Shown: positions 1 through 64,000 of the stretch, in pieces
How the letters are laid out: every line of letters begins with the position of its first letter
How positions within the stretch are numbered: the first letter of the stretch is position 1
IMG/VR virus record: IMGVR_UViG_3300028558_000016
Location: 248,001-312,000 of that record
Direction: 5' to 3' (one strand)
Length of the DNA: 64,000 bases
The notes under the pieces: model-generated
Seen by the model: only the letters and a program-made list of their open reading frames with translations
What the model was told of the DNA's origin: nothing
Databases searched by the model: none
Position numbers and translations under genes: made by a program

Positions 1-138
1 TTTGAATGTGGAAGACTTAGTGAATCCATGACTAAGTTATTAGATGAAAGAGCAGACTCTGGACAGATGAATGCCATCAGTAAAAATTGTGATGGTTATG
101 GAATTCATAATACAGATCATATAAAAGCAGCCAATTAG
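1..138 (+). CDS. 3' end of a gene running in from the left edge (partial)
   Basis: Frame 1 is open from base 1 (FECGRLSES...HIKAAN) to TAG at 136-138. Confidence 0.6.
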   Translation, partial: FECGRLSESMTKLLDERADSGQMNAISKNCDGYGIHNTDHIKAAN

Positions 139-167
139 TCCATTTGGAAGATTTCCGCCTGGAAATT

Positions 168-192
168 TAACTTATTGATTATCAACAAGTTA
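168..192. promoter_or_regulatory. 25-bp palindromic operator-like site, copy 1
   Basis: taact-ta-ttga-tta-tcaa-ca-agtta; near-identical copies at 52687 and 55251. Confidence 0.6.
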
Positions 193-242
193 CGCATTAT
201 TCCACCAATTTTGATGAAATTATTTTTCTATATGGAACATAT

Positions 243-259
243 TTAGTAATTTTACATTG
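243..259 (+). promoter_or_regulatory. Putative early/host-RNAP promoter (-7-like element)
   Basis: ttagtaattttacattg; same motif at 52741, 55320, 59309 and 50244 (minus); resembles Bacteroidota TAnnTTTG. Confidence 0.55.
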
Positions 260-319
260 TTAAAGGAAAACAAATAACCTTAAAAATAAACAAAGTAAAA
301 ATTAAAAAACAAAAAAGCC

Positions 320-958
320 ATGAACAACAACAACGACACCAACGAAACAGGAACAGTAGCAACTTCAAACGAAACCGCTGCTTCAACCTCAACCGCAAAA
401 AAGCCAGCTAAGAAAGCTGCAAAAAAACCGCATGTAACAAAACCTGCCGCTAAAAAACCTGCAGCAAAGAAACCTGCTAAAAAAACAGCAAGCAAACCTG
501 CTGCTAAAAAACCGGCAAAAAAAGCTGCTAAGCCAGCTAAAAAAGTAGCTAAAAAACCTGCTGCTAAAAAACCATCAAAAAAATCAGGAAAACGTACAGC
601 CGACAATTTCGATCGTAACTTCGGTCGCATCCGTTTCAACGGTGAGTCATTCTCAAAAGGCCGTGCAGTTCATGCAGTAATCGCTGCTTTTGCTGAAAAG
701 AAAAAACCGACCGCTTCAGCGTTACAAGCTGCATTCCCGGCTGAGTTATTGAAAAACTACGGTATCGTACGCGAAGCTGCAAAAGCACGTCAATACAATG
801 TAAATGGAAAAACCCGTTTCTTTGTTGACAGCGCGGACCTTATCAAAACAAAAGATGGAAAATCTTTTGCAGTGTGTAATCAATTCTCTACTGAGAACAT
901 TAAACCATTCATCAAGCATGCGAAATCTTTAGGTTTCACCATGACTGCTGGAAAATAA
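320..958 (+). CDS. Histone H1-like Lys/Ala/Pro-rich protein fused to a globular putative DNA-binding domain
   Basis: About 65 aa of KKPAAK/KKPAKK repeats, then a folded domain (FNGESFSKGRAVHAVI...AVCNQFSTENIKPFI). Confidence 0.75.
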   Translation: MNNNNDTNETGTVATSNETAASTSTAKKPAKKAAKKPHVTKPAAKKPAAKKPAKKTASKPAAKKPAKKAAKPAKKVAKKPAAKKPSKKSGKRTADNFDRNFGRIRFNGESFSKGRAVHAVIAAFAEKKKPTASALQAAFPAELLKNYGIVREAAKARQYNVNGKTRFFVDSADLIKTKDGKSFAVCNQFSTENIKPFIKHAKSLGFTMTAGK

Positions 959-1029
959 TCAAAACCATCATCAACAAAATCAGAAGCCCAAATGAAAGTT
1001 TGGGCTTCTTTTTTAAATTAAACCCAACC

Positions 1030-1356
1030 ATGAAAAAATTTAAACATCTGAATAGAATTTCCGGAGGATCACTTGGAATGTTCATTCTCAGCATAATTTT
1101 CTTATTCATAACAGTTTCATGCACAAGCGATGAAGCTGGAAATATCTACATAGGTGGAAAACCAAAAGATGCAGAGATCAATCCATTTAAGATCAAATTT
1201 CTGTTCACTAAGGATTGTTGCTCTGTGTATAGTTTTCAAGACGAAGGAACAACACATTACTTTTGTACAAGACCAGGATCCGTTGAAAGCCAGCATCAAG
1301 TTGGAAAAATAACCAAACATGAAATAACAGAAACCTTTAATAAAGAAACGCCATGA
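1030..1356 (+). CDS. Putative lipoprotein (DUF4884-like)
   Basis: Hydrophobic signal ending TVS-C; FLFTKD..VYSFQDEGTTHYF; start moved to ATG 1030. Confidence 0.5.
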   Translation: MKKFKHLNRISGGSLGMFILSIIFLFITVSCTSDEAGNIYIGGKPKDAEINPFKIKFLFTKDCCSVYSFQDEGTTHYFCTRPGSVESQHQVGKITKHEITETFNKETP

Positions 1357-1793
1357 AAAAAATAATAATTTTAATATGTTCATCCTTAGTTGTTGCGACA
1401 ACACTCTCTATCGTTTTTTTCTACTATGGACAAAATTCGGCAAAGCCTGAAATGGAAAAAATCCACAAGGAGCTTGATTCAACAAGAATGGAGCTTTCCA
1501 ATTTTCAGGGTCTGTCATTGGCCAAAACGAGATACATCGATTCTTTGAGCAAAGTGAATTTGCTTCTATCCAAATACAGAGCATTAACTGATGCAATGAC
1601 CTACAGGGATTCAATTAGAAAGCCATTGGAATTTAGGATAGGAGAGAATGTCAGAATGAAAAGAGACTCATCACGCGTTCTCGTGGATGACATAATAGTT
1701 GGTGGAGATAAATTCAGCTATTACATTAAATACATCATTGAGCATAAGGATAAATCATTGGAAACTGTTTCACCTGAAAAATTATACAAATGA
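1353..1793 (+). CDS. Membrane-anchored hypothetical protein with coiled coil
   Basis: N-terminal TM segment; ATGA overlap with upstream gene. Confidence 0.6.
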   Translation: MKKIIILICSSLVVATTLSIVFFYYGQNSAKPEMEKIHKELDSTRMELSNFQGLSLAKTRYIDSLSKVNLLLSKYRALTDAMTYRDSIRKPLEFRIGENVRMKRDSSRVLVDDIIVGGDKFSYYIKYIIEHKDKSLETVSPEKLYK

Positions 1794-2248
1794 AGAAGAT
1801 TTTCTTTTACATAGAAACGTATGTCTCAAATTTTCCGTGCTATTTAGCTCATGAAATTTCGCACATTATTTTCGTGTTCATATTTTGGATATTTGGGATT
1901 AATTCATTTCCAAAAATGATATGGAAAAGAAAAGCAAGCATGACAATAAACAAAGATCTAACAACTTCAATGCAATCTACATATTTGTTTGTTCAATACA
2001 CGAGTTATTTTAAAAATAGAATTCCACTTCTTATTGTAAGTGCTTCTCCAGCATTATTGACTATTTTACTTTTTATATTTTCTCCATGGTACATGTACCT
2101 ATATTATATCGCTAACATAAACACGTTGTGGATGTCCGTTGGTGATACAGTGAAATGCCAAGAAATATTCATTGCATATAGAAGAGCCATCAGGATTCGT
2201 TGGCATTCTGGGCACACCATCGTAGGCAGAATATTTTCTACGAAATAA
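1790..2248 (+). CDS. Membrane zincin-like metalloprotease
   Basis: HEISH (HExxH) within hydrophobic segments; later GD motif. Confidence 0.5.
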   Translation: MKKIFFYIETYVSNFPCYLAHEISHIIFVFIFWIFGINSFPKMIWKRKASMTINKDLTTSMQSTYLFVQYTSYFKNRIPLLIVSASPALLTILLFIFSPWYMYLYYIANINTLWMSVGDTVKCQEIFIAYRRAIRIRWHSGHTIVGRIFSTK

Positions 2249-2385
2249 TTTCCATTCTGTGCACATTCTGTGCATATTTTCCATACATCTTATTGAAATT
2301 CAAATGCTTCCAATGGAAGCGTTTTTCTTTTATTCTCGAATATATAGTTATAGAAGTGGCACTCTAAAATTAACTACCATGATCG

Positions 2386-2805
2386 ATGTCAAAGAAATCC
2401 AAGGTATCAAGGTCGGTTGCTGCCAAAAGGAAGTTGAAAGATCATCTTAAGACTCACCTTGGCAAGAATTCTTCTTGTTACTTTACTCCAACGGAGTCAG
2501 TTGCTTGGTATTGGTGGAGAGTCATCAATAAGGCCGCGTTCAAAAACAAACTTCCATATCCAAAAGAAATTGTCATTAGGAAATTAAGAGGAGCATGGGG
2601 AATTTGTGACGGCAAAGCAAGGATGGACATGTGTGTCATAACAATATCGTCAGACATTACAAACAGAAAATTATTCATTGCAACAGTTGCGCATGAAATG
2701 GTTCATCAATGGCAATTCCATTACGCAGCAGGAAACCTACACCACGGATCCAATTTCAGAGATTGGGACGTATACTTTAAAAGAAACTTCGGCATCACTT
2801 TATGA
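2386..2805 (+). CDS. SprT-like zinc metalloprotease
   Basis: INKAAFKNKLP...AHEMVHQWQ...HHGSNF, a typical SprT HExxH plus HG layout. Confidence 0.8.
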   Translation: MSKKSKVSRSVAAKRKLKDHLKTHLGKNSSCYFTPTESVAWYWWRVINKAAFKNKLPYPKEIVIRKLRGAWGICDGKARMDMCVITISSDITNRKLFIATVAHEMVHQWQFHYAAGNLHHGSNFRDWDVYFKRNFGITL

Positions 2806-2996
2806 GGATAGACATAGAAAGAGTTAAGGCTCTGAAAGCAGAGATAGACTTGATAAACGGACATCCACTACATGCCATAGAACTATTTGAAAACGGAGAG
2901 AAGGTAGAAACTGATCCTCAGTTAATAGATGCCTTAGAGCACACCTCCTTAAACAATTACAACATAATCTTATCCAGGTTCTTTATTAAGCCATAA
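2802..2996 (+). CDS. Hypothetical protein
   Basis: ATGA-coupled ORF in operon. Confidence 0.55.
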   Translation: MRIDIERVKALKAEIDLINGHPLHAIELFENGEKVETDPQLIDALEHTSLNNYNIILSRFFIKP

Positions 2997-3029
2997 GGAA
3001 CAATTTCTGATGCTTATTATAGAATAGGC

Positions 3030-4700
3030 ATGGCAAATATTGATAAGATCACATCGAGCAGCACGGCAGAATACTTCTCAAAGAACCTTCAACAGGTGGG
3101 ATTCTCATCTCACACTAAAGCAGTTTTGACTGTTGTTAAGGAATCTGTAGATAATTCTCTTGATGCCTGCGAAGAAGCTGGAATACTTCCAAACATCAAC
3201 GTCATCATCGAAAAGATGGGACCTGGAACATTAACTGGTTCGGACCAAATTCGTGTTCGAGTGGAAGATAATGGTCCTGGAATAAATCAAGAAGACATTC
3301 AAAAAGTTTTCGGAGAATATCTTTCGTCATCCAAATTCGGAAGAGGTAGATGTTCGAGAGGGCAACAAGGTATAGGAATCTCTGCAGCAACCACATGGGC
3401 CCAATTGACTAATGCGATGGGCGTAAGAGTAATCACAAAAAGGAAAGAGAATAATAAAGCCATAAAATGCCTCGTTGAAGTTGACATCAAAAATAACAAG
3501 GGTGTTATCAAAGATAAGGAGTCAATAACATGGAATAAACCTCATGGCACTTGTGTTGAGTTTATATTTGACGGAAGAATACAAGCCAACGGAGAACTTG
3601 GTTTAATAAACTACCTAACAGGAACCGCACTTGTGAATCCACACATGTCCATGGATTATAAGATCTTTGGATTTGAACAGAAGGTTCTAACCCGAGTAAG
3701 CAATGACATGCCGGAAATTCCAGAGGCAGTCGAACCACATCCACACACTTTAAAACTTGGTGAATTCATAGCGCACTCACACATGTATGGGAAAACTAAA
3801 GTAGACCATTGGTTGAAAAAAGGTTTCTCCAGAATAAACGAAGGCACTCTTAAAGACATTGCTAAGCATGGAGGAAAGGGAATGATGACAAAACAAGTCG
3901 ATAGCTTAAATGATGTCGAACTTAAAACTCTATTTAAAGCAATACAAGATACAAAGCTAATGGCTCCGATGACAAAGAGCGTAATGTCGATTGGAGAGGA
4001 AGCATTTTCAAAAAGCATGAAGAGACTTGGAACAGTAAATTTCTTTTCCATAGTTTCAAGAACTCCTTGCGTATGTGATTTTAAACCAGTTCTTGTGGAA
4101 GTTGCAATTGCTCGTGTGTCAGATGGTGGACCTGAAGATTCATCCGCTCAAGTTCTAAGATTTGCAAACAGAGTTCCTCTTCAGTTTGATAAGTCGTCTT
4201 GCGCAATAGTCAAATCAATTGAGAGCGTAAATTGGAAAGCATACGGATTAAACCAACCAAAGAATTCTCTTCCATTAGGACCATACATCATAGCAGTTTC
4301 AGTTGTTTCTCCTTTCATCAAGTTTAAAAATGCTTCTAAAGAAACAATCGATGCATCAGATGAATTAGTGGAAGAAATAAGAAAAGCATTAATACAAGCA
4401 GGGCAGAGATTATCAAAACACATCAAACATGAGGATAAGGCAGCAGAGCTTGAAAAGAAGTTAAGACACATCGAACAGTTCTGTCCAATATTATTAAATG
4501 GATTGTGTCATATAACAAATGCTTCCAAGACAAGAAGAAATCAAGCAGAAAAAGGTCTTGCCAATCTTCTTGGAAGAGATGCAAAATCGACAAAGCTCGA
4601 ACTTGATCAAGCAACAAAAAGCTTAAACAAGGCTAAAGAAAAAGGAACCATCCAAAATAAAGAAAAAGGATTGGACGAAATAATGGATGATTTAATTTAA
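3030..4700 (+). CDS. top6B: DNA topoisomerase VI subunit B
   Basis: EYFSKNLQQVGF; GHKL motifs KESVDNSLDA, VEDNGPG, SSKF...RGQQGIGIS, HGT; transducer LRFANRVPL and FKNASKE. Confidence 0.93.
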   Translation: MANIDKITSSSTAEYFSKNLQQVGFSSHTKAVLTVVKESVDNSLDACEEAGILPNINVIIEKMGPGTLTGSDQIRVRVEDNGPGINQEDIQKVFGEYLSSSKFGRGRCSRGQQGIGISAATTWAQLTNAMGVRVITKRKENNKAIKCLVEVDIKNNKGVIKDKESITWNKPHGTCVEFIFDGRIQANGELGLINYLTGTALVNPHMSMDYKIFGFEQKVLTRVSNDMPEIPEAVEPHPHTLKLGEFIAHSHMYGKTKVDHWLKKGFSRINEGTLKDIAKHGGKGMMTKQVDSLNDVELKTLFKAIQDTKLMAPMTKSVMSIGEEAFSKSMKRLGTVNFFSIVSRTPCVCDFKPVLVEVAIARVSDGGPEDSSAQVLRFANRVPLQFDKSSCAIVKSIESVNWKAYGLNQPKNSLPLGPYIIAVSVVSPFIKFKNASKETIDASDELVEEIRKALIQAGQRLSKHIKHEDKAAELEKKLRHIEQFCPILLNGLCHITNASKTRRNQAEKGLANLLGRDAKSTKLELDQATKSLNKAKEKGTIQNKEKGLDEIMDDLI

Positions 4701-4704
4701 AACA

Positions 4705-5856
4705 ATGGCAAAAAATAACGACATATCAAAACTAAGCAAGGACATTTGCGAAAGACTTTTGTCAGACTTGGAAAATTCTAAGAGACCAACATTGAAAGCA
4801 ACAAAGTGTTCTTTGGACAATGCTGTGTATGATTTCAAAAAGGGATATTTGACGGCTGGACCAAAGAAAGTAATAACGGAATTGAATGTTAGCTCGGTCA
4901 AGAAGATGGCAAGAACTATATTTGTTCTTAAGATCATTTTAAGAAACATAGAGGTTGGAGCGGTCAACACTAAACGTGAGATTTATTACATCTGCAAAGG
5001 TGAAATAAAACATGATCCTTCGTTGAAACCAATAAACTTTGAAGACCAAAGCGAGTCAGACGAAATAATAGATTTCATTTGTGAGTTATTGGAATGTTAC
5101 AGAGAAGAATTGAATTGCTTCGCCAACGATAGAGGTGGACAAACATATTCGCAAAACCTAATTGTGACCGAAACATTAAATGACGGAACAATTGCAACCA
5201 TAGATCTTTCCAAATTAGGAACAACTCCTTTTCAACCTAAAAACAGACCTCAAAGCTTAAAGCTATCTTCTAACGCAGGAAAGAAGAAACCTGATTTCTG
5301 TTTGATAGTTGAGTCAGAAGGTACTGCCAACACGCTCGTGTCAAACGGTTTCACCAAAAGGAATAATTGCATTTTGTTAGGTGCTCAAGGAGTTCCATCA
5401 AATGCAGTAAGAGGTTGGTGCAAGCTTATACAGGATGATCTTAAAATTCCATTATATTTCTTTGGTGACCTTGACGCATACACCATGCAAAACATTTTCA
5501 GAACGTTGAAAGCCGGATCAGCATCAAGCATTTTAAGGAATGCAGATTTCTCTGCACCCGACGTTAAGTTCCTTGGTGTTCTTCCTAAGGACATAAAGAA
5601 ATACGATCTCAATGATTACCCGGTAAAGACAAGCGATGCTCAGGAAGTAAGAGCTTTGAAGAAAGCTGCTGATGCTTTGAAAAATGATCCTTTCTTTCAA
5701 GACAAGAACAACAAGGGGTTAACTGAGGTGTTGAAATGGTTATTAGTCAATAAGAGACGTTGCGAGCAACAATCTTTCTTCAGTGTTAATCCCAAGGATC
5801 CTATAATGCCAGAGAAGATAATTCTTGACAAGATAAAGAATGGGGATTTCTTATAA
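4705..5856 (+). CDS. top6A: DNA topoisomerase VI subunit A (Spo11-like)
   Basis: TKREIYY catalytic Tyr motif, Toprim VESEG and GDLD, C-terminal CEQQ; immediately after top6B. Confidence 0.9.
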   Translation: MAKNNDISKLSKDICERLLSDLENSKRPTLKATKCSLDNAVYDFKKGYLTAGPKKVITELNVSSVKKMARTIFVLKIILRNIEVGAVNTKREIYYICKGEIKHDPSLKPINFEDQSESDEIIDFICELLECYREELNCFANDRGGQTYSQNLIVTETLNDGTIATIDLSKLGTTPFQPKNRPQSLKLSSNAGKKKPDFCLIVESEGTANTLVSNGFTKRNNCILLGAQGVPSNAVRGWCKLIQDDLKIPLYFFGDLDAYTMQNIFRTLKAGSASSILRNADFSAPDVKFLGVLPKDIKKYDLNDYPVKTSDAQEVRALKKAADALKNDPFFQDKNNKGLTEVLKWLLVNKRRCEQQSFFSVNPKDPIMPEKIILDKIKNGDFL

Positions 5857-5917
5857 ACCGAAACTTTGCAAAATCTAACTTATAGAATGATTAAACAATC
5901 TAATACAGATATAAACC

Positions 5918-6715
5918 ATGAGCACAACAACGACAAAAACTAAGAAACAAGTTGCAACATTTAAGATCAAATCACCGAACAATTTCATTTCATTCTTAAA
6001 ACGTTTCTCTCCAATAGAGAAATCACTGTTGCTTGAATTAGCAGAAGATCCTAAGACTCCAGGCACCTATGCAATGGTGGCCAAGTCACATACACCAGAC
6101 AGATCAACAATAAAATACTCTAAGCTTCCATTAACTGAAGTTCTCGAGGGGACAGTGCCTGCAAAGAACTTAAAGGTTGCTTTGCTCGACATCAATAAGG
6201 TAGTAAACGTGTTTAGACATTTCAACGATGGTGATGAGATATTTCTCGACATCTCTTACGATGATGTTAATGATGATACATTTGCTTTCAGTTTAAAATT
6301 CTACACGAAATCATTGAAGATTAATTTGACCTGTGCTGATCCAATTCAGTTCACACATATTTCGGCTGAAGCATTAAAGAGAATTGTGAAGTCTGTGGAT
6401 GATGAAAAGATCCTCGAATTCCCTTTCCCTAAAGAAGCATTCTCGAAAATAAATTCTCTTTGCGGAATTGATGCTGGGGATGATTTACTCAAAATCAAAG
6501 TAACAGCAGAAGGTGAAGTGTTCTTCACAAGCAAATCATTCGAGTATCACATCCTCGATGTACCTGCTGGAAAAGAAGCTAACATGGCATTCTACAACAG
6601 CCAATTCGCTTTCATCGACCAAGAGGTTTCTGCTTTTCACTTAAGCCAAAACAAGTTACTCGTTAAATCAACTGATTCAAACACGATGATCATCGTTGGT
6701 AGAATCGAAAGATAA
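5918..6715 (+). CDS. DNA sliding clamp (T4 gp45-like)
   Basis: 265 aa, FLKRFSPIEKSLL start, two-domain clamp-like pattern, replication-module context. Confidence 0.65.
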   Translation: MSTTTTKTKKQVATFKIKSPNNFISFLKRFSPIEKSLLLELAEDPKTPGTYAMVAKSHTPDRSTIKYSKLPLTEVLEGTVPAKNLKVALLDINKVVNVFRHFNDGDEIFLDISYDDVNDDTFAFSLKFYTKSLKINLTCADPIQFTHISAEALKRIVKSVDDEKILEFPFPKEAFSKINSLCGIDAGDDLLKIKVTAEGEVFFTSKSFEYHILDVPAGKEANMAFYNSQFAFIDQEVSAFHLSQNKLLVKSTDSNTMIIVGRIER

Positions 6716-6720
6716 TCACA

Positions 6721-7176
6721 ATGAAAAAAGATTTGTTTGTCATAACTGGACTTTCCTGTTTTGCAAGCACGCAAGCTGACGCAAAAAAATTAACTCAAGA
6801 AATGAGAGTTAAATATAGCGGAAGAAACTGCAAGATGACGTTGAAGCGTGTTGTTGACTTAACTGCTAAAAAGATAGAAGAGTCCTCATACTTCATGCAT
6901 TGCGGAAATACTAACTATGATGGTGTTTCGAGTTTTGATCCTTATGTAAAAGGAATCAAACACATTGGCGAAAGCACTAAAGGAATTCCATTATTCATAT
7001 TGGACTCAGAGCAGATAATAAAGGGAGTCATTGTTGAAATGGAGTACAATGTGAAGAAAGTTGTTGGTAAAAAAACAGAAGATCATTTAGTTCCTGTTAA
7101 GGTAGTAAAAATAATAGGATACATGAATGTGGAAAAAGCGCAAAAAACAAAAGATAAAATAACGCCTCTATTTTAG
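6721..7176 (+). CDS. Hypothetical protein
   Basis: Co-oriented ORF, tight spacing. Confidence 0.6.
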   Translation: MKKDLFVITGLSCFASTQADAKKLTQEMRVKYSGRNCKMTLKRVVDLTAKKIEESSYFMHCGNTNYDGVSSFDPYVKGIKHIGESTKGIPLFILDSEQIIKGVIVEMEYNVKKVVGKKTEDHLVPVKVVKIIGYMNVEKAQKTKDKITPLF

Positions 7177-7177
7177 T

Positions 7178-7483
7178 ATGGACGAATTTCAAACAAGACA
7201 ATTTTGGAAAATGAAACCACAAGACATAAAACCAATAACATACAGACATCTTAAAGAATTATTAAATTCTTTGGATGAGTCACATTTAGATCACCCAGTT
7301 AGATGGGGAGGTGACAACACCAGTGGATTAATAACTGGAACTTGGCTGGTCGAAGAAGACCAAATAAATCCGTCAGGAGATGGTTGGGAGCCTAAATCAG
7401 CTTACAAAGATGATCCAGATTTTGATGTGACCGATGAACCTGTTGTTTGTCCGAGCGGATCTTTGATTTTGCTATGTGAGTAA
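7178..7483 (+). CDS. Hypothetical protein
   Basis: Co-oriented ORF, tight spacing. Confidence 0.6.
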   Translation: MDEFQTRQFWKMKPQDIKPITYRHLKELLNSLDESHLDHPVRWGGDNTSGLITGTWLVEEDQINPSGDGWEPKSAYKDDPDFDVTDEPVVCPSGSLILLCE

Positions 7484-7669
7484 ATGGGAAATTTTATGAT
7501 ACCTGTTTGTTGTGTTTGTGGAAAATCAGCTCCTCATTGGCATAACAGTGAATGGGAAAAAGCTGGTGGGCTTCAGGATTTTTGTCCTGAACATGTCAAA
7601 CTCATAAAAACAGTTCACGGAGAATTTGAAGAATATGTAGTGAATCATTTAGAAAAAGCCGTTCATTGA
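7484..7669 (+). CDS. Small putative zinc-binding protein
   Basis: CCVC...HW...CPEH. Confidence 0.5.
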   Translation: MGNFMIPVCCVCGKSAPHWHNSEWEKAGGLQDFCPEHVKLIKTVHGEFEEYVVNHLEKAVH

Positions 7670-7681
7670 GCGGCTTTTTTT
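7653..7681 (+). terminator. Intrinsic terminator
   Basis: aaaaagccg-ttcattgag-cggcttttt followed by a T run. Confidence 0.8.
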
Positions 7682-7729
7682 ATTTTAAACAATTTCGAAA
7701 CTTCGAATCTCTCACAACATAAAACATAC

Positions 7730-8944
7730 ATGAGCTTTCAATATACACAAATAGATCCAGAAACAGCTACCCCGGAAGAAATTAAGGCCGAGATAGACAG
7801 GATGAAACAACTTTCCAATGAGTGGAAAAACGAAGAACAAGCAGTAAAAATCTTAATTAATTCCATGTATGGTGCTCTTGGAAATAAGTGGCTCGTATGT
7901 TTCAACCCAGACGTTGCTGAGACCGTAACACATCAAGGACAAAACTTCTTCATGCTTGCGGAAAAATCTATAAATCATTATTTCCAAAACATGTGGGTTA
8001 AGGATACAGAGCTTCATGCAAAGCTTGGAATTGTTGGAGAAGTAAAACCCGTAAAAAAACCTGTTGTAATTGCTGGAGACACTGATAGCTGTTATGTTTG
8101 TTGGGACGAAGTAGTGGAGTCTTTCGATTGGGAAGCATCCAATGTTGAAGGTGGACCTCATGGACTCATATTGAAAATAAATGAATTCCGATTTGCTAAC
8201 TTCTTAAACACCGTGTTTGACAGATATGCAGCAAGAGAGAAAACAAAGAACTATCAAGATTTTGAACTCGAGAATATTTCTGAATCTGCTATATGGCTTG
8301 CAAAGAAGAAGTACTTATTGAATGTTGTATGGCAAGATGGAATTGACATCAATACTCTTACTCAGATCACATTCAAGGGAGTTGAATTAGCACAATCATC
8401 AACTCCTGAATTTGCGAGAGAGAAATTAAAAGATCTCGTTAAGTTCGTATTCACAAATAAGAAAGGGTTGAAGCTTAACGACATCATCGGTCTATTAAAA
8501 AAATATAAAGAAGAATTCAAGATAGCTGATCCTCAGAAAGTTTCCATGGGTAGAGGAATAACTGATTATAGCAAATACATTTTGAATGACTCAACTAAAT
8601 TTGAGGTGGCAAGCAAATGTCCAATTCACGTTAGGGCTGCAGGATATTACAATTATTTGCTTAACCAAAATCCAAAATTAAAAAGCAAGTACGAAGTAAT
8701 AAAGGCTGGTGACAAGATTAAATTCTTCCACGCTAAGACAAAGGGATGGTCCGAGAATTTAGCGAGCAACGAAGAGGATGTATTCGCATTTCTTCCAGGA
8801 TCTTTTCCTGTGGAGTTTGCTCCTCCAATTGATTATGATAATCAATTCACTAAAACTATCATTGACCCAATAAATAGGATCACCTCAGCAATGGGACTTC
8901 CAGATATTGGCCCGAATTTATTTATTGCGCATGCGCTTTTCTAA
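7730..8944 (+). CDS. polB: Family B DNA polymerase, C-terminal subunit of a split enzyme (fingers, palm and thumb)
   Basis: KILINSMYG (motif B) near the N-terminus, AGDTDS (motif C), AKKKY, KGVE; no exonuclease domain or motif A. Confidence 0.9.
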   Translation: MSFQYTQIDPETATPEEIKAEIDRMKQLSNEWKNEEQAVKILINSMYGALGNKWLVCFNPDVAETVTHQGQNFFMLAEKSINHYFQNMWVKDTELHAKLGIVGEVKPVKKPVVIAGDTDSCYVCWDEVVESFDWEASNVEGGPHGLILKINEFRFANFLNTVFDRYAAREKTKNYQDFELENISESAIWLAKKKYLLNVVWQDGIDINTLTQITFKGVELAQSSTPEFAREKLKDLVKFVFTNKKGLKLNDIIGLLKKYKEEFKIADPQKVSMGRGITDYSKYILNDSTKFEVASKCPIHVRAAGYYNYLLNQNPKLKSKYEVIKAGDKIKFFHAKTKGWSENLASNEEDVFAFLPGSFPVEFAPPIDYDNQFTKTIIDPINRITSAMGLPDIGPNLFIAHALF

Positions 8945-9239
8945 AAAATTAATTGATTGGATAACGAAGACCGTTTTAGAAACGAGAGGTGCGTCATTTC
9001 GTTACAACATCAATTACGCGAACAGCTTGATGAAACGAGTTGACCGATTGATTGAGGAAGAATATGCCCTAAACCTTCCAGGAGGAACAACATACAGTTG
9101 GCACATCAAGCATTCGTTGATGAGTGTTAGGTTTGCCATAATGAATGGCACTCTTAGCACTGACCTAATTGGAGACAGATTGGACCAGCTCTCAGACAGA
9201 ATAGATGAAGCAACAGAATTATTTAAAAGAGGAAGATAA
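8931..9239 (+). CDS. Hypothetical helical protein
   Basis: ORF overlapping the polB end; start moved to ATG 8931. Confidence 0.55.
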   Translation: MRFSKKLIDWITKTVLETRGASFRYNINYANSLMKRVDRLIEEEYALNLPGGTTYSWHIKHSLMSVRFAIMNGTLSTDLIGDRLDQLSDRIDEATELFKRGR

Positions 9240-9514
9240 TGGAATTAGTTGATTTTGTTCAAAATAAAATATTACAGAGAAGAAGGGCATTTGATAGGAA
9301 CCACGTCATTTTTAAATATGCAGATTACCTTCTTGAAAGTATAGCTAAACTTAAATTTCCATTGAAGTACGGAAGGATAGCACGTTTGATATATGATACT
9401 AACCATGATTTCTATATTGGAAAAATTTCAGAAGATGAAGCAAGAGAACATCTTGAATATTTTGCAAGTAAAATAGACACATTTCACGAACATGAAAATC
9501 GTAAAAACATTTAA
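9239..9514 (+). CDS. Hypothetical protein
   Basis: TAATG-coupled ORF. Confidence 0.55.
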   Translation: MELVDFVQNKILQRRRAFDRNHVIFKYADYLLESIAKLKFPLKYGRIARLIYDTNHDFYIGKISEDEAREHLEYFASKIDTFHEHENRKNI

Positions 9515-9908
9515 AGATGGAACAGTCCTGGTCGAATCCGACCAAGGAAGCGCCGTCATGGACCTTGACGAATATGAACGTCTAAGGCTCAAAAATTTTG
9601 ATCTCGGAGAAGAGATCTTAAAAAGATTGAAGGACACTTTTTCTCATTGCTCATTCTCAATACATGAGATGAAATCGAGAGAACACATCTACATGGATGA
9701 CTCAATAGAACTCACAAACTTGTCAATAGGGTCTCTTGAATTCTGGATACGTGACGAGAAAATGACATACGATGATATTATGAAGTATATGGACCAGAAA
9801 ATCATGCCTCCTATATTAATGGAAGTTAATAAAGTTGAATGCAAAAGGTGTCAGGATTTCATGTATTTTTTCAATCATTATGCCCGAAACAAAGGCCCTA
9901 AAGACTAA
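9492..9908 (+). CDS. Hypothetical protein
   Basis: Overlapping co-oriented ORF. Confidence 0.55.
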   Translation: MKIVKTFKDGTVLVESDQGSAVMDLDEYERLRLKNFDLGEEILKRLKDTFSHCSFSIHEMKSREHIYMDDSIELTNLSIGSLEFWIRDEKMTYDDIMKYMDQKIMPPILMEVNKVECKRCQDFMYFFNHYARNKGPKD

Positions 9909-9919
9909 TAGAATTAAAT

Positions 9920-10237
9920 ATGTTAGAGGTTTCTGCGTACATAGCAATGCTTATAGTTTTAGTTTCTTTCACGATGAAGGACATGGTGAAACTCAGGATA
10001 TTAAACAGCATTGCCTGTGCCATATTCGTGGTGTATGGAATTGCACATGACACGATGCCGATAGTAGTGATGAACATTTCTGTGATACTAATAAATGTTT
10101 ATTATTTGATCAAGACTAAACGAACAACAAAAATATTTGAGGGAAGTAAACCTCTCACTGGTTTTGAAGCTGATGTGCTTAGCGAGACTTTAAGTAAGAC
10201 CTCAAAAAGCACTCCAACACTTCCAGGAAGAAAATGA
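9920..10237 (+). CDS. YgjV-like inner-membrane protein
   Basis: SF.MK..KLRILN.IAC.IF..YG...P...N pattern; three TM helices. Confidence 0.7.
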   Translation: MLEVSAYIAMLIVLVSFTMKDMVKLRILNSIACAIFVVYGIAHDTMPIVVMNISVILINVYYLIKTKRTTKIFEGSKPLTGFEADVLSETLSKTSKSTPTLPGRK

Positions 10238-10275
10238 TCTGAACGATTATTAACAAACAAAAAACGTCAATTAAA

Positions 10276-11556
10276 ATGGCAAAAAAAGTAACAACAAAAG
10301 CAGCTTCAACGAAAGCAACAACGTCAAAAGGATTCGACTTCGGAAAATTCGATGCACAGCTATCGAAGATTGAAGGATTCGAAACAGGGTCAATTTTCGA
10401 GAACAATGTATTCTCCGAAGTGGATGAGTGGATCAGCGTAGGAAACTACTTGATGAATGCTCAATTCTCTGGAACATTGTTTGGTGGAATTCCAAACACA
10501 AGAAGCGTAGGATTTGGTGGAGATCCAGGAAGCGGTAAAACGTTCCTGTGTTTGAACATCGTACGCGAAGCACAAAAGACAGGATACTTTGTATTCTATT
10601 GTGACACAGAAGGAGCAGTGGATAGAGAACAAGCAACAAACTTTGGGATTGACACATCGAAAGTAAGGTATCAACCTATCAAGACGATTTCTCAATTCAA
10701 AACATTTGTGGTCACTGTTATTGGAATGTTGAAAGAAGAAAAGAAAAAACGTCCAGACAATGATCCGCCTAAGTTCATGATTGTGTTAGACTCTCTTGGA
10801 ATGTTAACCACAGACAAGGAACAAAAAGATGCAATCGCAGGACACAACGCGCAAGACATGGGGTCTAAAGCTAAGGAGCTTCGTTCATTGTTTAGAAACA
10901 TCACGTTAGACCTTGCAGAACACAGAGTTCCATTAATATGTACAAACCACTCTTCGTGGGGAGGTATGATGGCACCTAAGACTGTATCAGGTGGTGACGG
11001 TCCAATTTTTGCAATGTCTCTTTTGTCGATGTTAAGCACAAAACAATTGAAAGAAGGTGATGTTAAAACTGGAATCATTGTTAAGAGCAGCATGAAGAAA
11101 AGCAGATTTGCTATTCCAAGATCAATCGAAATTCACATATCATTCTTGAAAGGAATGAATCCTTTCGTTGGTCTTGAGCACTTTATAAGCTGGGAAAATT
11201 GTGGAGTGGAAAGAGGAACTATCCTAACTGCAAAAGAAGCAACAAAACAAAAAGTGGATGGAGAAGCTTACAAGACAACCTTAGTCGATGAAGAGACTGG
11301 AGAAATGTCAGAAGTTGATTTAGTGTTTGTGGCTAAAGCGACTGCAAAAACATTCGCAGTAAAACATCTTGGCAAAAATGTTTCTCCCAAAGAATTATTT
11401 TCTGAGAAAGTGTTTACTCTTGAAGTTTTAAAACAGTTAGACGAAAACGCCATCAAGCCTTACTTCTCATTCCCTTCAAAAGAAGAAGCAGAAGCGCAAG
11501 AAGCAGCACAGTACGAAGAAGTTTTAGATTCAGATGATTCTGAGTCTGAAGATTAA
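10276..11556 (+). CDS. uvsX: RecA/UvsX-like recombinase
   Basis: Walker A GDPGSGKT, CDTEGA, IVLDSLG, ICTNH, SGG, KSRF; acidic C-terminal tail. Confidence 0.9.
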   Translation: MAKKVTTKAASTKATTSKGFDFGKFDAQLSKIEGFETGSIFENNVFSEVDEWISVGNYLMNAQFSGTLFGGIPNTRSVGFGGDPGSGKTFLCLNIVREAQKTGYFVFYCDTEGAVDREQATNFGIDTSKVRYQPIKTISQFKTFVVTVIGMLKEEKKKRPDNDPPKFMIVLDSLGMLTTDKEQKDAIAGHNAQDMGSKAKELRSLFRNITLDLAEHRVPLICTNHSSWGGMMAPKTVSGGDGPIFAMSLLSMLSTKQLKEGDVKTGIIVKSSMKKSRFAIPRSIEIHISFLKGMNPFVGLEHFISWENCGVERGTILTAKEATKQKVDGEAYKTTLVDEETGEMSEVDLVFVAKATAKTFAVKHLGKNVSPKELFSEKVFTLEVLKQLDENAIKPYFSFPSKEEAEAQEAAQYEEVLDSDDSESED

Positions 11557-11645
11557 ATAAATACTATACGGTTTTACGCGTTAATAAAGATTATAAGGGC
11601 GCTTAATCTTTTTCCGTATCTTGTTTTTAACTAACACACTTTTCC

Positions 11646-11975
11646 ATGAAGGACGACAAAGAAAAGAAGAAAGAGCCTGAGATTGATTTCGAATCCAAGT
11701 ACTACCAGGCGATGAAAGAAAACGTCCTACACAAGGACAAAAAGATCTCGATAGAATTCACTGCAATAGAGATAGATTTTTTGAAGTCTGTGATGTATGA
11801 AGAGCTGTATGACGTGAGAGACCGTGCATACTTTTCCGATGATTCAGAGAATGATGAAGACAATGAAGCAATGAAAAATCTAAAACCTCAGAAGGATGTG
11901 GTTTTGAATTCAATGATCGAAGAGAAAAGAACTATGATGGAAACCATAGTAAAAAAATTACGGTTTGAAATATGA
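11646..11975 (+). CDS. Hypothetical protein
   Basis: Co-oriented ORF. Confidence 0.55.
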   Translation: MKDDKEKKKEPEIDFESKYYQAMKENVLHKDKKISIEFTAIEIDFLKSVMYEELYDVRDRAYFSDDSENDEDNEAMKNLKPQKDVVLNSMIEEKRTMMETIVKKLRFEI

Positions 11976-12289
11976 GCGACATCGTCGACAGAATAAACGA
12001 GGAGAACAGAAAGAAGTACGGAGAGGTTCAAGCATGTTGTGGACTTCATTACGAATATTGCAGATGCGAAACCAAACCTTTGAAATTTGAAAAGGATTAT
12101 TGGTTTGGAACTCCTGGTGATGGACCAGCACCTAAAATAGAAACATTGGAATGGGATCACACTGATGACGAAGTTTCAAAATGGTTTAAAAAGAAATTAA
12201 TGGAAGCAGCAGAGATGCCTTCAACTCTCGTTAAAGGAGAAAGATTTGTAAAAAAGACTTTTTGGCAACGATTAAAATTTTGGAAATGA
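11972..12289 (+). CDS. Hypothetical protein
   Basis: ATGA-coupled; CC..H...C.C cluster. Confidence 0.55.
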   Translation: MSDIVDRINEENRKKYGEVQACCGLHYEYCRCETKPLKFEKDYWFGTPGDGPAPKIETLEWDHTDDEVSKWFKKKLMEAAEMPSTLVKGERFVKKTFWQRLKFWK

Positions 12290-12591
12290 CACAAGAAAAC
12301 ATACCAGTAAAATACACAATGAACATTTGGAAAGGACTTCCTGTTTATCCAACTAAGCTCGACGTGTTGTTTGAGATCTATTCAAATCTATTCAAGAATG
12401 GAAAAACTGAATTCTCAGAGCTTACATTGAATTCCATTTGGTATGATGAAAAAGGATCTGGTAATTGGAAAGGAACTAAATACGAACATTATTTCATTGA
12501 GCTACAAAAGGATTTGACCATAAGAGAAATAAAGAATACTAATGGAAAGTCTTGGTTAGTAATCGATGATTCTAAAAATCCATTCAAATGA
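12286..12591 (+). CDS. Hypothetical protein
   Basis: ATGA-coupled start at 12286. Confidence 0.55.
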   Translation: MTQENIPVKYTMNIWKGLPVYPTKLDVLFEIYSNLFKNGKTEFSELTLNSIWYDEKGSGNWKGTKYEHYFIELQKDLTIREIKNTNGKSWLVIDDSKNPFK

Positions 12592-12860
12592 ACATTAGCA
12601 AACATTTTGAATTCGAGGATTGGCACAAATGCTTTGCCTATTTTGATGAGATGGCAAAGCAGGAAATAAAAAATCTAAGGCTTGTGATAAGCACTCATTG
12701 GGCCTCAGAAGGATATTGGATAGAAAACACAACTGAGGAAGTTTCTTCAGAAGATTACGTTTACACACCAGAAGAAGTTCCTGCACTTATGGAAAGAGTG
12801 AAAGATGGAATTGAACAAGCTAAAATACAAGGAATGCTTGGACCTGGTTTAATACTTTAA
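12588..12860 (+). CDS. Hypothetical protein
   Basis: ATGA-coupled. Confidence 0.55.
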   Translation: MNISKHFEFEDWHKCFAYFDEMAKQEIKNLRLVISTHWASEGYWIENTTEEVSSEDYVYTPEEVPALMERVKDGIEQAKIQGMLGPGLIL

Positions 12861-12872
12861 AACAATCATACA

Positions 12873-13094
12873 ATGAACATAATTCTTATTGACCTAAAAA
12901 ACCCTAAGGAAGTTGAAAAATTCGTATCATTGAATCCATCAGGCAACGGAAAGATGCTTGATAATTACATTAAGGAAGGAAGAACTGAAATAGGGTACGA
13001 CGAATCAACAGGAGATATTCTGTTGGCCATCCAAAATGGAAAATTGCTTTATCTCGAAGACAAATTGAATATTAACTTTAAAAGAATAGTATGA
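12873..13094 (+). CDS. Hypothetical protein
   Basis: Co-oriented ORF. Confidence 0.5.
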   Translation: MNIILIDLKNPKEVEKFVSLNPSGNGKMLDNYIKEGRTEIGYDESTGDILLAIQNGKLLYLEDKLNINFKRIV

Positions 13095-13345
13095 AAAAGG
13101 AAAAAAAGAAATCCGAGTTTCACGGAAAAGTAGCTGAAGCATTAAAAACAGGACCAGTGTTTGCTCAAAAAATATCATACGTTGTTGACAAAGAAGCATT
13201 GACTGAACAATTATTGAAAGATGACTCTGCCAATTGGCTTATTGAAAAAGGTGCAACAATGATTCTTAAAGGAGAAACGCCTGGAAAGAATATGATACTA
13301 ATGCTTGAACATTTGAACATCATCAAAGTACAATATCACCAATGA
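13091..13345 (+). CDS. Hypothetical protein
   Basis: ATGA-coupled. Confidence 0.5.
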   Translation: MKKEKKKSEFHGKVAEALKTGPVFAQKISYVVDKEALTEQLLKDDSANWLIEKGATMILKGETPGKNMILMLEHLNIIKVQYHQ

Positions 13346-13767
13346 GAATCTTTGGATGTGAAATATGTTCCTATAAGCCAATAGTATTTGGCGATTTAGT
13401 AGCCAATCAATTTGTCCTCTTTGAACATAAAAGATTATTTGGAATAATCTTTTTCTATTTTAAGGGAAAAATGCAGGACAGATTTCACACTCACGCTTTC
13501 AATGCAGTATCATTTAAGCTTTGGGGAACGTACCTCGAAGGAATATTAGACATCGATCATAGGAATGTCAGATATGAAATGAGGAAGAAGATAATAAAAT
13601 ACTTTCCAAGAGATTCGTATCATTCGATCAACGACTCAAATGGATGCTGCACATTATTGATACAAGGTCCTTGGAAGGAAACGTGGAAGGAATATAAGAA
13701 TGGAAAAGAAACAACATTAACCTGGCACAGAAAAGAATTGTATGAAACTATCAAAGACAAAAACTAA
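13342..13767 (+). CDS. Cupin-fold protein
   Basis: FHTHAF...E...YHSI...TLLIQGP metal-ligand pattern. Confidence 0.6.
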   Translation: MRIFGCEICSYKPIVFGDLVANQFVLFEHKRLFGIIFFYFKGKMQDRFHTHAFNAVSFKLWGTYLEGILDIDHRNVRYEMRKKIIKYFPRDSYHSINDSNGCCTLLIQGPWKETWKEYKNGKETTLTWHRKELYETIKDKN

Positions 13768-13924
13768 AGAAGACGAGTGGGACGACTTCATCAAGAAATA
13801 TAGAATTCCAGATTTTGATGGAAATACTCCTATGACTAAAGGAGAAATAAAAATGTTGAAAGCAGTTTTCTGGGGAATTCTTTTCACATGGATAGGAATG
13901 ATGATAATGATCGCAACACACTAA
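13742..13924 (+). CDS. Small membrane protein
   Basis: C-terminal hydrophobic helix. Confidence 0.45.
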   Translation: MKLSKTKTKEDEWDDFIKKYRIPDFDGNTPMTKGEIKMLKAVFWGILFTWIGMMIMIATH

Positions 13925-13927
13925 ACA

Positions 13928-14377
13928 ATGATAAAAGTATACATAGCAAGTCCATACACAATAGGTGATGTGGCAGTAAACGTAAAGAGACAGCTTGATT
14001 GTGCAGACGAATTGATGACCGCAGGGTTTGCGCCATTCGCACCATTGTACAGCCACTTCCAACACATGGCACATCCAAGACCATACACCGATTGGATTGA
14101 GATTGATTTAGTATGGGTGGAAGTTTGTGATTGCGTTTTACGATTAGATGGAGAAAGCAAAGGAGCTGATGGAGAAGTAAATCACGCTTTGAAATTAAAC
14201 AAGCCCATCTTCCATTCATTAGAAGAACTTATCAAATATTACACATATCAGAAAAGTAATTTTAATCTTAATGGATTTCCGTTAACTGATATGGATGAAG
14301 TAAAACCAATCGACGGAATACCTAAGCCAGAACTTTTATATTTTGATAATTTAAACAAAGCGAAAAATGACACCTAA
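13928..14377 (+). CDS. DUF4406/nucleoside 2-deoxyribosyltransferase-fold protein
   Basis: KVYIASPY...CDCVLRLDGESKGADGE...KPIF. Confidence 0.7.
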   Translation: MIKVYIASPYTIGDVAVNVKRQLDCADELMTAGFAPFAPLYSHFQHMAHPRPYTDWIEIDLVWVEVCDCVLRLDGESKGADGEVNHALKLNKPIFHSLEELIKYYTYQKSNFNLNGFPLTDMDEVKPIDGIPKPELLYFDNLNKAKNDT

Positions 14378-14621
14378 AAAATTTCCAGAAGCAAACGTGG
14401 TATTCGCAAAAGATCAACCACAGTATCAACCATTACCAGCATTCAGAAGCGATGCTCCTACAGGAGAAGTAGTAACATGTTGGAATCTTTCATTAAAGGA
14501 AAGATTAAGAGTTTTGTTCAAAGGAGAAATCTGGATGAGCATGATGACGTTCAACAAACCTTTGACTCCAAGTTTTATGACGACAGAGAAAAAAGAAGTA
14601 TTAACCACAAATGAAAATTAA
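14367..14621 (+). CDS. Conserved phage hypothetical protein
   Basis: FAKDQPQYQPLPA...TCWNLSLKERL pattern. Confidence 0.55.
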   Translation: MTPKKFPEANVVFAKDQPQYQPLPAFRSDAPTGEVVTCWNLSLKERLRVLFKGEIWMSMMTFNKPLTPSFMTTEKKEVLTTNEN

Positions 14622-14793
14622 AACAGATTCTGAACGAGAAGATTATTATCTTGAATTCGTTGAAGGAATATATGACAGGTTCGGAAGAGAAGGATTGTGC
14701 AGGCTCATCAATGTGGTTGACGTATTAAATGAAATAGAAATTAAACCAATAAAATATGTGGGTAAAAACAGAAAGAGAAAGAGATGTATTTAA
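14611..14793 (+). CDS. Hypothetical protein
   Basis: Overlapping co-oriented ORF. Confidence 0.4.
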   Translation: MKIKTDSEREDYYLEFVEGIYDRFGREGLCRLINVVDVLNEIEIKPIKYVGKNRKRKRCI

Positions 14794-15112
14794 CATAGAC
14801 GAAAGTTATGTTAAGACTAATGAAGATGGAACTAAAGAACGAATGAGATTTGTTCAGTATCCAAAAACTCCGAAAGGAATGGTCAATTGCTTCCATACCA
14901 AGATAAGAAAAACAAATGTAACGTTTGGTGAATTTTTTGGAAAGGATTATGCAGGAAGCGAAGAATATCTTTGGGAGACCATGTTTAATACCTCAAAAGA
15001 AATATCGTTGGAAGACGTTGAATATTATTTCGGATTCGATATTTCTTCAAACAGCAAAGTAAATAAAATAACAAAAACCATTAAAGACATTTTCAATGGA
15101 TTCAAAATATAA
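14756..15112 (+). CDS. Hypothetical protein
   Basis: Co-oriented ORF. Confidence 0.5.
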   Translation: MWVKTERERDVFNIDESYVKTNEDGTKERMRFVQYPKTPKGMVNCFHTKIRKTNVTFGEFFGKDYAGSEEYLWETMFNTSKEISLEDVEYYFGFDISSNSKVNKITKTIKDIFNGFKI

Positions 15113-15323
15113 TTCGCAATTCATGGATTGGCTATACAAGAAGTATCAAGCTGGTACATTAGACATGAACACTGGAAACCTAACTGTATCTGGTGACGAA
15201 TGGTTCGAAAACGAATACATCGAATACAAGAAATATCATCCGTATGCCGGAGTGTTCGTAAAGAATCTTTCTATGGATGAATTCGTTAATGAGATAAACA
15301 AATTAAAAAATAAATCAAAATGA
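15096..15323 (+). CDS. Hypothetical protein
   Basis: Co-oriented ORF. Confidence 0.5.
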   Translation: MDSKYNSQFMDWLYKKYQAGTLDMNTGNLTVSGDEWFENEYIEYKKYHPYAGVFVKNLSMDEFVNEINKLKNKSK

Positions 15324-15736
15324 AATTAATAAAGAACAGCATCAAGACCCCAGACGGAACAATTCTCATTTCAAGACACACGCATGATTATGTGACTCAC
15401 ACAGACTCAACAAATGGAAATGAATACGGAGTCGATGGAGGAATATCGTACTCAAGAAGGATAGGAAACACTGAGGACTGTGAGGACCTTAACGTATGGA
15501 TAGACGAAACTAAGTTTGAAGAAGAATTCACCAAGATAAGAGAATGTCTTGAATGGGGATCCCGTGGCAAAAAAGGAGATCAACCTTTGAAATGGGTTAA
15601 GATAAGCGAGATGACTGATGAACATTTAAACGCATTGGTGAATCTTTACGGAGGACCGGTCGATGAATTCTACAAGAAGAGTTTCAAGTATGAAGCTGAT
15701 TACAGAAAAGTTCATTCCATTTCAATAACAGATTAA
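15320..15736 (+). CDS. Conserved phage hypothetical protein
   Basis: SRHTHDYVTH...VDGG.SY.RR...WG motif. Confidence 0.6.
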   Translation: MKLIKNSIKTPDGTILISRHTHDYVTHTDSTNGNEYGVDGGISYSRRIGNTEDCEDLNVWIDETKFEEEFTKIRECLEWGSRGKKGDQPLKWVKISEMTDEHLNALVNLYGGPVDEFYKKSFKYEADYRKVHSISITD

Positions 15737-16041
15737 TGGAAAAGATAATAAACTTCGTGACTCGTCTAAGAAGAAAGAATTTCGTTTTATCAAACGAAAA
15801 TCTTTCAGCTATAGTTAGCAGGTATTCATTCAATTGCAATAGCAAAGAAGCAAGAAGAGCTATCGCGGCTGATATAAAAAATGCCATGAATGATCCTTAT
15901 GCAAACGTAATTGATTCAACTCTCCCATCTGAGGAAGAACAAGGAATAATGGCATTCTTGATAATGAATCCCCCAACTTGCAAGATAATATTCATTTACC
16001 CCTCTGGTAAAACTACATCATCTGAAACCTTTAAAAACTGA
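15736..16041 (+). CDS. Hypothetical protein
   Basis: TAATG-coupled. Confidence 0.5.
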   Translation: MEKIINFVTRLRRKNFVLSNENLSAIVSRYSFNCNSKEARRAIAADIKNAMNDPYANVIDSTLPSEEEQGIMAFLIMNPPTCKIIFIYPSGKTTSSETFKN

Positions 16042-16055
16042 TTAATATAATTAAT

Positions 16056-16997
16056 ATGAACATATTAGACGAAGCAAACAAGATAGTAAACGAGAGAAGC
16101 GAAGAAAAAGAAAGAGCTTATGGTTCCTTCTCAGAAGGAATGAAGAGAGCTGCTTCCATCGCATCAGGCATGACTGGGAAGGACATAACAGCAGACGACA
16201 TGTTCGCATGCATGGTTGCTTTAAAGTTCTCAAGACAATCGTTCAATCACAAGACCGATAATCTATTGGATGCCGTTGCATACATTGGAGCATGGCAAAA
16301 CTTCATTGAAGAGAGGAAAGACGCCAATGATAAATTGGATAAACTAAAACAAGAACTAAATGAGGTAAAAGAATTCTTTAAGAATGATGGGCCAACACAA
16401 GATATTCCATCTGATCTCTGGAAAGAATACGTTGCTGAAGACGTTAAACATTTATCTCCTGTGCAAGAAATTAAAGATCTCGACGAGCAAAAAGAATTCA
16501 AGCAAAAGTTTGAAGAGGAAGTATTTGGAGAAAAAACTCTTCCAAGCTGGGCTTCAATGAGACCGGCAGATGCATTTAAAGAATTGGACGAGAAGCTTCA
16601 GGTCATGACTGATTCAATAATAGCTGTTCACAACAACATGATGGACATCAAGAAGGAAGTCAACATGAATACTGAATATGCCAAATACCTTGCAGAGAAC
16701 ATAGACAAAAGCATAACGTATCAAGAATATTTAGCAGAACAGCTTGATGCTACAATTGGAAAAATCGAAACGAACGGCATCAATGAACACATTAAAACAT
16801 CATTCTTGAACGGAGACAAATACTTTCCACACAGTGCCAAGGACATTGATTCTGGAGCAATCAACTGGGAAGGAAAACCAGTTAACCTAAAAGACCATCT
16901 CGATGTTCTAACCAAATACATTGAGTATGTAGCAGAACACGTCAAGCAATTGAAAGAGAACAAGCCGGTTGATGCTGGCGATGCCGGACCAAATTGA
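16056..16997 (+). CDS. DUF6378-like domain fused to a coiled coil with scaffold-like Y..Y.AE repeats
   Basis: ILDEA..IV..R...YG...ALK.SR...H..DN..D..AY; then EYAKYLAE, TYQEYLAE, KYIEYVAE. Confidence 0.6.
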   Translation: MNILDEANKIVNERSEEKERAYGSFSEGMKRAASIASGMTGKDITADDMFACMVALKFSRQSFNHKTDNLLDAVAYIGAWQNFIEERKDANDKLDKLKQELNEVKEFFKNDGPTQDIPSDLWKEYVAEDVKHLSPVQEIKDLDEQKEFKQKFEEEVFGEKTLPSWASMRPADAFKELDEKLQVMTDSIIAVHNNMMDIKKEVNMNTEYAKYLAENIDKSITYQEYLAEQLDATIGKIETNGINEHIKTSFLNGDKYFPHSAKDIDSGAINWEGKPVNLKDHLDVLTKYIEYVAEHVKQLKENKPVDAGDAGPN

Positions 16998-16998
16998 T

Positions 16999-17022
16999 AA
17001 AAAGGCCTTCGAGGCCTTTTTT
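16999..17022 (+). terminator. Intrinsic terminator
   Basis: aaaaaggcct-tcg-aggccttttt. Confidence 0.8.
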
Positions 17023-17038
17023 CTTTTAAAATTTTCAG

Positions 17039-17045
17039 ATATATA
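17039..17045 (+). promoter_or_regulatory. Putative late promoter ATATATA
   Basis: Starts the structural-type gene cluster; AATATATA recurs at 26056, 28219, 40936 and 50823 (minus). Confidence 0.45.
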
Positions 17046-17068
17046 CATAAAATATAGACTTCATAACC

Positions 17069-17428
17069 ATGGACCAAAAAGATGTAAAAAGAAGAGACGT
17101 ACTTCCATTTAACGAATTCGTTAAAGCGAGAGACACTGCAATGAAAGCGGTGATGTCTAAAGAAGGTGTAGATCCACATCCAGGTGCACACGGCATCAAA
17201 GGAGAAGACCTATACGTTAGAAACGATGCAAACGTTTACAAGGCTGCTGGAATTCCACACAACGAAGACCAAGCTGACATCAACAACAAAGTCAATGCAA
17301 ACCAAACTGACGTGCAAGCAAAACCTCATGATGGAGAAGATCCAACAGGAGAAGATGCTAAGTCAAAGAATGTAACCATTCCTGCGACAACAAAGTTTGA
17401 TACAGATCCGTTGTTCAAAAAGAAATAA
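17069..17428 (+). CDS. Putative virion/head protein
   Basis: First gene after the late-promoter motif; N-terminal VLPFNEF resembles the shared signal. Confidence 0.55.
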   Translation: MDQKDVKRRDVLPFNEFVKARDTAMKAVMSKEGVDPHPGAHGIKGEDLYVRNDANVYKAAGIPHNEDQADINNKVNANQTDVQAKPHDGEDPTGEDAKSKNVTIPATTKFDTDPLFKKK

Positions 17429-17434
17429 TCTGAA

Positions 17435-18001
17435 ATGAAATACGTAAAACTATTCGAGGGATTTCTCTCTGAAAAAGAATCCGACGAAGAAGTAGACAGC
17501 TTCGGCAACAAGAAGAAAAAGAAAAAGGATGAAGAGGATCCCGGCACTGTTCTTTCCAATACTACTGGAATTGTTACTGCAATGGAAGTAACTGAAGCTA
17601 AAAATGAGGACATCAGCAAATGGGACGACAAGAGAGTTAATAAAATCTATGGATATTACTTAGATGGATTGTCAAACGCAGAAAGAGAAACAGAAGAGAA
17701 AAAGAAATTAAGCGTTGACAAGAAACGTGAAGTGTTGAAGAAGCAACAAGTTAAATTCGAAAAACAGTTCGAGGGATTTCTCTCAGAAGCTGAGGTAAAT
17801 GAAAACAAAAACACGTATCCTTCACATTGGACAAAAGATGATGTAATCACAGTCAATGCCATAAAAATTTCTTTGGAAGATTATGAGAGTCAAGGAGGAA
17901 AGATAACAAAGACATTAATAAAAGATTCCATAAAGGAATTTAAAGTTGATGCAAAAATTAAAAACGAAGTTCAATCGGAATTAGAAGGGATATATTTATA
18001 A
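17435..18001 (+). CDS. Putative internal head protein with two copies of the targeting motif
   Basis: MKYVKLFEGFLSE and internal KQFEGFLSE (DNA repeat ttcgagggatttctctc). Confidence 0.6.
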   Translation: MKYVKLFEGFLSEKESDEEVDSFGNKKKKKKDEEDPGTVLSNTTGIVTAMEVTEAKNEDISKWDDKRVNKIYGYYLDGLSNAERETEEKKKLSVDKKREVLKKQQVKFEKQFEGFLSEAEVNENKNTYPSHWTKDDVITVNAIKISLEDYESQGGKITKTLIKDSIKEFKVDAKIKNEVQSELEGIYL

Positions 18002-18663
18002 TGACTACAACCTACTCATACGGACCGTTAAAGAGCGACTACTTTTCTCAGTATGAGAAGATGTGGATAGAGGGCTTTTGTAAGGAAAACAAGATTGAAC
18101 TCTCTGAGTCCAATGTTTGCACAACCCTTTCAACCATTTTAAAAGGAAAGAGTCCAGAAACGGTTAATGTAAAGATCAAGGCCTTGATTACCGAAGCTGA
18201 GAAGTTCTCAAGCTATTCAAAAGACATGTTCATCAAATCATGGAACAACATCCTTGGATTCACGATGAGCACTGTAAAGCCAAACGGAACAATATCAGAG
18301 AATCAAAGAGAATCGATGAAGCTTACAAATGCTTATTGGCTTATGGAAGCTCCAAAGATCATGTCGCAAGAAATGCAATACGCATACTTCAAGAGCTTAG
18401 TAATAGAATGCCTATCTGAAAATGGAAAAGCATTGAATGAATTAAAGGATTTCAATCCAGCTAAACCAAGCAGAATAGTTGAGAACGCAAAAACATATTT
18501 CTCTTATGAGAAGGTGAAGATGAAATTTCCACCATGCAGCATAAGAACAGAAGAGATAAGAAAGAATGAGGTAGCATTAAACATGATACCAGAAGCTGAG
18601 AAGATTATTGCTATGATCTCGTGGACAGCCGAGACAACAAAACTCATGTCAATGTTCAAATGA
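18001..18663 (+). CDS. Hypothetical protein
   Basis: TAATG-coupled ORF. Confidence 0.6.
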   Translation: MTTTYSYGPLKSDYFSQYEKMWIEGFCKENKIELSESNVCTTLSTILKGKSPETVNVKIKALITEAEKFSSYSKDMFIKSWNNILGFTMSTVKPNGTISENQRESMKLTNAYWLMEAPKIMSQEMQYAYFKSLVIECLSENGKALNELKDFNPAKPSRIVENAKTYFSYEKVKMKFPPCSIRTEEIRKNEVALNMIPEAEKIIAMISWTAETTKLMSMFK

Positions 18664-18974
18664 AACACGTAAAACTATTTGAAGATCATAAACTCGACGA
18701 AGTAACAAGCGCCGAGATATGGAAAGCAGTTGACCAGGCACAGCTCGACGAATACGAGAAGAGCGGACCTAAGGAGTTAACCATCGGAGACATGGAATAT
18801 AAGATAAACAAGTATTGGATGAACGAGAATGACGTCCCTTCGCTTGAGGTGGTCAACAAAGATACAAACAGCGTTCATTATGTTCAGCTGGCATTAGTAT
18901 GGAGCGGATATGTTAATTGGAGCGCATTGGGTCCAAAGGAAAGAGAAGAACTAAGACAAAAATATTTATCGTAA
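18660..18974 (+). CDS. Putative internal head protein
   Basis: Start moved to ATG 18660, giving MKHVKLFEDHKLDE. Confidence 0.6.
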   Translation: MKHVKLFEDHKLDEVTSAEIWKAVDQAQLDEYEKSGPKELTIGDMEYKINKYWMNENDVPSLEVVNKDTNSVHYVQLALVWSGYVNWSALGPKEREELRQKYLS

Positions 18975-18991
18975 CACTTTAAAACAGAAGT

Positions 18992-19150
18992 ATGTCATTC
19001 AATAAGATTTATCTAAGAGATTTAAAAGAAGTAAAGAAAGAATTTTCAGAAGACCCTCAAGGGTTCAAAAGAAGAATGACAAAGGCGGATGCCTTGATAG
19101 GACCGGTAAGCTCGGTAAGGTTCGTGGAAAAAGTAATGAAAACAAAATGA
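18992..19150 (+). CDS. Small hypothetical protein (52 aa, not in the ORF track)
   Basis: MSFNKIYLRDLKE...KVMKTK; ATGA overlap with the next gene. Confidence 0.55.
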   Translation: MSFNKIYLRDLKEVKKEFSEDPQGFKRRMTKADALIGPVSSVRFVEKVMKTK

Positions 19151-19614
19151 AAAGAATATTCTCATACGATTCGTTCTTGAACGAAAGCAGACTGACCGAT
19201 ATGTACGATGAGAGAAAAGAACTCATCCTACAAATTGCTGACATGAGAAAAGATATGGAAAATGATCCAGAAGTCATCGAACAACCGGATGCTTCTGCGC
19301 CAGGATCAAAGGCAGATTGGTATGGTGGAGAATTAGGAAAGCTTGATGCTGAGCTTGAAAAGCTTGAAGCAAAGATAGCAAAGGCCGAAGATAGAAAAAA
19401 CCCGAAAGAATTAACTTACGAAGAAGCAGTGCACATGGATACTATTAAGACAATGAACAAAAACATCGAGGACATCAAAAAGTCTCGAGCAAGCTGGCCT
19501 GACCGATCAATGGAACAGGAAGCTGAAATATATAAGAAGCGTTACGGAATAAACGGAGACATAGAAGGAATAATCTACGCTCTTAAGAAACTACAAGACG
19601 AAAAGAAAATATAA
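19147..19614 (+). CDS. Putative internal head protein
   Basis: MKRIFSYDSFLNE; coiled coil. Confidence 0.6.
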   Translation: MKRIFSYDSFLNESRLTDMYDERKELILQIADMRKDMENDPEVIEQPDASAPGSKADWYGGELGKLDAELEKLEAKIAKAEDRKNPKELTYEEAVHMDTIKTMNKNIEDIKKSRASWPDRSMEQEAEIYKKRYGINGDIEGIIYALKKLQDEKKI

Positions 19615-19621
19615 AACAATT

Positions 19622-20752
19622 ATGGCAAAGAGATTTCACAATTTTGAAGAGTTCATTCTTGAGTCGCAAAAGGCTGAAGAAGCAATCATGTCAGCTTTAA
19701 ACAAGAGGATATGGTCTGAAGTTTTCACAAGCTCTTACTTGACTGAAGCAGAAAAGGTTTGGTTTTCCAATTTCTTAACTGAGAACAACATCCCAGTGGA
19801 CATTGACAACATCAATGAATCTGTTTGGGACACCATCAAGGCAGGAATAGAAAAGGTGAAGGACTCTGGCACTGACATTGGAAAAAAGATCTCTGACAAG
19901 ATAGGAAAAGCTTATCAAGGAGCAAAACAATTCACGGCTTACATCGGAGACCTCATCAAGAAGTCTTGGGCTAAACTATTGGATTACTTCAAAAAGAAAT
20001 TCGCAGGTGTTAAGGACATCATCAAGAAAGATTACAAGAAGGCCGTTGATGGAAAAGAAATTTCAGAAGAAAAATTAGCTGCTGAATTAGAAGCTCTTGG
20101 AGAGACAGTAGATTTCTGGACGACAAAAGTTCCAGCCAAGATAGCTGACACAGTTAAAGGAAAATTCGCTAATGCAATCGTTCAAGAATGTTTAACTCAC
20201 AACGGAGAAATCCTTAATGAGCTTTGCGCATTCGATCCAATTAAAATGGATGAGATGGTGATGAAAGCTTTAAACGAAGCTGACGACAACGCAGATGCAA
20301 ACGATCCTGAGAACAAAGGAGAAGAAGGCGGAGACGCTGCACATGGAGATACCAAAGGATTATTCGGATGGTTGAACAAGATGGCGCACAAGATCTCTGA
20401 GTATCCTCCATTCAAATGGTTACATCAAATAAAAGGATTAGCTGAAAAAGGAGTAAAAGGAATTCTTAAAAAGATTTCTGAACTTACAACTAAATTGGAC
20501 GGTCCTGGAGTTTACGATTTCGCAGTGGTATCAATGATCTCTGCTGGAGCAATAGAATATTTCATTAAGCATTGGCTCGCAGAGAAGCTTGAAAAAGGAG
20601 TGTTTGGTTCTGAACCGATATTGAAGTTCATCCCAATGGGAACAACCATATTACACACTATTGAGTGGATAGCATTGATCGTGCTCATCATAGAAACAAT
20701 CAAGGAATTAACGACCGCTGGAAAAGAAGGGGACGCCGCCCCAGCACACTAA
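19622..20752 (+). CDS. Putative internal/ejected protein with C-terminal hydrophobic helices
   Basis: MAKRFHNFEEFILE; amphipathic helices; hydrophobic C-terminus. Confidence 0.6.
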   Translation: MAKRFHNFEEFILESQKAEEAIMSALNKRIWSEVFTSSYLTEAEKVWFSNFLTENNIPVDIDNINESVWDTIKAGIEKVKDSGTDIGKKISDKIGKAYQGAKQFTAYIGDLIKKSWAKLLDYFKKKFAGVKDIIKKDYKKAVDGKEISEEKLAAELEALGETVDFWTTKVPAKIADTVKGKFANAIVQECLTHNGEILNELCAFDPIKMDEMVMKALNEADDNADANDPENKGEEGGDAAHGDTKGLFGWLNKMAHKISEYPPFKWLHQIKGLAEKGVKGILKKISELTTKLDGPGVYDFAVVSMISAGAIEYFIKHWLAEKLEKGVFGSEPILKFIPMGTTILHTIEWIALIVLIIETIKELTTAGKEGDAAPAH

Positions 20753-20754
20753 GC

Positions 20755-21963
20755 ATGAAACGCATAAAGAGATTCGAGAGCTACATAAGTGAGTCTTATC
20801 TCGGAGGCTCTCGTGCTCCGCTGTATCACACTTCTCCAATCACAAACTCATATAGCATTTTACAGGAGGACAAACTAAAGTCCACTGTGATCCCTGACAA
20901 ATTTTGGTCGGCTGATTTTCCAGCTCCATCTCTAATATCATTCACAAGAAGCAAGGAATTCGTGTATGAGGATTACCCTGTCACGTTCATCGTTGACGGA
21001 GATAAATTGGAAGCAAGATTCAAAGTTCATCCAATAGATTATTTTGCAAAGACCGTTGGGCATCACATGAAGCCTAAAAGTCTAAGACAAGAAGGAGAGT
21101 TTGAATTTGAGGAAGCCGTACAGAACAAAGAAATAAACGATCTTCACAAGTACTTAATGGAGATTCGTCTAAACGATTCCTTCTTCATGTTCTATAAAAC
21201 ATATCCAAGAAACACAAGAGAAGAATATAGAGAATCATACGAAGACCTCGTTAAAGGTTTGATAGAATACAAGAAGAAGTTTAACACCAAGGTGGTTCGC
21301 AAGAACGGTAAGGAATGGACTCTTGATGACATGGAGAATGAAGCATCTGAATTCCCTATAACAGAAAACATATATCACAAAGACTCTGGAATGAGAATGT
21401 ACGTCAGCAAGGCTGCTGATGAAGACGATTACAAGGTTTATTATTCCTCATACAATCCAATGGGTGGATTCGACTCAGACACATTTTCTAAATACCTTAA
21501 CACAAACGGAATTGAGCACACAAAGATTGGTGGCAATGCCGTAAAGATGAACAAGGCCAACGTTGACAAATTAAAGAAGAGCATGCTAACTCTCGAGAGC
21601 TTAAAGGATGGAAAGGCGTTGACAAAGGCTGAGATAAATAAGATAGAATATTTTTACCATGCAACTGCCAAGAGCAATCTTGGAAACATAATGGCAAACG
21701 GAATTAGAGTTGGACCTGAGAAAGTTGTTTACCTCAGCGACACGTACGATAATGCAGCAAGATTTTTGGTGTTCAGAGGATTACCGATAATAGTATTCAA
21801 GGTAAAGGCTTCCAAGCTTAACATGGAGAAAATGGAAGAAAGCTTTGATCACAGTTATAGCTTCTTCAAGTGTCATGCATTCATGTATTATGGAAACATA
21901 CCAAAGAGTGCCATTGATTACGATTCAATAATGAAATACAACGATGAAGATAAAGAGGTTTAA
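20755..21963 (+). CDS. Putative internal head protein with two ADP-ribosyltransferase-like domains
   Basis: MKRIKRFESYISE; LYH...ISFTR...EFEE; C-terminal YHAT...IMANGI...VYLS...IP (Tpt1/KptA-like). Confidence 0.55.
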   Translation: MKRIKRFESYISESYLGGSRAPLYHTSPITNSYSILQEDKLKSTVIPDKFWSADFPAPSLISFTRSKEFVYEDYPVTFIVDGDKLEARFKVHPIDYFAKTVGHHMKPKSLRQEGEFEFEEAVQNKEINDLHKYLMEIRLNDSFFMFYKTYPRNTREEYRESYEDLVKGLIEYKKKFNTKVVRKNGKEWTLDDMENEASEFPITENIYHKDSGMRMYVSKAADEDDYKVYYSSYNPMGGFDSDTFSKYLNTNGIEHTKIGGNAVKMNKANVDKLKKSMLTLESLKDGKALTKAEINKIEYFYHATAKSNLGNIMANGIRVGPEKVVYLSDTYDNAARFLVFRGLPIIVFKVKASKLNMEKMEESFDHSYSFFKCHAFMYYGNIPKSAIDYDSIMKYNDEDKEV

Positions 21964-22393
21964 TAATTTCATAAACGAAGAAGCTTCAACGTTGATTCCT
22001 GTAGTGAGATGGGCATCAAAGAAATACACCGCAGAAGAGTTGAAGCCTCAGAAGTTTGATTGGGGAGGATTCGAATCATTCGGTCTTTGCTTCACTCCTT
22101 TTAATGGTATGGAAGATCCAAGGATAAACTTCTGGAAGAAATTATTACAGAAGCATCACAACAAGGAATTGGTTGCTAATTTTTATTACCTCGATCTTTC
22201 CGACTTCCCGTTGAAGTCAGAAGCAGCATTGGTTGATTTCGCAAAGCTTACATATAATTCATTGAAGGCTGAACGAATGATGAAGACTGATTATAAGATA
22301 CACATGACTCTGACGAATGACTTTGGAACGGCACAGCTCGTTGAGATAAGATTATTGGAAGGTTGCACCATAAAAATATTGGACTACAAGTGA
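21944..22393 (+). CDS. Putative internal head protein
   Basis: MKIKRFNNFINEE. Confidence 0.55.
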   Translation: MKIKRFNNFINEEASTLIPVVRWASKKYTAEELKPQKFDWGGFESFGLCFTPFNGMEDPRINFWKKLLQKHHNKELVANFYYLDLSDFPLKSEAALVDFAKLTYNSLKAERMMKTDYKIHMTLTNDFGTAQLVEIRLLEGCTIKILDYK

Positions 22394-23175
22394 AGAAGAT
22401 AAAAACATATAACAATTTTCTATTAGAAAAAAAGATGGAAGCCTTTGTTGAGATTGCTAAACGCAACAACATGACAGAGGACTGCATGCATCTCGTTGTT
22501 TGGTGGGGACTAACCGGATATTTATATTACCACGGATTGCATGATAAGAATCCACCGATCACTAAAGAAGGAAAGAGAATGCTTAAAGTAATTTTTGATT
22601 CAGTGGTGAACGGAACTTATTCCGATTACATGAACCAAAGAATAACAGCAGAAGACGAGGATAACGATCCAATAGTTATGGAAGAAAACGTCTATAAGCA
22701 GATGGGAAAGAATTACATTGATGACACGTTCAATGCCAACCTTGTTGAATTGAAACACCCAATTAAAGTTTTCAAGGATTATTCCAAAGACAGATTTGTG
22801 ACTGGAAAAGATACTGCATGGTATTCATTCTCTGTAATAAAGGGGAGAGACCAAAACGCTTACGGAGATGCTTATATCTGTTACGAGCTTCCAGCAGGAT
22901 TCAAGTATCTCGATACAAGAGGCCTTGCAGAAAAAGGAGAGATACTCATAGACGGCAAAGACTTAACAGATGACATGATAATAAGCAATTCAAGCGAGAT
23001 GAAGATAGACCTTAAGAAAGGCGATGAGATATTAACTGGCAAGTGGCAGAACAAACATGATGAGGTTAAAAAGGTTGGAAAGAATGAATTAGGCCAACCA
23101 ACTATAAATGGTAAACCAATGTTGAAGTTCAGAATAAAGAGATTGATGCCAAAGAAAAAGAAGTCTGAAGAATGA
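22390..23175 (+). CDS. Putative internal head protein, possibly Alt/VIP2-like ART fold
   Basis: GTG start gives MKKIKTYNNFLLE; WYSFS...YG...EKGEILI resembles S-x-S and E-x-x-I/L motifs. Confidence 0.45.
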   Translation: MKKIKTYNNFLLEKKMEAFVEIAKRNNMTEDCMHLVVWWGLTGYLYYHGLHDKNPPITKEGKRMLKVIFDSVVNGTYSDYMNQRITAEDEDNDPIVMEENVYKQMGKNYIDDTFNANLVELKHPIKVFKDYSKDRFVTGKDTAWYSFSVIKGRDQNAYGDAYICYELPAGFKYLDTRGLAEKGEILIDGKDLTDDMIISNSSEMKIDLKKGDEILTGKWQNKHDEVKKVGKNELGQPTINGKPMLKFRIKRLMPKKKKSEE

Positions 23176-24173
23176 GACGCATAAAGCTATATGAAGAATT
23201 TGTCGTTCAACTCAATGAGCTGAACGCAAGTCCTTATTTCTGGAGATGGGACACCAACAAGACTGCAAAGTTTGAATCGCCTGACGATACTTACGAAGTA
23301 TTCTTCTTTAAAACCAAAGACGACAACACATACATAGCACATTACGAATCAAAGAAATACGGAACAAACAAATCAGGACCTGGATCAACAGGAAATGCAA
23401 TGAGAGTTCTTGCAACTGTAATGGACATCATAATAGCTTTCCTTGATCAGTTTCCTGAATACGACGTTGAATTCGTAGGAGACAAAGAAGAAGACGAGAA
23501 AGATGGTCCAACCAAGAGAGACAGAATATACAAGATGATGATGCAAGATCTTCCAGACAATTACAAATGGGAACTCGCATCAGACAAGAAAACAATTCAC
23601 ATAAGCAGGCAACACGTTTACGAAGACGTTAGCGGAATTGGTGGTGAAACATTCTACCATGGATCAACTGACAAGAATTTAGCTGGTCACAAGGGATTGC
23701 ATGTAGGAACTCGTGAGGCAGCAAAGGAAGCTCTTGAAGCAAGGATAGGAGTTCCAGCTGAAGGAGAATGGGATGGAACAAGAGAATATGGAAAGACTCT
23801 ATTAGCAGGACAAGACAGATTGAACAAGATAGAGAAGGAAGAAAAAAGATATGTGGCAACAGGTTTCAATTGTGGAAGCGATGTGCCAAAAGAAGATTAC
23901 TATCCGACAGACAGAAAGGAAAAAGCAACATACAGCGATGAGTCTGTTGTTCCAATGAACTGCAAGCCAATAATATTTCCAGTTAAAATAGTCGGTCACA
24001 TGACAAACACGCCTCAGCATCCATTGAGCGATTCCAAAGCGAATGGATTGATGAAAAGAAGCTTGACGGCAGGAAATGCTAAGAGCGGATTCTATTACAA
24101 GAACATCGGAGAGGACGAAGGGTCTATATCAGCTGTCGTTCCGGATAAGTCTTTCTTGAAACTTACCACTTAG
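23172..24173 (+). CDS. Two-domain putative internal head protein; C-terminal ART-like domain
   Basis: MRRIKLYEEF; TGNAMRVLATVMDII domain; FYHGST...GLHVGT..AA. Confidence 0.55.
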   Translation: MRRIKLYEEFVVQLNELNASPYFWRWDTNKTAKFESPDDTYEVFFFKTKDDNTYIAHYESKKYGTNKSGPGSTGNAMRVLATVMDIIIAFLDQFPEYDVEFVGDKEEDEKDGPTKRDRIYKMMMQDLPDNYKWELASDKKTIHISRQHVYEDVSGIGGETFYHGSTDKNLAGHKGLHVGTREAAKEALEARIGVPAEGEWDGTREYGKTLLAGQDRLNKIEKEEKRYVATGFNCGSDVPKEDYYPTDRKEKATYSDESVVPMNCKPIIFPVKIVGHMTNTPQHPLSDSKANGLMKRSLTAGNAKSGFYYKNIGEDEGSISAVVPDKSFLKLTT

Positions 24174-24299
24174 TTATTAACATTATAAATTCATAACTTG
24201 CTCACAAGTATGATACTAATGACGGATTAATGCCTACATTTGTGAGCCGTCAGTTTTTGGCCTTTGAGGTTCTCAGTATTAATATTTTGAATTAGTATA

Positions 24300-24488
24300 A
24301 TGCCAAAACAAATTTCAACTTATTCGTTGCAACAAGAGATTGTAGACAATGAAACCTACCATAATTTTTTCGTGAATTTCAGAAACCAAGGTGGAGATTT
24401 ATCCTTGCTTAAGGATTATTATCTCAAAGAGGAATTCCATTACAACAAGAGCTTAACCGAATCACTTAATGAAATTCCAAAGCCATGA
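24300..24488 (+). CDS. Small hypothetical protein
   Basis: ORF after an intergenic gap; ATGA-coupled to the next gene. Confidence 0.45.
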   Translation: MPKQISTYSLQQEIVDNETYHNFFVNFRNQGGDLSLLKDYYLKEEFHYNKSLTESLNEIPKP

Positions 24489-24742
24489 GACATAATAAAA
24501 CTTTTTCGGTGTATCTTATGAGATACATTTATGGAACACACTATGTTGGAGTCAATATAGATCCTGTCAAACATATTATAGAATTCAATAAAAGGAAAAA
24601 ATGTCAAGCCGTTCTCATCTATATTATATCCGATTTATCCATTATAGATGCAATAGACATTCAATTAAATCTTAAGAGTCAGAGCACCAATACTCTCGAA
24701 GAATATTTCCAAGAACACGGTAAACAAGTTATACATGTCTGA
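24485..24742 (+). CDS. Degenerate GIY-YIG (YhbQ/UPF0213-like) protein
   Basis: VYLMR...HYVG..D; canonical catalytic Arg and Glu positions hold His and Gln. Confidence 0.5.
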   Translation: MRHNKTFSVYLMRYIYGTHYVGVNIDPVKHIIEFNKRKKCQAVLIYIISDLSIIDAIDIQLNLKSQSTNTLEEYFQEHGKQVIHV

Positions 24743-24917
24743 AGATTTAAAATATAAAATGTTCTTGATTGACATCAAGAATCTGTGTGATCAACACGAC
24801 GACTTAGCGCCGATCTCTAATCTAATAAAAAATGGAATGACACGTTTGGAAAAAAAGCCTGGTCCGATCATAGAAAAAGAATTAAAGAAACCTATACCTC
24901 TTTATTTATTAAATTGA
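24735..24917 (+). CDS. Small hypothetical protein
   Basis: Overlapping co-oriented ORF. Confidence 0.45.
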   Translation: MSEDLKYKMFLIDIKNLCDQHDDLAPISNLIKNGMTRLEKKPGPIIEKELKKPIPLYLLN

Positions 24918-25278
24918 TGTGCATCTTCAGTATGTCACACAATTCCTCGCCGGCCTCTTTGAGATCGGAATCCTCGTAATACCAATTGATGGAAGCATTG
25001 TGAAACGCTTCCAATTTCCTGAATATCTTTATTAATTGCAACAGGCTTGATGGAGAGAAATATCCAAGGTCCACGTTGATCAGGAAATAAGAATTCTTGT
25101 CTTGAACTTTTAGGAAAGCATCAAGCCAATCTATTATTGGAAGATAAAATGATTTTGGATCTGTTGGAACTGAAACCCCTTTGATGTTAAAGATCCCATC
25201 CTTTGGAATGTACTCGAACGATGGAGACTTTTCTGTGGCCTTCATCCTTAAGGGGATATTGTACAAACCATCACTCAC
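24892..25278 (-). CDS. SiaC-family (DUF1987) regulatory protein
   Basis: ATEKSP...G.F.IKG.S.P.D...FY.PIIDWL...YFSPSS...LE...INWYY...EAGEE. Confidence 0.8.
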   Translation of the reverse strand: MSDGLYNIPLRMKATEKSPSFEYIPKDGIFNIKGVSVPTDPKSFYLPIIDWLDAFLKVQDKNSYFLINVDLGYFSPSSLLQLIKIFRKLEAFHNASINWYYEDSDLKEAGEELCDILKMHINLINKEV

Positions 25279-25294
25279 ATGTTAAATATACTAA

Positions 25295-26026
25295 TTATAA
25301 AGACAATCCTAAAATATTTCTATTATAAATCTTAGAAGCAAATAGATGATTGAGGACAGGGAATACGCTCTTCTTTGTGTCATAGCTTAAATCGCTCTCA
25401 ACAGCCACAAATAGATCATCAGACTTGTTCTCCTCTTCTAACACCTTAATCTTAACGTCTGTGAAATCTGCTTTGGTCGGCATGTCATAATATTTATGCA
25501 ATGAGAAAGTAACGTCCTTAAATGTGGAATCATAGATGAACTTGTAACACTCGAACACAGGTGAACCCGCATATCTCAATAACAAATATCCGGTGCTCTT
25601 GTCCAATGTTTTTCCAATGTAATAAAGCTTGATGTGTGATTCGATCTTCTTGAAAACCTCACCGCCCTGCTTTATGGATTCCTGCAATTTTTTTAATGAC
25701 CACTTAGCGATCTTAATTGCTTCCATCAAATCAGGATTGTTATCAGGTTGAGAGGCAACCTTCTTGAAATATTCTCTTTGTTCATCTGTAGGTGATGGAA
25801 CGTCTCTCAATTCGAGAAGAGATCTTATTGTAAGAAAGCATTCGATGTTTTTCGAATGGTATCGTGTTTCCTGCAGATAATCTGCAAGGTTGTTTCTCTT
25901 GAAACCTCTTTCCACCTTTTGAAGATAATCCATTAAAATGTACTGCTTATGCTCGAAATCGATAGGCGATTCGAGGAACCAAATGGGTGATAGTTTCATG
26001 CCGTTTGTAGTTTTCTTGCGTGCCAT
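25295..26026 (-). CDS. Conserved hypothetical protein of Bacteroidota type
   Basis: WFLESPIDFEHKQYILMDYLQ N-terminal motif. Confidence 0.6.
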   Translation of the reverse strand: MARKKTTNGMKLSPIWFLESPIDFEHKQYILMDYLQKVERGFKRNNLADYLQETRYHSKNIECFLTIRSLLELRDVPSPTDEQREYFKKVASQPDNNPDLMEAIKIAKWSLKKLQESIKQGGEVFKKIESHIKLYYIGKTLDKSTGYLLLRYAGSPVFECYKFIYDSTFKDVTFSLHKYYDMPTKADFTDVKIKVLEEENKSDDLFVAVESDLSYDTKKSVFPVLNHLFASKIYNRNILGLSL

Positions 26027-26033
26027 GTTTCAG

Positions 26034-26063
26034 TTTATATATTCATTAAATTTTCAATATATA
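26034..26063. promoter_or_regulatory. Back-to-back AATATATA motifs (divergent late promoters)
   Basis: tttatatattca (minus) and caatatatagg (plus) between divergent genes. Confidence 0.5.
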
Positions 26064-26090
26064 GGATAAGTAAAACCCATCAATCCATTC

Positions 26091-28211
26091 ATGAACGGTG
26101 CTCAATTAAAAATCAAACAAATCAAGGGTCTCAACGCAGAGCTCGCTGATAAGCTTTCAAAGAGTTTAGGCGGAACTGTTACCGGACCATTGACGATAGG
26201 TGGACCATTAGTGGTCACTGGGCCAACCATCATAAACACTGATCTTTCTTTACAAGGAGCTATAGTGGATTTTTATGGAAGTCCTGGACCTCCAGGATGG
26301 GTGCTAACCTCCACAGGAACAGCAACACAATGGGTGGATCCTTTAGGACCATTAGGTGTTTCAGGATTTAGTGGAACATCAGGTATCTCAGGTTACAGCG
26401 GAACATCAGGTGTTTCTGGTTACACAGGTGTAAGCGGTTATTCAGGTGTAAGCGGATTCTCTGGATATTCCGGAGACAGCGGTACAAGTGGAACAACAGG
26501 TATTTCAGGAACAAGCGGTGTTTCAGGTTTTTCTGGATACTCAGGCGTATCAGGATACTCTGGAACTTCTGGTATTTCAGGAACGAGCGGTATAAGTGGA
26601 ACAACAGGTGTAAGCGGATTTTCAGGATACACTGGAGCTTCAGGAACTTCTGGATTTACTGGTGTGTCAGGTTTTTCTGGATACTCAGGCGTGAGTGGTT
26701 TTTCTGGATACACAGGAACTTCTGGTATTTCAGGAACAAGCGGTATTAGTGGAACTTCTGGAATTTCTGGATACAGTGGTGTTTCAGGTTTTTCTGGTGT
26801 TAGTGGATGGTCAGGATCAAGCGGTATTTCTGGATTCAGTGGTTATTCAGGTGTAAGTGGATTCACAGGTGTGAGCGGTTACACTGGTGTTTCTGGATTC
26901 ACTGGAACTTCTGGTATTTCTGGATCATCTGGATATTTTGGACAAGATGGTATGTCAGGTTTTTCTGGATTCTCTGGATTCGGAATTTCTGGTTACTCAG
27001 GATATTCTGGAAACAATGGAGTTGCCGGTGGAGCTTTATACTATTTAAGAGATGAAGACTCAGATGTCCCAGGCTTTAAAGAATTAGATATAAATCCAGA
27101 TGGAATAGATCCTGAAGGATCTTATACAGCTGCTTGCGATAATACAACCGGCGAAGTATTAATAAAACAATTCTTAACTTTTCCATCAAACCCAGATCAG
27201 CTTTATATTTCAGGTGGTTCATGGATATTCGATACTTATGCCTCAGTAGACAACTCAGGCGGAGTTTCAAATATCGTAATAAGATTTTACAAGAGAGATC
27301 AATTTGGTATTGAGACTGAATTGTTCAACGTAACGACTGCAGAGATAAATGTCGTATCTCCTACATTATTTTCAAAAGAAATTCTCCAAGGAGAATTCAA
27401 TATAGCATTAACTGATAGATTATTAGTAAAGTATTTTGCAAAAACTACTTCAACGACAACAATTAACGTCAGCATTTATTTAGAAGGAAATACGCATGCA
27501 ACACATATTCACTCTCCTGTATCTTTCATAGGAGCTTCAGGTTTCTCTGGATGGTCAGGTTTTAGTGGAACTTCAGGAACTTCTGGATTCACAGGAGTTT
27601 CAGGATTTACGGGTGTGAGCGGATATAGCGGTGTTTCAGGTTTTTCTGGTGTAAGCGGATTCACAGGTGTCAGTGGTGTTTCAGGTTTCTCTGGATATTC
27701 TGGAACAAGTGGAACATCTGGTTATAGTGGAACATCTGGTTTTTCAGGCGTGTCAGGTTACTCTGGAACTTCTGGATTCTCTGGATATTCTGGAACATCA
27801 GGCTTCACAGGCGTCAGCGGTTTCTCAGGTATTTCTGGAGACTCAGGTGTTAGCGGATTCACAGGAGCAAGTGGAACATCCGGTTTTTCAGGCGTGTCAG
27901 GTTACTCTGGAACTTCTGGATTCTCTGGATATTCTGGAACAAGTGGAACATCCGGTTATAGTGGATTTAGCGGAGTTTCTGGATATTCTGGTGTAAGTGG
28001 ATTCTCAGGTGTTTCAGGATTTAGCGGATACTCAGGAACATCCGGATTCTCTGGTTACAGCGGAACAAGTGGATTTACCGGTGTCAGTGGATTCAGCGGC
28101 GTTAGCGGATTTTCAGGAACCTCTGGATTATCTGGAACTTCTGGATTTTCAGGAACCTCTGGATTTGATGCAGGTATTCTTGCATTGATCATCAATAGTC
28201 TTGGCTTGTAA
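26091..28211 (+). CDS. Collagen-like (Gly-X-Ser)n fibre protein with a central globular domain
   Basis: Two long [12 protein letters not shown] tracts flanking a roughly 170 aa beta-rich domain. Confidence 0.75.
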   Translation: MNGAQLKIKQIKGLNAELADKLSKSLGGTVTGPLTIGGPLVVTGPTIINTDLSLQGAIVDFYGSPGPPGWVLTSTGTATQWVDPLGPLGVSGFSGTSGISGYSGTSGVSGYTGVSGYSGVSGFSGYSGDSGTSGTTGISGTSGVSGFSGYSGVSGYSGTSGISGTSGISGTTGVSGFSGYTGASGTSGFTGVSGFSGYSGVSGFSGYTGTSGISGTSGISGTSGISGYSGVSGFSGVSGWSGSSGISGFSGYSGVSGFTGVSGYTGVSGFTGTSGISGSSGYFGQDGMSGFSGFSGFGISGYSGYSGNNGVAGGALYYLRDEDSDVPGFKELDINPDGIDPEGSYTAACDNTTGEVLIKQFLTFPSNPDQLYISGGSWIFDTYASVDNSGGVSNIVIRFYKRDQFGIETELFNVTTAEINVVSPTLFSKEILQGEFNIALTDRLLVKYFAKTTSTTTINVSIYLEGNTHATHIHSPVSFIGASGFSGWSGFSGTSGTSGFTGVSGFTGVSGYSGVSGFSGVSGFTGVSGVSGFSGYSGTSGTSGYSGTSGFSGVSGYSGTSGFSGYSGTSGFTGVSGFSGISGDSGVSGFTGASGTSGFSGVSGYSGTSGFSGYSGTSGTSGYSGFSGVSGYSGVSGFSGVSGFSGYSGTSGFSGYSGTSGFTGVSGFSGVSGFSGTSGLSGTSGFSGTSGFDAGILALIINSLGL
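26352..27010 (+). repeat. Coding 9-nt-period Gly-X-Ser repeat tract (limits approximate)
   Basis: Translation [14 protein letters not shown]... Confidence 0.85.
27531..28165 (+). repeat. Coding Gly-X-Ser repeat tract containing an exact 60-nt direct repeat
   Basis: 27738-27797 is identical to 27882-27941 (144 nt apart). Confidence 0.85.
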
Positions 28212-28233
28212 AGATCAAAATATATAAAAGAGA

Positions 28234-29001
28234 ATGATCAGGTTAGACACAGTAAATAAGTCGATTAGAATTTATTCGGATGCTACAGCAACTACGAATG
28301 AACCAAATTATGCAACATCATGGGATGACATAAGAGTGGTAAACCCGCAGTTCACGCCAGGCAGTCAAGATGGAGCTTTAAATGGAACAACGCCGATTGC
28401 AGTAATTTCTGCGCCGGCTTCTTCAATATACAGAAATATAAAATACATCCATGTTGCGAATGTAGACACAGTTCAACACGTAATAACAGTTGAGCTTTTA
28501 AATAATGGAACACAAAGAACTCTTTTAAAAGTAACGCTTGGAATAGGAGAAGAATTAATATTCAACGATGGTTCTGGCTGGATGACGTTAGACAATATTG
28601 GCGAACTGAAAATCACCGGTAATTCCGGAGCTAACATCAAGGTTGGTCAAATAGGTTTCGGCATCGATAACAATGGAAGTGTATTAACAACAGGAACAAA
28701 AGCTTATGCAGTAGTCCCTTTCTCAGGAACGATAGTCTCATGGGAATTGTTTTCAGATGTTGCAGGAAACGTTGTGATAGATGTTTGGAAAGCTCCCTAT
28801 GCGAGTTATCCGCCAACAGTGGCAAACACCATAACAGGAACAGATAAGCCAACGCTCTCTTCTCAACAGAAGAATGTTGACACGGTTCTTACTGGATGGG
28901 GAAACCAAGTAGTCAATGCAGGAGATATTTTTGCGTTCAATATAGATTCAGTATCAACGATAACGAGACTCAACGTGAGCCTCAAAATAATTAAAGACTA
29001 A
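28234..29001 (+). CDS. Virion/fibre-associated protein, paralog of 31300..32691
   Basis: Shared roughly 130 aa N-domain MIRLDT.NKS.RI.SDATATT.EP; C-domain DVWKAPYASYPPT. Confidence 0.7.
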   Translation: MIRLDTVNKSIRIYSDATATTNEPNYATSWDDIRVVNPQFTPGSQDGALNGTTPIAVISAPASSIYRNIKYIHVANVDTVQHVITVELLNNGTQRTLLKVTLGIGEELIFNDGSGWMTLDNIGELKITGNSGANIKVGQIGFGIDNNGSVLTTGTKAYAVVPFSGTIVSWELFSDVAGNVVIDVWKAPYASYPPTVANTITGTDKPTLSSQQKNVDTVLTGWGNQVVNAGDIFAFNIDSVSTITRLNVSLKIIKD

Positions 29002-29005
29002 AAGC

Positions 29006-31132
29006 ATGTCAAAGAAAGCAATAGATTTCGTATTCACAGGAGCAACCACACCAATCGCTTCTTACGATTCAACAAAGACCAACATTGGAACTTTGATCAA
29101 ACAATATACAGGAGCTCTCGCAACAGATAAGTTTGCAGGCCCAGAAATAGTTTCTGTCGCAAGACCAGGTGAAGCTTCCACTTCCATATTCGGAGGATTT
29201 CCATATATCGTACAATTTTCTACGACAATTGATTGGGTTTTCCTTGCAGAAAACTCTGCTGCCGCTGTGACAAGAAGAATAATCTGGTATGAATTTAATA
29301 AGACTACTCAAGTCTTTACGTGGAAAGGATTCATCACACTAACATACCCAGCTGCGACCGCACACACCATAAGAGGTTTAAGCGTAACAAAAGATAATTA
29401 CACCACTGGAACTGTAGCCGTCTCAGGAACTACTGTGACTGGAACAGGTTCTTTATGGTTAACTGAACCACAATCATTAGGTTCAAGAATAGGATTTGGA
29501 ACAACCGATCCAACCGCTGTAACAACGTGGTTTGAAATCTCTGCTATAGGATCAGACACATCCATAACATTAACATCAACTGCAGGAAGCATACCTGCTG
29601 GAACTGCTTATGTCATTGAAGATTTAAGAGTCTATACTGCGACAACAAATGCTACATTAACCAATGGCGGTTTATTTGTTACTAAAGGTTTAAGAATAGA
29701 AAACTTTTCAACGGGTGGAACAACAATTTCAGCTGCTGTAACAACCGATAACATAAGAGCTGTTTACTGGTTGGCTGATGCTTCAACTGTCACAAATACT
29801 GTAGCAGGTGGTTTATATGTCGACACGAGATCTTCATGGACTAACCAAGTTGCTTACATCGTCAACGTGACAGCTGCGACAACTCCAGCTATTTATGTCT
29901 ATAATACAAGAGCAGCCTTAACGCTTGCCGCAGGAAAAGACACAACAACAAACACCATAAAGACCGGAGTTCAAACCGTAACAGGTAACGTTTCTCAGGT
30001 AGGAAATGGAATTCTTGCAACGCTTTCTCATGGACCCGGTTCAGGAGTTAAGTGTCTTTATTTTGCAACAACCTCAAGAATAATCAGAGTAGACCTTGCA
30101 AATATTACCGCAGCTTCTACAACTTTCGTATCAGACTCGATGGTTGAGGTTCCACCAGGATCTTCGACAACATATCCTTTGACTGCAGTAATGTCTCATG
30201 TTTTATATTCTTCGATGATCGACAGACTTGTAATTCTTACGACCTCAGCAGCAGGACAAAGAGGTTATGTTACACAATACAACACGACCTCAGCACAATT
30301 CGATCACATATTTTTAATAGATGACAAGAACCAGGATCAATCAACTGCTGCGGTAGGATCAATTCCTTATCCATCTCTTTCAAACACGCAGATGGTAGGA
30401 GGGATGCTAAATGGAAGAATGTTTATTGTAAGAAACTCTGCTGCGGCAACTTTAAACCAGATGTACAATCTTCCAATAGGAGCACATTGGGCTTATACTT
30501 CTACATCAAATCAGGTCTTGATAACTCCAAGCATTCCAACAACGAATGCCTTGAAATTCTATAGACTTTATGTAAACGAGATAAAAAGATTAGGAACAGA
30601 TCCTTATGTAATTCAACCGGAACCTTACAAAATGTATGCAAGAACTTCTGGTATTTCTACAAATTTAGGAACATGGACTCTCATAAACGATGATGGAGAT
30701 CTTTCAGGATTAACACCTACTTCCGAAATACAAATCAAATTGGAATTCAACATTCTTGGAAGATATTGCATTCCTTCGAGAATAATGTCTTTGGCAGTCG
30801 TCTTTGAAGACACCACGACGGATTCACACTATGAACCTTCTATCGCGAACTCGAATGTTTCTACAAACGTATTCGCCTTCAGACAATCAACGGCTTTCGG
30901 ATCAAACATCCCTAACTTAAGGATTCAATTGTTCAACGCTGTAACAGGAGTTCCTATAATAGATGACAACGTAACGTCTTCAGCTTTTGGAACTTTCCAG
31001 TATTCTTCTAACAACGGATTATCGTGGAATGCATGGAGCAATACCCAGGATGTTGTAGGAAATTACATAAGATATACAGCAACTTCTCTGCCAGGATCTA
31101 CGAGAATTAGAGCTCTATTGACGCAAGCATAA
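29006..31132 (+). CDS. Large Thr-rich beta-structured virion/tail protein
   Basis: 708 aa, T/S/G/A-rich; YTTGTVAVSGTTVTGTG tail-protein-like motif. Confidence 0.65.
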   Translation: MSKKAIDFVFTGATTPIASYDSTKTNIGTLIKQYTGALATDKFAGPEIVSVARPGEASTSIFGGFPYIVQFSTTIDWVFLAENSAAAVTRRIIWYEFNKTTQVFTWKGFITLTYPAATAHTIRGLSVTKDNYTTGTVAVSGTTVTGTGSLWLTEPQSLGSRIGFGTTDPTAVTTWFEISAIGSDTSITLTSTAGSIPAGTAYVIEDLRVYTATTNATLTNGGLFVTKGLRIENFSTGGTTISAAVTTDNIRAVYWLADASTVTNTVAGGLYVDTRSSWTNQVAYIVNVTAATTPAIYVYNTRAALTLAAGKDTTTNTIKTGVQTVTGNVSQVGNGILATLSHGPGSGVKCLYFATTSRIIRVDLANITAASTTFVSDSMVEVPPGSSTTYPLTAVMSHVLYSSMIDRLVILTTSAAGQRGYVTQYNTTSAQFDHIFLIDDKNQDQSTAAVGSIPYPSLSNTQMVGGMLNGRMFIVRNSAAATLNQMYNLPIGAHWAYTSTSNQVLITPSIPTTNALKFYRLYVNEIKRLGTDPYVIQPEPYKMYARTSGISTNLGTWTLINDDGDLSGLTPTSEIQIKLEFNILGRYCIPSRIMSLAVVFEDTTTDSHYEPSIANSNVSTNVFAFRQSTAFGSNIPNLRIQLFNAVTGVPIIDDNVTSSAFGTFQYSSNNGLSWNAWSNTQDVVGNYIRYTATSLPGSTRIRALLTQA

Positions 31133-31150
31133 AAATAAAATATTAAAAAT

Positions 31151-31300
31151 ATGCCAGTAGATGATATAGTTTTCCAAAGCAATCCACCATTCATTTTAGA
31201 AGTTCCCGCACAGACACCAGGAACAATAAGAGCATTATCGCTTGATGGAGTATTCGATTTTACAAATGCTACTGAAATAATAACGATTCAAATCAGCTAA
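31151..31300 (+). CDS. Small protein (49 aa, not in the ORF track)
   Basis: MPVDDIVFQSNPPF...ITIQIS; TAATG-coupled to the next gene. Confidence 0.5.
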   Translation: MPVDDIVFQSNPPFILEVPAQTPGTIRALSLDGVFDFTNATEIITIQIS

Positions 31301-32691
31301 TGATTAGATTAGACACCATAAACAAATCACTAAGGATCTTCTCAGATGCCACAGCAACGACAACAGAACCAGTCTTTGTTACGGCATTCGATGACATCAA
31401 TTCCACGACTCCGGTGTTAACGCCTGGAAGCAGTGATGGTGCAACTGTTGGAAATACTCCACAAACTGCAGTAGCTTCTCCGGTAGCTTCCATCTACAGA
31501 AATGTAAAATATGTAAACGTATTCAACAGTGACACAGTTTCACACGTCATCACCGTTGAACTATTAAACAATGCTACCACCAGAACCTTAATAAAAGTAA
31601 CACTTAAAACGAGTGAGCAATTAATATACAATGATGGAGATGGCTGGGGAGTTATCACAGCTTTAGGAGAAAAGAAAGTAACCGGTGTTTCAGGATTCAG
31701 TGGATTCTCAGGAGTTTCTGGAATTGGAACCTCAGGATTTTCTGGATATTCTGGAGTAAGCGGCTTCTCAGGTGTTTCAGGTTTTTCTGGAATTTCTGGA
31801 TATTCCGGTGTTTCTGGATTCTCTGGAACCTCAGGATTTTCTGGATATTCTGGAGTAAGCGGTTATTCTGGTGTCAGCGGATTCTCTGGTTATTCTGGAG
31901 TTTCTGGATTTACTGGAGTCTCCGGACAAACAGGTGTTTCGGGTTTCTCTGGAATTTCTGGTCAATCTGGCGTTAGCGGATTCACAGGAGTTTCTGGATT
32001 TTCCGGCTACACAGGCGTTTCAGGTTTTACGGGTGTTAGCGGATTTTCAGGCATTTCTGGTGATTCAGGTGTTAGTGGTTTTACTGGATATTCTGGAATT
32101 TCTGGATACAGCGGAACTTCCGGTTTCTCTGGATATTCTGGAATAAGTGGAACTTCAGGCATCTCAGGTTTTACAGGAGTAAGCGGTTACACAGGTGTTT
32201 CAGGTTTCACGGGAGTCAGCGGATTCTCTGGATATTCTGGAGTGTCGGGCTATTCCGGAACTTCAGGATTCTCAGGTTATTCCGGTACTTCCGGCTTCAC
32301 AGGAACCTCAGGTTTTTCTGGAATTTCTGGAGATCCTTCTCTTGGATTAATCACAATGAGAGCATCAAGAGCTTCAGCAAATACCACAAACATTTATCTG
32401 AGAGATATGGATGGCAATCCAATGAACCAAGCTCCTTTGGTGATGCCATACAATGGAACGATAATAAATATTTCTGCATCATCTAACACTGCTGGTCCTG
32501 GCGCATGGTCTGCAGAAGTAAGAGATAATGGAACTTTAATAGCAGGAGCAGTGATAAATATGACAGCAGTTCAAACATCAAACTTTGGAACATATTCGGT
32601 GAACGTTAATGCTGGTGCACTTCTAATGATATTCATGACAGGAACTTCCATAGATAGACCTGCAATAACAGTATTAATAAAGAGAAGATAA
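31300..32691 (+). CDS. Collagen-like (Gly-X-Ser)n fibre protein
   Basis: Paralogous N-domain, repeat tract at about 31684-32331, C-terminal beta domain. Confidence 0.75.
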   Translation: MIRLDTINKSLRIFSDATATTTEPVFVTAFDDINSTTPVLTPGSSDGATVGNTPQTAVASPVASIYRNVKYVNVFNSDTVSHVITVELLNNATTRTLIKVTLKTSEQLIYNDGDGWGVITALGEKKVTGVSGFSGFSGVSGIGTSGFSGYSGVSGFSGVSGFSGISGYSGVSGFSGTSGFSGYSGVSGYSGVSGFSGYSGVSGFTGVSGQTGVSGFSGISGQSGVSGFTGVSGFSGYTGVSGFTGVSGFSGISGDSGVSGFTGYSGISGYSGTSGFSGYSGISGTSGISGFTGVSGYTGVSGFTGVSGFSGYSGVSGYSGTSGFSGYSGTSGFTGTSGFSGISGDPSLGLITMRASRASANTTNIYLRDMDGNPMNQAPLVMPYNGTIINISASSNTAGPGAWSAEVRDNGTLIAGAVINMTAVQTSNFGTYSVNVNAGALLMIFMTGTSIDRPAITVLIKRR

Positions 32692-32699
32692 ACATATAA

Positions 32700-34937
32700 A
32701 TGGCTCCATATTTTAAAATAACTACAACAGGAACAAGCCCATCAACGGTCATTTTATATGATCTTGGTGAGAGAACTTTTACACATCCTACTGTAGATTT
32801 AGATCTTCTTTTAGAATTTTCTTTAGAAGAAATCCAGAATTCTCTGGATCTTATTACTGCAATAGATGCTGGAAGATTAACGGCAAATTTAGACGGAACA
32901 TCCGTAACTACTGCCGATCAATTCTATGCAAACCTCACGAGCGTTTCAGGATATTCTGGAATAAGTGGAACTTCAGGATTCTCTGGATACTCAGGGGTTT
33001 CTGGATATTCTGGAACTTCTGGAATAAGTGGAACATCAGGAATTTCTGGATATTCCGGAGTTTCTGGTTACACGGGCGTTTCAGGTTTTAGCGGCGTATC
33101 AGGTTTTTCTGGCGTAAGCGGATGGTCAGGAACATCGGGAATTTCTGGGTTTAGTGGAATTTCTGGATGGTCGGGAACAAGCGGAATTTCAGGAACCTCT
33201 GGTATTTCAGGAACTTCAGGAGTATCCGGATTTTCAGGAACCTCTGGATATTCTGGAACTTCCGGCTTCTCAGGTTACTCAGGAACCTCAGGTTTTTCTG
33301 GATATTCTGGAATAAGTGGAACATCAGGAATCTCCGGATTTTCTGGAGTTTCAGGTTTCACTGGAGTATCTGGTCTATCGGGTTTCTCTGGAAAAGCAGA
33401 CAGATATTTAACTTCCTCAACAACTTCTTTAACGATACCTGTTGGATCTCCAGCAGTGCAAACATTAACCGTTGAAGCAGGATTAGCATATTCAGTTGGA
33501 CAAGGCATTGTAGTTGCAAATGATTCAACACATTTATTCACAGGAGAAGTTCAATCTTACAATAATGTTTCTGGAGTTTTAGTTGTTATAGTTCAAACAG
33601 AATTAGGAACAGGAACATTTACTTCATGGACAGTTAACCTCGACGGAGTTCAAGGCGTTCAAGGAAATTCCGGTATTTCTGGATTTTCTGGAATAGCCGT
33701 ATCAGGTTTCTCTGGATATTCTGGTGTTAGCGGTTTTAGTGGAGTTTCTGGATTTACAGGAGTTTCTGGTTATTCTGGCTTCACAGGAGTTTCAGGATTC
33801 AGCGGATATTCTGGTGTGAGCGGTTACAGTGGAACATCAGGATTTTCTGGTGTTTCAGGTTTTTCAGGTTACAGCGGAGTCTCTGGATTTTCTGGAGTTT
33901 CAGGTTATTCTGGAACATCAGGCGTTAGCGGATTTTCAGGAATTAGCGGATATAGTGGAACTTCAGGTTTCACAGGAACTTCAGGCGTATCAGGTTATTC
34001 AGGCGTATCAGGTTTCACGGGAGTCTCCGGATTTAGTGGATATTCTGGTGTTAGCGGATTCACAGGTGTGAGCGGTTATTCCGGATTTTCTGGTGTGAGC
34101 GGTTACAGTGGAACATCGGGTTACTCAGGAACTTCCGGTTATTCTGGAACTTCTGGTACATCCGGTTTTTCGGGAGTTAGTGGATATTCTGGAGTTTCAG
34201 GATTTACCGGAGCTTCAGGTGTCTCTGGATTTAGCGGTGTTTCTGGTTACAGTGGAACATCAGGATTTAGTGGATATTCTGGAGTGAGCGGATATAGTGG
34301 AACTTCCGGTTTCTCTGGATATTCCGGTGTTTCAGGTTATTCTGGAGTTTCAGGATTTACCGGAGCTTCAGGTGTTTCAGGATTCACTGGAGCAAGCGGT
34401 GTTTCAGGTTTTTCAGGCGTGAGTGGATTCTCTGGATATTCTGGAGTTTCTGGATTCTCAGGTACATCTGGAAAGAGCGGATTTTCTGGAGTTTCTGGAA
34501 ATCCTCCGACATCTTCTTATGCAGAAATGTACATGACTGGTAATGGAACTGCGACAGCAGTTGTTACTGTTTCTGTTCCATTAAAAGTTGCAGGAACTAC
34601 GACAGCAGGAGATAAGACTTCTGATTGGACCCATGCTTCTAATAAGCTAACATATACCGGAACAACTACACAGGAGTTCTTCTTGAATGTTTCTTTCTCA
34701 GCAAATTCTGCTTCGGCTTCAAAGAGCTTTAGCTTCTTTGTTTACAAGAATGGTTCAGCTGTTTCAAAGTCTCAGATCAATAACTTCTTAAGAAGTTCTG
34801 GTGATGATTTTGCTGGAGGCGTTTCATGTTTGATCTCTTTAGCAACAAATGATTTTGTTGAACTGTGGACACAGAACAATACTTCGGCATCGGATGTTAC
34901 GGTATCTTATATGAATTTTAACCTTACAAGAATATAA
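32700..34937 (+). CDS. Collagen-like (Gly-X-Ser)n fibre protein with a C1q/TNF-like head
   Basis: Two repeat tracts around [13 protein letters not shown]...GLAYSVGQ; C-terminal [13 protein letters not shown]. Confidence 0.75.
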
Positions 34938-34938
34938 A

Positions 34939-36963
34939 ATGAGGATAGCAGTTTTAAATAGCGACGGATTAAAGACCACACAGGACGATCAGCTTAAGTA
35001 TTATTTTACTGTGGCAGATGGAACAGTTTTTCCAGGATCTCCTGCGATGACTGATGTTACTTCGCCAGATACTTTATATCTTTTCTTCAGATTTAATAGA
35101 CTCGATTATTTTATTTTTAAAGCTTCTGCTGTGTTATATGTGATTCCGAATTGGAATAGTTTGACATCGATTCAACAGGGTTATTATACGTCGAATTACA
35201 TATTTCCAGGTGGCCATACTATATTAGATTATTATACGCAAACAGAAGTATATGAACTTAATCAGGATTTATTTTTAAGACCAGACGTAGTTTCTTTTGA
35301 TCCTACGTTGTTGACTGCTCCACTTGTCATACAGCTTCCAGATACTGGATTGACTGGAAAAATGATTACTACTCAGAACTTATCTGATGGTATCGGAGCA
35401 TCGGGAGTTTCTGGATTTACGGGAGTTTCTGGTAAAAGTGGAGTATCTGGTTATTCTGGATTTACGGGAGTTTCTGGTTTTTCTGGATACAGTGGAGTAT
35501 CAGGTTTTTCTGGATATTCTGGAATAAGTGGTTACTCTGGAACATCCGGTTATTCTGGATTTACGGGAGTATCTGGATATTCTGGAGCTTCAGGAACATC
35601 CGGTTTGCAAGGTCCTAATGGACTTTCTGGTGTTAGCGGTGTTAGCGGTTATTCAGGAGTTTCGGGCTTCTCTGGGGTCTCAGGATTCAGTGGGTCTGGT
35701 GTTTCTGGGTTTAGCGGTTATTCAGGTGTTAGCGGTTTTAGTGGGTATTCTGGAGTTTCCGGTTTTTCAGGAACTTCAGGTGTTAGTGGATTTTCGGGGA
35801 TCGGGACATCTGGATTTACGGGGGTTTCTGGATTTAGTGGTTACTCAGGGGTTTCTGGTTTTTCTGGAATTAATGGAACTAATGGTACAAATGGAACATC
35901 TGGTTTTTCTGGTGTTAGCGGATATTCAGGAACTTCTGGAATAGGAACTTCAGGTTTTTCTGGAATAGGAACATCTGGTTTCTCTGGATATTCTGGAGTT
36001 AGTGGATATTCCGGAGTTTCAGGATACACTGGAACTTCTGGAGCAACTGGTCCAACAGGAACTTCAGGATTTAGTGGATATTCAGGTGTTAGTGGTTACT
36101 CAGGTGTTAGTGGATTTACAGGAGCTTCCGGTGTTTCCGGTTTTTCAGGAGCATCTGGGAAATCTGGTTTCTCTGGTACTAATGGAACTAACGGTGCTGT
36201 TGGAACTTCTGGAACTTCCGGATTTAGTGGTTACACAGGTGTATCTGGATTTTCAGGAATTAATGGAACTAACGGAACTTCAGGTTTCTCTGGAACAAGT
36301 GGAGTTTCAGGATTTAGTGGTTTCTCTGGAAAATCTGGATTCTCAGGAACTAACGGAACAAATGGTGCTGCAGGTACTTCTGGAACTTCAGGTGTTAGCG
36401 GATTTTCTGGAGTCATTGCTCCTGTCTTGACGACCAAAGGAGATATATTAACTTTTTCAACAGTGAATGCAAGATTACCTGTTGGAACTAATGGACAGAT
36501 ATTGTTTTCGGATTCTACACAAACTAACGGAATTAAATGGTCTAATGGAGCAAATGCACAATCATCTCCTACAGATCCAGCGACAACAGCTTCAACAACT
36601 GGTGTTATGATGGGATTAGCAGGAACTATCACACCGGTTACAACAGGAACTATAATGGTAATTATTTCTGGAGATTATGATATTACTGGAACAGGAGATT
36701 CAGGCCAAATTCAAATGAGAACAGGAACAGGAACAGCTCCTACAAATGGAGCTGCTTTAACAGGAACTACAAGAGGTGGTCTCGTTAAATTTTTAAATGG
36801 ATCAAGTGCACCGGCTTCTTCAAAAAGAGAAGCATGGAGTTTAAATTGTATAATAACAGGATTGACAGTTGGAACAGCAGTATGGATCGATGTAAGTCAG
36901 GCTTCTCCATCAGGTGGTACTTTTAGAGCAAGGGACATAAGCATCTCAGCAATTGAAATATAA
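34939..36963 (+). CDS. Collagen-like (Gly-X-Ser/Asn)n fibre protein
   Basis: Repeat tract at about 35395-36410; LTTKGDIL...RLPVGTNGQIL fibre motif; C-terminal beta head. Confidence 0.75.
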   Translation: MRIAVLNSDGLKTTQDDQLKYYFTVADGTVFPGSPAMTDVTSPDTLYLFFRFNRLDYFIFKASAVLYVIPNWNSLTSIQQGYYTSNYIFPGGHTILDYYTQTEVYELNQDLFLRPDVVSFDPTLLTAPLVIQLPDTGLTGKMITTQNLSDGIGASGVSGFTGVSGKSGVSGYSGFTGVSGFSGYSGVSGFSGYSGISGYSGTSGYSGFTGVSGYSGASGTSGLQGPNGLSGVSGVSGYSGVSGFSGVSGFSGSGVSGFSGYSGVSGFSGYSGVSGFSGTSGVSGFSGIGTSGFTGVSGFSGYSGVSGFSGINGTNGTNGTSGFSGVSGYSGTSGIGTSGFSGIGTSGFSGYSGVSGYSGVSGYTGTSGATGPTGTSGFSGYSGVSGYSGVSGFTGASGVSGFSGASGKSGFSGTNGTNGAVGTSGTSGFSGYTGVSGFSGINGTNGTSGFSGTSGVSGFSGFSGKSGFSGTNGTNGAAGTSGTSGVSGFSGVIAPVLTTKGDILTFSTVNARLPVGTNGQILFSDSTQTNGIKWSNGANAQSSPTDPATTASTTGVMMGLAGTITPVTTGTIMVIISGDYDITGTGDSGQIQMRTGTGTAPTNGAALTGTTRGGLVKFLNGSSAPASSKREAWSLNCIITGLTVGTAVWIDVSQASPSGGTFRARDISISAIEI

Positions 36964-36971
36964 ATACTAAA

Positions 36972-37631
36972 ATGAAGATAGCAAAACTTAAAACAACAGA
37001 TGTCCAAGAAACAAGCCAAGGAATCTTGGACAATTATTATGCAGTTCAAGACACACACGTGTTTGATATAACAGAAGATGATGTTACTTCTGTGACCACT
37101 CTTTCTGTATTCAATCAAGGATATGTGTTCGATTATCAAGTGTTCAGAGACTCGTTGATGACAAACATTGTTCCACAGTGGGCCAACATCTTATATGAGG
37201 ACAGAAAGAAATGTGTTCAACATTACAAATATCCTGCAAACATAAGCCAGGAAGAATTCGATAATTACTTCACACAAGCTGACCACGAAAAGAACTGGAG
37301 CGTCATAACAACTTTATCAAGAGCGACAAGGCTTCAGAGATTGTTTGCCGCTTTCCAAAAAATTTCTTATGAATTGACGCAAGCACAGGTTGCTACAATA
37401 TACATGACGACAAAGATGATGTTGATCGATTACTACTACGCGAATCTTCCACATATTTTATTTTGGATTCAGAACGGAGTTTATCCTCCAATGGGCATTA
37501 ATTTTACGACAAATGGTTTTCAACAAATGAGCGGCTTCTCTCCTACTTTGGAGATGCAACTCTTGGACATCCTCGTTAATGGTAATTATATAAACACCAG
37601 CAATGAGATAACTGGAATAAAAGTATTTTAA
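36972..37631 (+). CDS. Hypothetical protein of the fibre module
   Basis: Co-oriented, directly after the fibre genes. Confidence 0.6.
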   Translation: MKIAKLKTTDVQETSQGILDNYYAVQDTHVFDITEDDVTSVTTLSVFNQGYVFDYQVFRDSLMTNIVPQWANILYEDRKKCVQHYKYPANISQEEFDNYFTQADHEKNWSVITTLSRATRLQRLFAAFQKISYELTQAQVATIYMTTKMMLIDYYYANLPHILFWIQNGVYPPMGINFTTNGFQQMSGFSPTLEMQLLDILVNGNYINTSNEITGIKVF

Positions 37632-37648
37632 AAGAACAAACCAAGACA

Positions 37649-38227
37649 ATGCAACTGTTTTTATCATCCGGCAAATCAACACCTCCACAAAAATATCTTG
37701 ATCACAGATCAGAGATAAAGAATGGAGATTTACTTCTTTACAGAGGTTCAAGCTTAGTTTCAAGGGGGATACAATACTTTGATAAAGCATATTACAACCA
37801 CATAGGCGTTGTTTGGATTCCAGAAAATTCCGGAAGAGTTCTTACGTTAGACATGTGGTCAGGTGGATTGACATGTCTTCCTCTTTCAAGAAGAATGTCA
37901 GGCTACAACGATTTTTGCATCTTGAGACCTAAGGTAGATGCTTCCATATCTTTCGAGGCTGTTAAATCTGTTCTTGGAATGTGGGATGGAAGAAGTGTTA
38001 ATTATGATTTCGGTTTATTGCTGAGATTCATAATCATCAAGAAGACTGGAATAGACATAACAGGTCTAAGCGAGAAGGGAACTTACATCTGCAGCCAGTT
38101 CGCACAATACTACTGTCAGCTGCTTGGAATAAACATCTTCGACGGCATCGACATGATCACTCCACAAGACTTTTTAAGGAAGATGGACTTGAACTTTTTT
38201 GACGTGCTTTTACAAGAGAACAAATAA
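37649..38227 (+). CDS. Permuted papain-like NlpC/P60 (YiiX/YebB-like) enzyme
   Basis: GDLLLYRG...YNHIGVV...YDF...YICSQF (His before Cys). Confidence 0.8.
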   Translation: MQLFLSSGKSTPPQKYLDHRSEIKNGDLLLYRGSSLVSRGIQYFDKAYYNHIGVVWIPENSGRVLTLDMWSGGLTCLPLSRRMSGYNDFCILRPKVDASISFEAVKSVLGMWDGRSVNYDFGLLLRFIIIKKTGIDITGLSEKGTYICSQFAQYYCQLLGINIFDGIDMITPQDFLRKMDLNFFDVLLQENK

Positions 38228-38265
38228 TTATCAGGCGCGTATAACAAGAAAACGCGCCTGATACT

Positions 38266-39510
38266 ATGAGCATTCCAAAGCCTTCTAAAGAATCTGCTCT
38301 TCAACAGAGAGCAATAAATCTGGAAAAGATCCACTACAAATTTCCAGAAGAAGATCCTGACATCATTCACTCGTTCATACAACACAATGGAACAACTCCG
38401 TCCCTTCATAAGGTGTGCGGTCCTTTCATCTATAACGAAGTCATCGACATCATTAAAACTTATTACGAAGGAAAAGAATTCGTCCAAGAATGGGAGATGG
38501 ATGACGATTACCACAAGTCATCAAGCTATAAAGTTCTTGATAATGGAAAATATACATTCATAAGAATAAAGAAGAGCTATCTTGCAATTGAGACTGATTA
38601 TCTTATCACTGCAAAGAAGAACAAGTATAAGGATAAAAGATACGGTTGGTTGATCACGTCTGAGATAGAAATATTCTTTGATTTTCCAACAGGAAAACCG
38701 CAGGACCTCATTGACAAATTAAAGAAGCTTGAGCTTGAGGTGAACAACGAACACAACAAGATCGGACTTATTTGCCAGGATACCGATGGTGGTTTATACA
38801 CCAAGGACTTCCCATTACTGAAGAACGATTTCGATTTCGATTTGAACCTTCATTACGGCTCTGGATTCTCTACGTTTCACGACATCACAATAAAGAGAAT
38901 AGATGATTCCGAAAAAGGAATCATACTGTTGCATGGGACTCCTGGCACCGGAAAATCCTATTACATAAGGAGATTGATCAGAGACCTCATGCGAAGGAAT
39001 AAGAAGATTCTATATCTTCCAAACAACATCGTCGATCTATTGGGAACCCCGCACTTCAATAACTTCTTATTGGACTTTGTTGATGATGCAATTGAATCAG
39101 GAAACAGAAAAGGTTTATTGATGGTCATTGAGGATGCTGAGAAGGTCCTATTAAAGAGAGAAAGCAATCCATACGGTGGTTCAGGCGTTTCAAACATATT
39201 GAACTGCACAGATGGAATATTGAACGACTTCTTAAACATTCAGATCCTTGCCACGTTCAACACCAACATCGAGAACATTGATGAGGCTATTCTTAGAAAG
39301 AAGAGAGCCATCTCAGTTAAAGAGTTTGGAAAGCTTTCAATAGAGGATTCTCAGAAGCTTATCGACAGCTTGAACATCGAATACACCGCAACAGAAGAGA
39401 TGTGTCTTGCCGATATTTATTCCATTAAACAGGAAGAGGAAGACAAAATCTTATTAGGAGATAAAAAGAAAGCGACGAAGGTTTTAGGATTCGGTTCAGC
39501 AAAAAGATGA
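38266..39510 (+). CDS. AAA+ ATPase
   Basis: LLHGTPGTGKS, MVIEDAE, LNCTDGIL, TFN...IDEAILRKKR. Confidence 0.85.
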   Translation: MSIPKPSKESALQQRAINLEKIHYKFPEEDPDIIHSFIQHNGTTPSLHKVCGPFIYNEVIDIIKTYYEGKEFVQEWEMDDDYHKSSSYKVLDNGKYTFIRIKKSYLAIETDYLITAKKNKYKDKRYGWLITSEIEIFFDFPTGKPQDLIDKLKKLELEVNNEHNKIGLICQDTDGGLYTKDFPLLKNDFDFDLNLHYGSGFSTFHDITIKRIDDSEKGIILLHGTPGTGKSYYIRRLIRDLMRRNKKILYLPNNIVDLLGTPHFNNFLLDFVDDAIESGNRKGLLMVIEDAEKVLLKRESNPYGGSGVSNILNCTDGILNDFLNIQILATFNTNIENIDEAILRKKRAISVKEFGKLSIEDSQKLIDSLNIEYTATEEMCLADIYSIKQEEEDKILLGDKKKATKVLGFGSAKR

Positions 39511-39722
39511 AATACAAATACATAACGATAAGACAAGTTGATGGAGAGTTGTTTGAGCAACGTCCTGTCTTCAGGATCTTTAATAACAAAAGCAACGATC
39601 AGATAGGAATAATTTCATGGTATAAGCCGTGGAAGGAATTTGTATTCTCTTCAAAGGAAAATTGCGTGTTCAACAACACATGCTTGAGAGACGTTCTTGA
39701 TTTCATAGAAAAACAAATATAA
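39507..39722 (+). CDS. Hypothetical protein
   Basis: ATGA-coupled. Confidence 0.55.
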   Translation: MKYKYITIRQVDGELFEQRPVFRIFNNKSNDQIGIISWYKPWKEFVFSSKENCVFNNTCLRDVLDFIEKQI

Positions 39723-39723
39723 C

Positions 39724-40053
39724 ATGGAAGCACAAAAATTCTTAACAGACAAGAAGAAGAAATCATTCGTTGAAGAATTTCTTACGAATGGATTTGAGGA
39801 TTTCTCTTTTGAGAACACCATGATGAAGGTCGTCAACGTGGACATTCACACATTGGTCGAAGGAGATCTAACCACAGTGATCATCACATACAAGGATGCT
39901 GTTGTCAACTTTGGAAAGCTTGAGGACAAATACTTCACCAAGCACATCCTCATTGACAAGAACCTTAACGTGTTGACTAACTTGACTTCAGAAGATGTGG
40001 TTTATTTAAAAGAACTGTTTGACAGATTTAAAACCGAATACATCTTGAACTAA
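39724..40053 (+). CDS. Hypothetical protein
   Basis: Co-oriented ORF. Confidence 0.55.
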   Translation: MEAQKFLTDKKKKSFVEEFLTNGFEDFSFENTMMKVVNVDIHTLVEGDLTTVIITYKDAVVNFGKLEDKYFTKHILIDKNLNVLTNLTSEDVVYLKELFDRFKTEYILN

Positions 40054-40346
40054 TGAACCCGACGAAGATATACCACCATACTGGAAAGCTTCCTAAGATC
40101 CACTGTGAACAAGATTACAGGGACATTCGCATTTACATCAACAACATGTTGCACATCATAATACCTCGTCCAATTGTTTCTGAGGTGACCAAGGACAGCA
40201 TAAGGCTTCAGTCCTATCTTGTTGGAAGCAGAGCAGCAAAAAGATATTTCATTGAGGTCGGTTCAGGCGAGAATGCAGACTATTACGGATACGACAACTT
40301 CGAGATGTGGAAGAAGGTATTGGAACTGCTTGATGAAAATATATAA
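40053..40346 (+). CDS. Hypothetical protein
   Basis: TAATG-coupled. Confidence 0.55.
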   Translation: MNPTKIYHHTGKLPKIHCEQDYRDIRIYINNMLHIIIPRPIVSEVTKDSIRLQSYLVGSRAAKRYFIEVGSGENADYYGYDNFEMWKKVLELLDENI

Positions 40347-40349
40347 TTC

Positions 40350-40937
40350 ATGGAGTACAAAGAATTCAAGGATAAACACAAAGGGCAAAAGATCATGGTG
40401 GTTGGTTGTGGGACTTCAACTGGAACGTTGACCAACCCACAAGACTACATCACAGTTGGCGTCAACGATCTATCGCGCCTCTTTCATCCCAACTACCTCG
40501 TTGTGTTGAATGACAAATCAAGCTTTGAACACGACAGATGGCAATGGATCGAAGGAACACATTGCCCACACATATTCACACACATAAGAAATTTAGCAGT
40601 CAAGGAAGAATCAAGGATACCATTGCAGCTTGGAAGATATGGCGGAACAGACCTTAACAAGGATGCCGTCGATTACACTTCAAATTCCACCTACGTCGCC
40701 TGCATCATTGCGGCTTACATGGGAGCTTCCAAGATAGGATTGCTTGGTGTTGATTTCACTCTCAATCATTTCTTCGCACAATCAGGAGAGCATTCATTGG
40801 CTAAGAAGGCAAACGTGATCAACATGGAATACGCAGCATTGAAGGTTGCGATGGACATGAAGGGAATAGAGTTTGTGAATCTTTCTCAAACGTCAAAGAT
40901 TACTGCTTTGCCTAAGCAAACAATAGAAGAATTTTAA
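40350..40937 (+). CDS. Maf/DUF115-like glycosyltransferase-fold protein
   Basis: KDKHKGQKIMVVGCGTS...ITVGVND...NSTY.A...AAYMGASKIGLLGVDF. Confidence 0.7.
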   Translation: MEYKEFKDKHKGQKIMVVGCGTSTGTLTNPQDYITVGVNDLSRLFHPNYLVVLNDKSSFEHDRWQWIEGTHCPHIFTHIRNLAVKEESRIPLQLGRYGGTDLNKDAVDYTSNSTYVACIIAAYMGASKIGLLGVDFTLNHFFAQSGEHSLAKKANVINMEYAALKVAMDMKGIEFVNLSQTSKITALPKQTIEEF

Positions 40938-40949
40938 TATATAAACCGA

Positions 40950-41059
40950 TTTTGCTTCTGTAAAGATACGGGAAGAAGTAGGGAATAGCTTTCACCTTCA
41001 CTATGCCGTGGTTAAGACGATAATAATGTCTCACGAGCGAACAGGTAGCCCCAGCAAAG
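40950..41059 (+). ncRNA. Candidate structured RNA or 5' leader (family unknown)
   Basis: Closing stem tttgct/agcaaa around three hairpins, directly after AATATATA at 40936. Confidence 0.3.
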
Positions 41060-41085
41060 TCTTTTTAAAAATAACATTTGATTCC

Positions 41086-41466
41086 ATGCGAATAAAACTA
41101 TTTGAAGAATATCTAAATGAAGGTGAAGATATTATTTCCAAGATCAAGACTGACATGGAATCTTTTAAGGTGGATGGTCAGCGACCACAAGGAGACTTAT
41201 CAGTTGGAAAAGATTCGGTTTCCGTTAGCTTCAAGCATGTTGGTAATTGGGTTCATGATGAAGAGAGACACAGCGAGGAAGAAACAGAGGATGAGGATTG
41301 GAGAGAGGATGATGACCAAATGATTTGGGCACATGGAGAATATAAGAAGTATATGGCACAGTTTGATGAATGGGCAAAAGGAAAATCATGGTATTCAAAA
41401 GTAAAATTAGGAATTGACACAGGTGAGAAAAACTGGACTGAGTTTTCAGTAACAATCAAAAAGTAA
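41086..41466 (+). CDS. Putative internal head protein
   Basis: Start moved to ATG 41086, giving MRIKLFEEYLNE. Confidence 0.65.
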   Translation: MRIKLFEEYLNEGEDIISKIKTDMESFKVDGQRPQGDLSVGKDSVSVSFKHVGNWVHDEERHSEEETEDEDWREDDDQMIWAHGEYKKYMAQFDEWAKGKSWYSKVKLGIDTGEKNWTEFSVTIKK

Positions 41467-41477
41467 AATGATTTAGA

Positions 41478-41711
41478 ATGACGTACAAGGTTCAGAACAA
41501 ATTCAGAATACGCGAATCATGTGGTGGATCTTATGTCGTAGTTTTCTTCTTCGAGAAGATGGTGGAAGTTACTCTGGAAACCTTGTTGGATGAATGCCCT
41601 ATAGAACAATACTACATCATCAAGGAGAAGAATCAGATCGCATTCAGACTAAAAAATTACGATGACTTTGATAAGATAGGAGATTTCGTGGAAATTAAGA
41701 ACCCTCAATGA
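41478..41711 (+). CDS. Hypothetical protein
   Basis: Co-oriented ORF ending in the terminator. Confidence 0.5.
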   Translation: MTYKVQNKFRIRESCGGSYVVVFFFEKMVEVTLETLLDECPIEQYYIIKEKNQIAFRLKNYDDFDKIGDFVEIKNPQ

Positions 41712-41726
41712 CTGAGGGTTTTTTTA
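41700..41726 (+). terminator. Terminator at the convergence of the plus and minus blocks
   Basis: aaccctca-atgac-tgagggtt followed by a T tract. Confidence 0.75.
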
Positions 41727-42134
41727 TTTTTTTGATATTGATTCTTCGAGTTCGTTTACCCAATCAGGCTTTGCAGATACAAGAACAACTATTTCATCTG
41801 TGTTTTCAACAAACTCCAATGAATTTTCTTTAGAATTCAAATTCATTCCAAATTTTTTATTTATTACATTTATAAATTCTTTTTCTGTTTCATAGTGTTT
41901 TTTTATCCAAGCTTCATTTATTCTATCAAATTCAGTTTCTTTTAACAGATCTTCTTTTGGAAATACATTTCCGATCTCTTCTGTAGACATTTCATTTAAT
42001 TCAGAAGTGATTCTTATCTGATAAGCGAGATCATCTGATATTTCCATAGAAAAACATTCCACATCTTTAATTTTTTCAATAAAAAATGGATCGCCTTCAT
42101 TATCAGGATCTAAATATATTTTAACTTGTTTCAT
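41724..42134 (-). CDS. Hypothetical protein
   Basis: Start moved to ATG 42134 (MKQVKIYL), ATGA-coupled. Confidence 0.55.
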   Translation of the reverse strand: MKQVKIYLDPDNEGDPFFIEKIKDVECFSMEISDDLAYQIRITSELNEMSTEEIGNVFPKEDLLKETEFDRINEAWIKKHYETEKEFINVINKKFGMNLNSKENSLEFVENTDEIVVLVSAKPDWVNELEESISKK

Positions 42135-42316
42135 TGTTCTTCTTCTCTTGCAAGCCATGCCCACAGAAGTCCAAGTGGAACTCCAAACATTCCTGCAATC
42201 ATTAATGCCTTTTCTGTCGTAACATCTTTCCTTGCTAATGATCCTATGCATGATATAACCACCACAACAAGGAACACGCTCCAGTTAAACGATTTAAAGT
42301 ATTTTATTATTTTCAT
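42131..42316 (-). CDS. Small two-TM membrane protein
   Basis: Two hydrophobic helices. Confidence 0.55.
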   Translation of the reverse strand: MKIIKYFKSFNWSVFLVVVVISCIGSLARKDVTTEKALMIAGMFGVPLGLLWAWLAREEEQ

Positions 42317-42744
42317 AATACGTCTTGATGTTTAAAATCGTCTTCAATGCTGTATTGCTTTATTTTTCTGTACAACGTTCTCTCGCTCATGGTAAGAAGC
42401 AAAGCCGCTTTCTTTCTATTTCCATTACATTGTTTCAATGCTCTTAAGACCAAGGTTTTTTCCCAATCAACACCCAAAGGAATTTCTTCTATGACGCTGA
42501 ATGTTTCCATTTTTTTAAGATGAGGAGAATAGTCTGGATCGTTTCTCAGTATAGCATTTGCCAATTCATTATAATCGATCACAAGCTTGGTGTAATCAAC
42601 TTTTGCGTCTCCTACTATTTCAGGTCCATTGATCAGGTCCAATAATTGGTCTTCAGCAGCATCCTGTGTGATGTCTCTGTTTCTGAACTTGATAAGAATA
42701 TTTCTTACCACAGCTGAATATTTCATTTCGTCAAATCCTGTCAT
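42313..42744 (-). CDS. Fis/NtrC-type helix-turn-helix protein
   Basis: EKTLVLRALKQCNGNRKKAALLLTMSERTLYRKIKQY. Confidence 0.8.
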   Translation of the reverse strand: MTGFDEMKYSAVVRNILIKFRNRDITQDAAEDQLLDLINGPEIVGDAKVDYTKLVIDYNELANAILRNDPDYSPHLKKMETFSVIEEIPLGVDWEKTLVLRALKQCNGNRKKAALLLTMSERTLYRKIKQYSIEDDFKHQDVL

Positions 42745-43082
42745 AACATTATATTACCTTCACTTCCATTTACTGTAACCACCTCATCGTTGAATGAACC
42801 TGGCATTATCATTGCAGTTGACTCTATTCCCATCATGACAACTGGTTTAAGGTTGGTGATGAACATGAAGCTCTTAGGACATAGTTTGTCTTTCCATAAT
42901 TCTCCCAATTGAGGCTTTATGTTTGTCACAACTGTTCTTGTATCACCGTCTCCAAACTCAACTGTCAGCTTTAACAGCTTGGATGATTTTGGAACTTCTT
43001 CTGCATGGGTGATGAATCCAACTTTAATCTCAAGCTTCTTTTCAAGCTCAAGGAATTCCGTAAATTCTATTTGTTCTTTCAT
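42741..43082 (-). CDS. Stand-alone tRNA-binding OB-fold protein (Trbp111/CsaA/MetRS-C-like)
   Basis: IEFTEF...EIKVG.I..AE.V..SSKLLKL.V.FG...R.VV...NLKP..MMG.ES..MI. Confidence 0.8.
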   Translation of the reverse strand: MKEQIEFTEFLELEKKLEIKVGFITHAEEVPKSSKLLKLTVEFGDGDTRTVVTNIKPQLGELWKDKLCPKSFMFITNLKPVVMMGIESTAMIMPGSFNDEVVTVNGSEGNIML

Positions 43083-43083
43083 A

Positions 43084-44055
43084 TTATTCTGTTTCAGTTT
43101 CTTTTGTTATTTCTTTTACTGCTCCTTCTCCAAGGAACTCAATCACCTTCTCGAGGGTGAGATCACAATATTCGTCAATCCAATCTCCGATGTAATAAAG
43201 CTTTCTGCTTCCAATAACAACCCCAAACAGGATTGGATCTCTTTTTCTTGCAGTCTCTATAATCTTTTCTTCAACGGTTTGTTCGCTTCCTTTTCCATCT
43301 GGATCGTAATGAAGCACGACGTAGTTGTCGAATATGTGGCGGTCATCTGCTTTAATCTTCTTCTCTGCAACGTCATCTGGAATGATCCTCACGAAGTTCT
43401 TTATCCAATCAAGGCGAAGAGCCTTAGGGGATTTCTTTATGAACTTAATTATGTTGTCTTCTGACAAGTACTTGGTCATTCCAATTGCATACAACTGAGC
43501 TTCGGCCCTGTACATCTCGATGTCAAATGCCATTGACTGCATCAACGATACTTGTCCAAGTTGTTTAAGCTTTTTAATTGCGGCATCGTAACCTTCTATT
43601 TTTTCTCTTACGAGAACGATTTCTTCCACGCTGTTCTTAACAGAGTTAAAGAATTCTTCTACAGACATTTCAGGTTGAGGTTCTTCTTCTGGCAGCTTGT
43701 GTATTTCCATGTTTGGCACTTGCGCCATGTCCTGCTCCATGCGTATTCGTTCTGCTTCCTTCTTCCTCTTGGACTTACCAAATATCCTTTCAATTATTCC
43801 GGGCTTGTTTCCTGAGTCTCCCATTCCTCCAGCCTGGAATGATCCAGACACAGTTGTTATTGGCCAACCAATAGGAGTGATAAACGAATCGCTTCCTACA
43901 ACCAATTTGCCTTCAGGATTTCTTGTGATGTTGTTGTATATCATCATGTGAGCTCCTTCTTCCATTCGGTGTCTCCACTTAGGAAGTTGATAATCCACCT
44001 CGAATGCTTCAAACACTCTTAATGATTTCTTGTCGTGTGCTAATGTGCTGCTCAT
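43084..44055 (-). CDS. Conserved phage hypothetical protein
   Basis: FDNYVVLHYDPDG...RDPILFG...SRKLYYIGDWIDEYCDLTL. Confidence 0.6.
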   Translation of the reverse strand: MSSTLAHDKKSLRVFEAFEVDYQLPKWRHRMEEGAHMMIYNNITRNPEGKLVVGSDSFITPIGWPITTVSGSFQAGGMGDSGNKPGIIERIFGKSKRKKEAERIRMEQDMAQVPNMEIHKLPEEEPQPEMSVEEFFNSVKNSVEEIVLVREKIEGYDAAIKKLKQLGQVSLMQSMAFDIEMYRAEAQLYAIGMTKYLSEDNIIKFIKKSPKALRLDWIKNFVRIIPDDVAEKKIKADDRHIFDNYVVLHYDPDGKGSEQTVEEKIIETARKRDPILFGVVIGSRKLYYIGDWIDEYCDLTLEKVIEFLGEGAVKEITKETETE

Positions 44056-44285
44056 TTTATCCTTGCGTTAATTCGTTTAGTAATACGTTTGACCACCTTT
44101 TCCAATCCAGCCATGTCTCCAAGTTCTTCCGGATTCTTCAAAGCTTTCTTAATTAAGTCAGGTTTGAAAAATGAAGGATCAACATCGCCCCAATCATCTT
44201 TCTTAAACTCATCATAGATGATCTTGGATATTTCTTCTTCTGTGAACTGCTTCACTTCCTTTTGTTTTGTTCCTGGGAATGCCAT
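44052..44285 (-). CDS. Hypothetical protein
   Basis: ATGA-coupled. Confidence 0.5.
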   Translation of the reverse strand: MAFPGTKQKEVKQFTEEEISKIIYDEFKKDDWGDVDPSFFKPDLIKKALKNPEELGDMAGLEKVVKRITKRINARIK

Positions 44286-44731
44286 TAGTTCTTTTTATGT
44301 TTTGTTACTACCACTTCAATGTCATTGAATTTTCCAACATTGGATAAGAGAGTTGAAACTTCGTTTGTGTCGTCGTCGCCCCAATATTCTATGTTGAGCT
44401 TCCAATCAGTAAGCGTTATGTTAACGTTCAAATGATTTTCAAATGCGTCATTTTTCTTCTGCTTGGTTGTTATGTAAAAATTTGCTTCTTTGAACGTAAG
44501 GTCTCTTGGATATGGAAGTGATATTAGCTTCAACAGCTTTTCCTTTGTTGGTTCTTCTATTGCTGCTTCTATTCGAGACGAAACTTTATATGCCAACGTT
44601 GGGTGATCTGCCTGACGGGTTAGAACTCCTTCAACGCTTGTCACGAAAGCTTTTATGGAGCTTGGCTCAGGTAGAAATTTTAAGATTCCTTCCATTGTTG
44701 CGTAATTTGCTGGTGATATTACTTGAAACAT
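44285..44731 (-). CDS. Hypothetical protein
   Basis: TAATG-coupled. Confidence 0.55.
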   Translation of the reverse strand: MFQVISPANYATMEGILKFLPEPSSIKAFVTSVEGVLTRQADHPTLAYKVSSRIEAAIEEPTKEKLLKLISLPYPRDLTFKEANFYITTKQKKNDAFENHLNVNITLTDWKLNIEYWGDDDTNEVSTLLSNVGKFNDIEVVVTKHKKN

Positions 44732-44732
44732 T

Positions 44733-45224
44733 TTATTTTGCTTTAATTTTTAAATACTCATCATGCAAGTCTGCTAACACCGGTGCTGTCAAAAATAACA
44801 ATCCAAACACTGCCAAGCTTATTATGCTTAATATAGGAGTTGATAATCCCAACGCTGCAAGCAATAACCATTTGGCCAAATATATTCCGCATACAACAGT
44901 TCTAATTCTCGAGGTCTTTCTTTGTCTTGGAGTTCCTCTTACAGCAGTCTCCATTCTATCCATATCCTCATGCATTTTTCTAAGAAGATCTTTCAACGCG
45001 GCATCATATTCCGCTTGCGTGTATTCTCTATTTGACATTGGTCCTGTTCCAGGTTTCTTTAAAAGAATTTCCTTTGCAGACAAAAGCTTTTTGAAGTTCT
45101 CTTCACTTCCACCTTTATCTGGGTGGTGTTTCATTGCAAGTTTCTTAAAGGCTTTATTTATTTCCTTTTCATCCTTGCATGTAGTTGGAAGTTCCAACAG
45201 CTTGTATGCATTTTCCTTCGTCAT
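44733..45224 (-). CDS. J-domain protein with C-terminal membrane anchor
   Basis: AYKLLEL...INKAFKKLAMKHHPDKGG.EE.F; hydrophobic C-terminal hairpin. Confidence 0.85.
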   Translation of the reverse strand: MTKENAYKLLELPTTCKDEKEINKAFKKLAMKHHPDKGGSEENFKKLLSAKEILLKKPGTGPMSNREYTQAEYDAALKDLLRKMHEDMDRMETAVRGTPRQRKTSRIRTVVCGIYLAKWLLLAALGLSTPILSIISLAVFGLLFLTAPVLADLHDEYLKIKAK

Positions 45225-45226
45225 CG

Positions 45227-45910
45227 TTAAATATTGTCTGCTATTCCGTTGTCTACTTCGATTGTTATAGAACCGTCTAAAATTCCATCAACAAGTCCTT
45301 GAATATCTGCGCTTGGTCCGCTCCCATACGATTTGCCATACTTGCTTCCTTCCGGAATTTGAAAGTCAAATGATTTGGTGTAGGTCTTGCTCTGAATCTT
45401 TTCCTTCATGCAATGAATTGTTTCTTCTGGAATCTCATGTATGTCACCAAGAACTTGCACAGCCTTTAATAATCCATCCATTGGATCATCTTCTCTTCTG
45501 GAATTTCTTTCTTGATTTGCTATTCCACATTCTGTTATTCTGTTCTTTTCAAATGCAGCTTCGATCCTTTCTATTTCATTTGCAGTATATCCGGTTAATT
45601 CAGCTTGTTGCAATGCTACATCTTCTCTGTAGTTGAATCTTCCATTCCTTCTGAAATATTCTGAGTCTTGGACTTGACTTATGTTATCCTTGTTTATTCC
45701 GGTCAATACTCTTTCACGAATGACGTTCATCAATGCCACCCAAGCTCCAACGGTTCCTCCTGTTTTTGCGTCATAGTTATAAGTTCCTTGTGAGTATGCA
45801 ATTAGATTTCCAACAGCACAGTTGCAAGGAGACAAGTGTCTTAAATTTCCGTTCTCGTATGCGTCAACTAATATGTCAACGCTTCTTACGAATTGTTCAG
45901 GGTTTTTCAT
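45227..45910 (-). CDS. Hypothetical protein
   Basis: LVDAYENG...CNCAVGNLIA motif. Confidence 0.55.
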   Translation of the reverse strand: MKNPEQFVRSVDILVDAYENGNLRHLSPCNCAVGNLIAYSQGTYNYDAKTGGTVGAWVALMNVIRERVLTGINKDNISQVQDSEYFRRNGRFNYREDVALQQAELTGYTANEIERIEAAFEKNRITECGIANQERNSRREDDPMDGLLKAVQVLGDIHEIPEETIHCMKEKIQSKTYTKSFDFQIPEGSKYGKSYGSGPSADIQGLVDGILDGSITIEVDNGIADNI

Positions 45911-46533
45911 ATATTGTAAAATAATCTGTTCTTAAACATCTCCAACATTTCTAATTTTCTTTTTTCTGTCAGTTCAGGAAGTTTTCCCCATTTCTTAGGA
46001 ATGTCCTGATCATCTTTTACGTCCCATGGTTTTCCAATCAACATCAATGAAACACAAACACCATCAATAGGTCTTACATAATGCCAACCCAATGGATCGA
46101 GCATCTCATAATAATTATTTCCTGTCATTTCAACTTTTGCAATCTCTCTAACAACAACGGTGTGTTTATTCTCGTCTTCTCCAACCACCTTCAAAGCTTT
46201 GCTTACTTTATCCTTATGCTTTTCCCAATCAGAAGAATCTTGTCTCAACACATTTAATTCAACGAATCCTGGAGAGTGTCTCGTTCCTAATCCCATCTCA
46301 TATTTTCCAGACAACACATGCATTGCAGATGGCCATGGATGAGGATGGTATAAAGCTTCCTCTGGTTTGCATGGATGAATCACGTGCAACATCAATCGTG
46401 CATCAACGATTTGCGTCCACAGACGTTCAACTCTTGGATGGTGATAATTCACATCAAGAGTGTTCCATATTGATGGGTTCCTTAAAAGGTCCATCAATAC
46501 GGTTTGCTCTATATGTTTTAAGTCTTCGATCAT
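45907..46533 (-). CDS. Cupin-fold protein (cysteine-dioxygenase-like)
   Basis: YHPHPWPSAMHVLSG.YE...WHYVRP...SLML. Confidence 0.6.
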   Translation of the reverse strand: MIEDLKHIEQTVLMDLLRNPSIWNTLDVNYHHPRVERLWTQIVDARLMLHVIHPCKPEEALYHPHPWPSAMHVLSGKYEMGLGTRHSPGFVELNVLRQDSSDWEKHKDKVSKALKVVGEDENKHTVVVREIAKVEMTGNNYYEMLDPLGWHYVRPIDGVCVSLMLIGKPWDVKDDQDIPKKWGKLPELTEKRKLEMLEMFKNRLFYNI

Positions 46534-46538
46534 ATTAA

Positions 46539-47774
46539 TTACATTAAGTGTGTATAGTCACCTGTGTAGCTTTGTTTGTATTTCCAATTAACAGTGTCGG
46601 CCGATTCAACACGGTACACAGTGTGCTTGATTGTGATTTTCGGTTTTTGTTTAGGTTCTTTTGTTGCTTTAGCCGGATCAGAAACTTCTTCAGATCCTTT
46701 TGCCACCCTGCGTCTTGCTTTTCTGATTGGTTTTCCATCTTCTTCTCTTGACTCAACCTTAATGGTGCAATAATCTATAACCTCTATGATTATTCCAAGG
46801 TTGTCGTTTCCTGCATAGAAATAGTTTCCAAGGATTTGTTCTTCCTCTACATCGATCTTACGAGGAGAAATCACGGCACCCTTTTTGAATTCAGTCAGAT
46901 TTCCTTGTTCATCAACTATGGAGATGTTGAACTTGCCTGTTATCTTCTTAACGTTGAACACGTCTTTGAACATCGCAGTGGACTCATTGTGGATGTTGAC
47001 CTCATCAATGATGGAATTAACTATGTCAACCGTTATGAGCTCAAGATTAGAAATGAACTTCATGCAATCATCCTTGAATTTCTTGTGGATGAGTCTGTCG
47101 TCTATGATCTCTTCAACAATCTCTGCTGGAAGATCTCCAAACGTTTTCAGGTAACGAATCCTTCCTGGGCGTTGTAATAAGTTTTCGTTTATGTATAGCT
47201 TATTTGTCGTAAGCATGAATGCTCTTCTGCAATCAGAATTCAGTGCTCCATCCATTATGGTTAGCATGTCAGCTTCTTCTCCGAACACCTTCTCATATTC
47301 GTCTATGAATATGATGATGTCTTGTGGAATTGAGTTCAAGAAGAAATGGGATCCATCTATGAAGTGAGTCACCAAGATGATTGGCATCTTTAATTCGTTG
47401 CAAATTATCTTTGCCGTGACGGTCTTTCCAGTTCCTTTAACTCCATTGAAAAGCATTCCAAGATTTCCTTTAGTTGCACTGTAAGTCTTGGTTGCTCTTT
47501 TTACAAGCGCAGTTTCCAAACCATACAGCTTGTAATCGAAAGAAAAGAATTCTTCCTTCTTCTCGAGATAGAATCCGTAGATGTCTATTTCAAGAGTGTA
47601 CACAGCATTTTCCAATTTTGGTTGCTGCTTTGCAAGGTCCTTGAGCCTGAACACGTCGCCGTTCTCATGCCAAACCTTGTCTACTCTTATACGGCGTTTT
47701 CCTCTTGGCGGTGCGTATTCCATTTTTAGTGCTGAAACATTTACTTCTCCTGTTTCTTCTGCTCTTGTGCCCAT
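46539..47774 (-). CDS. AAA+ ATPase
   Basis: LFNGVKGTGKT, IFIDEYEK, MDG, LTTN, RPGRIRY. Confidence 0.85.
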   Translation of the reverse strand: MGTRAEETGEVNVSALKMEYAPPRGKRRIRVDKVWHENGDVFRLKDLAKQQPKLENAVYTLEIDIYGFYLEKKEEFFSFDYKLYGLETALVKRATKTYSATKGNLGMLFNGVKGTGKTVTAKIICNELKMPIILVTHFIDGSHFFLNSIPQDIIIFIDEYEKVFGEEADMLTIMDGALNSDCRRAFMLTTNKLYINENLLQRPGRIRYLKTFGDLPAEIVEEIIDDRLIHKKFKDDCMKFISNLELITVDIVNSIIDEVNIHNESTAMFKDVFNVKKITGKFNISIVDEQGNLTEFKKGAVISPRKIDVEEEQILGNYFYAGNDNLGIIIEVIDYCTIKVESREEDGKPIRKARRRVAKGSEEVSDPAKATKEPKQKPKITIKHTVYRVESADTVNWKYKQSYTGDYTHLM

Positions 47775-47777
47775 AAT

Positions 47778-48173
47778 TTATATTTGTTTTAGTGTTAGTT
47801 TTCCGTCTTCGTCTCTTTCAATTGAATCTTTTGAATAGTAGCCATTTCCAATTTCGTAATCCTTTCCGTCTGTCATGAATACGTATTGTCCTATTTTAGG
47901 ATCATTCTCGTTTTCAAATCTTGCTGCCATCTCAGGTAAAACCCATATCTTCTTCTTGATGGCCAATGCAATCTTCCTTAGTGCAATCTCATCAAGCGTT
48001 ATGTCAAGGTCGCCAAACCAAACCTTCTCAAGTTTTCCATCAGACTCAGCGACTATGTTGGCGTTGAATACTGCTATGCTCTTTGGATTTTGTTTTCTAT
48101 AACCAGACTTGCTTCCTGAGATCATTCTTCCATTTATTCCTAAGTGCTCAAGAAATATTTTATCCGTTTTCAT
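47778..48173 (-). CDS. Conserved phage hypothetical protein
   Basis: GRMISGSKSGY...VFNANI...WFGDLD. Confidence 0.6.
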   Translation of the reverse strand: MKTDKIFLEHLGINGRMISGSKSGYRKQNPKSIAVFNANIVAESDGKLEKVWFGDLDITLDEIALRKIALAIKKKIWVLPEMAARFENENDPKIGQYVFMTDGKDYEIGNGYYSKDSIERDEDGKLTLKQI

Positions 48174-48421
48174 TTGTCACATGAGTTGCCGACGTTGCTA
48201 ATAGAATCTGACTTCCAAGTATATTTTGCTTCCTGCGTGATTATCTTTGACGAATCAATCTGCCAAACATATTTCGTTTGCATGGTTTGTTCGTGTGCCT
48301 GTTTTGTTTTTTCTTGTTCTCGTTTTACCTTTCCATCGGAAATAATATCCAATCCTATAATAGAAACAAAACTTGCGGCGACTATTCCTATGATGTAAAC
48401 TATTGCTCTATTATGTTCCAT
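48170..48421 (-). CDS. Small membrane-anchored protein
   Basis: N-terminal TM helix. Confidence 0.5.
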   Translation of the reverse strand: MEHNRAIVYIIGIVAASFVSIIGLDIISDGKVKREQEKTKQAHEQTMQTKYVWQIDSSKIITQEAKYTWKSDSISNVGNSCDK

Positions 48422-48789
48422 TACATTGTTGGGTTTTTAGGGGTTAAGAATCCACAGCTGTGCAACCTAACGAGATTGTCAACGTATGAAATTCCATTTT
48501 TCGTCAATTCATTTTCTGCTTCTTCTTTTCCGTTCATGCACACCCATAACGCGTATGGTTTATCTTCTTCATCTTGAGGATGAAATGCTCTTAGCTTTCC
48601 TCCAAACGCATTTATTGGAATTGCTATTAAATGTATTCGACTATTAATGTCTCTTAGCATTTGTTCAGCCTCAGGCAAACTTCCATTTCCTTGCTTCAGT
48701 TCATCTACAAGAATCTGTCCAACAAATCCAGCATGGTTGTTCTCCTGGTTGTTGACTGCCAAATTCATTCTATTGATTACGTCTTTCAT
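48421..48789 (-). CDS. Hypothetical protein
   Basis: TAATG-coupled. Confidence 0.55.
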   Translation of the reverse strand: MKDVINRMNLAVNNQENNHAGFVGQILVDELKQGNGSLPEAEQMLRDINSRIHLIAIPINAFGGKLRAFHPQDEEDKPYALWVCMNGKEEAENELTKNGISYVDNLVRLHSCGFLTPKNPTM

Positions 48790-49916
48790 TTGAAAATTTT
48801 TCTTATTCCATTATTTAATTTCTCACACAGACCTGGTTCAACCTCTTCAGGAAGATTAAAATTGTTGTCATACAGAGTTTTAAGCTCCTTCAACTTGCTG
48901 TCGCAAGTGTCAAGCAATTCTTGCAATGAAACTTCTCCCTTGCGTATCTTAAGAAGCTCAGTGGCTTCCGGCCTGCGTGATACAATTCCTTTTCCAAGTG
49001 CAATGTCCGTTGCCATGTTGATAAGACGTTGCATGTGAAGCATATTCTTTCCATCAATCTTTTGTTCGTGACCTTGAACGTCCACCCATCTCGCTTCATT
49101 CTTTTCTTTTAACCACGTTTGATAAGATCTGTATTCATCACAATGCAGCATCCAAGCGCTTTCATTAAACATTAAAACTGCAACAGGCTCTGCCTCTACG
49201 GAAACTTCTGACACTCTCAAAGATGTCGATGACTCGTCATCGTTGGTCATTCCTCTTCCTTCGCCCACATATATTCCAAAGTTGTGGTGAGTATGTGGAA
49301 GTCTTACAAGACCTATTTTTGTTGAATCTATTAATGGATTCTTATCAAGCCATTCTTTAATGGTAATGGTTCCTTGCTTATAGGATACGTAGCAGAAATC
49401 AAGAATTGTTTTTCTCTCAAATCTTTCCTTTTCCCAATTCTGTTTCTTATTTTTTCCATGTGCCTTTGCGGTTTGCTCCATTGCATATCCGCTAAAACTC
49501 AGGAATGATTTCTTTGTTATGAACTTCTTGTGATTGAGCAGTATGCTATCCATCAAAGGATGTTTGTATACAATGCAATCCTCAGGTATGTCAAATATCT
49601 CAAGCGAGTTAGGATTGTTCTTCTCAAGCATTTGAAGAAACTTTCTCAGCTCATAGAATTTCATCTCACATTCTTTTCCATCAGGTAGTTCAAATTTGCC
49701 GGTCTCAACCTCTTCCCAATCGGGAGTGTAGTTAAGATCTGAGAAATCCTCGTCAGGCATTATGAATATTCCTTTGTGATCAACGTCAGAGTCAGGACGG
49801 TTTGTTCCATACATCTGCGAACCTGAGACGTACTCCAAAAGAATGAGGCCTTTTTTTCTGAGATCATCAACGGTGTATCTCCGTTTCTTTATTTTATTTT
49901 CCGTCTTTGCTACCAT
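48786..49916 (-). CDS. Pol-beta superfamily nucleotidyltransferase (RlaP/YcgL-like)
   Basis: VSGSQMYGTNRPDSDVDHKGIF; NNPNSLE; DGKNMLH..RL; L..IRKG. Confidence 0.8.
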   Translation of the reverse strand: MVAKTENKIKKRRYTVDDLRKKGLILLEYVSGSQMYGTNRPDSDVDHKGIFIMPDEDFSDLNYTPDWEEVETGKFELPDGKECEMKFYELRKFLQMLEKNNPNSLEIFDIPEDCIVYKHPLMDSILLNHKKFITKKSFLSFSGYAMEQTAKAHGKNKKQNWEKERFERKTILDFCYVSYKQGTITIKEWLDKNPLIDSTKIGLVRLPHTHHNFGIYVGEGRGMTNDDESSTSLRVSEVSVEAEPVAVLMFNESAWMLHCDEYRSYQTWLKEKNEARWVDVQGHEQKIDGKNMLHMQRLINMATDIALGKGIVSRRPEATELLKIRKGEVSLQELLDTCDSKLKELKTLYDNNFNLPEEVEPGLCEKLNNGIRKIFK

Positions 49917-50227
49917 GGTAGTTTTCCAAAATTGTCTTTATCGTTTTGTTTCATTTTTCCAGACTTCACCAAATCATTCTTGGCTGAGTCAATCACCATG
50001 CACGCAACATTCGTGCTGTCGGAGTGGTAGTAATATAAAAATTCTCCAAGTCGTTTTGCATCTGACTTAAAAAGAATCTTCAATGCTTCACCGCGAAATT
50101 CTTTTGCGACGAGCTTATTCACTATCTTCTCTAATTGGATTTTCAGCTTGCTGTTCACCACGGGTGGCTTTGGCGAATTCTTAATTTTGGCCAAAGCTTC
50201 TTTCATGGTATAAACTTTCTTTCTCAT
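49910..50227 (-). CDS. Hypothetical protein
   Basis: First gene after the promoter at 50244. Confidence 0.55.
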   Translation of the reverse strand: MRKKVYTMKEALAKIKNSPKPPVVNSKLKIQLEKIVNKLVAKEFRGEALKILFKSDAKRLGEFLYYYHSDSTNVACMVIDSAKNDLVKSGKMKQNDKDNFGKLPW

Positions 50228-50243
50228 CAGTGATAATTAGAAA

Positions 50244-50255
50244 CAAATATACTAA
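50244..50255 (-). promoter_or_regulatory. Bacteroidota-type -7 promoter element
   Basis: ttagtatatttg on the minus strand (TAnnTTTG). Confidence 0.6.
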
Positions 50256-50268
50256 GAAAAAAGAAAAT

Positions 50269-50292
50269 AAAAAACCCGCTTATCAGCGGGTT
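50269..50292 (-). terminator. Intrinsic terminator
   Basis: aacccgct-gata-agcgggtt followed by a T run on the minus strand. Confidence 0.75.
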
Positions 50293-50298
50293 AATTAA

Positions 50299-50544
50299 TT
50301 ATGATTTAGGTGTTTCTGTGACTGGATCTTCTTTTTTGACCTCGACGAATTCTGTTGGTTTTACTAAGGTCAACTGTATCTTGTTGTTGGGGTCATTCTT
50401 ATCAATGATCATGAGTATCAAATCCTTCTCTGACCATTCATTCATGTAGACCGTAACTTCTTCAAACGATAGAGAACCGTTATGTCCGAGTTCTATGACT
50501 GCGGTGCCTTTTACTTCTTTTTGAATCTTGAGTTGAGCTGACAT
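50299..50544 (-). CDS. Hypothetical protein
   Basis: Co-oriented ORF. Confidence 0.55.
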   Translation of the reverse strand: MSAQLKIQKEVKGTAVIELGHNGSLSFEEVTVYMNEWSEKDLILMIIDKNDPNNKIQLTLVKPTEFVEVKKEDPVTETPKS

Positions 50545-50765
50545 AATTTGCTTTTAAAATAGTTAATCACTGCGAATATAGGATTAGTTCCCGAGAAATA
50601 AAAATATAGACCAAAAAATAGTCCCGCTACACAATAGAAGATCCCAGTAGCTTTCCAATAGCTTCCTGTCGCATCCAGTGCCATTTTGAAAAGTACATCG
50701 AAGCCAAAGGGATTGAAAAACATTCCCAACATCAGGCAGAGGATCGCTATTTTTTGTCTGCTCAC
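50511..50765 (-). CDS. Small membrane protein
   Basis: Two TM segments, FFNPFGFD motif; downstream of AATATATA at 50823. Confidence 0.55.
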   Translation of the reverse strand: MSRQKIAILCLMLGMFFNPFGFDVLFKMALDATGSYWKATGIFYCVAGLFFGLYFYFSGTNPIFAVINYFKSKLCQLNSRFKKK

Positions 50766-50828
50766 TTAAACTATCGTATTCCATTTATGTTTGTTACTCC
50801 GTAGAGTGTTTTGTTTTCAACCTATATA

Positions 50829-51263
50829 TTAGTACAACCAGGGTTTTTCCGGAGAAACTCCAAGATCTTTACATGAGCAAGCAAATTTTCCATCCTTAAA
50901 CGTCATCACGCAATATCGGTCTGGATCATCGTGCAGATTAAATGTCTCGCCATACTTTTTAATCATGGCTTCATCTTCACTCATTAGCATTTCATGCTTT
51001 TGTTCGTCTGTGTACTTGTCTGCTTCGATCTTGTTTGCTATGGCTTTTGATTTTAATTCCATCATCTTCTTTACAGTCTCATCCTCGTTAGAAGAAGCAA
51101 ACACAAGTTCCTCAATTCCTTCATAACCGCAATAAACAATTACGTTTATATTCTTCTTGTCTTGATGGAACAAGTTCAATTGTGATGGATTGATCTGAGA
51201 CTCGTTGTTTGAAAGTTTTGAATTTTCCCAAGGATAAAAATCCTTTATTGCTTGTGTGTTCAT
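50829..51263 (-). CDS. Hypothetical protein
   Basis: ATGA-coupled. Confidence 0.55.
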   Translation of the reverse strand: MNTQAIKDFYPWENSKLSNNESQINPSQLNLFHQDKKNINVIVYCGYEGIEELVFASSNEDETVKKMMELKSKAIANKIEADKYTDEQKHEMLMSEDEAMIKKYGETFNLHDDPDRYCVMTFKDGKFACSCKDLGVSPEKPWLY

Positions 51264-51580
51264 GCTCTGTTGTTGAATATTATGTTGTTCAATGGAATTC
51301 CTGCCTTGACGAGAGTTTTATAATCTATGGCAACAATTAATTCAATCTTCATGAATCCATTTTTAGGATTGTAATCTGTCACCTTTCCAACCACTTCATT
51401 TGAGTCATAGGCAGAATAGACAGGTCCATCGACTACGTCTCTCTTTAATAAGCCTGGGTCCGTTTTCACGAAATATTTATTTATCATGTGCATGCTTGAA
51501 GAATTTAGTTTAAACAGAATCCCTTCTTGATGTTCACTGCTTTGCCCTTTACTATAAACTCTATCTTTTCCTTTTGACAT
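51260..51580 (-). CDS. Hypothetical protein
   Basis: Co-oriented ORF. Confidence 0.55.
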   Translation of the reverse strand: MSKGKDRVYSKGQSSEHQEGILFKLNSSSMHMINKYFVKTDPGLLKRDVVDGPVYSAYDSNEVVGKVTDYNPKNGFMKIELIVAIDYKTLVKAGIPLNNIIFNNRA

Positions 51581-51662
51581 TGTTTTGCTTTTTCTAAGTA
51601 ATCGGATGTAGGAAGTCCTATGACGCGTCTCACGGCAGTTAGTCTCTCGTACAAATCCAAGT

Positions 51663-51935
51663 CTATTGTAAATTTATCAGACATTCTTCTTTAGTGATTT
51701 CTTCTAAAGTATCTATCTCAGTTATGTTTATGAATCTCGTATGGTCCCAAGATATTTCTTTCCCACTTGGAAGATTTCCCCCATGGATTTCTTCTAACAA
51801 ATATCCATCATGTCCTTTGCTTTTAACCACTTCCCTTACGGTGTATTCTTCCATTTGTATTGGACGTTCTTTGACGAACTTCATTGAATTTTCTCTAACG
51901 TTAGAGAAATCATCATTAATGCACAAGACTCTCAT
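51663..51935 (-). CDS. Hypothetical protein
   Basis: MRVLCIND...YTVR...GYLLEEI motif. Confidence 0.55.
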   Translation of the reverse strand: MRVLCINDDFSNVRENSMKFVKERPIQMEEYTVREVVKSKGHDGYLLEEIHGGNLPSGKEISWDHTRFINITEIDTLEEITKEECLINLQ

Positions 51936-52632
51936 GTTTCGGTTGTGTTATTTCTATTAATTTATTTGCTACTTCCATTGTTGCTCTTACGTCGCCTTCA
52001 CAATATGTTTTGATCAGTTCAACTCCCTGTTCTCTCCAATAAGAACCATGTACCATTGAACCTTTTAATTCTCCTTTTGGAGTTTCAACATCGAATATTG
52101 CGCTCATTGTATCAAGCGACGTAAAGCTTTCCTTCCATGAACCATCGCTCCATACTTTAGCGATGTCAAAGAACTTAGTTTCCCATGGTTTCTTATCCCA
52201 AACGCTTATGATGTTTGGCGGAGTTATTCCGTTTGCAAGCATTCTTTTCCAAAGAAACGGTATGTCGAATCTTTCAATAGTGTGACCTCCAAGAAACATT
52301 CCTTTCTTGTCTGCATTGTTCATCACACCTGCACATTTTGTGAGTATTTCTTTTTCATTGAAGCCATAAAAAGAAGTTATTTTCATGTTCATTTCAGGAT
52401 CATAATATCCAAAAGAAGCACATATAACTTTTCCATATTCAGCGTGTAATCCAGCTTTGTTTTCCCACAGTTCGTTGAGTGATAAATCACCGTTGCTTTC
52501 TTTATATTTCTCTTGCCACACCTCCCATAATTTTCCCATGCGAGGATTGTCTCTTAAGAACTCATCGTGTGTTGAAGATCTTCCAACAGTTTCGATGTCA
52601 AAGAATAAAATCTTTCTAATGTTAGTATCCAT
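51916..52632 (-). CDS. Stand-alone DEDDy 3'-5' exonuclease (PolB-exo-like)
   Basis: FFDIET; GHTIERFDIPF; YCEGDV. Confidence 0.85.
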   Translation of the reverse strand: MDTNIRKILFFDIETVGRSSTHDEFLRDNPRMGKLWEVWQEKYKESNGDLSLNELWENKAGLHAEYGKVICASFGYYDPEMNMKITSFYGFNEKEILTKCAGVMNNADKKGMFLGGHTIERFDIPFLWKRMLANGITPPNIISVWDKKPWETKFFDIAKVWSDGSWKESFTSLDTMSAIFDVETPKGELKGSMVHGSYWREQGVELIKTYCEGDVRATMEVANKLIEITQPKHESLVH

Positions 52633-52686
52633 GTTTTTAAGTTTATCGTTTTATTAGTGAACACGCTAATGGTTTCAGAGTCTTTG

Positions 52687-52711
52687 TAACTTATTGAATA
52701 TCAATACTTTA
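52687..52711. promoter_or_regulatory. 25-bp palindromic operator-like site, copy 2
   Basis: taact-ta-ttga-ata-tcaa-ta-cttta in the divergent intergenic region. Confidence 0.55.
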
Positions 52712-52740
52712 AAATGATTGTTTTTATAGGTGGAAATTAG

Positions 52741-52757
52741 TTAGTATATTTACATTG
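52741..52757 (+). promoter_or_regulatory. Putative early promoter element
   Basis: ttagtatatttacattg. Confidence 0.55.
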
Positions 52758-52775
52758 ATAACAACCAACCAAAAG

Positions 52776-53309
52776 ATGAATAGAAAACACAAAAAAGGCG
52801 ATGTCTTAGTTTTATCTCCTGACGTCCAAAAAATAAGGAATGAAATCCTCGGCAAATGCGAAGATTTAAGTCCATTGGTAAACAAGATAGTTGAATTTGA
52901 AATCTACGATTCAATTCACATCAAGAAGCAAAATGAAATTCACATGTGCCGGGTGATCGGACAAAAATTGCCTCCACGAAAAGGCGAAACACCTTTGCCA
53001 ATAGACATCAGAGAATTTTTAATTCCTGAGACTGCACTAATCACCGCGAAAGATCATTTAATACACCTCACGAAAACAACAGAGCTCCAAGGCATTTACA
53101 AACATCTTATAAAGAATGCAAACAAGGATTTTGATTACTTGTTGTTTTCGCTGGAAATTTCTCAGCAAGCGCAAGGTGGCGCAAGATCTGGAATTGAAAA
53201 TTGCGTAGGAAAAGAAATAGTAGAATTGTCCATGAGCATTTTTCCTAATGCAAGGCTTGGCGACATCATACCAGAAGAATATTACCAAAGATTTAATCAA
53301 CCAAAATAA
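52776..53309 (+). CDS. Hypothetical protein
   Basis: Start moved to ATG 52776. Confidence 0.6.
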   Translation: MNRKHKKGDVLVLSPDVQKIRNEILGKCEDLSPLVNKIVEFEIYDSIHIKKQNEIHMCRVIGQKLPPRKGETPLPIDIREFLIPETALITAKDHLIHLTKTTELQGIYKHLIKNANKDFDYLLFSLEISQQAQGGARSGIENCVGKEIVELSMSIFPNARLGDIIPEEYYQRFNQPK

Positions 53310-53310
53310 A

Positions 53311-53487
53311 ATGGCAAAAGCAACAACAGTCGAAAATCAAAACGGAGGATTAGATCTTCTCGTTGAGAAAGATGCTGGTAATGAAATAAGAATTTCTACT
53401 GGCGACGAAAAAAACAGTTTAAAGTTCTGGCAACACATGAAAGAATTGTGTGAAGGAGCTATTCATGAATTAAAAGACAAAGAATAA
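53311..53487 (+). CDS. Small hypothetical protein
   Basis: Start moved to ATG 53311. Confidence 0.5.
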   Translation: MAKATTVENQNGGLDLLVEKDAGNEIRISTGDEKNSLKFWQHMKELCEGAIHELKDKE

Positions 53488-53488
53488 T

Positions 53489-53851
53489 ATGACAATATAT
53501 CATGGTACGGACAAAGAATCCGCAGAAAAAATACAACAGGATAAAATCCTGAAAGGCTCAGGAAGTTTTGGGCCTGGAATATGTCTCACACTCGAAAGAG
53601 CATTAAACTATTCAGCAGTCAAATGTGGAAAGCATGGTCCACAAGCAAAAAACATTGGACGAATAGTAATGATCGAAAATATTCCATCTCAAATATTGAA
53701 CACCGCTTCAAAGGATGCTCCTGAAGGTTTCACTCTTAACGATGAGTTTGGAAAACCATCAAGAGGATTGCATTTACAAAAGGTGAGAATCCTATCCATC
53801 AAAGAAGCACAATGCATGATGTCAATGGAACATGAATTTAATAGCAATTAA
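53489..53851 (+). CDS. Minimal ADP-ribosyltransferase-like protein
   Basis: IYHGT...I...G.FGPGICL...A.NYS. Confidence 0.55.
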   Translation: MTIYHGTDKESAEKIQQDKILKGSGSFGPGICLTLERALNYSAVKCGKHGPQAKNIGRIVMIENIPSQILNTASKDAPEGFTLNDEFGKPSRGLHLQKVRILSIKEAQCMMSMEHEFNSN

Positions 53852-53853
53852 AA

Positions 53854-54291
53854 ATGCAAAAATTTGAACGAATAGAAATTTCTGAAGAAAGAGCCAAACA
53901 GCTTGGAACAGATGAGGTGTGGGTAAATGAAACTCATCAGGTAATTGTTTACAGAGATCCTAAAGAAGCTCCTGAGCTTCCACAAAATTCAAATCCAAAA
54001 GATTGGCCAGCGATGATTTGGCTATCAATAAAACGTGTTGACAGGGAAGCGATGCATGATTGGAGAGAACTACAGGAAATAAAGAACATGATCGTCGGCC
54101 CAGAAAACGAAGCAGTAGAAGTTTATCCTGCTGAATCAAGATTGGTTGACACTTCAAACCAATATCACCTGTGGGTTTTTGCTGACAAGGAAGTAAGATT
54201 TCCATTTGGATTTACTTCACGAGGTGTAGCTGATCCTGAACTTGCCGAAAAGATGGGTGCAAAACAAAGACCGTTTAATAAACATAACTAA
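53854..54291 (+). CDS. Conserved phage protein (DUF7694-like)
   Basis: WLSIKR.DR...HDWRELQEIKN...E.EAVEVYPAESRLVD..NQYHLW. Confidence 0.7.
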   Translation: MQKFERIEISEERAKQLGTDEVWVNETHQVIVYRDPKEAPELPQNSNPKDWPAMIWLSIKRVDREAMHDWRELQEIKNMIVGPENEAVEVYPAESRLVDTSNQYHLWVFADKEVRFPFGFTSRGVADPELAEKMGAKQRPFNKHN

Positions 54292-54539
54292 TGAGAGTAA
54301 AAACAAAATATGGAAATGGCACCTTGATTGGTGTTTCCTCCAACGGTGGAATAAATTTAAGTTTTAAAGTATTATTGGACAATACTTTTCCTTCTGATTT
54401 GCCTGAAGAAGAAAAAGAATTAAATGAAATCAAGAATGCTGAAAGCAGGATATACAATTGTTTATCTGTTGATGTATTAACTGATGATGGACAAGTAATA
54501 GAACTTGGAAAAGATATAATAATTAAATTTGTAAAATGA
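54291..54539 (+). CDS. Hypothetical protein
   Basis: TAATG-coupled. Confidence 0.55.
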   Translation: MRVKTKYGNGTLIGVSSNGGINLSFKVLLDNTFPSDLPEEEKELNEIKNAESRIYNCLSVDVLTDDGQVIELGKDIIIKFVK

Positions 54540-54868
54540 TGAAAGAGTCAGAAAAATTAAAACAACAATCAGCGGAAGAAGATAACGATCTTATTGCGAT
54601 GGGTATTGGAAAGAAAATCATCCGCGAAGAACGAATAGAAAAGTTCGAGGAGAAATGGTTGAAGAAATTTCAATTGAAGTTTGGGGATAACATTAATTGG
54701 GTTCCTACAATGTATTGTTATAGAATTAATGATAACGGAAAGATAATTGATTTCTATCCAAAGGCCAACAAGCTATTCATCAAAGAAAAGAATAATTGGG
54801 TTAAACCAGGATTAAAATTTTTAGTTAAAATGTATTTCACCGCTGACGAAATCAACGCTGCAATATAA
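54536..54868 (+). CDS. Hypothetical protein
   Basis: ATGA-coupled; IDFYPKANK motif. Confidence 0.55.
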   Translation: MMKESEKLKQQSAEEDNDLIAMGIGKKIIREERIEKFEEKWLKKFQLKFGDNINWVPTMYCYRINDNGKIIDFYPKANKLFIKEKNNWVKPGLKFLVKMYFTADEINAAI

Positions 54869-54927
54869 AGAATTCGCTATTTTTTTGTATTTTTACTTAG
54901 TATGCTTACTGATAAAAATCCAAAATT

Positions 54928-55248
54928 ATGGCAACACTACTGAAAGAAAAAACGAGGCACGTATTCATAAGTGCAATGAATTTTGTTAGAGTTAGATTAT
55001 TTGAAGGAACAGAATTAAATACGCCTGAGAAAAAAATCAGGGATGAAAAGGAAAAGGAAAAAGCTTTAGTTCATTATGAAAAGATCATGAAGAACATTGG
55101 TACATGTCAAAATAAATTGCAAATTGATACAGCTCATGTAATGATAGATCAATTTTATTCAAGATATGGAAGACTGTGCCATGATAAGTATTTGAACCTA
55201 CAAGAGAAGATGAATGAACGCAAAGACCAATTATGCATGTACTTTTAA
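54928..55248 (+). CDS. Hypothetical helical protein
   Basis: Isolated ORF with an upstream AT-rich gap. Confidence 0.55.
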   Translation: MATLLKEKTRHVFISAMNFVRVRLFEGTELNTPEKKIRDEKEKEKALVHYEKIMKNIGTCQNKLQIDTAHVMIDQFYSRYGRLCHDKYLNLQEKMNERKDQLCMYF

Positions 55249-55250
55249 TG

Positions 55251-55275
55251 TAACTGCTTGATTATCAATAAGTTA
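55251..55275. promoter_or_regulatory. 25-bp palindromic operator-like site, copy 3
   Basis: taact-gc-ttga-tta-tcaa-ta-agtta upstream of PARP; promoter-like ttagtaatttta at 55320. Confidence 0.6.
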
Positions 55276-55352
55276 TATTTCCATTATTTAATGGAAATAT
55301 TTTTATTTATGGCTAATTATTAGTAATTTTATAGTAAATAAATCAACCAAAT

Positions 55353-56801
55353 ATGGCAACAAAATCATCAACAATGTCCGGCGAGGACATTAAAAAAACA
55401 GCGATCGATAAAGGATTAAAGGTCGCAATACTCGTATGTGTGTCAGATGACAACAATAACAAGTATTTCAATATGTACGAACAAGGAGATGGAACTTACA
55501 TGGTAATCCGCGGAAGAGTGGACGTTACCGAAATAATCGAAGGTCCATACCCAATGTCAAAATGGGATGTTCATTACAAGGACAAAACAAAAGCAAACAA
55601 AAAACCAAAACCTTACACTGATCAAACTCATTTGTTCTCTGAACAAAAGAAAAGCGATGGTGCAGGAAAGAAAAAAGAAAAATCATCGAACTTCCATTCA
55701 AAGAGAACTGCAATGGTAATTGATTTCGTGAAACAACTTCAAAAATTCGCAAATCAATCGGTAGAAGAAAACTACACGGTATCAGCCGCAAACGTTACTA
55801 AGAAGCAAGTTGATTTCGCTCAACAAACTTTAAATCAAATTAGCGACATGGTTAAGAAAGGCGCAGAGGTTGGTCCAATCAATGACAAACTAATGGAGCT
55901 TTATCAAATCATTCCTCGTCGTATGAAACATGTGAATAACCACCTCATCATTACAGATGAAATGGAAAAAACACTTGGTAAAGTTGAGAAGACCGACAAA
56001 GAAAAAATGAAAGAGGCGAAAGCTAAAACATATTCAATGAAGATTAAATCTGATGCCGAGTTACAAAAAGCGCATGACATGATTGCCGGTGAGCAAGATA
56101 CTCTTGACGTTATGGCAGGTCAGGTTGCTGTTGAAGAACAGGAAAAGAAAGATCACGTTGAAACCCCAGGTGCTAAAAAAGAATACGATTTATTGCACGC
56201 AATGAAACTTGATATGGAAGATTGCGATAAGTATGAAATTGCAATGCTTAAGAATATGCTTGATCAAAACGCTAAAGCCGGCCACGAAAAGAATTCAAAC
56301 CTTTTCAAACGTGCATATCGCGTTAAGAACGATAGCACTGAAGTTGCTTACAACAATTTCATGGGTAAAGTTAAAAACAAGAAGAAGGAATTATTGTGGC
56401 ATGGAAGTCGCAATGAAAACTGGTGGAGCATTTTCCAACAAGGTTTAGTTCTTCGTCCTACCAATGCAGTAATCACCGGTAAGATGTTTGGTTACGGATT
56501 ATATTTCGCTGACAAGGCGCAAAAATCCATAAACTACTCTTCTTATTCTGGAGCATCACGCTCTTACACAGGGGGTTCATCAAGGAATGCAATTCTTGCG
56601 GTATATGAAGTTCACCAAGGAGATCAATTGGTAATTAAACGTCATGAGCACTCACACTCACAATTGACTGATAAACAAATGGAAAAACACGGTAAAGATT
56701 CTGTGTTCGCTCAAGGCGGTTATGACCTTGTGAATAACGAATACATTGTGTACAAGCAACAACAATGTACTATAAAATATCTTGTTGAAATTGGGAACTA
56801 A
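55353..56801 (+). CDS. Poly(ADP-ribose) polymerase-like protein (WGR-like, regulatory and catalytic domains)
   Basis: NNKYFNM...IRGRV; LMELYQIIPR; LLWHGSR, GKMFGYGLYFADKAQKSINY, NEYIVY (H-Y-E triad). Confidence 0.9.
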   Translation: MATKSSTMSGEDIKKTAIDKGLKVAILVCVSDDNNNKYFNMYEQGDGTYMVIRGRVDVTEIIEGPYPMSKWDVHYKDKTKANKKPKPYTDQTHLFSEQKKSDGAGKKKEKSSNFHSKRTAMVIDFVKQLQKFANQSVEENYTVSAANVTKKQVDFAQQTLNQISDMVKKGAEVGPINDKLMELYQIIPRRMKHVNNHLIITDEMEKTLGKVEKTDKEKMKEAKAKTYSMKIKSDAELQKAHDMIAGEQDTLDVMAGQVAVEEQEKKDHVETPGAKKEYDLLHAMKLDMEDCDKYEIAMLKNMLDQNAKAGHEKNSNLFKRAYRVKNDSTEVAYNNFMGKVKNKKKELLWHGSRNENWWSIFQQGLVLRPTNAVITGKMFGYGLYFADKAQKSINYSSYSGASRSYTGGSSRNAILAVYEVHQGDQLVIKRHEHSHSQLTDKQMEKHGKDSVFAQGGYDLVNNEYIVYKQQQCTIKYLVEIGN

Positions 56802-57217
56802 TGGAAGAAAACAAAAACGATATAGAAGAAATCGACGGTGTCCAAGAAGAGAGGGGTGAATTCCCTCCCTTCTTTGGCTTGTTTAGAATGACAAGATTTG
56901 AACGTGTACTTCATGCTTCCATCATTGGATTAATTGGAGCAGCATTCATCGCATACACTCTGTGGAGCAAAATCATTCCAGGACAAAACCCAACTAAGGA
57001 AATGCTACAGATGAATGATTGGTATGTTATACCATGTTTCGTATTATCTGTTTTGCTTCTGTTGTCTGGATTTCCAGTTGTAATGAAAGACAGAAGTTTT
57101 GGAAACATGATGCTTCAACAATTGCTTAGATGCTTCATGGCGATAATATGGATGGTCTTATATTTTGAAGCAAGTCAAATATTATTCATAATTTTTTACA
57201 GACACTTACCAGCATGA
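56801..57217 (+). CDS. Three-TM membrane protein
   Basis: Three hydrophobic helices; TAATG-coupled to PARP. Confidence 0.6.
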   Translation: MEENKNDIEEIDGVQEERGEFPPFFGLFRMTRFERVLHASIIGLIGAAFIAYTLWSKIIPGQNPTKEMLQMNDWYVIPCFVLSVLLLLSGFPVVMKDRSFGNMMLQQLLRCFMAIIWMVLYFEASQILFIIFYRHLPA

Positions 57218-57714
57218 GTAAAGAAAAACATAATCATAAGGAAGGCTTTGAATGTGAAGCTTGCAAAATTGGAATGAAAGCAATGAAAGAAAAAGAAGCT
57301 GGATTCCTAAAAAATCCAGGTTGGTTCGCTCATTATGTTCCAGATCCTACATATCCAAATGGAATGAATGTGCACACCCACGGTCTTGAAGAAAATTTCA
57401 AGCATCTTGATTTGCAAATATGTCTTGCTATGGATCAACGTATATGCCATCAAATTTTAAACAATGCCATTGGAGAAATAAAGGCAGGAAAGAAATTTGA
57501 GGCCGGAGAAAAATACGATGATGTCATTGAAGCAAGTCCAGCATACAAAGACCTTAAACTAAAGGTTCTTTTCCTTGAAGCCGAGGAAGGTGGAAGAAAA
57601 GTTCTTCGCATGATTTTTCCTGAAAAAGATGGAAGTTTTATGGGGCAAATGTCATCCAAACAAATGGAAGGTTGTAAGGTTCCAGAGGATTTAATCTTAT
57701 ATTATACGTTATGA
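57214..57714 (+). CDS. DUF4262-like protein
   Basis: GWFAHYV...NVHTHGL...HLDLQI. Confidence 0.55.
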   Translation: MSKEKHNHKEGFECEACKIGMKAMKEKEAGFLKNPGWFAHYVPDPTYPNGMNVHTHGLEENFKHLDLQICLAMDQRICHQILNNAIGEIKAGKKFEAGEKYDDVIEASPAYKDLKLKVLFLEAEEGGRKVLRMIFPEKDGSFMGQMSSKQMEGCKVPEDLILYYTL

Positions 57715-57944
57715 ATTCACACCTATTGATGACAGAAACTTCCAACATAGATTGGAAAGAAAACAGAGTTATTGACAATGATAAGCTTGAAAAAACGGTT
57801 ATTCCATGGGAAGATAACATTGAGGTAACCAATGGTCTTGATGGAGAAAAGAAGACAATTAAGATGAAAACTGTGTCTTTATATGAACATATTATGTTAA
57901 AAGATGGAAAAAAATACAAAATATTGCACATGTTATCAAAATAA
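57711..57944 (+). CDS. Hypothetical protein
   Basis: ATGA-coupled. Confidence 0.5.
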   Translation: MNSHLLMTETSNIDWKENRVIDNDKLEKTVIPWEDNIEVTNGLDGEKKTIKMKTVSLYEHIMLKDGKKYKILHMLSK

Positions 57945-58008
57945 TGTGTAATTTAGCACTATAATTAAAATTAAAATAATAATATAAACAACAAAAAAAG
58001 AAACAATT

Positions 58009-58830
58009 ATGAGTACAACAGCCACAAAAAAAATCGACAAGGATGCTGTTTTTAAAACAGCAGTTAAATTAATGACTGACAATGGAAAAACTTCTTCATT
58101 GGAAGTAAAAGAAGAATTACGTAAAGATGGGTATTGGGCAAAACAAGAACCCGTTCGTGATTTGCTTCGCGAATTAAAAAGTGAACACAATTGGAACGTG
58201 AATGATGTTGGTCACATTGAATATTCTCTTCCAACAGCAACATCCGCAGCAACAACCGGTCCTTCTCCAATTGAAGGTGACATCATCGATTTAATCGTTG
58301 AGACAACCAACATTGACGAAGATGATGTTGAAACTACAAGCATTCTTACTACAGATCTTTCAATGGACCATCTTGATATTATTTCATTGCAAATGGCCAT
58401 CGACAAAAAATTCAGTGTTGACTCTTCTAAAGATTGGAACAATATCAACACCGTTGACGATGTTATTAAGTTGGTGGAAAAGCTTACAGCCGGAACTCCT
58501 TTTGCGAAAGCTCCAACTACTTCTTTACATTCAGTTATGAATCCAAAAACAACTGGAAAACCAAGAAAACCAAAAATGGTTATTAATGATTCTCAAAATC
58601 CATCAACGGATCCTCGTGTTACAATCAACATTGATTACAAGAAGATTGTTACAGGCACGAAAGATGCCAAAGACACATGTGATGGAAAAGACTGGTATGT
58701 TTCTAACAAAGGAACTGATCCGGTAATTTATGATCAAAAATACAATTCCAACAACGTGAGAACCGTATATGCTCGTTTGAAAGGAATTAAGATACAGGAA
58801 GTTCGCGCAGCTCGCGTTGAACATCTATAG
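58009..58830 (+). CDS. Three-domain protein with a central acyl-carrier-protein domain lacking the phosphopantetheine Ser
   Basis: aa 88-160 align with ACP (IIDLIVE...DLSMDHLDIISLQMAIDKKFSV...INTVDDVI); DSL is DHL. Confidence 0.8.
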   Translation: MSTTATKKIDKDAVFKTAVKLMTDNGKTSSLEVKEELRKDGYWAKQEPVRDLLRELKSEHNWNVNDVGHIEYSLPTATSAATTGPSPIEGDIIDLIVETTNIDEDDVETTSILTTDLSMDHLDIISLQMAIDKKFSVDSSKDWNNINTVDDVIKLVEKLTAGTPFAKAPTTSLHSVMNPKTTGKPRKPKMVINDSQNPSTDPRVTINIDYKKIVTGTKDAKDTCDGKDWYVSNKGTDPVIYDQKYNSNNVRTVYARLKGIKIQEVRAARVEHL

Positions 58831-58884
58831 GAAAACGGTAAACCCATGGTTGCCATGGTTGGTTGTCCTTTGGGTATTATCGTG

Positions 58885-58913
58885 AAAGGGTGGGAGGAAA
58901 CTTCCACCCTTTT
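58885..58913 (+). terminator. Intrinsic terminator
   Basis: aaagggtgg...gaaa...ccacccttt. Confidence 0.75.
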
Positions 58914-58963
58914 AATTTTCCATGACTTTAAGAAGTATATAGCTTTAAATAACCAACACAGTC

Positions 58964-59113
58964 ATGGCCAAAGCAAAAGCAGCCTCCACCAACTCAGTAA
59001 GGGCTTTAAACAGTTCAAAGAAGAACAGACCCGGAGTTCATTCCAAAAAGAAGAATTCAAGTCTTAAATCATCTAAAAACTATAAAAAGGCATATAGAGG
59101 ACAGGGTAGATGA
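58964..59113 (+). CDS. 49-aa highly basic peptide ending YRGQGR (not in the ORF track)
   Basis: MAKAKAASTNSVRALNSSKKNRPGVHSKKKNSSLKSSKNYKKAYRGQGR; preceded by gtatata. Confidence 0.7.
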   Translation: MAKAKAASTNSVRALNSSKKNRPGVHSKKKNSSLKSSKNYKKAYRGQGR

Positions 59114-59230
59114 AACATTGTTTTGAGATTAGGGTATAGCTTTAGAAGGTTGCATCCAGCAAAAACAACTATCGTCTATGGCTTCGGCCTTCGATGATCC
59201 TACGACCTAAGCAATCTGTGTTAGTTTCAT
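59110..59230 (+). ncRNA. Candidate structured RNA downstream of the basic peptide
   Basis: Nested stems atgaaac/gtttcat, agatt/aatct, ttagg/cctaa, atcgtc/gatgat, ggc-TTCG-gcc. Confidence 0.35.
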
Positions 59231-59259
59231 TTGTTTTATTTTTATTAAAAGTGTAAGAG

Positions 59260-59290
59260 TCCAGGCCCCGTAAGGCCTGGATTTCTTATT
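59260..59290 (+). terminator. Intrinsic terminator
   Basis: tccaggcc-ccgtaa-ggcctgga followed by a T-rich run. Confidence 0.75.
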
Positions 59291-59308
59291 TTTCTTATAA
59301 GTAGATTA

Positions 59309-59320
59309 TTGGTATATTTG
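59309..59320 (+). promoter_or_regulatory. Bacteroidota-type -7 promoter element
   Basis: ttggtatatttg, ending 7 nt before the ATG. Confidence 0.55.
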
Positions 59321-59327
59321 CATTATA

Positions 59328-60485
59328 ATGCAGATACCTAAAGACATAGCAGAAATTCAACAAAAATTCATCGCCGCTGGAAAAGAAATTTTCCTCGTTG
59401 GTGGATGTGTTCGTGATTTCAAGCTTGGTCTTGAGCCCAAAGATTTGGACATGGCAACCAATGCCTTTCCAGAAGAAATTGAAACCATCCTCAAAGGAGT
59501 TGAGATGGACCTTACAGGCAAAAGTTTTGGAGTCATGCGGGTTCGCAGTGAGTTCGATCCAAACGGATACGAAATTGCCACATACAGAGAAGATGAGAGT
59601 GCTGGAAGAAAACCGACCGTAAAGATCGGATCAACCATGGAAAACGATGCGTGGAGAAGAGACTTCACGATCAACGCTCTTTACTATGATATTTCCAACA
59701 AGACTATAATTGATCACACTGGCGGGCTCAATGATTTAGAAAACAAAATCATTCGTGCTTGTGGCGATCCTGCGAAAAGAATTAACGATGATGCTTTGAG
59801 AATGCTTAGGGCAGTTCGTTTCAAAAATACTATTGGTGGAACTATTGATGTTGACTTGCATAATGCAATGTTGGCCAATCCTGTTTTACAAGGTCCAGAC
59901 AAAGATGGAAATATAGTACCAATATCACAGGAGAGAATAGCTGAGGAATTCCTTAAAGGTCTTTCCAAAAGCTACAACATGGATCTCGTTGACCAATATG
60001 TGAAAGATTTAATGACATACCAATTTCTTGGACAAGTGTTCAGAGGACTTCACGTAAATGATAATTTTACATGCAACTCAAGAAAGCCTGAGATAATGAT
60101 TGCGGATCTTTTACGTTTTAATACGAATCACAAGGATTTATTTAATAAGCTTGTTTATGATTGCAAATTCAGTATTGATATTGCCGAAGGAGTTATTTTT
60201 CTTTTGAGCCTTGAAGATATTGATGAGGACAAAGTGTACAAGCTAAGAAAAAGAATGGACAGCAAAACCAAATTAAATAAGGATGATCTTATTATTTATT
60301 CAGGTTTAATGGTAGAGAATGGAATGATTGGAAGAGTTGCTTATGTACATGCATTCACTAAATATTCCATAACAACAAGCGGAGATGAATTAAAAGAAAA
60401 GGAAGGATTTGTTGATGGAGCAGAACTTGGAGCAGAGATAGCAAAAAGAGAGAAAAACAATTTTTTAAAAATATTTACACAATGA
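59328..60485 (+). CDS. cca: Class II CCA-adding tRNA nucleotidyltransferase / poly(A) polymerase family
   Basis: VGGCVRD...KDLDMAT; EIATYR; DAWRRDFTINAL; DDALRMLRAVRF; ERI..E. Confidence 0.85.
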   Translation: MQIPKDIAEIQQKFIAAGKEIFLVGGCVRDFKLGLEPKDLDMATNAFPEEIETILKGVEMDLTGKSFGVMRVRSEFDPNGYEIATYREDESAGRKPTVKIGSTMENDAWRRDFTINALYYDISNKTIIDHTGGLNDLENKIIRACGDPAKRINDDALRMLRAVRFKNTIGGTIDVDLHNAMLANPVLQGPDKDGNIVPISQERIAEEFLKGLSKSYNMDLVDQYVKDLMTYQFLGQVFRGLHVNDNFTCNSRKPEIMIADLLRFNTNHKDLFNKLVYDCKFSIDIAEGVIFLLSLEDIDEDKVYKLRKRMDSKTKLNKDDLIIYSGLMVENGMIGRVAYVHAFTKYSITTSGDELKEKEGFVDGAELGAEIAKREKNNFLKIFTQ

Positions 60486-61174
60486 ACGAATCAAAAGACT
60501 TAAAAAGTTTAATAGCATCCTTGCAGGAAGGAAGCGAGTTTTGTGATTTCATGATAACAAAGCTTCTTCACATGGATGGGTCCACCGATGCCGATCTTAA
60601 AAAAGATTACAGAAAACTCTTTAAAGAAGGAGGAGCTGATGCTTTTAAAGATGACATGAAAAATGGAAAGAAATTAAAGTATACAGAAGAAGAGCTTGAA
60701 ATGATCGAGGAAAAAATAAATGAAATTTTTCCAGAAGGTCATGAGCCACTCACAACAACAATGATACCATTCGGTTTTTATCTTGGACAATTATTAAGAA
60801 AGAAGATACCAGGTGCTGAATGGAAAGTGACAGATGAGGTTAACAAGAAAAACAGTATATGGGATGTCTTTATTGAATTTAAAAATTCTGACGGATATAC
60901 CATGCAGGCTAAACCGTTCATGCGCGTTGATAAATTTTGGAGAAGGAGAGAAGATAAGATGTCAGCATTCGTTAAGATGATTGAAATGACATCTGAAATT
61001 AAAATGGATCCTGAGTATTGGAATAAACGCGCAGATGATGAAGGTTGGATTGAAACCGCTAACGAAATGTCGTTCAGGGTTTTTCAAGGAAGCAAGAAAG
61101 ATAAAATAGATGGAGATTTCTCTAAAGCAAAGGGAATGTTTCATAACGGAAAATTTGGAGATGGAAAATATTAA
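60482..61174 (+). CDS. Hypothetical protein (weakly DUF3806-like)
   Basis: FGFYLGQLL...GAEW motif; ATGA-coupled. Confidence 0.5.
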   Translation: MNESKDLKSLIASLQEGSEFCDFMITKLLHMDGSTDADLKKDYRKLFKEGGADAFKDDMKNGKKLKYTEEELEMIEEKINEIFPEGHEPLTTTMIPFGFYLGQLLRKKIPGAEWKVTDEVNKKNSIWDVFIEFKNSDGYTMQAKPFMRVDKFWRRREDKMSAFVKMIEMTSEIKMDPEYWNKRADDEGWIETANEMSFRVFQGSKKDKIDGDFSKAKGMFHNGKFGDGKY

Positions 61175-62501
61175 TAAAATAAAAGACATACACTCGAGTG
61201 ATGCCTATGGAATTCTGGTAGAGACTGGATGTGGTCTTGCGGTATCTAATGAATTGCTTGAAGTCAGCGGTGCATCTAATACGGTTTATTTTGCTGAATG
61301 TCCATACAGCAAGGAATATCAAACATTCAAGTATGGCGAAACCAATGCGAGAGCGGTTTCAATGGAAAACATAAAGCACATAATGAATTATCATAAAGCT
61401 TTAGATAAACCAGAAAACGTTAACTTCATTTATGCTTCATCCTTTCAAGTAGGAGAACACAACGATAAATCAACTCATGGATGGATAGGTCTTTCATTAA
61501 AAGAAGATGACAGACGTTATTTCCACATCTCAATACATGAGTCATTAACACGAAAACAATACATCGATAAAATATCTAAGATAGGAATTGACATTTTACA
61601 TTTTTACATAAACAAATCAACTGGTACAAATTTCATACCGAGCAATTGTTGCATTGACATAGTACTTAATGGAAAAGGTGAACAGGTCAATTTAACTGAT
61701 ATGTTTGTTTCTCTTAGATATGAAGACGATGAAAACTTCTTATGCTTCAAAGAAGGAAAATTAGTTAGAATGGAAGATCTTTTCAGAGATCAAAAGAACA
61801 TAGTATTATTCAAGGGAAGCTTTAATCCAATCCATGCCGCTCACATACACACTGCACAATTAGCAAAGGATGAATATGGAATTGAACCTGTGTTTGTTAT
61901 TAGTTCTTCAGTGTATCAAAAAGGATGGATAGAACCTGAGGATCTTAAGAACCGAGTGGAAACATTAAACGAACTTGGCTATCCTGTTATAATAACTAAA
62001 GATGGTTACTTTAACAAGAACACGTCCTATATTAGACGTAAATTCAAACAACCTTTGATATACGTAGTTGGTTCGGATACATTAAACAGAATATTGGAAA
62101 GCTCATATAACATTTTAAATCCAGAACTTAGCGAGAGATATAATCATTACGTCAATCAATTGATTTCCATGAAGCCTGAGAATGAACTGATAACAGACGA
62201 AGAATTGGATGAAATAGAAAAAATGGCATTACAACATTATTTAAGAAGATTCAAAGAGGATTTCAAAGATGTAAAATTCTTCGTTGTAAATAGACCAGGG
62301 AGCGAATTGCACGAAGATGCAAAACGAATAGAAGAATTTTATTCAATGGTTGAAGAACATCCTGAGTATTTCCATATAAGCTCAACTAAAATTCGTGCCA
62401 TGCTTATAGCTGGAGATTATGAGACAATTAAAAAATTGATACCAGAAAAAATATTTGAAAAGTATATTAACCAAAAAACAAACAACCATGTCAACAACTA
62501 A
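61161..62501 (+). CDS. CinA-like domain fused to an NMNAT-like (HxGH-class) nucleotidyltransferase
   Basis: N-terminal ETGCG...LL.VSGASNTV...PYS; C-terminal FKGSFNPIHAAH, VVGSDT..R, F.V..R, ISSTKIR. Confidence 0.75.
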   Translation: MENINKIKDIHSSDAYGILVETGCGLAVSNELLEVSGASNTVYFAECPYSKEYQTFKYGETNARAVSMENIKHIMNYHKALDKPENVNFIYASSFQVGEHNDKSTHGWIGLSLKEDDRRYFHISIHESLTRKQYIDKISKIGIDILHFYINKSTGTNFIPSNCCIDIVLNGKGEQVNLTDMFVSLRYEDDENFLCFKEGKLVRMEDLFRDQKNIVLFKGSFNPIHAAHIHTAQLAKDEYGIEPVFVISSSVYQKGWIEPEDLKNRVETLNELGYPVIITKDGYFNKNTSYIRRKFKQPLIYVVGSDTLNRILESSYNILNPELSERYNHYVNQLISMKPENELITDEELDEIEKMALQHYLRRFKEDFKDVKFFVVNRPGSELHEDAKRIEEFYSMVEEHPEYFHISSTKIRAMLIAGDYETIKKLIPEKIFEKYINQKTNNHVNN

Positions 62502-62787
62502 AACAAAAAAGTCAAAGAAAGAAAAAATTGAAATCAACAACTTCACAATCCATCGTTCGATGGGAGAGAGTTTTGATTGGAAAAAACTCGATCTTAAAAA
62601 GAAACACATTGAAGCTCTTAATGAAATAGGAAATTCAGGAAAGTTAAAAGGCAAAAAAATAACCATCAGCGAATACTTTGAAAGGTATCTTAATGGAAAA
62701 GGTCTTAAACACGAAGTGACATCTATGAAATCCAATAACATGGAATTTACAGACACGCTTTTAATAACAAGAGTTAAAGTAAATTAA
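62488..62787 (+). CDS. Hypothetical protein
   Basis: Start moved to ATG 62488. Confidence 0.55.
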   Translation: MSTTKTKKSKKEKIEINNFTIHRSMGESFDWKKLDLKKKHIEALNEIGNSGKLKGKKITISEYFERYLNGKGLKHEVTSMKSNNMEFTDTLLITRVKVN

Positions 62788-62797
62788 AAATTAAAAC

Positions 62798-63157
62798 ATG
62801 GCAGCTTTTTACATATTGTTAGGAGTTATGTGTGGAGTAGTTGGAATTTTCATATTCGGTTATTATGCTTCAAAGAAGGATAACAAAAAATTTGATGCAA
62901 CCGAAACAATGAATAAAACTGTAACTGAAAGCTCAGGCCCAATTTGGCCTGAGCCTGGTTACATGAGCGAACCTATATGGCAATCAACAAGGATTGAAAC
63001 AACGTTCGTCAATGCTGGAAAAGGTTCAGAAAAAAAGTCAGACAAGAATGCAAAAGAAAAACCTCTTGAAGACCAATTGAAAGAAGCTCTTGAAAATGAA
63101 TGGTACGAAAAGGCTGCAGAAATTAGAGATAAAATTAATAACGCTAAAACCAAATAA
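62798..63157 (+). CDS. Membrane-anchored protein with a C-terminal UVR (UvrB/UvrC/ClpC) motif
   Basis: N-terminal TM; LEDQLKEALENEWYEKAAEIRDKI. Confidence 0.7.
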   Translation: MAAFYILLGVMCGVVGIFIFGYYASKKDNKKFDATETMNKTVTESSGPIWPEPGYMSEPIWQSTRIETTFVNAGKGSEKKSDKNAKEKPLEDQLKEALENEWYEKAAEIRDKINNAKTK

Positions 63158-64000
63158 ATGTATAACATAAAATACCCGGTCGCATTCCACCCAGTGGATA
63201 TGGCCATAACAAGAATACACGAAGGAAGAATACAAGTTCTCCTTGCGCAAAAAGTAAAAGACACAGAAGGTGGAGCTAACATTGTTAGATTCCCTGGAGG
63301 TTTCCTTGATGTGTGTGACTCGTGTGCTGAAGAAGCAGCATTGAGAGAAGCAATGGAAGAAACAGGAATGAGATTTGGAAACTCTGCTATGGCAGATTAT
63401 TTCATCGGATACTTTGCTAAGAAGAAACCATTTACCGATAAGTTGAACAAACTTATAGAATCAAACGGTGATGCAAAGGAAATAACTGAAACCATCAACC
63501 AATTGCATGCAATCAAAATATCCGATGATGCTTTAGCATGGTTGAGAACAAGAACAACTTACATTGGTTCAACTAAGATTGATGATGCAAGATATGCTGA
63601 CACAGATCACAAAGTAATCACAAGCTTTTATGAGCTACATCCAAATCCAAAATTCGATAAGGATGGTGAAGGTCCATTTGATGACATCGCAAGAACAAAA
63701 TGGTTTTTCCTTTCAGACATTAAAGAAGAAATCATGCACAAGTCGCATGTTCCATTGTTCAACATGTTATTTGAAAAATACAAAGCAGAGAGACTTGCAG
63801 ACAACGTGTTTAACGCTGCTGAAGAGGTATTCAAATCAACAGAGGAAATGTTCAACACCTTCAAAAAAGAAACTGATGAGATTTTTGATGGAATAAAAAA
63901 GAAAATGCCTGAATACGAAAAGAAAGTGGATGAAGCAATGCAAGGCATGGGAAAGAAAATGGATAAGTTCTTTAGCGGTTTAGAAGATATTTTAAAATCT
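63158..64000 (+). CDS. Nudix hydrolase (ADP-ribose pyrophosphatase-like), running off the window end; not in the ORF track
   Basis: RFPGGFLDVCDSCAEEAALREAMEETG Nudix box; later DDARY and DDIARTKW; frame open to 64000. Confidence 0.85.
   Translation, partial: MYNIKYPVAFHPVDMAITRIHEGRIQVLLAQKVKDTEGGANIVRFPGGFLDVCDSCAEEAALREAMEETGMRFGNSAMADYFIGYFAKKKPFTDKLNKLIESNGDAKEITETINQLHAIKISDDALAWLRTRTTYIGSTKIDDARYADTDHKVITSFYELHPNPKFDKDGEGPFDDIARTKWFFLSDIKEEIMHKSHVPLFNMLFEKYKAERLADNVFNAAEEVFKSTEEMFNTFKKETDEIFDGIKKKMPEYEKKVDEAMQGMGKKMDKFFSGLEDILKS

Follow-up and report, generated by a model that had tools for sequence, protein, structure and literature searches.

BclA and BclA3, the exosporium hairs of Bacillus and Clostridioides, consist of an N-terminal anchor, a collagen-like stalk, and a C-terminal trimeric head of the TNF/C1q-like type. 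Next to bclA3 lies the gene for SgtA, a GT2-type glycosyltransferase that adds O-GlcNAc to threonine in the collagen repeats and that also accepted serine-containing test peptides (PMC7157674). The repeats of BclA are mostly Gly-Pro-Thr. The norm for bacterial collagens is proline in the X position and threonine in the Y position of the Gly-X-Y triplet (PMC8968730). Phages have collagens as well, annotated as fibres and built from modular heads and Gly-X-Y stalks (PMC3368898), and a review gives their length as ~18 residues (PMC8968730). Viruses can also bring their own glycosyltransferases. Mimivirus uses such enzymes on the hydroxylysine of its proline- and lysine-rich collagen (PMC8968730), while in mycobacteriophages, according to the work cited in PMC12619734, glycosyltransferases encoded near the structural genes decorate virion proteins, namely the capsid and the C-termini of the tail tube.

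The genome considered here is that of a 482-kb huge phage from the rhizosphere, related to Lak and to phages of 460-735 kb. The window (the whole stretch of 64,000 nucleotides that was analysed) had been predicted to encode, at positions 26091-36963, four proteins with long Gly-X-Ser arrays, and both the coordinates and the content are correct: there are 474 Gly-X-Y triplets in four open reading frames, called here A, D, E, and F, all on the + strand. The region is not made up of four fibre genes only, since it also holds the repeat-free genes B and C. With modest confidence, we favour the reading that A, D, E, and F are trimeric collagen-like virion fibres that are O-glycosylated on serine. 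The proteins resemble the exosporium hairs in their layout of anchor, stalk, and head, and the BclA3-SgtA pair in having a hydroxyl at Y and, in relatives, a GT2-type gene beside the collagen gene. Unlike BclA, their carrier would be a phage virion and not a spore, and their heads have no sequence similarity to those of BclA.

The stalks are of the collagen type, as originally predicted. A, D, E, and F all score 110-210 bits against Pfam Collagen (PF01391; cut-off 27.2), the family to which the phage collagen fibres also belong (PHROG 5073, 6320, and 1806; the E. coli prophage collagens; HylP; PRD1 P5), and glycine recurs with a strict period of three over up to 89 triplets. A has 147 triplets (in uninterrupted runs of 71, 5, and 71), D has 72 (5 and 67), E has 145 (50, 6, and 89), and F has 110 (34, 11, 15, and 50), so that the main long runs extend over 34-89 triplets and the longest comprises 267 residues. 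Their composition departs from the bacterial norm of proline in X and threonine in Y (PMC8968730), as had been noted. Serine occupies Y in 398 of the 474 triplets (84%) and threonine in 44 (9%), giving a hydroxyl residue in 93%. The X position is filled by phenylalanine (122), valine (111), tyrosine (84), threonine (78), isoleucine (35), and tryptophan (4), which makes 44% of it aromatic. Proline is found at 5 of 948 X and Y places (0.5%), and charged residues are few. This is unlike BclA, and it is also unlike the described phage collagens, which are short or rich in proline, threonine, or charge, whereas each protein here has 72-147 triplets. The usual stabilizers of collagen (proline and hydroxyproline or, in bacteria, proline at X, threonine at Y, and charge pairs) are not what A, D, E, and F display. 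An unmodified stalk might be marginally stable, because phenylalanine, tyrosine, or threonine in X and serine in Y were reportedly among the least helix-favouring residues in the host-guest peptides of Persikov et al. in 2000.

A chance origin of the repeat pattern is excluded. The DNA of the repeat copies has diverged (60-85% matches) and the serine positions use both codon families (TCN 298, AGY 100), so that selection must act on the protein pattern, and recent slippage did not produce it. The repeats are also ordered beyond mere composition. Aromatic X residues fall in consecutive triplets less often than in shuffled arrays (47 times versus 89 +/- 5, z = -8.1) and two triplets apart more often (z = +3.9).

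Could such a chain adopt something other than a collagen helix, such as a polyglycine-II bundle, another beta or extended fold, or a disordered linker like the [S/G]Y[S/G] domains of FUS? The near absence of proline would fit, as would the low triple-helix propensity of the X and Y residues in peptide models. When the whole proteins are modelled as single chains, the Atlas structures are poor (pLDDT 0.45-0.46), as expected for a disordered chain or for one monomer of a trimeric fibre. FUS-type [G/S]Y[G/S] domains and the polyglycine-II bundles of snow-flea antifreeze protein and phage S16 gp38 share with the stalks a richness in glycine, serine, and tyrosine and a glycine-based extended conformation. 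We nevertheless consider this reading unlikely. Known polyglycine-II bundles are antiparallel arrangements of short glycine-rich extended segments and require a turn about every 10 residues, but no turn or break motif was found within runs of up to 267 residues, and the bundle proposed in the original prediction is a poor fit. The proposed FUS-like gel is not upheld either, since the spacing is strictly periodic, unlike the degenerate and aperiodic motifs of FUS, tyrosine takes just 18% of X positions, X is as often valine, threonine, or isoleucine as tyrosine or phenylalanine, and the repeats are placed between folded anchor and head domains. Invariant glycine spacing is needless in a disordered linker. 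All four proteins exceed the Pfam Collagen cut-off, and where length varies it does so in whole triplets and in frame: one rhizosphere run has an in-frame insertion of 9 bp (one triplet).

The genes form a co-directional block on the + strand. A (26091-28211, 706 aa) is recognized as a fibre protein by its open reading frame, repeat counts, and a Pfam Collagen score of 208 bits, and it matches PHROG families of collagen-type tail fibres. An N-terminal part of 85 aa (26091-26345) is followed by a first Gly-X-Ser run of 71 triplets plus 5 (26346-27035), an inserted beta-sandwich domain of 165 aa (27036-27530, aa 316-480), a second run of 71 triplets (27531-28169) and a hydrophobic tail of 13 aa in place of a head. 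The inserted domain, which is common to P0014, P0017, P0058, and P0095, resembles the jelly rolls of phage collagen proteins (TM 0.87-0.92) and also PepX_C-type domains (TM about 0.78) in Atlas's own model. B (28234-29001, 255 aa) is repeat-free, and its N-terminal anchor is fused straight to a C-terminal head. The anchor is 61% identical to that of D (BLASTP E 7e-55), and B is a stalk-less sibling of D. The “virion structural protein” families PHROG 35197 and 10330 match the C-terminal part of B, which metagenomic Gly-X-Ser proteins (P0015, P0020, P0050, and others) also use as their C-terminal head. C (29006-31132, 708 aa) belongs to the same block; it is rich in threonine, serine, and alanine, lacks repeats, gave no match in a Pfam search, and weakly matches tail-fibre PHROG 1591 (9e-5).

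D, E, and F are identified as fibre proteins in the same way as A. D (31300-32691, 463 aa) consists of a beta-sandwich anchor (31300-31683, aa 1-128), 72 triplets (31684-32337), and a head (32338-32688, aa 347-463). The anchor is modelled with a pLDDT of 94.9 and is common to at least 11 metagenomic Gly-X-Ser proteins; a search of its fold against the PDB gave no clear match and no clue to the attachment site. The head of D is shared with P0022 and with the huge phages LR745206 and LR756500. E (32700-34937, 745 aa) has an N-terminal part of 83 aa, 50 triplets (32949-33398), an insert of 82 aa that matches the 735-kb phage and P0001 (33399-33644), a further 6 + 89 triplets (33645-34505), and a head similar to those of TNF, C1q, and BclA by model and Foldseek (34506-34934, aa 603-745). 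F (34939-36963, 674 aa) begins with an N-terminal domain (34939-35394, aa 1-152) that is 51% identical to P0032/P0138 of a 373-kb phage, continues with 110 triplets in four runs (35395-36417), and ends in a head (36418-36960, aa 494-674) whose similarity in Atlas to phage clusters (TM 0.65-0.76) and to a C1q-bearing cluster (TM 0.55) is a lead only. The globular interruptions that had been described in the repeats are therefore present in A and E, but in F the repeats are broken only by register shifts of one residue and, once, by seven residues. G (36972-37631, 219 aa) is repeat-free; its first ~100 residues resemble F (27% identity, BLASTP E 3e-9) and also match the N-terminus of P0032, and it is probably, judging by this similarity, a second partner for F's attachment site. 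No recognized tail genes were found adjoining the fibre genes in the window. The PHROG tail-fibre matches reach 367 bits and depend for the most part on the repeats. A fifth Gly-X-Ser gene lies beyond the window (G000:C1:340353-343418).

The beta-rich, partly C1q-like heads of the original prediction are borne out in E (Foldseek E 3e-6, TM 0.6-0.75), but not in A with its hydrophobic tail. The head of E is modelled (pLDDT 93.7) as a ten-strand jelly roll, and its top Foldseek matches are BclA (3tyj), BxpB, ExsFA, EDA, and a fibre domain of cyanophage A-1(L) (8ke9); TM ranges over 0.55-0.75 for BclA, BxpB, ExsFA, EDA, and C1QTNF5. Members of the C1q/TNF superfamily likewise join a collagen stalk to a jelly-roll head, and EDA, 4-1BBL, RANKL, and C1QTNF5 are matched with a Foldseek probability of 1.0. 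The likeness is one of fold only, and the chemistry of the stalk is different: Collagen is the sole Pfam family in A, D, E, and F, with no match to C1q, TNF, or BclA_C, and a PDB sequence search found no match at E <= 1. The trimer modelling that had been suggested places the repeat residues of three chains in contact. Three copies of E residues 552-745 score 0.94, and the best of 3 controls scores 0.00; of solved one-chain pairs, 21 of 30 attained that mark, and of single chains, 0 of 23. The three runs share at least 96% of their contacts (pLDDT 88), the predicted interface takes in residues 554-603 of every copy, and the predicted head-to-head contacts are confident. Some of the 0.94 may be memory on the part of the predictor, since Gly-X-Y chains are easily modelled as triple helices and solved structures exist for BclA-like trimers; the predicted head trimer, too, may draw on those of BclA and TNF. 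The jelly-roll head directly after the repeats, predicted to be trimeric, and the contact of all repeat residues in the three-copy model speak against a fold other than collagen, and we infer a real triple helix.

Long repeats in a metagenomic assembly raise the possibility that the arrays are assembly artefacts or belong to decaying, unexpressed genes. Short-read contigs do break inside the repeats, no contig from any of four runs spans them, and the region was not found in RNA runs. The exact repeat numbers accordingly depend on the original assembly. This explanation is nevertheless very improbable, since the four frames stay open over 463-745 codons and are bounded on either side by intact folded domains. 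In three further rhizosphere runs, Logan contigs agree with parts of D, E, and F to within 0-3 differences; they cover the greater part of D, E, and F's first half, up to about 36140, with no depth over the remaining F repeats and the F head. Syntenic homologues are present in the 373-kb phage, and there are hundreds of relatives. The original prediction saw in the repeats a distinct fibrous material. They are not peculiar to this phage and form a large metagenomic class of at least 1129 proteins and 461 IMG/VR relatives, among which anchors, stalks, and heads are shuffled (N-terminal anchors are shared pairwise by B and D and by F and G). One cultured phage, P19250A, carries a homologue, mis-annotated as a tape measure, that comes after the genes for host-specificity protein J (gpJ) and tail fibres. 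The class is widespread in phage metagenomes yet unnamed, and no mention of its motif strings in a phage context was found in the literature searched.

The linkage of these fibres to a glycosyltransferase set is a new result. In loci that are not phylogenetically independent, homologues of a GT2/GT2/GT9-like set were found in 40 of 79 IMG/VR loci anchored on the Gly-X-Ser stalk, a share that becomes 32 of 42 where at least 2 kb of downstream sequence is available and 20 of 25 where there is at least 5 kb. Of the 40 positive loci, 37 have the set downstream and on the strand of the fibre gene, with a median gap among positives of 48 bp, and its GT2b sequences group into 25 clusters at 80% identity and into 8 at 60%. 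In the reverse direction, a Gly-X-Ser reading frame was present in 37 of 80 loci anchored on the glycosyltransferase, and 29 of the 52 loci whose upstream sequence reaches 3 kb or more have one upstream. Neither the set nor an aromatic Gly-X-Ser frame occurred in any of 80 control loci anchored on UvsX (1.29 Mb). The phage itself encodes orthologues, which are 36% identical over 602 aa (E 7e-116) and 39% identical in the GT9-like module. They comprise two GT2 domains, the GT9-like module, and a methyltransferase domain, and their genes are not adjacent to the fibre genes but ~180 kb away. The serines are probably glycosylated, by analogy with BclA3 and SgtA, because the relatives are usually directly upstream of this conserved sugar-adding set, which is carried here too. 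The conserved neighbourhood also lends support to the glycosylation scaffold that had been raised as an option. Unlike SgtA, with its GT-TPR layout, the set has three or four glycosyltransferase domains. The cassette is conserved and different from the enzymes of mycobacteriophages and Mimivirus, and its target would be periodic serine in a collagen stalk, unlike the targets of either.

The enzymes could instead act on another virion protein, host envelope glycans, or DNA. The stalks would then be collagen triple helices without glycosylation, and the exposed phenylalanine and tyrosine, alternating with valine, threonine, and isoleucine, would make a sticky stripe by which fibres bundle together or attach directly to host polysaccharide, with the neighbouring glycosyltransferases serving capsid or tail proteins, host surface glycans, or DNA. 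The spacing of the aromatic residues does suggest a functional surface, and in neither this genome nor the 373-kb phage are the enzymes linked to the fibres. Notes on glycosyltransferases of aquatic phages assume DNA or cell-wall targets (PMC10202952), and the mycobacteriophage glycans are, in the work cited in PMC12619734, on capsid and tail tube. Still, this reading is possible rather than probable, given a set that follows the fibre gene so closely and without a change of strand in at least 8 to 25 sequence lineages, that is missing from the control loci, and whose presumed acceptor, a hydroxyl at Y, is kept in nearly all triplets through both serine codon families. We infer that the enzymes act on the fibre and that serine is the site; the bare “aromatic-coated” surface may be absent if the adjacent serines carry glycans.

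In the favoured reading, each protein combines an N-terminal anchor domain, which would dock the fibre to the particle, with one or two long stalks of the collagen type. D, E, and F also have a C-terminal beta-sandwich head that would trimerise, set the register of the chains, and probably bind the host surface. At collagen's rise the arrays would be ~60-125 nm long. The proline-free stalks would be stabilized and coated by O-linked sugars on the near-invariant serine of the exposed Y position. The phage-encoded set would add these sugars in the host cytoplasm; in most smaller phages it is encoded straight downstream of the fibre gene. In a small sample of six huge phages, the presence of the GT2-GT2 enzyme tracks aromatic Gly-X-Ser fibres, as exactly the two with such fibres have it. 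The 735-kb phage encodes huge Gly-Thr-Ser proteins and no GT2-GT2 enzyme.

The fiber proteins are encoded in a block of seven genes lying head to tail on the + strand at 26091-37631 of the window, with gaps of 1-167 bp. Proteins A (706 aa), D (463 aa), E (745 aa), and F (674 aa) carry 147, 72, 145, and 110 Gly-X-Y triplets, respectively; B (255 aa), C (708 aa), and G (219 aa) carry 0. The original prediction of Gly-X-Ser repeats is borne out by these 474 triplets, the longest uninterrupted run being 89, and all four proteins exceed the Pfam Collagen cut-off by a wide margin. Of the residues at Y, 398 are Ser and 44 are Thr; those at X are mostly Phe (122 triplets), Val (111), Tyr (84), Thr (78), and Ile (35), and Pro takes only 5 of 948 X and Y places. 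Aromatic residues at X are avoided in consecutive triplets (47 observed versus 89 +/- 5 expected, z = -8.1) and enriched two triplets apart (z = +3.9), and the actual repeat unit tends toward Gly-Ar-Ser-Gly-(Val/Thr/Ile)-Ser.

At the DNA level, the repeat copies are merely 60-85% alike, and the Ser codons of the Y position come from both families (TCN 298, AGY 100), which cannot be interconverted through single silent steps. The diverged copies and mixed codon families together argue that selection acts on the protein to keep the pattern. In three further samples, contigs cover stretches of D, E, and F as far as about 36140, differing at 0-3 positions; the remainder of F is uncovered, and none of the contigs bridges a whole repeat array. 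One contig of run X2 has a 9-bp insertion at window position 33772, exactly one extra Gly-X-Y triplet, which is in-frame length variation between populations. An assembly artifact was considered as the source of the repeats and rejected, and an alternative genetic code was ruled out since every frame is open under table 11. Within the repeats, open reading frames of 100-140 codons also occur out of frame with the fiber genes or on the opposite strand (27667-27996, 33167-33475, 35528-35944, 36002-36430, and 36231-36632); they stay open only through the lack of stop codons in those frames of the repeat DNA and are unlikely to be genes.

The domains around the repeats suggest that A, D, E, and F are modular fiber proteins. 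For example, the anchor of D (aa 1-128) is 61% identical to the N-terminus of B, and the anchor of F is also akin to the N-terminus of G. Among metagenomic Gly-X-Ser proteins, these anchors, inserts, and heads return in different combinations: P0022 combines the N-terminus of A, a stalk, and the head of D, while the head of B caps P0015 and P0020. Collagen is often absent from proteins bearing the E head. As tblastn queries, whole D and E matched huge uncultured phages in the non-repeat domains only, the repeats themselves being masked by the low-complexity filter.

The C-terminal 143 residues of E are predicted to form a jelly roll (pLDDT 93.7), and its best matches in the PDB by structure comparison are BclA, BxpB/ExsFA, TNF-family ligands, a gC1q domain, and cyanophage tail-fiber domains. 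A three-copy model of E 552-745, which spans the end of the repeats and the head, scored 0.94 compared to 0.00 for the best control, with a pLDDT of 88 and contacts agreeing at 96% or more between runs; of solved one-chain pairs, 21 of 30 reach the mark used for such models, and of single chains, 0 of 23. In this model, the Gly-X-Ser residues 554-603 all lie in the interface in all three copies, which supports a predicted build of E as a rod of three strands that bears a trimeric knob. The 165-residue insert of A is similar in fold to phage jelly rolls and to PepX_C-type sandwiches, and the head of F gives a weak lead to a phage cluster bearing C1q. By sequence, the heads and the A insert had no meaningful match among PDB chains. 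The fold of the D anchor has no clear structural relative (none in Foldseek at E <= 0.001; VIA-align Z <= 6.3) and gives no hint of the attachment site. The heads probably bind the host, and the stalk rods would be about 60-125 nm long if the collagen rise per residue applies.

This composition is both distinct and widespread. A word-based search with D found at least 1129 significant proteins among 8000 candidates scored, a sample biased towards D's own words, and all are unnamed or "hypothetical." The best 120 of these all have Ser at Y (0.43-0.98), most have Pro near zero, and nearly all have 15-67% aromatics at X; a few are Gly-Thr/Ala-Ser repeats without aromatics. In IMG/VR, at least 461 relatives of the D stalk were found. 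A cultured example is the Methylophilaceae phage P19250A (KX815270.1, 21390-27040), in which P19250A_0023 is a 1201-aa Gly-X-Ser collagen-like protein with 281 triplets; its label, "tail length tape-measure protein," is a mis-annotation. It is followed 3' by a methyltransferase-like gene, then a GT2 gene, and then a GT9-like gene. The 735-kb phage LR756501.1 (including locus L010, 4677-13124) encodes giant (Gly-Thr-Ser)n proteins, 1665-3488 aa long, in which as many as 778 triplets occur. At four UvsX control loci (L190 412-4281, L191 209-4273, L223 137-4273, and L198 2-3031), collagens of 255-285 triplets have Ser nearly absent at Y and few aromatics, so phage collagen-like proteins comprise several distinct composition classes. 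Reviews describe Pro in the X place and Thr in the Y place as normal for bacterial collagens, and phage collagens as short (PMC8968730). In the open-access library searched, nothing dealt with these Gly-X-Ser motifs in phages, and nothing relevant with collagen-like proteins together with huge phages.

Glycosyltransferases were close by in three Gly-X-Ser gene contexts picked at random. Among loci anchored on the stalk, a set of GT2, GT2, and GT9-like genes was present in 40 of 79, rising to 32 of the 42 with at least 2 kb downstream and 20 of the 25 with at least 5 kb. The gene order is fiber, GT2, GT2, GT9-like, and in 37 of the 40 positive loci the set sits 3' of the fiber gene and on its strand, a median of 48 bp away. 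Clustering of the GT2b sequences gives 25 groups at 80% identity and 8 at 60%. A search anchored on the enzyme used an alignment of two homologues, as a single GT protein query gave no relatives, and yielded 357 IMG/VR relatives, from which 80 loci were kept. A Gly-X-Ser open reading frame occurs in 37 of these 80, always on the same strand; where at least 3 kb of upstream sequence was available, it is upstream in 29 of 52 and within 1.5 kb in 19 of 52. Loci anchored on UvsX/RecA (1.29 Mb), taken as controls, contained the set in 0 of 80 and an aromatic Gly-X-Ser frame in 0 of 80. For the set and the frame, Fisher tests give p = 8e-16 and 6e-9, on loci that are not independent and with a control whose genomic context is less well matched than that of a tail-fiber control would be. 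Fiber and enzymes are both present and unlinked in the window's genome and in a 373-kb phage; three huge phages have neither, and the Gly-Thr-Ser 735-kb phage is without a homologue of the GT2-GT2 enzyme. Among contigs that are GT-positive, 80 kb or longer, and without an adjoining fiber, 3 of 3 have collagen elsewhere on the contig. Gene order thus points to a previously unremarked link between Gly-X-Ser fibers and a dedicated glycosyltransferase cassette.

The window's own genome has, at C1:88.7-92.6 kb, orthologues of this set, which in smaller phages lies next to Gly-X-Ser genes. Within G000:C1:88707-92613, a 599-aa GT2-GT2 protein shares 36% identity over 602 aa with the enzyme encoded next to the metagenomic protein P0095, and the C-terminus of a 710-aa GT2-methyltransferase-GT9-like protein shares 39% with the 154-aa GT9-like protein encoded there. 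By sequence, the GT2-GT2 enzyme had no match in the PDB, and the second had generic GT2 matches only, the best being GalT1 (5hea, 1e-9). Both lie outside the window in a glycosylation gene cluster at G000:C1:88707-97955 (L104 2708-11955), which also includes genes for ribonucleotide reductase, for a 541-aa ATP-grasp protein associated with sugar transfer, and for a GT2-like protein of only 217 aa.

Of the parallels worked out so far, the closest is Clostridioides difficile BclA3: a GT2-type enzyme whose gene adjoins that of the collagen-like protein attaches O-GlcNAc to Thr within the repeats, and test peptides containing Ser were accepted as well (PMC7157674). From this parallel, the Ser column may be read as an array of glycosylation sites at the exposed Y position. 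The original interpretation stands in part: a collagen-type, BclA-like fiber and a tie to glycosylation fit these data, and polyglycine-II bundles and a FUS-like gel domain were considered and rejected. The Gly-X-Ser proteins are thus modeled as a collagen-like phage fiber of BclA-like build, putatively glycosylated. In peptide studies, the residues found here at X and Y are individually unfavorable for the triple helix, and sugars would be the likely stabilizer and coat of the helix. The aromatic neighbors might, speculatively, belong to the enzyme's recognition site or stack on the sugars. A wider proposal is offered as a possibility, and a somewhat doubtful one: that phages hold widespread, undescribed glyco-collagen fibers, in which O-glycans on Y-position Ser, added by a co-inherited GT2/GT2/GT9-like cassette (with or without a methyltransferase), replace proline as helix stabilizer, possibly stacking on the X-position aromatic rings of neighboring chains, and in which the sugar coat, not only the head, shapes host recognition or protects the fiber.

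The rules of collagen stability were drawn from animal sequences rich in Pro/Hyp and from a small number of bacterial sequences rich in Pro/Thr or in charges. A large, naturally occurring family with hardly any proline, with Ser at Y and aromatics at X, either breaks these rules or has another stabilizer, and the conserved cassette points to sugars. O-glycans in place of imino acids in the triple helix have been proposed for worm cuticle collagen, and this replacement now becomes a testable question, with P19250A as a suitable cultured system for the glycosylation idea. If the proposal is true, virion glycosylation in phages would come in a second form, many of their glycosyltransferases for which DNA or host cell walls are the presumed targets would be reassigned, and mis-annotations such as the P19250A "tape-measure protein" would be corrected. 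As biomaterials, too, collagen-like rods that are proline-free and hydroxylase-independent and carry programmable heads are of interest.

The source record in IMG/VR is 482,156 bp long with 37% G+C, the window being G000:C1:248001-312000, and several rhizosphere metagenomes contain near-identical DNA. The nearest relatives of its UvsX are from uncultured huge phages (462-735 kb) and Lak megaphages; the DNA of B and C had no match among GenBank phages. Besides UvsX, products of the window include a DNA polymerase B of the T4 type, which is split, AAA ATPases, topoisomerase VI A and B, and a PARP-like protein. The adjoining topoisomerase VI B and A genes lie at 3030-4700 and 4705-5856 (Topo-VIb transducer, 2e-44; TOP6A/Spo11 Toprim, 1e-37); topoisomerase VI is an archaeal/eukaryotic-type enzyme and is unusual in a phage genome. 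At 55353-56801, a 482-aa protein carries the catalytic domain of a poly(ADP-ribose) polymerase (Pfam PARP, 5e-26). A 195-aa protein at 40350-40937, 3.4 kb 3' of the fiber block, weakly matches a PHROG alpha-2,3-sialyltransferase (2.7e-7) and has no Pfam match. Outside the window, at G000:C1:340353-343418, a 1022-aa frame encodes a fifth Gly-X-Ser protein with 38 triplets, in which X is Tyr, Thr, or Phe and Y is Ser.

Follow-up and report, generated by a model that had tools for sequence, protein, structure and literature searches.

To our knowledge, the only bacterial PARPs that have been assayed are those of Herpetosiphon aurantiacus and Clostridioides difficile CD160. The Herpetosiphon enzyme requires DNA for activity, and both make poly(ADP-ribose) in vitro (PMC8120803). 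They are members of the same three-domain family as the phage PARP described here, but they belong to clades 2.2 and 2.3, have a PARP_reg domain that is recognizable by Pfam and are paired with a PARG, which was not found in the phage. The bacterial PARPs of Clade 1.1 (Cytophagales type; Garcia-Saura et al. 2018) combine a WGR with a PARP_cat domain and carry the motif Y/W-G-R (PMC5966428). These have the same architecture as the phage protein, with a helical domain that mostly goes unrecognized by Pfam, but in clustering the phage proteins fall outside the bacterial clade. PARPs of phages have also been recorded in the literature (PMC4245714, PMC7824862, PMC9503650). Homologous annotated proteins occur in Cellulophaga phage phi4:1, in Xanthomonas phages XacN1 and Xoo-sp13, in Klebsiella phages and in the uncultured huge phage LR756500, but with 28-35% identity and mostly over part of the protein; LR756500 alone matches 95% of its length. 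The phage PARP gene is of a kind already known, while its pairing with a partner gene, the conserved NAD block that follows it and a genome-wide regulon signal are new.

The gene is located on a 482-kb phage genome from soil, in a window of 64,000 nucleotides (the whole stretch of DNA that was analysed), and encodes an intact PARP-type ADP-ribosyltransferase with three domains (Table 1). The open reading frame is real, as originally predicted, and its frame extends just five codons 5' of the ATG. The proposed multi-domain organization holds as well: profile and fold comparisons identify an intact WGR, helical and ART domain, in the architecture of PARP1/2/3. The profile of the phage family is collinear with WGR-HD-ART of human PARP1 (profile alignment, E 7e-30), and DNA-bound PARP1 and PARP2 chains align over the full length of the AF2 model (pLDDT 86; Foldseek, E ~1e-19). 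Human PARP2 and PARP1 (for instance PDB 4DQY chain C, 6X0L chain P) show the same order of domains and the same fold over the whole length, and the H-Y-E triad, the nicotinamide-site residues and the helical Y..IP motif are kept. In contrast, identity is about 20-26%; the phage protein is devoid of zinc fingers, BRCT domain and basic N-terminal tail, and has RGR, a helical insert of about 40 aa, Asn for the acceptor Tyr and, at aa 396-412 of the ART domain, a Ser/Gly-rich loop of greater length. Judged by sequence and model, the protein is most likely an NAD-dependent ADP-ribosyltransferase of PARP1/2/3 architecture.

Table 1. Features of the PARP locus, in window coordinates
Feature	Coordinates	Strand	Evidence or remark
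PARP gene	55353..56801	+	482 aa; ORF, profile and homologue evidence
WGR domain (aa 20-95), RGR replacing WGR	55410..55637	+	Homologue matches, family profile, model
Lys/Ser-rich disordered linker (aa 96-113)	55638..55691	+	pLDDT <50 at residues 99-111; alignment length variable
Helical (regulatory-type) domain (aa 114-285)	55692..56207	+	Superposition on PARP1; homologue Pfam matches
Helical-domain insert, ~40 residues (aa ~196-240)	55938-56072	+	Alignment: clade-specific
ART catalytic domain (aa 286-482), H350/Y384/E463	56208..56798	+	Pfam, alignments, superposition
25-bp palindrome TAACTnnTTGATTATCAAnnAGTTA, putative regulator-binding site	55251..55275	.	Genome-wide recurrence; kept in relatives
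Perfect 12+12 inverted repeat (ATATTTCCATTA/TAATGGAAATAT), then T-rich run	55275..55300	+	Fold z -2.3
TTAGTAATTTTA box, -7-type promoter element	55320..55331	+	21 nt before ATG
Second module copy (palindrome 52687-52711, box 52741-52752)	52687..52752	+	Heads small-gene unit 5' of PARP
Third module copy (palindrome 168-192, box 243-254)	168..254	+	Precedes Lys/Ala/Pro-rich protein gene 320..958
PARP-associated partner: winged helix (aa 1-75), ACP-like middle, conserved C-terminal domain	58009..58830	+	
PolyA_pol head-domain nucleotidyltransferase (CCA-adding type)	59328..60485	+	Pfam E 1.1e-32; syntenic in relatives L015, L016, L100
NMNAT-like cytidylyltransferase-fold protein, 463 aa	61110..62501	+	Pfam CTP_transf_like E 1.3e-10
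Nudix protein, 281 aa	63158..64000	+	End 3 nt past window

The WGR and helical module is kept along its whole length and is under purifying selection. The two motifs named in the original prediction are present, RGRV at residues 53-56 (nt 55509-55520) and LYQIIP at residues 183-188 (nt 55899-55916). The phage protein's own sequence does not match Pfam WGR at E<=1; 23 of the 45 aligned homologues do, as gap-free sequences. The WGR of PARP1 aligns with the phage-family profile, and the region is modelled as four strands and one helix with a pLDDT of about 90. Among the 45 homologues, Gly54 and Arg55 of the motif are invariant, and the first residue varies: Arg53 is shared by this protein and its nearest relatives, and the others have Trp or Tyr. 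In bacterial PARPs this first residue is often Tyr, and three WGR hot-spots have been tied to DNA-dependent activity (PMC5966428); their counterparts in the phage PARP are NNNKYF, RGR and K..PY. The helical domain had been described as partial and bearing an insertion. It is complete when superposed on PARP1, and the insertion is real, common only to the nearest relatives. Helical domain and ART together (model residues 110-482) superpose on residues 662-1007 of PARP1 with Z 25-26 and an rmsd of 3.5-3.8 A over about 300 residues (VIA-align). Pfam PARP_reg is not matched by the phage protein's own sequence, and by only 7 of the 45 homologues.

The Pfam PARP catalytic domain (PF00644) is recognized at residues 294-480 (E 4.6e-26; score 92 bits, cut-off 26.7), over model positions 2-197 of 199, which is far beyond chance. 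The predicted H-Y-E triad is complete, with His350, Tyr384 and Glu463 encoded by the codons at 56400, 56502 and 56739. These residues, together with G351, S352, K391, S392 and Y395, are invariant across the 45 homologues, and the triad and nicotinamide-pocket residues align with the PARP1/2 motifs HGS, YFAD, KS.NY and NEYIVY. The acceptor-site motif reads L-V-N-N-E-Y here and L-L-Y-N-E-Y in PARP1, and Asn461 is invariant in all 45 homologues. We take Asn461 to occupy the position of the acceptor-site Tyr986, near Glu988 in the numbering of PARP1; because of this replacement, chain elongation is doubtful. The triad had been linked to a capacity for poly(ADP-ribose) synthesis. The triad is indeed present, but H-Y-E is necessary and not sufficient, and the acceptor Tyr has given way to an invariant Asn. 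To go by its sequence context, Asn461 lowers the polymerase claim without excluding polymer, and the nature of the product is uncertain.

PARP3 and PARP4 are H-Y-E enzymes and mono-transferases, and the PARP4 entry is titled 'mono-ADP-ribosyltransferase'. It could be imagined that the phage protein is likewise a mono-ADP-ribosyltransferase, constitutive or activated by a partner, that rewires host RNA polymerase, translation factors and nucleoid proteins in the way of Alt, ModA and ModB of T4, and that nucleic-acid breaks have no role. The exchange of the acceptor Tyr for Asn and the loss of the WGR Trp are in line with such an enzyme, as are several genes of the same regulon that encode Lys/Ala/Pro-rich DNA-binding-like proteins. 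Modification of host proteins by phage PARPs has been proposed in reviews (PMC7824862). However, the WGR and helical module is conserved, and its sole known role in characterized enzymes is break sensing and autoinhibition. Furthermore, the PARP gene has no head or packaging genes nearby, and in other phages its context is one of repair. We consider this possibility rather unlikely.

The family is extensive. More than 3,400 full-length relatives are present in the databases, with 138 matches in representative prokaryote genomes and at least 224 viral contigs carrying relatives. The original wording, a "eukaryote-like" PARP of a type "sporadic" in prokaryotes and phages, was overstated, since these numbers define a large phage/Bacteroidota clade. 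Cellular carriers are Bacteroidota (Saprospiraceae, Cytophagales), and the nearest cellular relatives, in Saprospiraceae, Spirosomataceae and Microscillaceae, are 36-44% identical over the full length. Relatives in phages reach 64-80% identity with conserved synteny; no near-identical DNA was found among deposited phage genomes. In a comparison of bacterial and viral sequences, the bacterial PARPs form essentially one clade, separate from the viral ones, which argues against a recent capture. Cellular relatives at about 40% identity could be taken to point to a functionless passenger that was captured recently, but the frame is intact, all catalytic residues are invariant, and identity and synteny are maintained among the phage relatives. 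Of all explanations discussed here, this one is the least probable.

Upstream of the gene, both the 25-bp palindrome TAACTGCTTGATTATCAATAAGTTA and the ttagtaatttta box noted in the original prediction are present. The 482-kb genome contains 12 sites of this palindrome, where shuffles contain 0-2, and in the relatives L015, L016 and L100 it likewise heads the PARP operon. A TTAGTA-type box lies 29-50 nt to one side in 11 of the 12 sites. Boxes of the type TTAGTA[AT][AT]TTT[AG] number 25 in the genome and 0-9 in shuffles; 24 of them are followed by an ORF start after 4-69 nt, and all six exact copies adjoin a palindrome. PARP is placed behind a real, recurrent regulatory module. The commoner box variant, TTAGTATATTTG, presumably fits the Bacteroidota consensus TAnnTTTG, and the PARP box is, from its letters, a variant form of the Bacteroidota-style -7 element that is general in this phage. 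It had been called an early-type promoter, but timing is not readable from a sequence. At 29-50 nt 5' of the box, the palindrome is placed where activators usually bind, which suggests a putative activator site. Palindrome and box together appear as a regulon signal that is common to about eleven transcription units. Regulon members include several Lys/Ala/Pro-rich DNA-binding-like (nucleoid-like) proteins, those encoded by first genes being without Pfam matches, and a UvrD-type helicase. The inverted repeat following the palindrome is possibly a weak terminator of the upstream unit or a part of the promoter. Around the PARP gene, matches to the sigma-70 consensus were no more numerous than in shuffles, and a promoter model of the E. 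coli type is therefore inapplicable. Among the neighbouring small genes (52755-55248 and 56801-57944), DUF7694 and DUF4262 were the only matches.

In the phage clade, PARP heads a conserved block that consists of genes for a CCA-adding enzyme, an NMNAT-like protein, Nudix, NAMPT, NYN, a second Nudix and NADAR, those from NAMPT onwards being situated beyond the window. The block is kept in relatives of 51% identity. NAMPT_N and NAPRTase score above their cut-offs in the NAMPT, and NF006629 reaches 399 bits against a cut-off of 405. For the NMNAT-like protein, only the general cytidylyltransferase model passed, with NadD-type matches that are weak and far below equivalog cut-offs. The arrangement is reminiscent of the phage NAD salvage of Vibrio phage KVP40 (NadV/NAMPT and NadM/NMNAT-Nudix), with NAMPT, NMNAT-like and Nudix genes 4-13 kb downstream of PARP on the same strand. 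Unlike in the KVP40 type, these genes are syntenic with PARP, the CCA-adding enzyme, NYN and NADAR, and the NMNAT-like protein is divergent. ADP-ribose hydrolase families other than PARG are represented in the genome by two NADAR genes and, elsewhere, by Macro and ARH genes. PARG PF10021 had no match in the phage, with a control that matched in Deinococcus; PF05028 had none either, but its control matched nowhere and the search is uninformative. A general link between PARP and NAD salvage was rejected: none of the bacterial loci has the two within 10 kb of each other, and of the 80 other viral loci L100, a relative, is the sole one that does. The link is limited to the phage clade and could instead represent a separate anti-NADase function.

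The CCA-adding enzyme also adjoins PARP in four Microscillaceae genomes, and in a T4-like viral clade (40+ viral loci) PARP is found among genes for DNA ligase, Rnl1, Rnl2, RlaP and PNK-like proteins. As PARP1-3 ADP-ribosylate DNA ends in vitro, nucleic-acid termini could be the main substrates, ADP-ribose capping phosphorylated DNA or RNA ends and thereby marking or protecting phage or tRNA breaks until repair. The CCA-adding enzyme near PARP here, in relatives and in the Microscillaceae, and the ligase, RlaP and PNK-like genes of the viral loci would be in keeping with this. Against it, the basis is gene context, with the link to the CCA-adding enzyme seen in just four of 80 bacterial and four of 80 viral loci (tblastn), and nucleic-acid modification has no known precedent among phage or bacterial PARPs; end capping as the main activity thus appears improbable, a little more so than the modification of host proteins. 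As a general association, the pairing of PARP and CCA-adding enzyme is weak on these same counts. Discarded was a blastp single-linkage cluster that tied 32 viral loci to the CCA-adding enzyme of the window; it mixes families, as its representative is an RlaP protein. The roles originally suggested, protection of phage DNA ends or disabling of host defences, are without direct support, and the genomic context is more suggestive of nucleic-acid repair and of NAD/ADP-ribose turnover.

Of 73 informative Bacteroidota loci, 59 encode a small winged-helix partner 3' of PARP, with a spacing of 3-745 bp (58 loci). Members of its N-domain family also accompany PARP, adjacent to it or in its vicinity, in 14 viral loci. 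The partner is free-standing (85-120 aa) in Bacteroidota, whereas the phage version, 1.2 kb away from PARP, has ACP-like and C-terminal domains fused to it. The winged helix is modelled with a pLDDT of 95-98, and its fold matches are winged-helix domains only, generic and with weak E-values. The N-domain belongs to no family in Pfam, PHROG or the atlas, and the middle region matches PHROG 5934, acyl carrier protein. A complex prediction for PARP and the partner N-domain gave a score of 0.00 and no verdict, and is evidence neither for nor against pairing. Small ORFs beside PARP in the T4-like viral clade were considered as hidden partners and rejected (hhalign probabilities <1%). The PARP-partner operon is also present in cultured strains of Spirosoma, Fibrella, Larkinella and Fibrisoma, and in Bacteroidota it often adjoins WYL-WCX regulators and a pPIWI_RE_Z-like domain protein, neighbours that hint at a defence-island setting. 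NAD depletion is a common strategy in conflicts (PMC7824862), and with these neighbours in mind PARP could be seen as a weapon that drains NAD on foreign or broken DNA and so serves superinfection exclusion or abortive infection. Yet NAD resynthesis, the opposite of depletion, is encoded directly downstream, the genome resembles that of a large lytic-type phage and PARP is kept within the phage clade, so that a weapon is very unlikely.

Taken jointly, PARP and its winged-helix neighbour might constitute a two-component ADP-ribosylation module of Bacteroidota and huge phages. The winged helix would either target the module to DNA or be its main acceptor, comparable to histones or HPF1 for eukaryotic PARPs; the phage would run a self-contained cycle from NAD to ADP-ribose and back to NAD, and the regulon would bring in nucleoid-like proteins and the UvrD-type helicase. 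As a whole this is a tentative picture, with the chances rather against it.

The explanation that we favour, if by a modest degree of confidence, is a break-activated ADP-ribosyltransferase of the PARP1/2/3 type with a phage-supplied NAD/ADP-ribose cycle and a palindrome-governed promoter. Activation by breaks is plausible given the domain architecture and by analogy with the Herpetosiphon enzyme. The helical domain would keep PARP inactive as long as the WGR domain has no nucleic-acid break bound. Once activated, the enzyme would attach ADP-ribose units, singly or as chains, to itself and to nearby DNA-bound proteins or nucleic-acid ends within the infected cell. NAMPT and the NMNAT-like enzyme could remake NAD from the released nicotinamide, removal or disposal of ADP-ribose could fall to the Nudix, NADAR, Macro and ARH proteins, and the winged-helix protein may serve as DNA-targeting partner or as acceptor. 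The gene would be transcribed from the variant Bacteroidota-type -7 promoter, governed by the palindromic regulator site. Counted against this explanation were the Arg in place of the WGR Trp/Tyr, the protein's own failure to match Pfam WGR and PARP_reg, Asn461 and the PARG that was not found.

As a test case the locus is compact and complete: it unites an intact enzyme and its conserved candidate partner with putative erasers, the means to resynthesize NAD and a defined regulatory signal, and genetics is feasible in the cultured Spirosoma, Fibrella, Larkinella and Fibrisoma strains that have the PARP-partner operon. If the two-component reading were true, the phage would encode a chromatin-style break response of its own. 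If the enzyme is break-activated, the sensing mechanism of PARP1-3 would operate outside eukaryotes too, and ADP-ribosylation of the DNA-repair type would join the repertoire of phages, alongside the T4 Alt/Mod type.

The PARP encoded by this phage is judged from its sequence to be an intact member of a known, widespread phage/Bacteroidota PARP clade. Every detail listed in the original prediction lies where it was placed within the 482-residue open reading frame: the RGRV motif at residues 53-56, LYQIIP at 183-188, and a full H-Y-E triad with His350 at codon 56400 and Glu463 at codon 56739. In an alignment of 45 of the more than 3,400 database relatives (of which the best 120 align over about 95-100% of this protein's length), H350, Y384 and E463 are invariant, as are G351, S352, R353, M378, K391, S392, Y395 and, within the WGR motif, the adjacent G54 and R55. 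Residues 294-480 score 92 bits with the Pfam model of the PARP catalytic domain, whose cut-off is 26.7 (E 4.6e-26), and in PHROGs the whole protein belongs to phrog_23333. Among proteins of solved structure, PARP1 and PARP2 from human and chicken match its sequence best (E about 1e-17).

The Pfam models WGR and PARP_reg are not reached by the protein's own sequence, and relatives were therefore used for domain assignment. WGR is matched by 23 of the 45 aligned homologues and PARP_reg by 7, while the alignment profile (positions 23 to 421) is collinear with WGR-HD-ART fragments of PARP1 (4OPX, 4DQY; E 7e-30). An AlphaFold2 model (pLDDT 86, pTM 0.83) contains the domains listed in the table. In Foldseek the entire model aligns with PARP1 and PARP2 chains from DNA-bound structures over about 520 columns (E about 1e-19), and VIA-align superposes model residues 110-482 on PARP1 662-1007 (Z 25-26). 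Therefore, the helical domain (HD), previously described as partial, is complete. The insertion reported in it is present at about residues 196-240, as an additional helical hairpin, specific to the clade and missing even from a relative of 78% identity.

Taken as a sequence, the protein is very probably an NAD-dependent ADP-ribosyltransferase with PARP1-3 architecture. Some features differ from the eukaryotic enzymes. Compared with PARP1 and PARP2, the WGR motif of this protein and its nearest relatives has Arg instead of Trp/Tyr, and the Ser/Gly-rich loop after Y395 is longer; the family has an invariant Asn where PARP1 has Tyr986, two positions ahead of the catalytic Glu. The triad is necessary, not sufficient, for polymer formation: PARP3 and PARP4 have H-Y-E yet are mono-transferases. 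The proposed activation by DNA breaks seems evenly balanced, and polymer formation is a slightly more doubtful prospect; protection of phage DNA ends or an anti-defence action finds no direct support.

The gene had been regarded as sporadic and eukaryote-like. Against this count 138 confirmed relatives in a scan that represented each prokaryotic species by one genome, and 224 viral contigs with relatives in IMG/VR, many of them 100-425 kb long. The best 80 of the 138 are nearly all Bacteroidota (Saprospiraceae, Spirosomataceae, Microscillaceae and other Cytophagales). The clade corresponds to "Clade 1.1" of a bacterial PARP survey, with a WGR and a catalytic domain, an HD missed by Pfam, and mostly Y-G-R (PMC5966428). 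PARP genes have repeatedly been recorded in phages (PMC4245714, PMC7824862, PMC9503650); no experimental study of any phage PARP was found in the literature. In a FastTree phylogeny of 199 sequences, bacterial PARPs form essentially one group, with two changes needed, one of them a mis-binned phage contig, and the protein studied here groups with metagenomic relatives of 64-80% identity. The sole full-length match in deposited phage genomes is an uncultured 462-kb phage (35.5% identity). The window itself runs from base 248001 to base 312000 in a virus record of 482,156 bp that CheckV rates as complete, and rhizosphere metagenomes contain the PARP region. Two fetched loci, JBBACR010000001.1 (labelled Pacearchaeota archaeon) and IMGVR_UViG_3300035208_004923, are both 425,361 bp with identical PARP and partner matches; the former appears to be a huge phage genome binned as an archaeal MAG.

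Positions of the features discussed (window coordinates unless marked genome)
Feature	Coordinates	Location	Strand or basis
Lys/Ala/Pro-rich, histone-H1-like low-complexity gene	320..958		
TTAGTATATTTG box	25294 (genome 273294)		
TTAGTATATTTG box	50255 (genome 298255)		minus
Palindrome copy	52687	operon head	
120-aa ORF	53489..53851		
Palindrome	55251-55275	before PARP	
TTAGTA-type box	55320-55331	before PARP	
PARP	55353..56801		plus
Four-stranded sheet and helix		PARP residues 24-79	AlphaFold2 model
Disordered Lys/Ser-rich linker		PARP residues 99-111	AlphaFold2 model
Helical domain		PARP residues 120-283	AlphaFold2 model
ART domain		PARP, beyond helical domain	AlphaFold2 model
Transmembrane-looking 138-aa ORF		3' of PARP	same strand
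DUF4262 protein		3' of PARP, after 138-aa ORF	same strand
273-aa partner	58009..58830	3' of DUF4262 gene	same strand
PolyA_pol-head (CCA-adding type) nucleotidyltransferase		3' of partner gene	same strand
230-aa protein, no assignment		between CCA-adding type enzyme and NMNAT-like gene	same strand
NMNAT-like protein, 463 aa		3' of 230-aa ORF	same strand
Nudix protein		3' of NMNAT-like gene	same strand
NAMPT, NYN nuclease, second Nudix, NADAR protein (in that order)	NAMPT: genome 312301-314094	beyond window (NAMPT just past it)	same strand
Lys/Ala/Pro-rich genes, as in first row	genome 330533-331180, 337669-338283, 433562-434569		

The pairing of PARP with the gene of a winged-helix candidate partner is strong. 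Residues 1-70 of the partner define a family (domain of about 65 residues) for which Pfam has no model. Iterative searches of the ORFs in fetched loci recover it in 59 of 80 Bacteroidota loci, 7 of the remainder being too short to judge; in 58 of the 59 it lies on the PARP strand, with its start 3-745 bp (median 85) downstream of the PARP stop codon. It also occurs beside or near PARP in 14 viral loci, directly upstream in 51%-identical relatives. Bacterial members mostly have 85-120 residues, the short forms often ending in a conserved F/Y-S-x-N, and some of about 315 residues contain a WGR domain as well (Pfam E 1e-6). The modelled N-domain is a winged helix of three helices and two strands (pLDDT 95-98), resembling generic DNA-binding winged helices only. 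Phage versions carry an additional conserved C-terminal domain, and the partner in this phage also has an ACP-like middle (residues about 85-160, PHROG 5934; poor AF2 model). The usual phosphopantetheine site, D-S-L, reads D-H-L there, so that the segment is probably not a carrier protein.

In a large T4-like viral group, PARP is found among an ATP-dependent DNA ligase, Rnl1- and Rnl2-type RNA ligases, RlaP and a kinase/GIY-YIG protein, a nucleic-acid repair setting that fits a break-related role. In the T4-like viral loci L120-L175, with a Gp23 capsid fragment close by, this conserved repair island has the kinase as AAA_33 with GIY-YIG. Just upstream of the bacterial PARP-partner operon, 17 loci have a divergent WYL-WCX regulator and 16 a protein with a pPIWI_RE_Z-like domain, for example L062 (8254-9603, minus strand) and L090 (9035-9760); the setting hints at a damage response or defence island. 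A 480-residue CCA-adding/PolyA_pol-HD enzyme follows PARP in four partner-less Microscillaceae genomes (L018/L038, marine bacterium AO1-C; L035; L044; L048), and a CCA-type enzyme also lies 3' of PARP in the phage clade studied here.

Only in this phage clade is PARP linked to NAD salvage, and the block order is kept in relatives with PARP identities of 71% and 51%. Other parts of the genome encode a Macro domain protein, an ADP-ribosylglycohydrolase and another NADAR protein; neither a recognisable PARG nor an NAD-dependent ligase was found in it. Thus, the genome is predicted to encode a writer together with several candidate erasers, the means to dispose of ADP-ribose, and a two-step route from nicotinamide to NAD. 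The salvage genes may equally counter host NADases. NAMPT, at 399.3 bits, falls short of the NCBIfam equivalog cut-off of 405, and its 597-residue frame, about 130 residues over the 465-position model, suggests insertions. The 120-residue ORF begins MTIYHGT and has no family match; some short proteins that contain H-G are minimal NAD-binding folds.

Of the claimed early-type promoter, the 25-bp palindrome and the box before PARP are real; timing, early or middle, is not readable from sequence. Twelve such palindromes occur genome-wide against 0-2 in shuffles, 11 of them with a TTAGTA[AT][AT]TTTA box 29-50 nt to one side, and all six exact copies of the 12-mer first noted lie beside one. The PARP box is a variant of TTAGTATATTTG, the motif that recurs most often upstream of genes in this phage, with 12 copies that typically lie 20-30 nt ahead of a start codon; boxes linked to the palindrome end in A, not G. 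TTAGTATATTTG fits TAnnTTTG, the -7 consensus of Bacteroidota, and the Shine-Dalgarno core precedes 6% of genes against 12% in background sequence. Together with the cellular relatives of PARP, this suggests a Bacteroidota host. AATATATA-type 8-mers are also enriched upstream, suggesting more than one promoter class. The distance by which the palindrome precedes the -7 element is large, a layout that would suit an activator site better than a repressor operator. Relatives keep the palindrome where the operon with PARP begins; here that copy is present, and a second one lies directly before PARP. The first genes behind other copies include those for a UvrD-type helicase and for several Lys/Ala/Pro-rich proteins without Pfam match; the latter may serve as nucleoid proteins of the phage and could conceivably accept ADP-ribose. 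Experiments on the locus are warranted by the pairing with the partner, the NAD/ADP-ribose block kept in relatives, and this regulon.

Follow-up and report, generated by a model that had tools for sequence, protein, structure and literature searches.

A predicted Ser-less acyl carrier protein fold inside a phage winged-helix protein encoded near a PARP gene

Introduction

The acyl carrier proteins (ACPs) of type II fatty-acid synthesis (FAS), represented by AcpP and by the models PF00550 and TIGR00517, present a helix II with acidic residues through which AcpS and the Fab enzymes recognise them, and E41, E47 and E48 are important for the binding of ACP partners. The ACP-like clan also includes members without the carrier Ser, such as DUF1493 (PF07377) and the mitochondrial ribosomal protein mL50 (PF10501), and the loss of the carrier Ser from a fold of this kind therefore has precedents. 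A winged helix joined to an acidic region is known from the RpoE delta subunit of Firmicutes, which combines a HARE-HTH winged helix with a long acidic tail. In phages, stand-alone ACPs are gathered in PHROG 5934 and 4154 and are annotated as ordinary single-domain ACPs, and ACP modules have been reported in Flavobacterium jumbo phages (PMC13573597). Phage PARPs have likewise been noted in genome surveys (PMC7824862), and no partner or target of a phage PARP was found described in the literature. Among described phages, the cultured 146-kb Cellulophaga phage phi4:1 encodes a PARP (gp031) next to a hypothetical protein of 154 aa (gp030).

The gene considered here belongs to a 482-kb soil phage and encodes a 273-aa protein, the middle part of which had been read in an original prediction as an ACP domain with the essential Ser replaced by His. 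The window is the whole stretch of DNA that was analysed, 64,000 nucleotides in length, and its relevant features are as follows:

55353..56801, plus strand: PARP gene with the catalytic domain at aa 294-480 (Pfam PARP, E=4.6e-26) and an N-terminus read as WGR-like
56801..57944, plus strand: three overlapping small genes encoding 138 aa, a DUF4262 protein (166 aa; DUF4262 E=5.8e-12) and 77 aa
58009..58830, plus strand: gene of the three-domain protein (predicted winged helix, Ser-less ACP fold, basic C-terminal domain), an intact ORF of 273 aa with 15 homologs along its full length (36-81% identity)
58024..58236, plus strand: N-terminal domain, aa 6-76, predicted winged helix (AF2 order H-H-H-E-E, pLDDT ~85; Foldseek; PHROG 33401)
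58237..58266, plus strand: linker 1, aa 77-86, T/A/S/P-rich and predicted disordered (pLDDT <50)
58267..58491, plus strand: predicted Ser-less ACP-fold domain, aa 87-161, net charge -13, pI 4.05 (homology, fold)
58369..58371, plus strand: His121 codon CAT, at the ACP phosphopantetheine-Ser position (sequence; alignment to the D-S-L-D of PfACP)
58492..58578, plus strand: linker 2, aa 162-190, T/A/P-rich and then basic (net +6), predicted disordered (pLDDT 30-40)
58579..58827, plus strand: C-terminal basic domain, aa 191-273, predicted alpha/beta (AF2 pLDDT ~83)
58883..58914, plus strand: terminator-like hairpin with a 14-bp stem and a T tail, 53 nt past the stop (terminator scan)

The middle domain resembles the type II FAS ACPs in its helical-bundle fold, its acidity and its size of about 75 aa; it is 35-38% identical to Plasmodium ACP, and its helix II likewise opens with D-x-L-D. 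It differs in that it has His for Ser, loses E41, E48 and E49, gains a conserved Trp before helix IV, is embedded between two unrelated domains instead of being free-standing, and scores below the family cut-offs. The PHROG 5934 and 4154 proteins are phage-borne ACP homologs as well but, compared by annotation, are not fused to a winged helix or a C-domain. In DUF1493 and mL50 the ACP-like fold has apparently been reused without the prosthetic group, as in the phage domain, but the latter is much closer to true FAS ACPs and shows no specific relationship to either. The likeness to the RpoE delta subunit may be one of analogy, in that a strongly acidic stretch comes after a winged helix in both cases, but the phage family has an extra basic C-domain, the acidic region is here a folded ACP, and no delta-subunit structure was seen among the top Foldseek matches. 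The phi4:1 gp030 protein has a homologous winged helix and likewise lies beside a PARP and a CCA-adding enzyme, but lacks the ACP-like insert and a detectable C-domain. Sister proteins (P0008, P0016, P0017, P0057, P0070 and P0083) agree with the 273-aa protein in the winged helix, the C-domain, the position of the insert and the PARP neighbourhood, and differ from it in holding a D-S-L-D ACP where the 273-aa protein has only the Ser-less copy.

Homology and fold of the middle domain

The resemblance of aa 87-161 to ACPs is far above chance. Plasmodium ACP 3gzl was matched by phmmer among the PDB chains at E=1.6e-8, NCBIfam ACP models were matched at E-values down to 8.6e-12, and PHROG 5934 'acyl carrier protein' was the best family match at E=1e-10. 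The AF2 model, for which an alignment of 15 homologs served as input, consists of three separately folded parts and low-confidence linkers, with three long helices at a pLDDT of ~70 in aa 87-160; all 50 of its best 50 Foldseek PDB matches were ACPs, and 3gzl was superposed with a TM by target of 0.88, an rmsd of 1.9 A and 35% identity. These matches point to a type II ACP homolog, which is modelled as an ACP helical bundle at a domain pLDDT of only about 70. The original prediction had placed the ACP-like domain at aa 88-160, which does correspond to the span 58270-58488 that it gave, and the objection that the stretch might not be an ACP bundle falls away with the structure prediction, in which it models as an ACP. 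The scores nevertheless stay below the cut-offs of Pfam PP-binding PF00550 (16.4 vs 20.8 bits), TIGR00517 (40.9 vs 70.45 bits) and NF002148 (44.7 vs 71 bits), and the match to DUF1493 (PF07377) is also sub-threshold (16.1 vs 21 bits, E=0.018).

Residues 116-123 read D-L-S-M-D-H-L-D, and direct reading bore out the predicted D-H-L-D with CAT at 58369-58371. His121 is assigned to the carrier-Ser position because the phmmer alignment, which pairs "TKDLGADSLDLVELIMALEEKF" of the phage domain with "TTDLSMDHLDIISLQMAIDKKF" of Plasmodium ACP, puts it on the Ser of the 3gzl D-S-L-D. The domain does lie, as had been described, between two non-ACP domains to which it is joined by T/A/P-rich linkers (pLDDT <50), and the charges are distributed unevenly along the protein, with 0 for the N domain, -13 for the ACP-like domain, +6 for linker 2 and +3 for the C domain. 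A search of 5.8 billion proteins returned 15 full-length relatives with identities of 36-100%, and in these 15 the equivalent of residue 121 is His in 11, Asn in 2 (the closest relatives), Asp in 2 and Ser in none. Further clade members were added from a search of 1.84 billion representatives, from the best 150 of 618 proteins at E<=1e-10 (the 618 include unrelated multi-ACP synthases), and the 19 Ser-less clade domains among the matches listed show His 14 times, Asp three times, Asn twice and Ser never. In members that are further removed, this position is taken by Pro, Thr or Glu. With His121 aligned on the carrier Ser and Ser in 0/19 domains, the Ser is absent from the clade, and the canonical site would take no phosphopantetheine.

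N- and C-terminal domains

The two-domain relative P0021 was modelled by AF2 with a pLDDT of 87 overall and ~97 in its domains, and its N-domain matched BlaI (1p6r), Zur, MecI, the AspA centromere-binding protein and Zalpha in the Foldseek PDB search with a probability of ~1 and E-values of at least 0.014. The N-terminal domain is thus modelled as a winged-helix fold, the Foldseek E-values being weak. It corresponds to PHROG 33401, a family of unannotated function, and apart from this no credible match was obtained for the N- and C-domains against Pfam and the PHROGs. HARE-HTH was without a Pfam match in ten family members; an 'HTH HARE-type' cluster appeared among the nearest feature matches of the N-domain in ESM-Atlas with a score of 0.81, to be taken as a lead only.

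The C-domain is basic and is the most conserved part of the protein, with W229, D242, K244, Y245, R251, Y254, R256, R266 and R269 invariant in the 15-homolog alignment, and R251 and R266 (numbered R69 and R84 in the excerpt aa 183-273) invariant in 53 sequences. The profile of these 53 sequences gave zero matches at E<=10 against PDB sequences, and no credible or recurrent Pfam match was seen in the 53 members; neither comparison detected an ADP-ribose-binding fold in the C-domain. In ESM-Atlas the C-domain met only unnamed viral clusters with a structural TM <0.5, BFVD returned only uncharacterised viral proteins, and all 50 listed Foldseek PDB matches of the P0021 model fell on its N-terminal domain and none on its C-domain.

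The winged-helix and C-domain family in phages

Per-domain HMMs were run on all matches of <=450 aa, and the N-terminal and C-terminal domains were found to make up the core of the family. The N-domain HMM matched the 273-aa protein at E=2e-37 and ~90 other proteins at 1e-11 to 1e-40, and the C-domain HMM matched the 273-aa protein at E=3e-49, with the motif W...TRDxVRxAYA...DxRAxR. Dozens of members of 130-210 aa consist of the winged helix and the C-domain without an ACP, and the short spacer that bridges the two is in many cases made of poly-Asp/Glu or rich in Ser/Thr. Differential arrangements of the ACP were observed in the remaining members, such as a pair of ACPs in P0008, P0016 and P0017, of which the first is Ser-less and the second canonical (D-S-L-D); a canonical ACP as the sole insert in P0057 and P0070; and a canonical ACP in P0083, but in an N-terminal position. 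These canonical ACPs pass the Pfam threshold with 43-59 bits. The ACP of P0023 has Glu in place of Ser (D-E-L-D) and still reaches 48 bits for Pfam PP-binding, and is described here as probably recently disabled. The spacers differ widely in length and sequence across the family and are net acidic, with a mean charge of -9.5 in members with an ACP and -4.4 in those without, the 273-aa protein having -10.

When a maximum-likelihood tree was built from the N and C domains, the support of which is weak, the Ser-less clade grouped together (21 rows, SH-aLRT 86) and contained the His group (16 rows, SH-aLRT 92), with the Asp forms branching close to its base. From the architectures described above, the ACP-like domain is an optional insert in a large winged-helix/C-domain phage family. 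Megablast of 55000-62000 against GenBank phages gave no match, and in tblastn of the 273-aa protein against the same phages the sole match was the N-domain in LR756500. A search for closely aligning loci returned only the phage's own contig in IMG/VR, four already-known loci in JGI metagenomes and nothing in GTDB genomes. The original prediction had known of no described example of such a domain, and none came to light either: neither the family nor a Ser-less phage ACP was found described in the searchable literature, and a search for phage ACP mimics and phage PARP partners likewise found no description of the winged-helix/C-domain family.

The PARP and NAD/tRNA-repair neighbourhood

The PARP gene, the 138-aa gene, the DUF4262 gene, the 77-aa gene and the 273-aa gene follow one another in this order on the same strand, with the PARP first and the 273-aa gene last; the first four overlap at their starts and stops by 1, 4 and 4 nt, and a gap of 64 nt precedes the 273-aa gene. 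The PARP (55353-56801) is a full-length homolog of phi4:1 gp031 (E=4e-40), and its N-terminus is read as WGR-like from this alignment, no Pfam WGR being found in aa 1-293. The scan for terminator-like sites gave 8 against 2.6 expected from shuffles, and the hairpin at 58883-58914 is probably the end of the transcription unit. A sigma-70 promoter scan stayed at chance level, and Rfam returned nothing above threshold on 57600-59400. Downstream of the 273-aa gene lie genes for a basic peptide of 49 aa that is conserved, for a CCA-adding enzyme and for an NMN/NaMN-adenylyltransferase-like protein, and in relatives the island extends to UVR, NUDIX and NAMPT genes. No ACP-related enzymes were seen in the neighbourhood and no second ACP in the 64-kb window. 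From this arrangement the gene appears to sit in a PARP operon within an island of NAD-salvage and tRNA-repair genes.

The small genes stand in the same order in the related loci L003, L005, L006 and L016, and a PARP lies 0-3 genes away in L001, L003, L005, L007 and L016. In L006 a 450-aa gene occupies the place of the PARP, and a PARP is there probably within 0-3 genes too. Other arrangements were also observed, such as a PARP directly upstream of a true-ACP family member in L014; a WGR-PARP 2 kb from a family member in L009; an ACP-less member after PARP and DUF4262 in L016; and phi4:1, in which gp030, whose winged helix is homologous to that of the family (hhalign probability 96%), starts 17 nt after the PARP gp031, with the tRNA nucleotidyltransferase gp032 adjoining. 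In LR756500, a 462-kb uncultured phage, a two-domain member is preceded by a major-vault-protein-like gene and followed directly by a Macro-domain gene, with a PARP 9.4 kb upstream.

PARP matches were present in 16 of 50,697 GenBank phage records, and all eight records with the family (8/8) are among these 16, the eight representing only two lineages. No family member was seen within 6-10 kb of the PARP genes that Klebsiella, Stenotrophomonas and Xanthomonas phages and LR756511 carry, and the proteins just 3' of the PARP in the Klebsiella, Stenotrophomonas and Xanthomonas phages, considered as hidden family members, showed no similarity. Near the L015 member no PARP was found, only ART-PolyVal and NAD-salvage genes, and its upstream 481-aa protein was rejected as a hidden PARP since it is not similar. 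The neighbourhood of family and PARP thus appears to be shared by distinct, though few and partly related, phage lineages, and not to be universal. Neither the optional-insert architecture nor the PARP operon had figured in the original prediction.

Remodelling of helix II and the probable role of the domain

Helix II was compared, in E. coli AcpP numbering, between 19 Ser-less and 12 Ser-bearing domains from one set of matches listed. Differential conservation was observed at the positions of the recognition surface: E41 is acidic in none of the 19 Ser-less domains, which have Gln, Ser, Ala, Lys or Thr instead; E49 is Lys in 15/19; E47 is Asp in 16/19; E48 is also lost in the clade; and the M44 position is variable. 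The 12 Ser-bearing domains, on the other hand, retain E41 in 11, M44 in 11, E47 in all 12 and E49 in 10. The equivalents of D35 and L37 are invariant and that of D38 is mostly kept in the Ser-less domains, of which 16/19 have a conserved new Trp before helix IV, namely W143 in the 273-aa protein. The acidic helix II recognition surface of E41, E47, E48 and E49 therefore appears not to be preserved in the Ser-less clade, and since the remodelling is consistent, it looks like a change of partner and not like mimicry of the host ACP.

The explanation that we consider best, with a probability of roughly 50%, is that the ACP-like domain is not a carrier and belongs to a nucleic-acid-binding factor acting together with the WGR-PARP. 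The domain would no longer carry acyl groups, would not mimic the host ACP towards fatty-acid enzymes, and would act instead as a folded, strongly acidic module for interaction or regulation. The nucleic-acid-binding factor would be the partner, the targeting subunit or the substrate of the phage WGR-PARP, in the setting of an NAD+ salvage and tRNA repair island that would probably counter host defence. That the family is a dedicated partner of the WGR-PARP, either as targeting subunit or as an in-trans substrate that ADP-ribosylation switches, with an ACP fold captured and stripped of its cofactor site as the acidic acceptor or docking module of this clade, seems unlikely.

The domain had originally been proposed as a permanently apo ACP decoy that could sequester host ACP partners (AcpS, FAS or Lpx enzymes, SpoT, IscS, MukB), an idea for which no specific support emerged and which we regard as doubtful. 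The fold is that of a true ACP, D35, L37 and mostly D38 are kept, the domain is strongly acidic and the Ser is missing across the clade, all of which would suit a decoy, and phage targeting of ACP partners has been suggested in the literature, as a preprint predicts a contact between an ordinary phage ACP and the host FabZ. However, a mimic of ACP should retain the helix II surface, which is here systematically altered at E41, M44 and E49, and the scores against ACP models lie far under the family cut-offs. The normal, presumably loadable DSLD ACP that P0008, P0016 and P0017 add directly behind the pseudo-ACP does not suit a permanently apo design, most family members do without the insert, and the neighbours are ADP-ribosylation and NAD genes, not lipid genes. 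Bacteroidota are not known to have MukB, so MukB would be an unlikely target of a decoy if the host belongs to that phylum.

Residue 121, acidic spacers and selection

The earlier remark that no Ser codon is one substitution away from CAT is correct, and the His codon is not the product of faulty sequencing, since contigs from four other rhizosphere metagenome runs carry identical bases, with zero differences at codon 121. CAT is also found in L001, L003 and L007, and AAT or AAC (Asn) in L005 and L006. The occurrence of His, Asn, Asp, Thr and Glu at the old Ser site is also as expected for a helix N-cap freed from chemistry. Residue 121 may however have gained a new chemical role, because His in 14/19 domains exceeds what a pure helix-cap role needs.

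In another reading, the acidic spacer, including the ACP-like domain, would be modified by ADP-ribosylation through the neighbouring PARP as an in-trans automodification domain that switches nucleic-acid binding, and residue 121 (His, Asn or Asp) may itself be the acceptor; we hold this to be rather improbable. His, Asn and Asp are able to accept ADP-ribose in other systems, PARP or Macro genes adjoin the family in several arrangements, and D/E-rich spacers are found family-wide, with poly-Asp tracts in the ACP-less members. The Pro, Thr or Glu at the site in distant members, on the other hand, makes it less likely that an acceptor residue is conserved there; good helix N-cap residues, to which Asp, Asn, Thr and Ser belong, are an equal explanation; and the C-domain is without a detected ADP-ribose-binding fold.

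Differential selection was observed along the gene when 58009..58830 was compared with its two closest relatives by the Nei-Gojobori method. The dN/dS was 0.10-0.14 for the N domain, 0.14-0.22 for the ACP-like domain and 0.08-0.09 for the C domain, the lowest of the parts, whereas the linkers approach 1 (neutral) in more distant comparisons; the value for the entire gene was 0.13, and the C-domain values obtained span 0.07-0.09. The values of 0.14-0.22 indicate that the ACP-like domain is maintained by selection, and its fold is retained down to 36% protein identity. The worry that the His allele might be a decaying singleton is removed by the homologs without Ser (His 14, Asp 3 and Asn 2 of 19) and by the purifying selection on the domain. 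An inert relic, in which the former carrier would now be a spacer with no specific function, could be suspected from the absence of the insert in most members, from spacers that vary in length and sequence, and from the faster evolution of the ACP-like domain relative to the N and C domains. It is improbable in view of the dN/dS of 0.14-0.22, far below the near-neutral linkers, the retained fold, and the clade-specific conservation of the Trp (16/19), of Lys at E49 (15/19) and of His (14/19). That the domain has remained a carrier, with a transferase of the phage or the host acting on a non-canonical residue such as Ser118 or His121, is suggested by the Ser three residues ahead of the site in D-L-S-M-D-H-L-D and by the relatives with Ser-bearing inserts, but is highly improbable, as Ser118 occurs only in the 273-aa protein (Gly in the other 14 close homologs), no transferase is known to act on His, and neither an ACP-related enzyme nearby nor a second ACP in the window was found.

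Implications

The winged-helix/C-domain family offers a concrete candidate partner for phage PARPs, from a 146-kb Cellulophaga phage to phages of >460 kb, and if the PARP-partner reading is true it would provide a first handle on the role of phage PARPs. Should the PARP-partner or acceptor reading hold, this would be the first time that an ADP-ribosylation system is seen to have recruited a carrier-protein fold; should the domain bind a protein of the host or of the phage, its partner would bring to light a new binding surface of the ACP fold. The Ser-less ACP may also be a clean example from nature of a carrier fold put to another use once its cofactor is gone, and since sister genes keep a normal ACP at the same place, carrier gain, duplication and loss can be compared inside one family. 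The preference for His at residue 121 goes beyond what the N-cap explanation accounts for. Several such proteins are labelled 'acyl carrier protein' in the source databases, and these annotations call for caution, as the canonical site is predicted to be unable to carry acyl groups.

Genomic neighbourhood of the pseudo-ACP gene

The Ser-less pseudo-ACP gene lies in a conserved gene island, which comprises a WGR-like PARP, DUF4262, a CCA-adding enzyme and an NMN/NaMN adenylyltransferase-like gene, with UVR, NUDIX and NAMPT genes additionally present in the islands of relatives. The island looks like a counter-defence block for NAD+ salvage and tRNA repair, together with the PARP. The following features were observed in the window:

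53854-54291, DUF7694 protein (E=3.8e-17), upstream, within the PARP island; also retained upstream within the island of comparison loci L003 and L005
55353-62501, the conserved gene island; also in comparison loci L001, L003, L007 and L016
58883-58914 and 59257-59284, terminator-like hairpins bracketing the 49-aa peptide gene
58964-59113, + strand, very basic peptide of 49 aa, a short way downstream of the pseudo-ACP gene

The 49-aa peptide is also kept closely downstream of the corresponding family gene in L001, L005, L007 and L016. The five sequences share 23 invariant positions, and the peptide has the pattern ..KKxRPGVHSKKK..SKNYKKxYRGQGR; searches of Pfam and NCBIfam with it returned zero matches. 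This basic peptide could be a partner of the acidic pseudo-ACP protein.

Carrier-serine loss and domain variation in the family

The name "acyl carrier protein" is carried in the source databases by several homologs, P0007, P0009, P0012, P0013, P0017 and P0023, and will likely spread as a mis-annotation, since the first four are without any attachment Ser and the site is occupied by Glu in P0023; P0017 retains a canonical DSLD ACP next to a Ser-less copy. The ACP insert of P0023 (370 aa; insert at aa 188-272) reads D-L-G-A-D-E-L-D (Ser to Glu) and still scores 48 bits against Pfam PP-binding; in this member of the winged-helix/C-domain family the carrier Ser was apparently lost recently and independently. 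The C-domain also occurs alone, in the 63-aa protein P0143 and at the following site:

L009, 3173-3436, stand-alone C-terminal domain of 87 aa, which matches the C-domain profile at E=5.5e-10, immediately upstream of P0057, a full-length member with a true ACP

Gene neighbourhoods in other phages

Two jumbo phages of proteobacteria carry an annotated acyl-CoA thioesterase, located downstream of their PARP at a distance of three genes:

L018 (Stenotrophomonas phage RAS14), 8037-8417
L019 (Xanthomonas phage Xoo-sp13), 7356-7724

They give a second, independent hint that acyl/CoA-related genes occur close to phage PARPs; the proximity in both phages may be coincidental. The neighbourhood of a two-domain family member was also recorded:

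L011 (LR756500, a 462-kb uncultured phage), 4138-9285, two-domain member with flanking genes

This member sits between a Macro-domain gene and a major-vault-protein-like gene, the product of which (827 aa) contains MVP shoulder and Vault_3 domains, and this pairing of a vault protein with ADP-ribose genes may be likened to the eukaryotic vault PARP. Close to them are an RNA ligase, a gene with HD+AAA_33 domains and another with a CoaB/DFP (phosphopantothenoylcysteine synthetase) domain.
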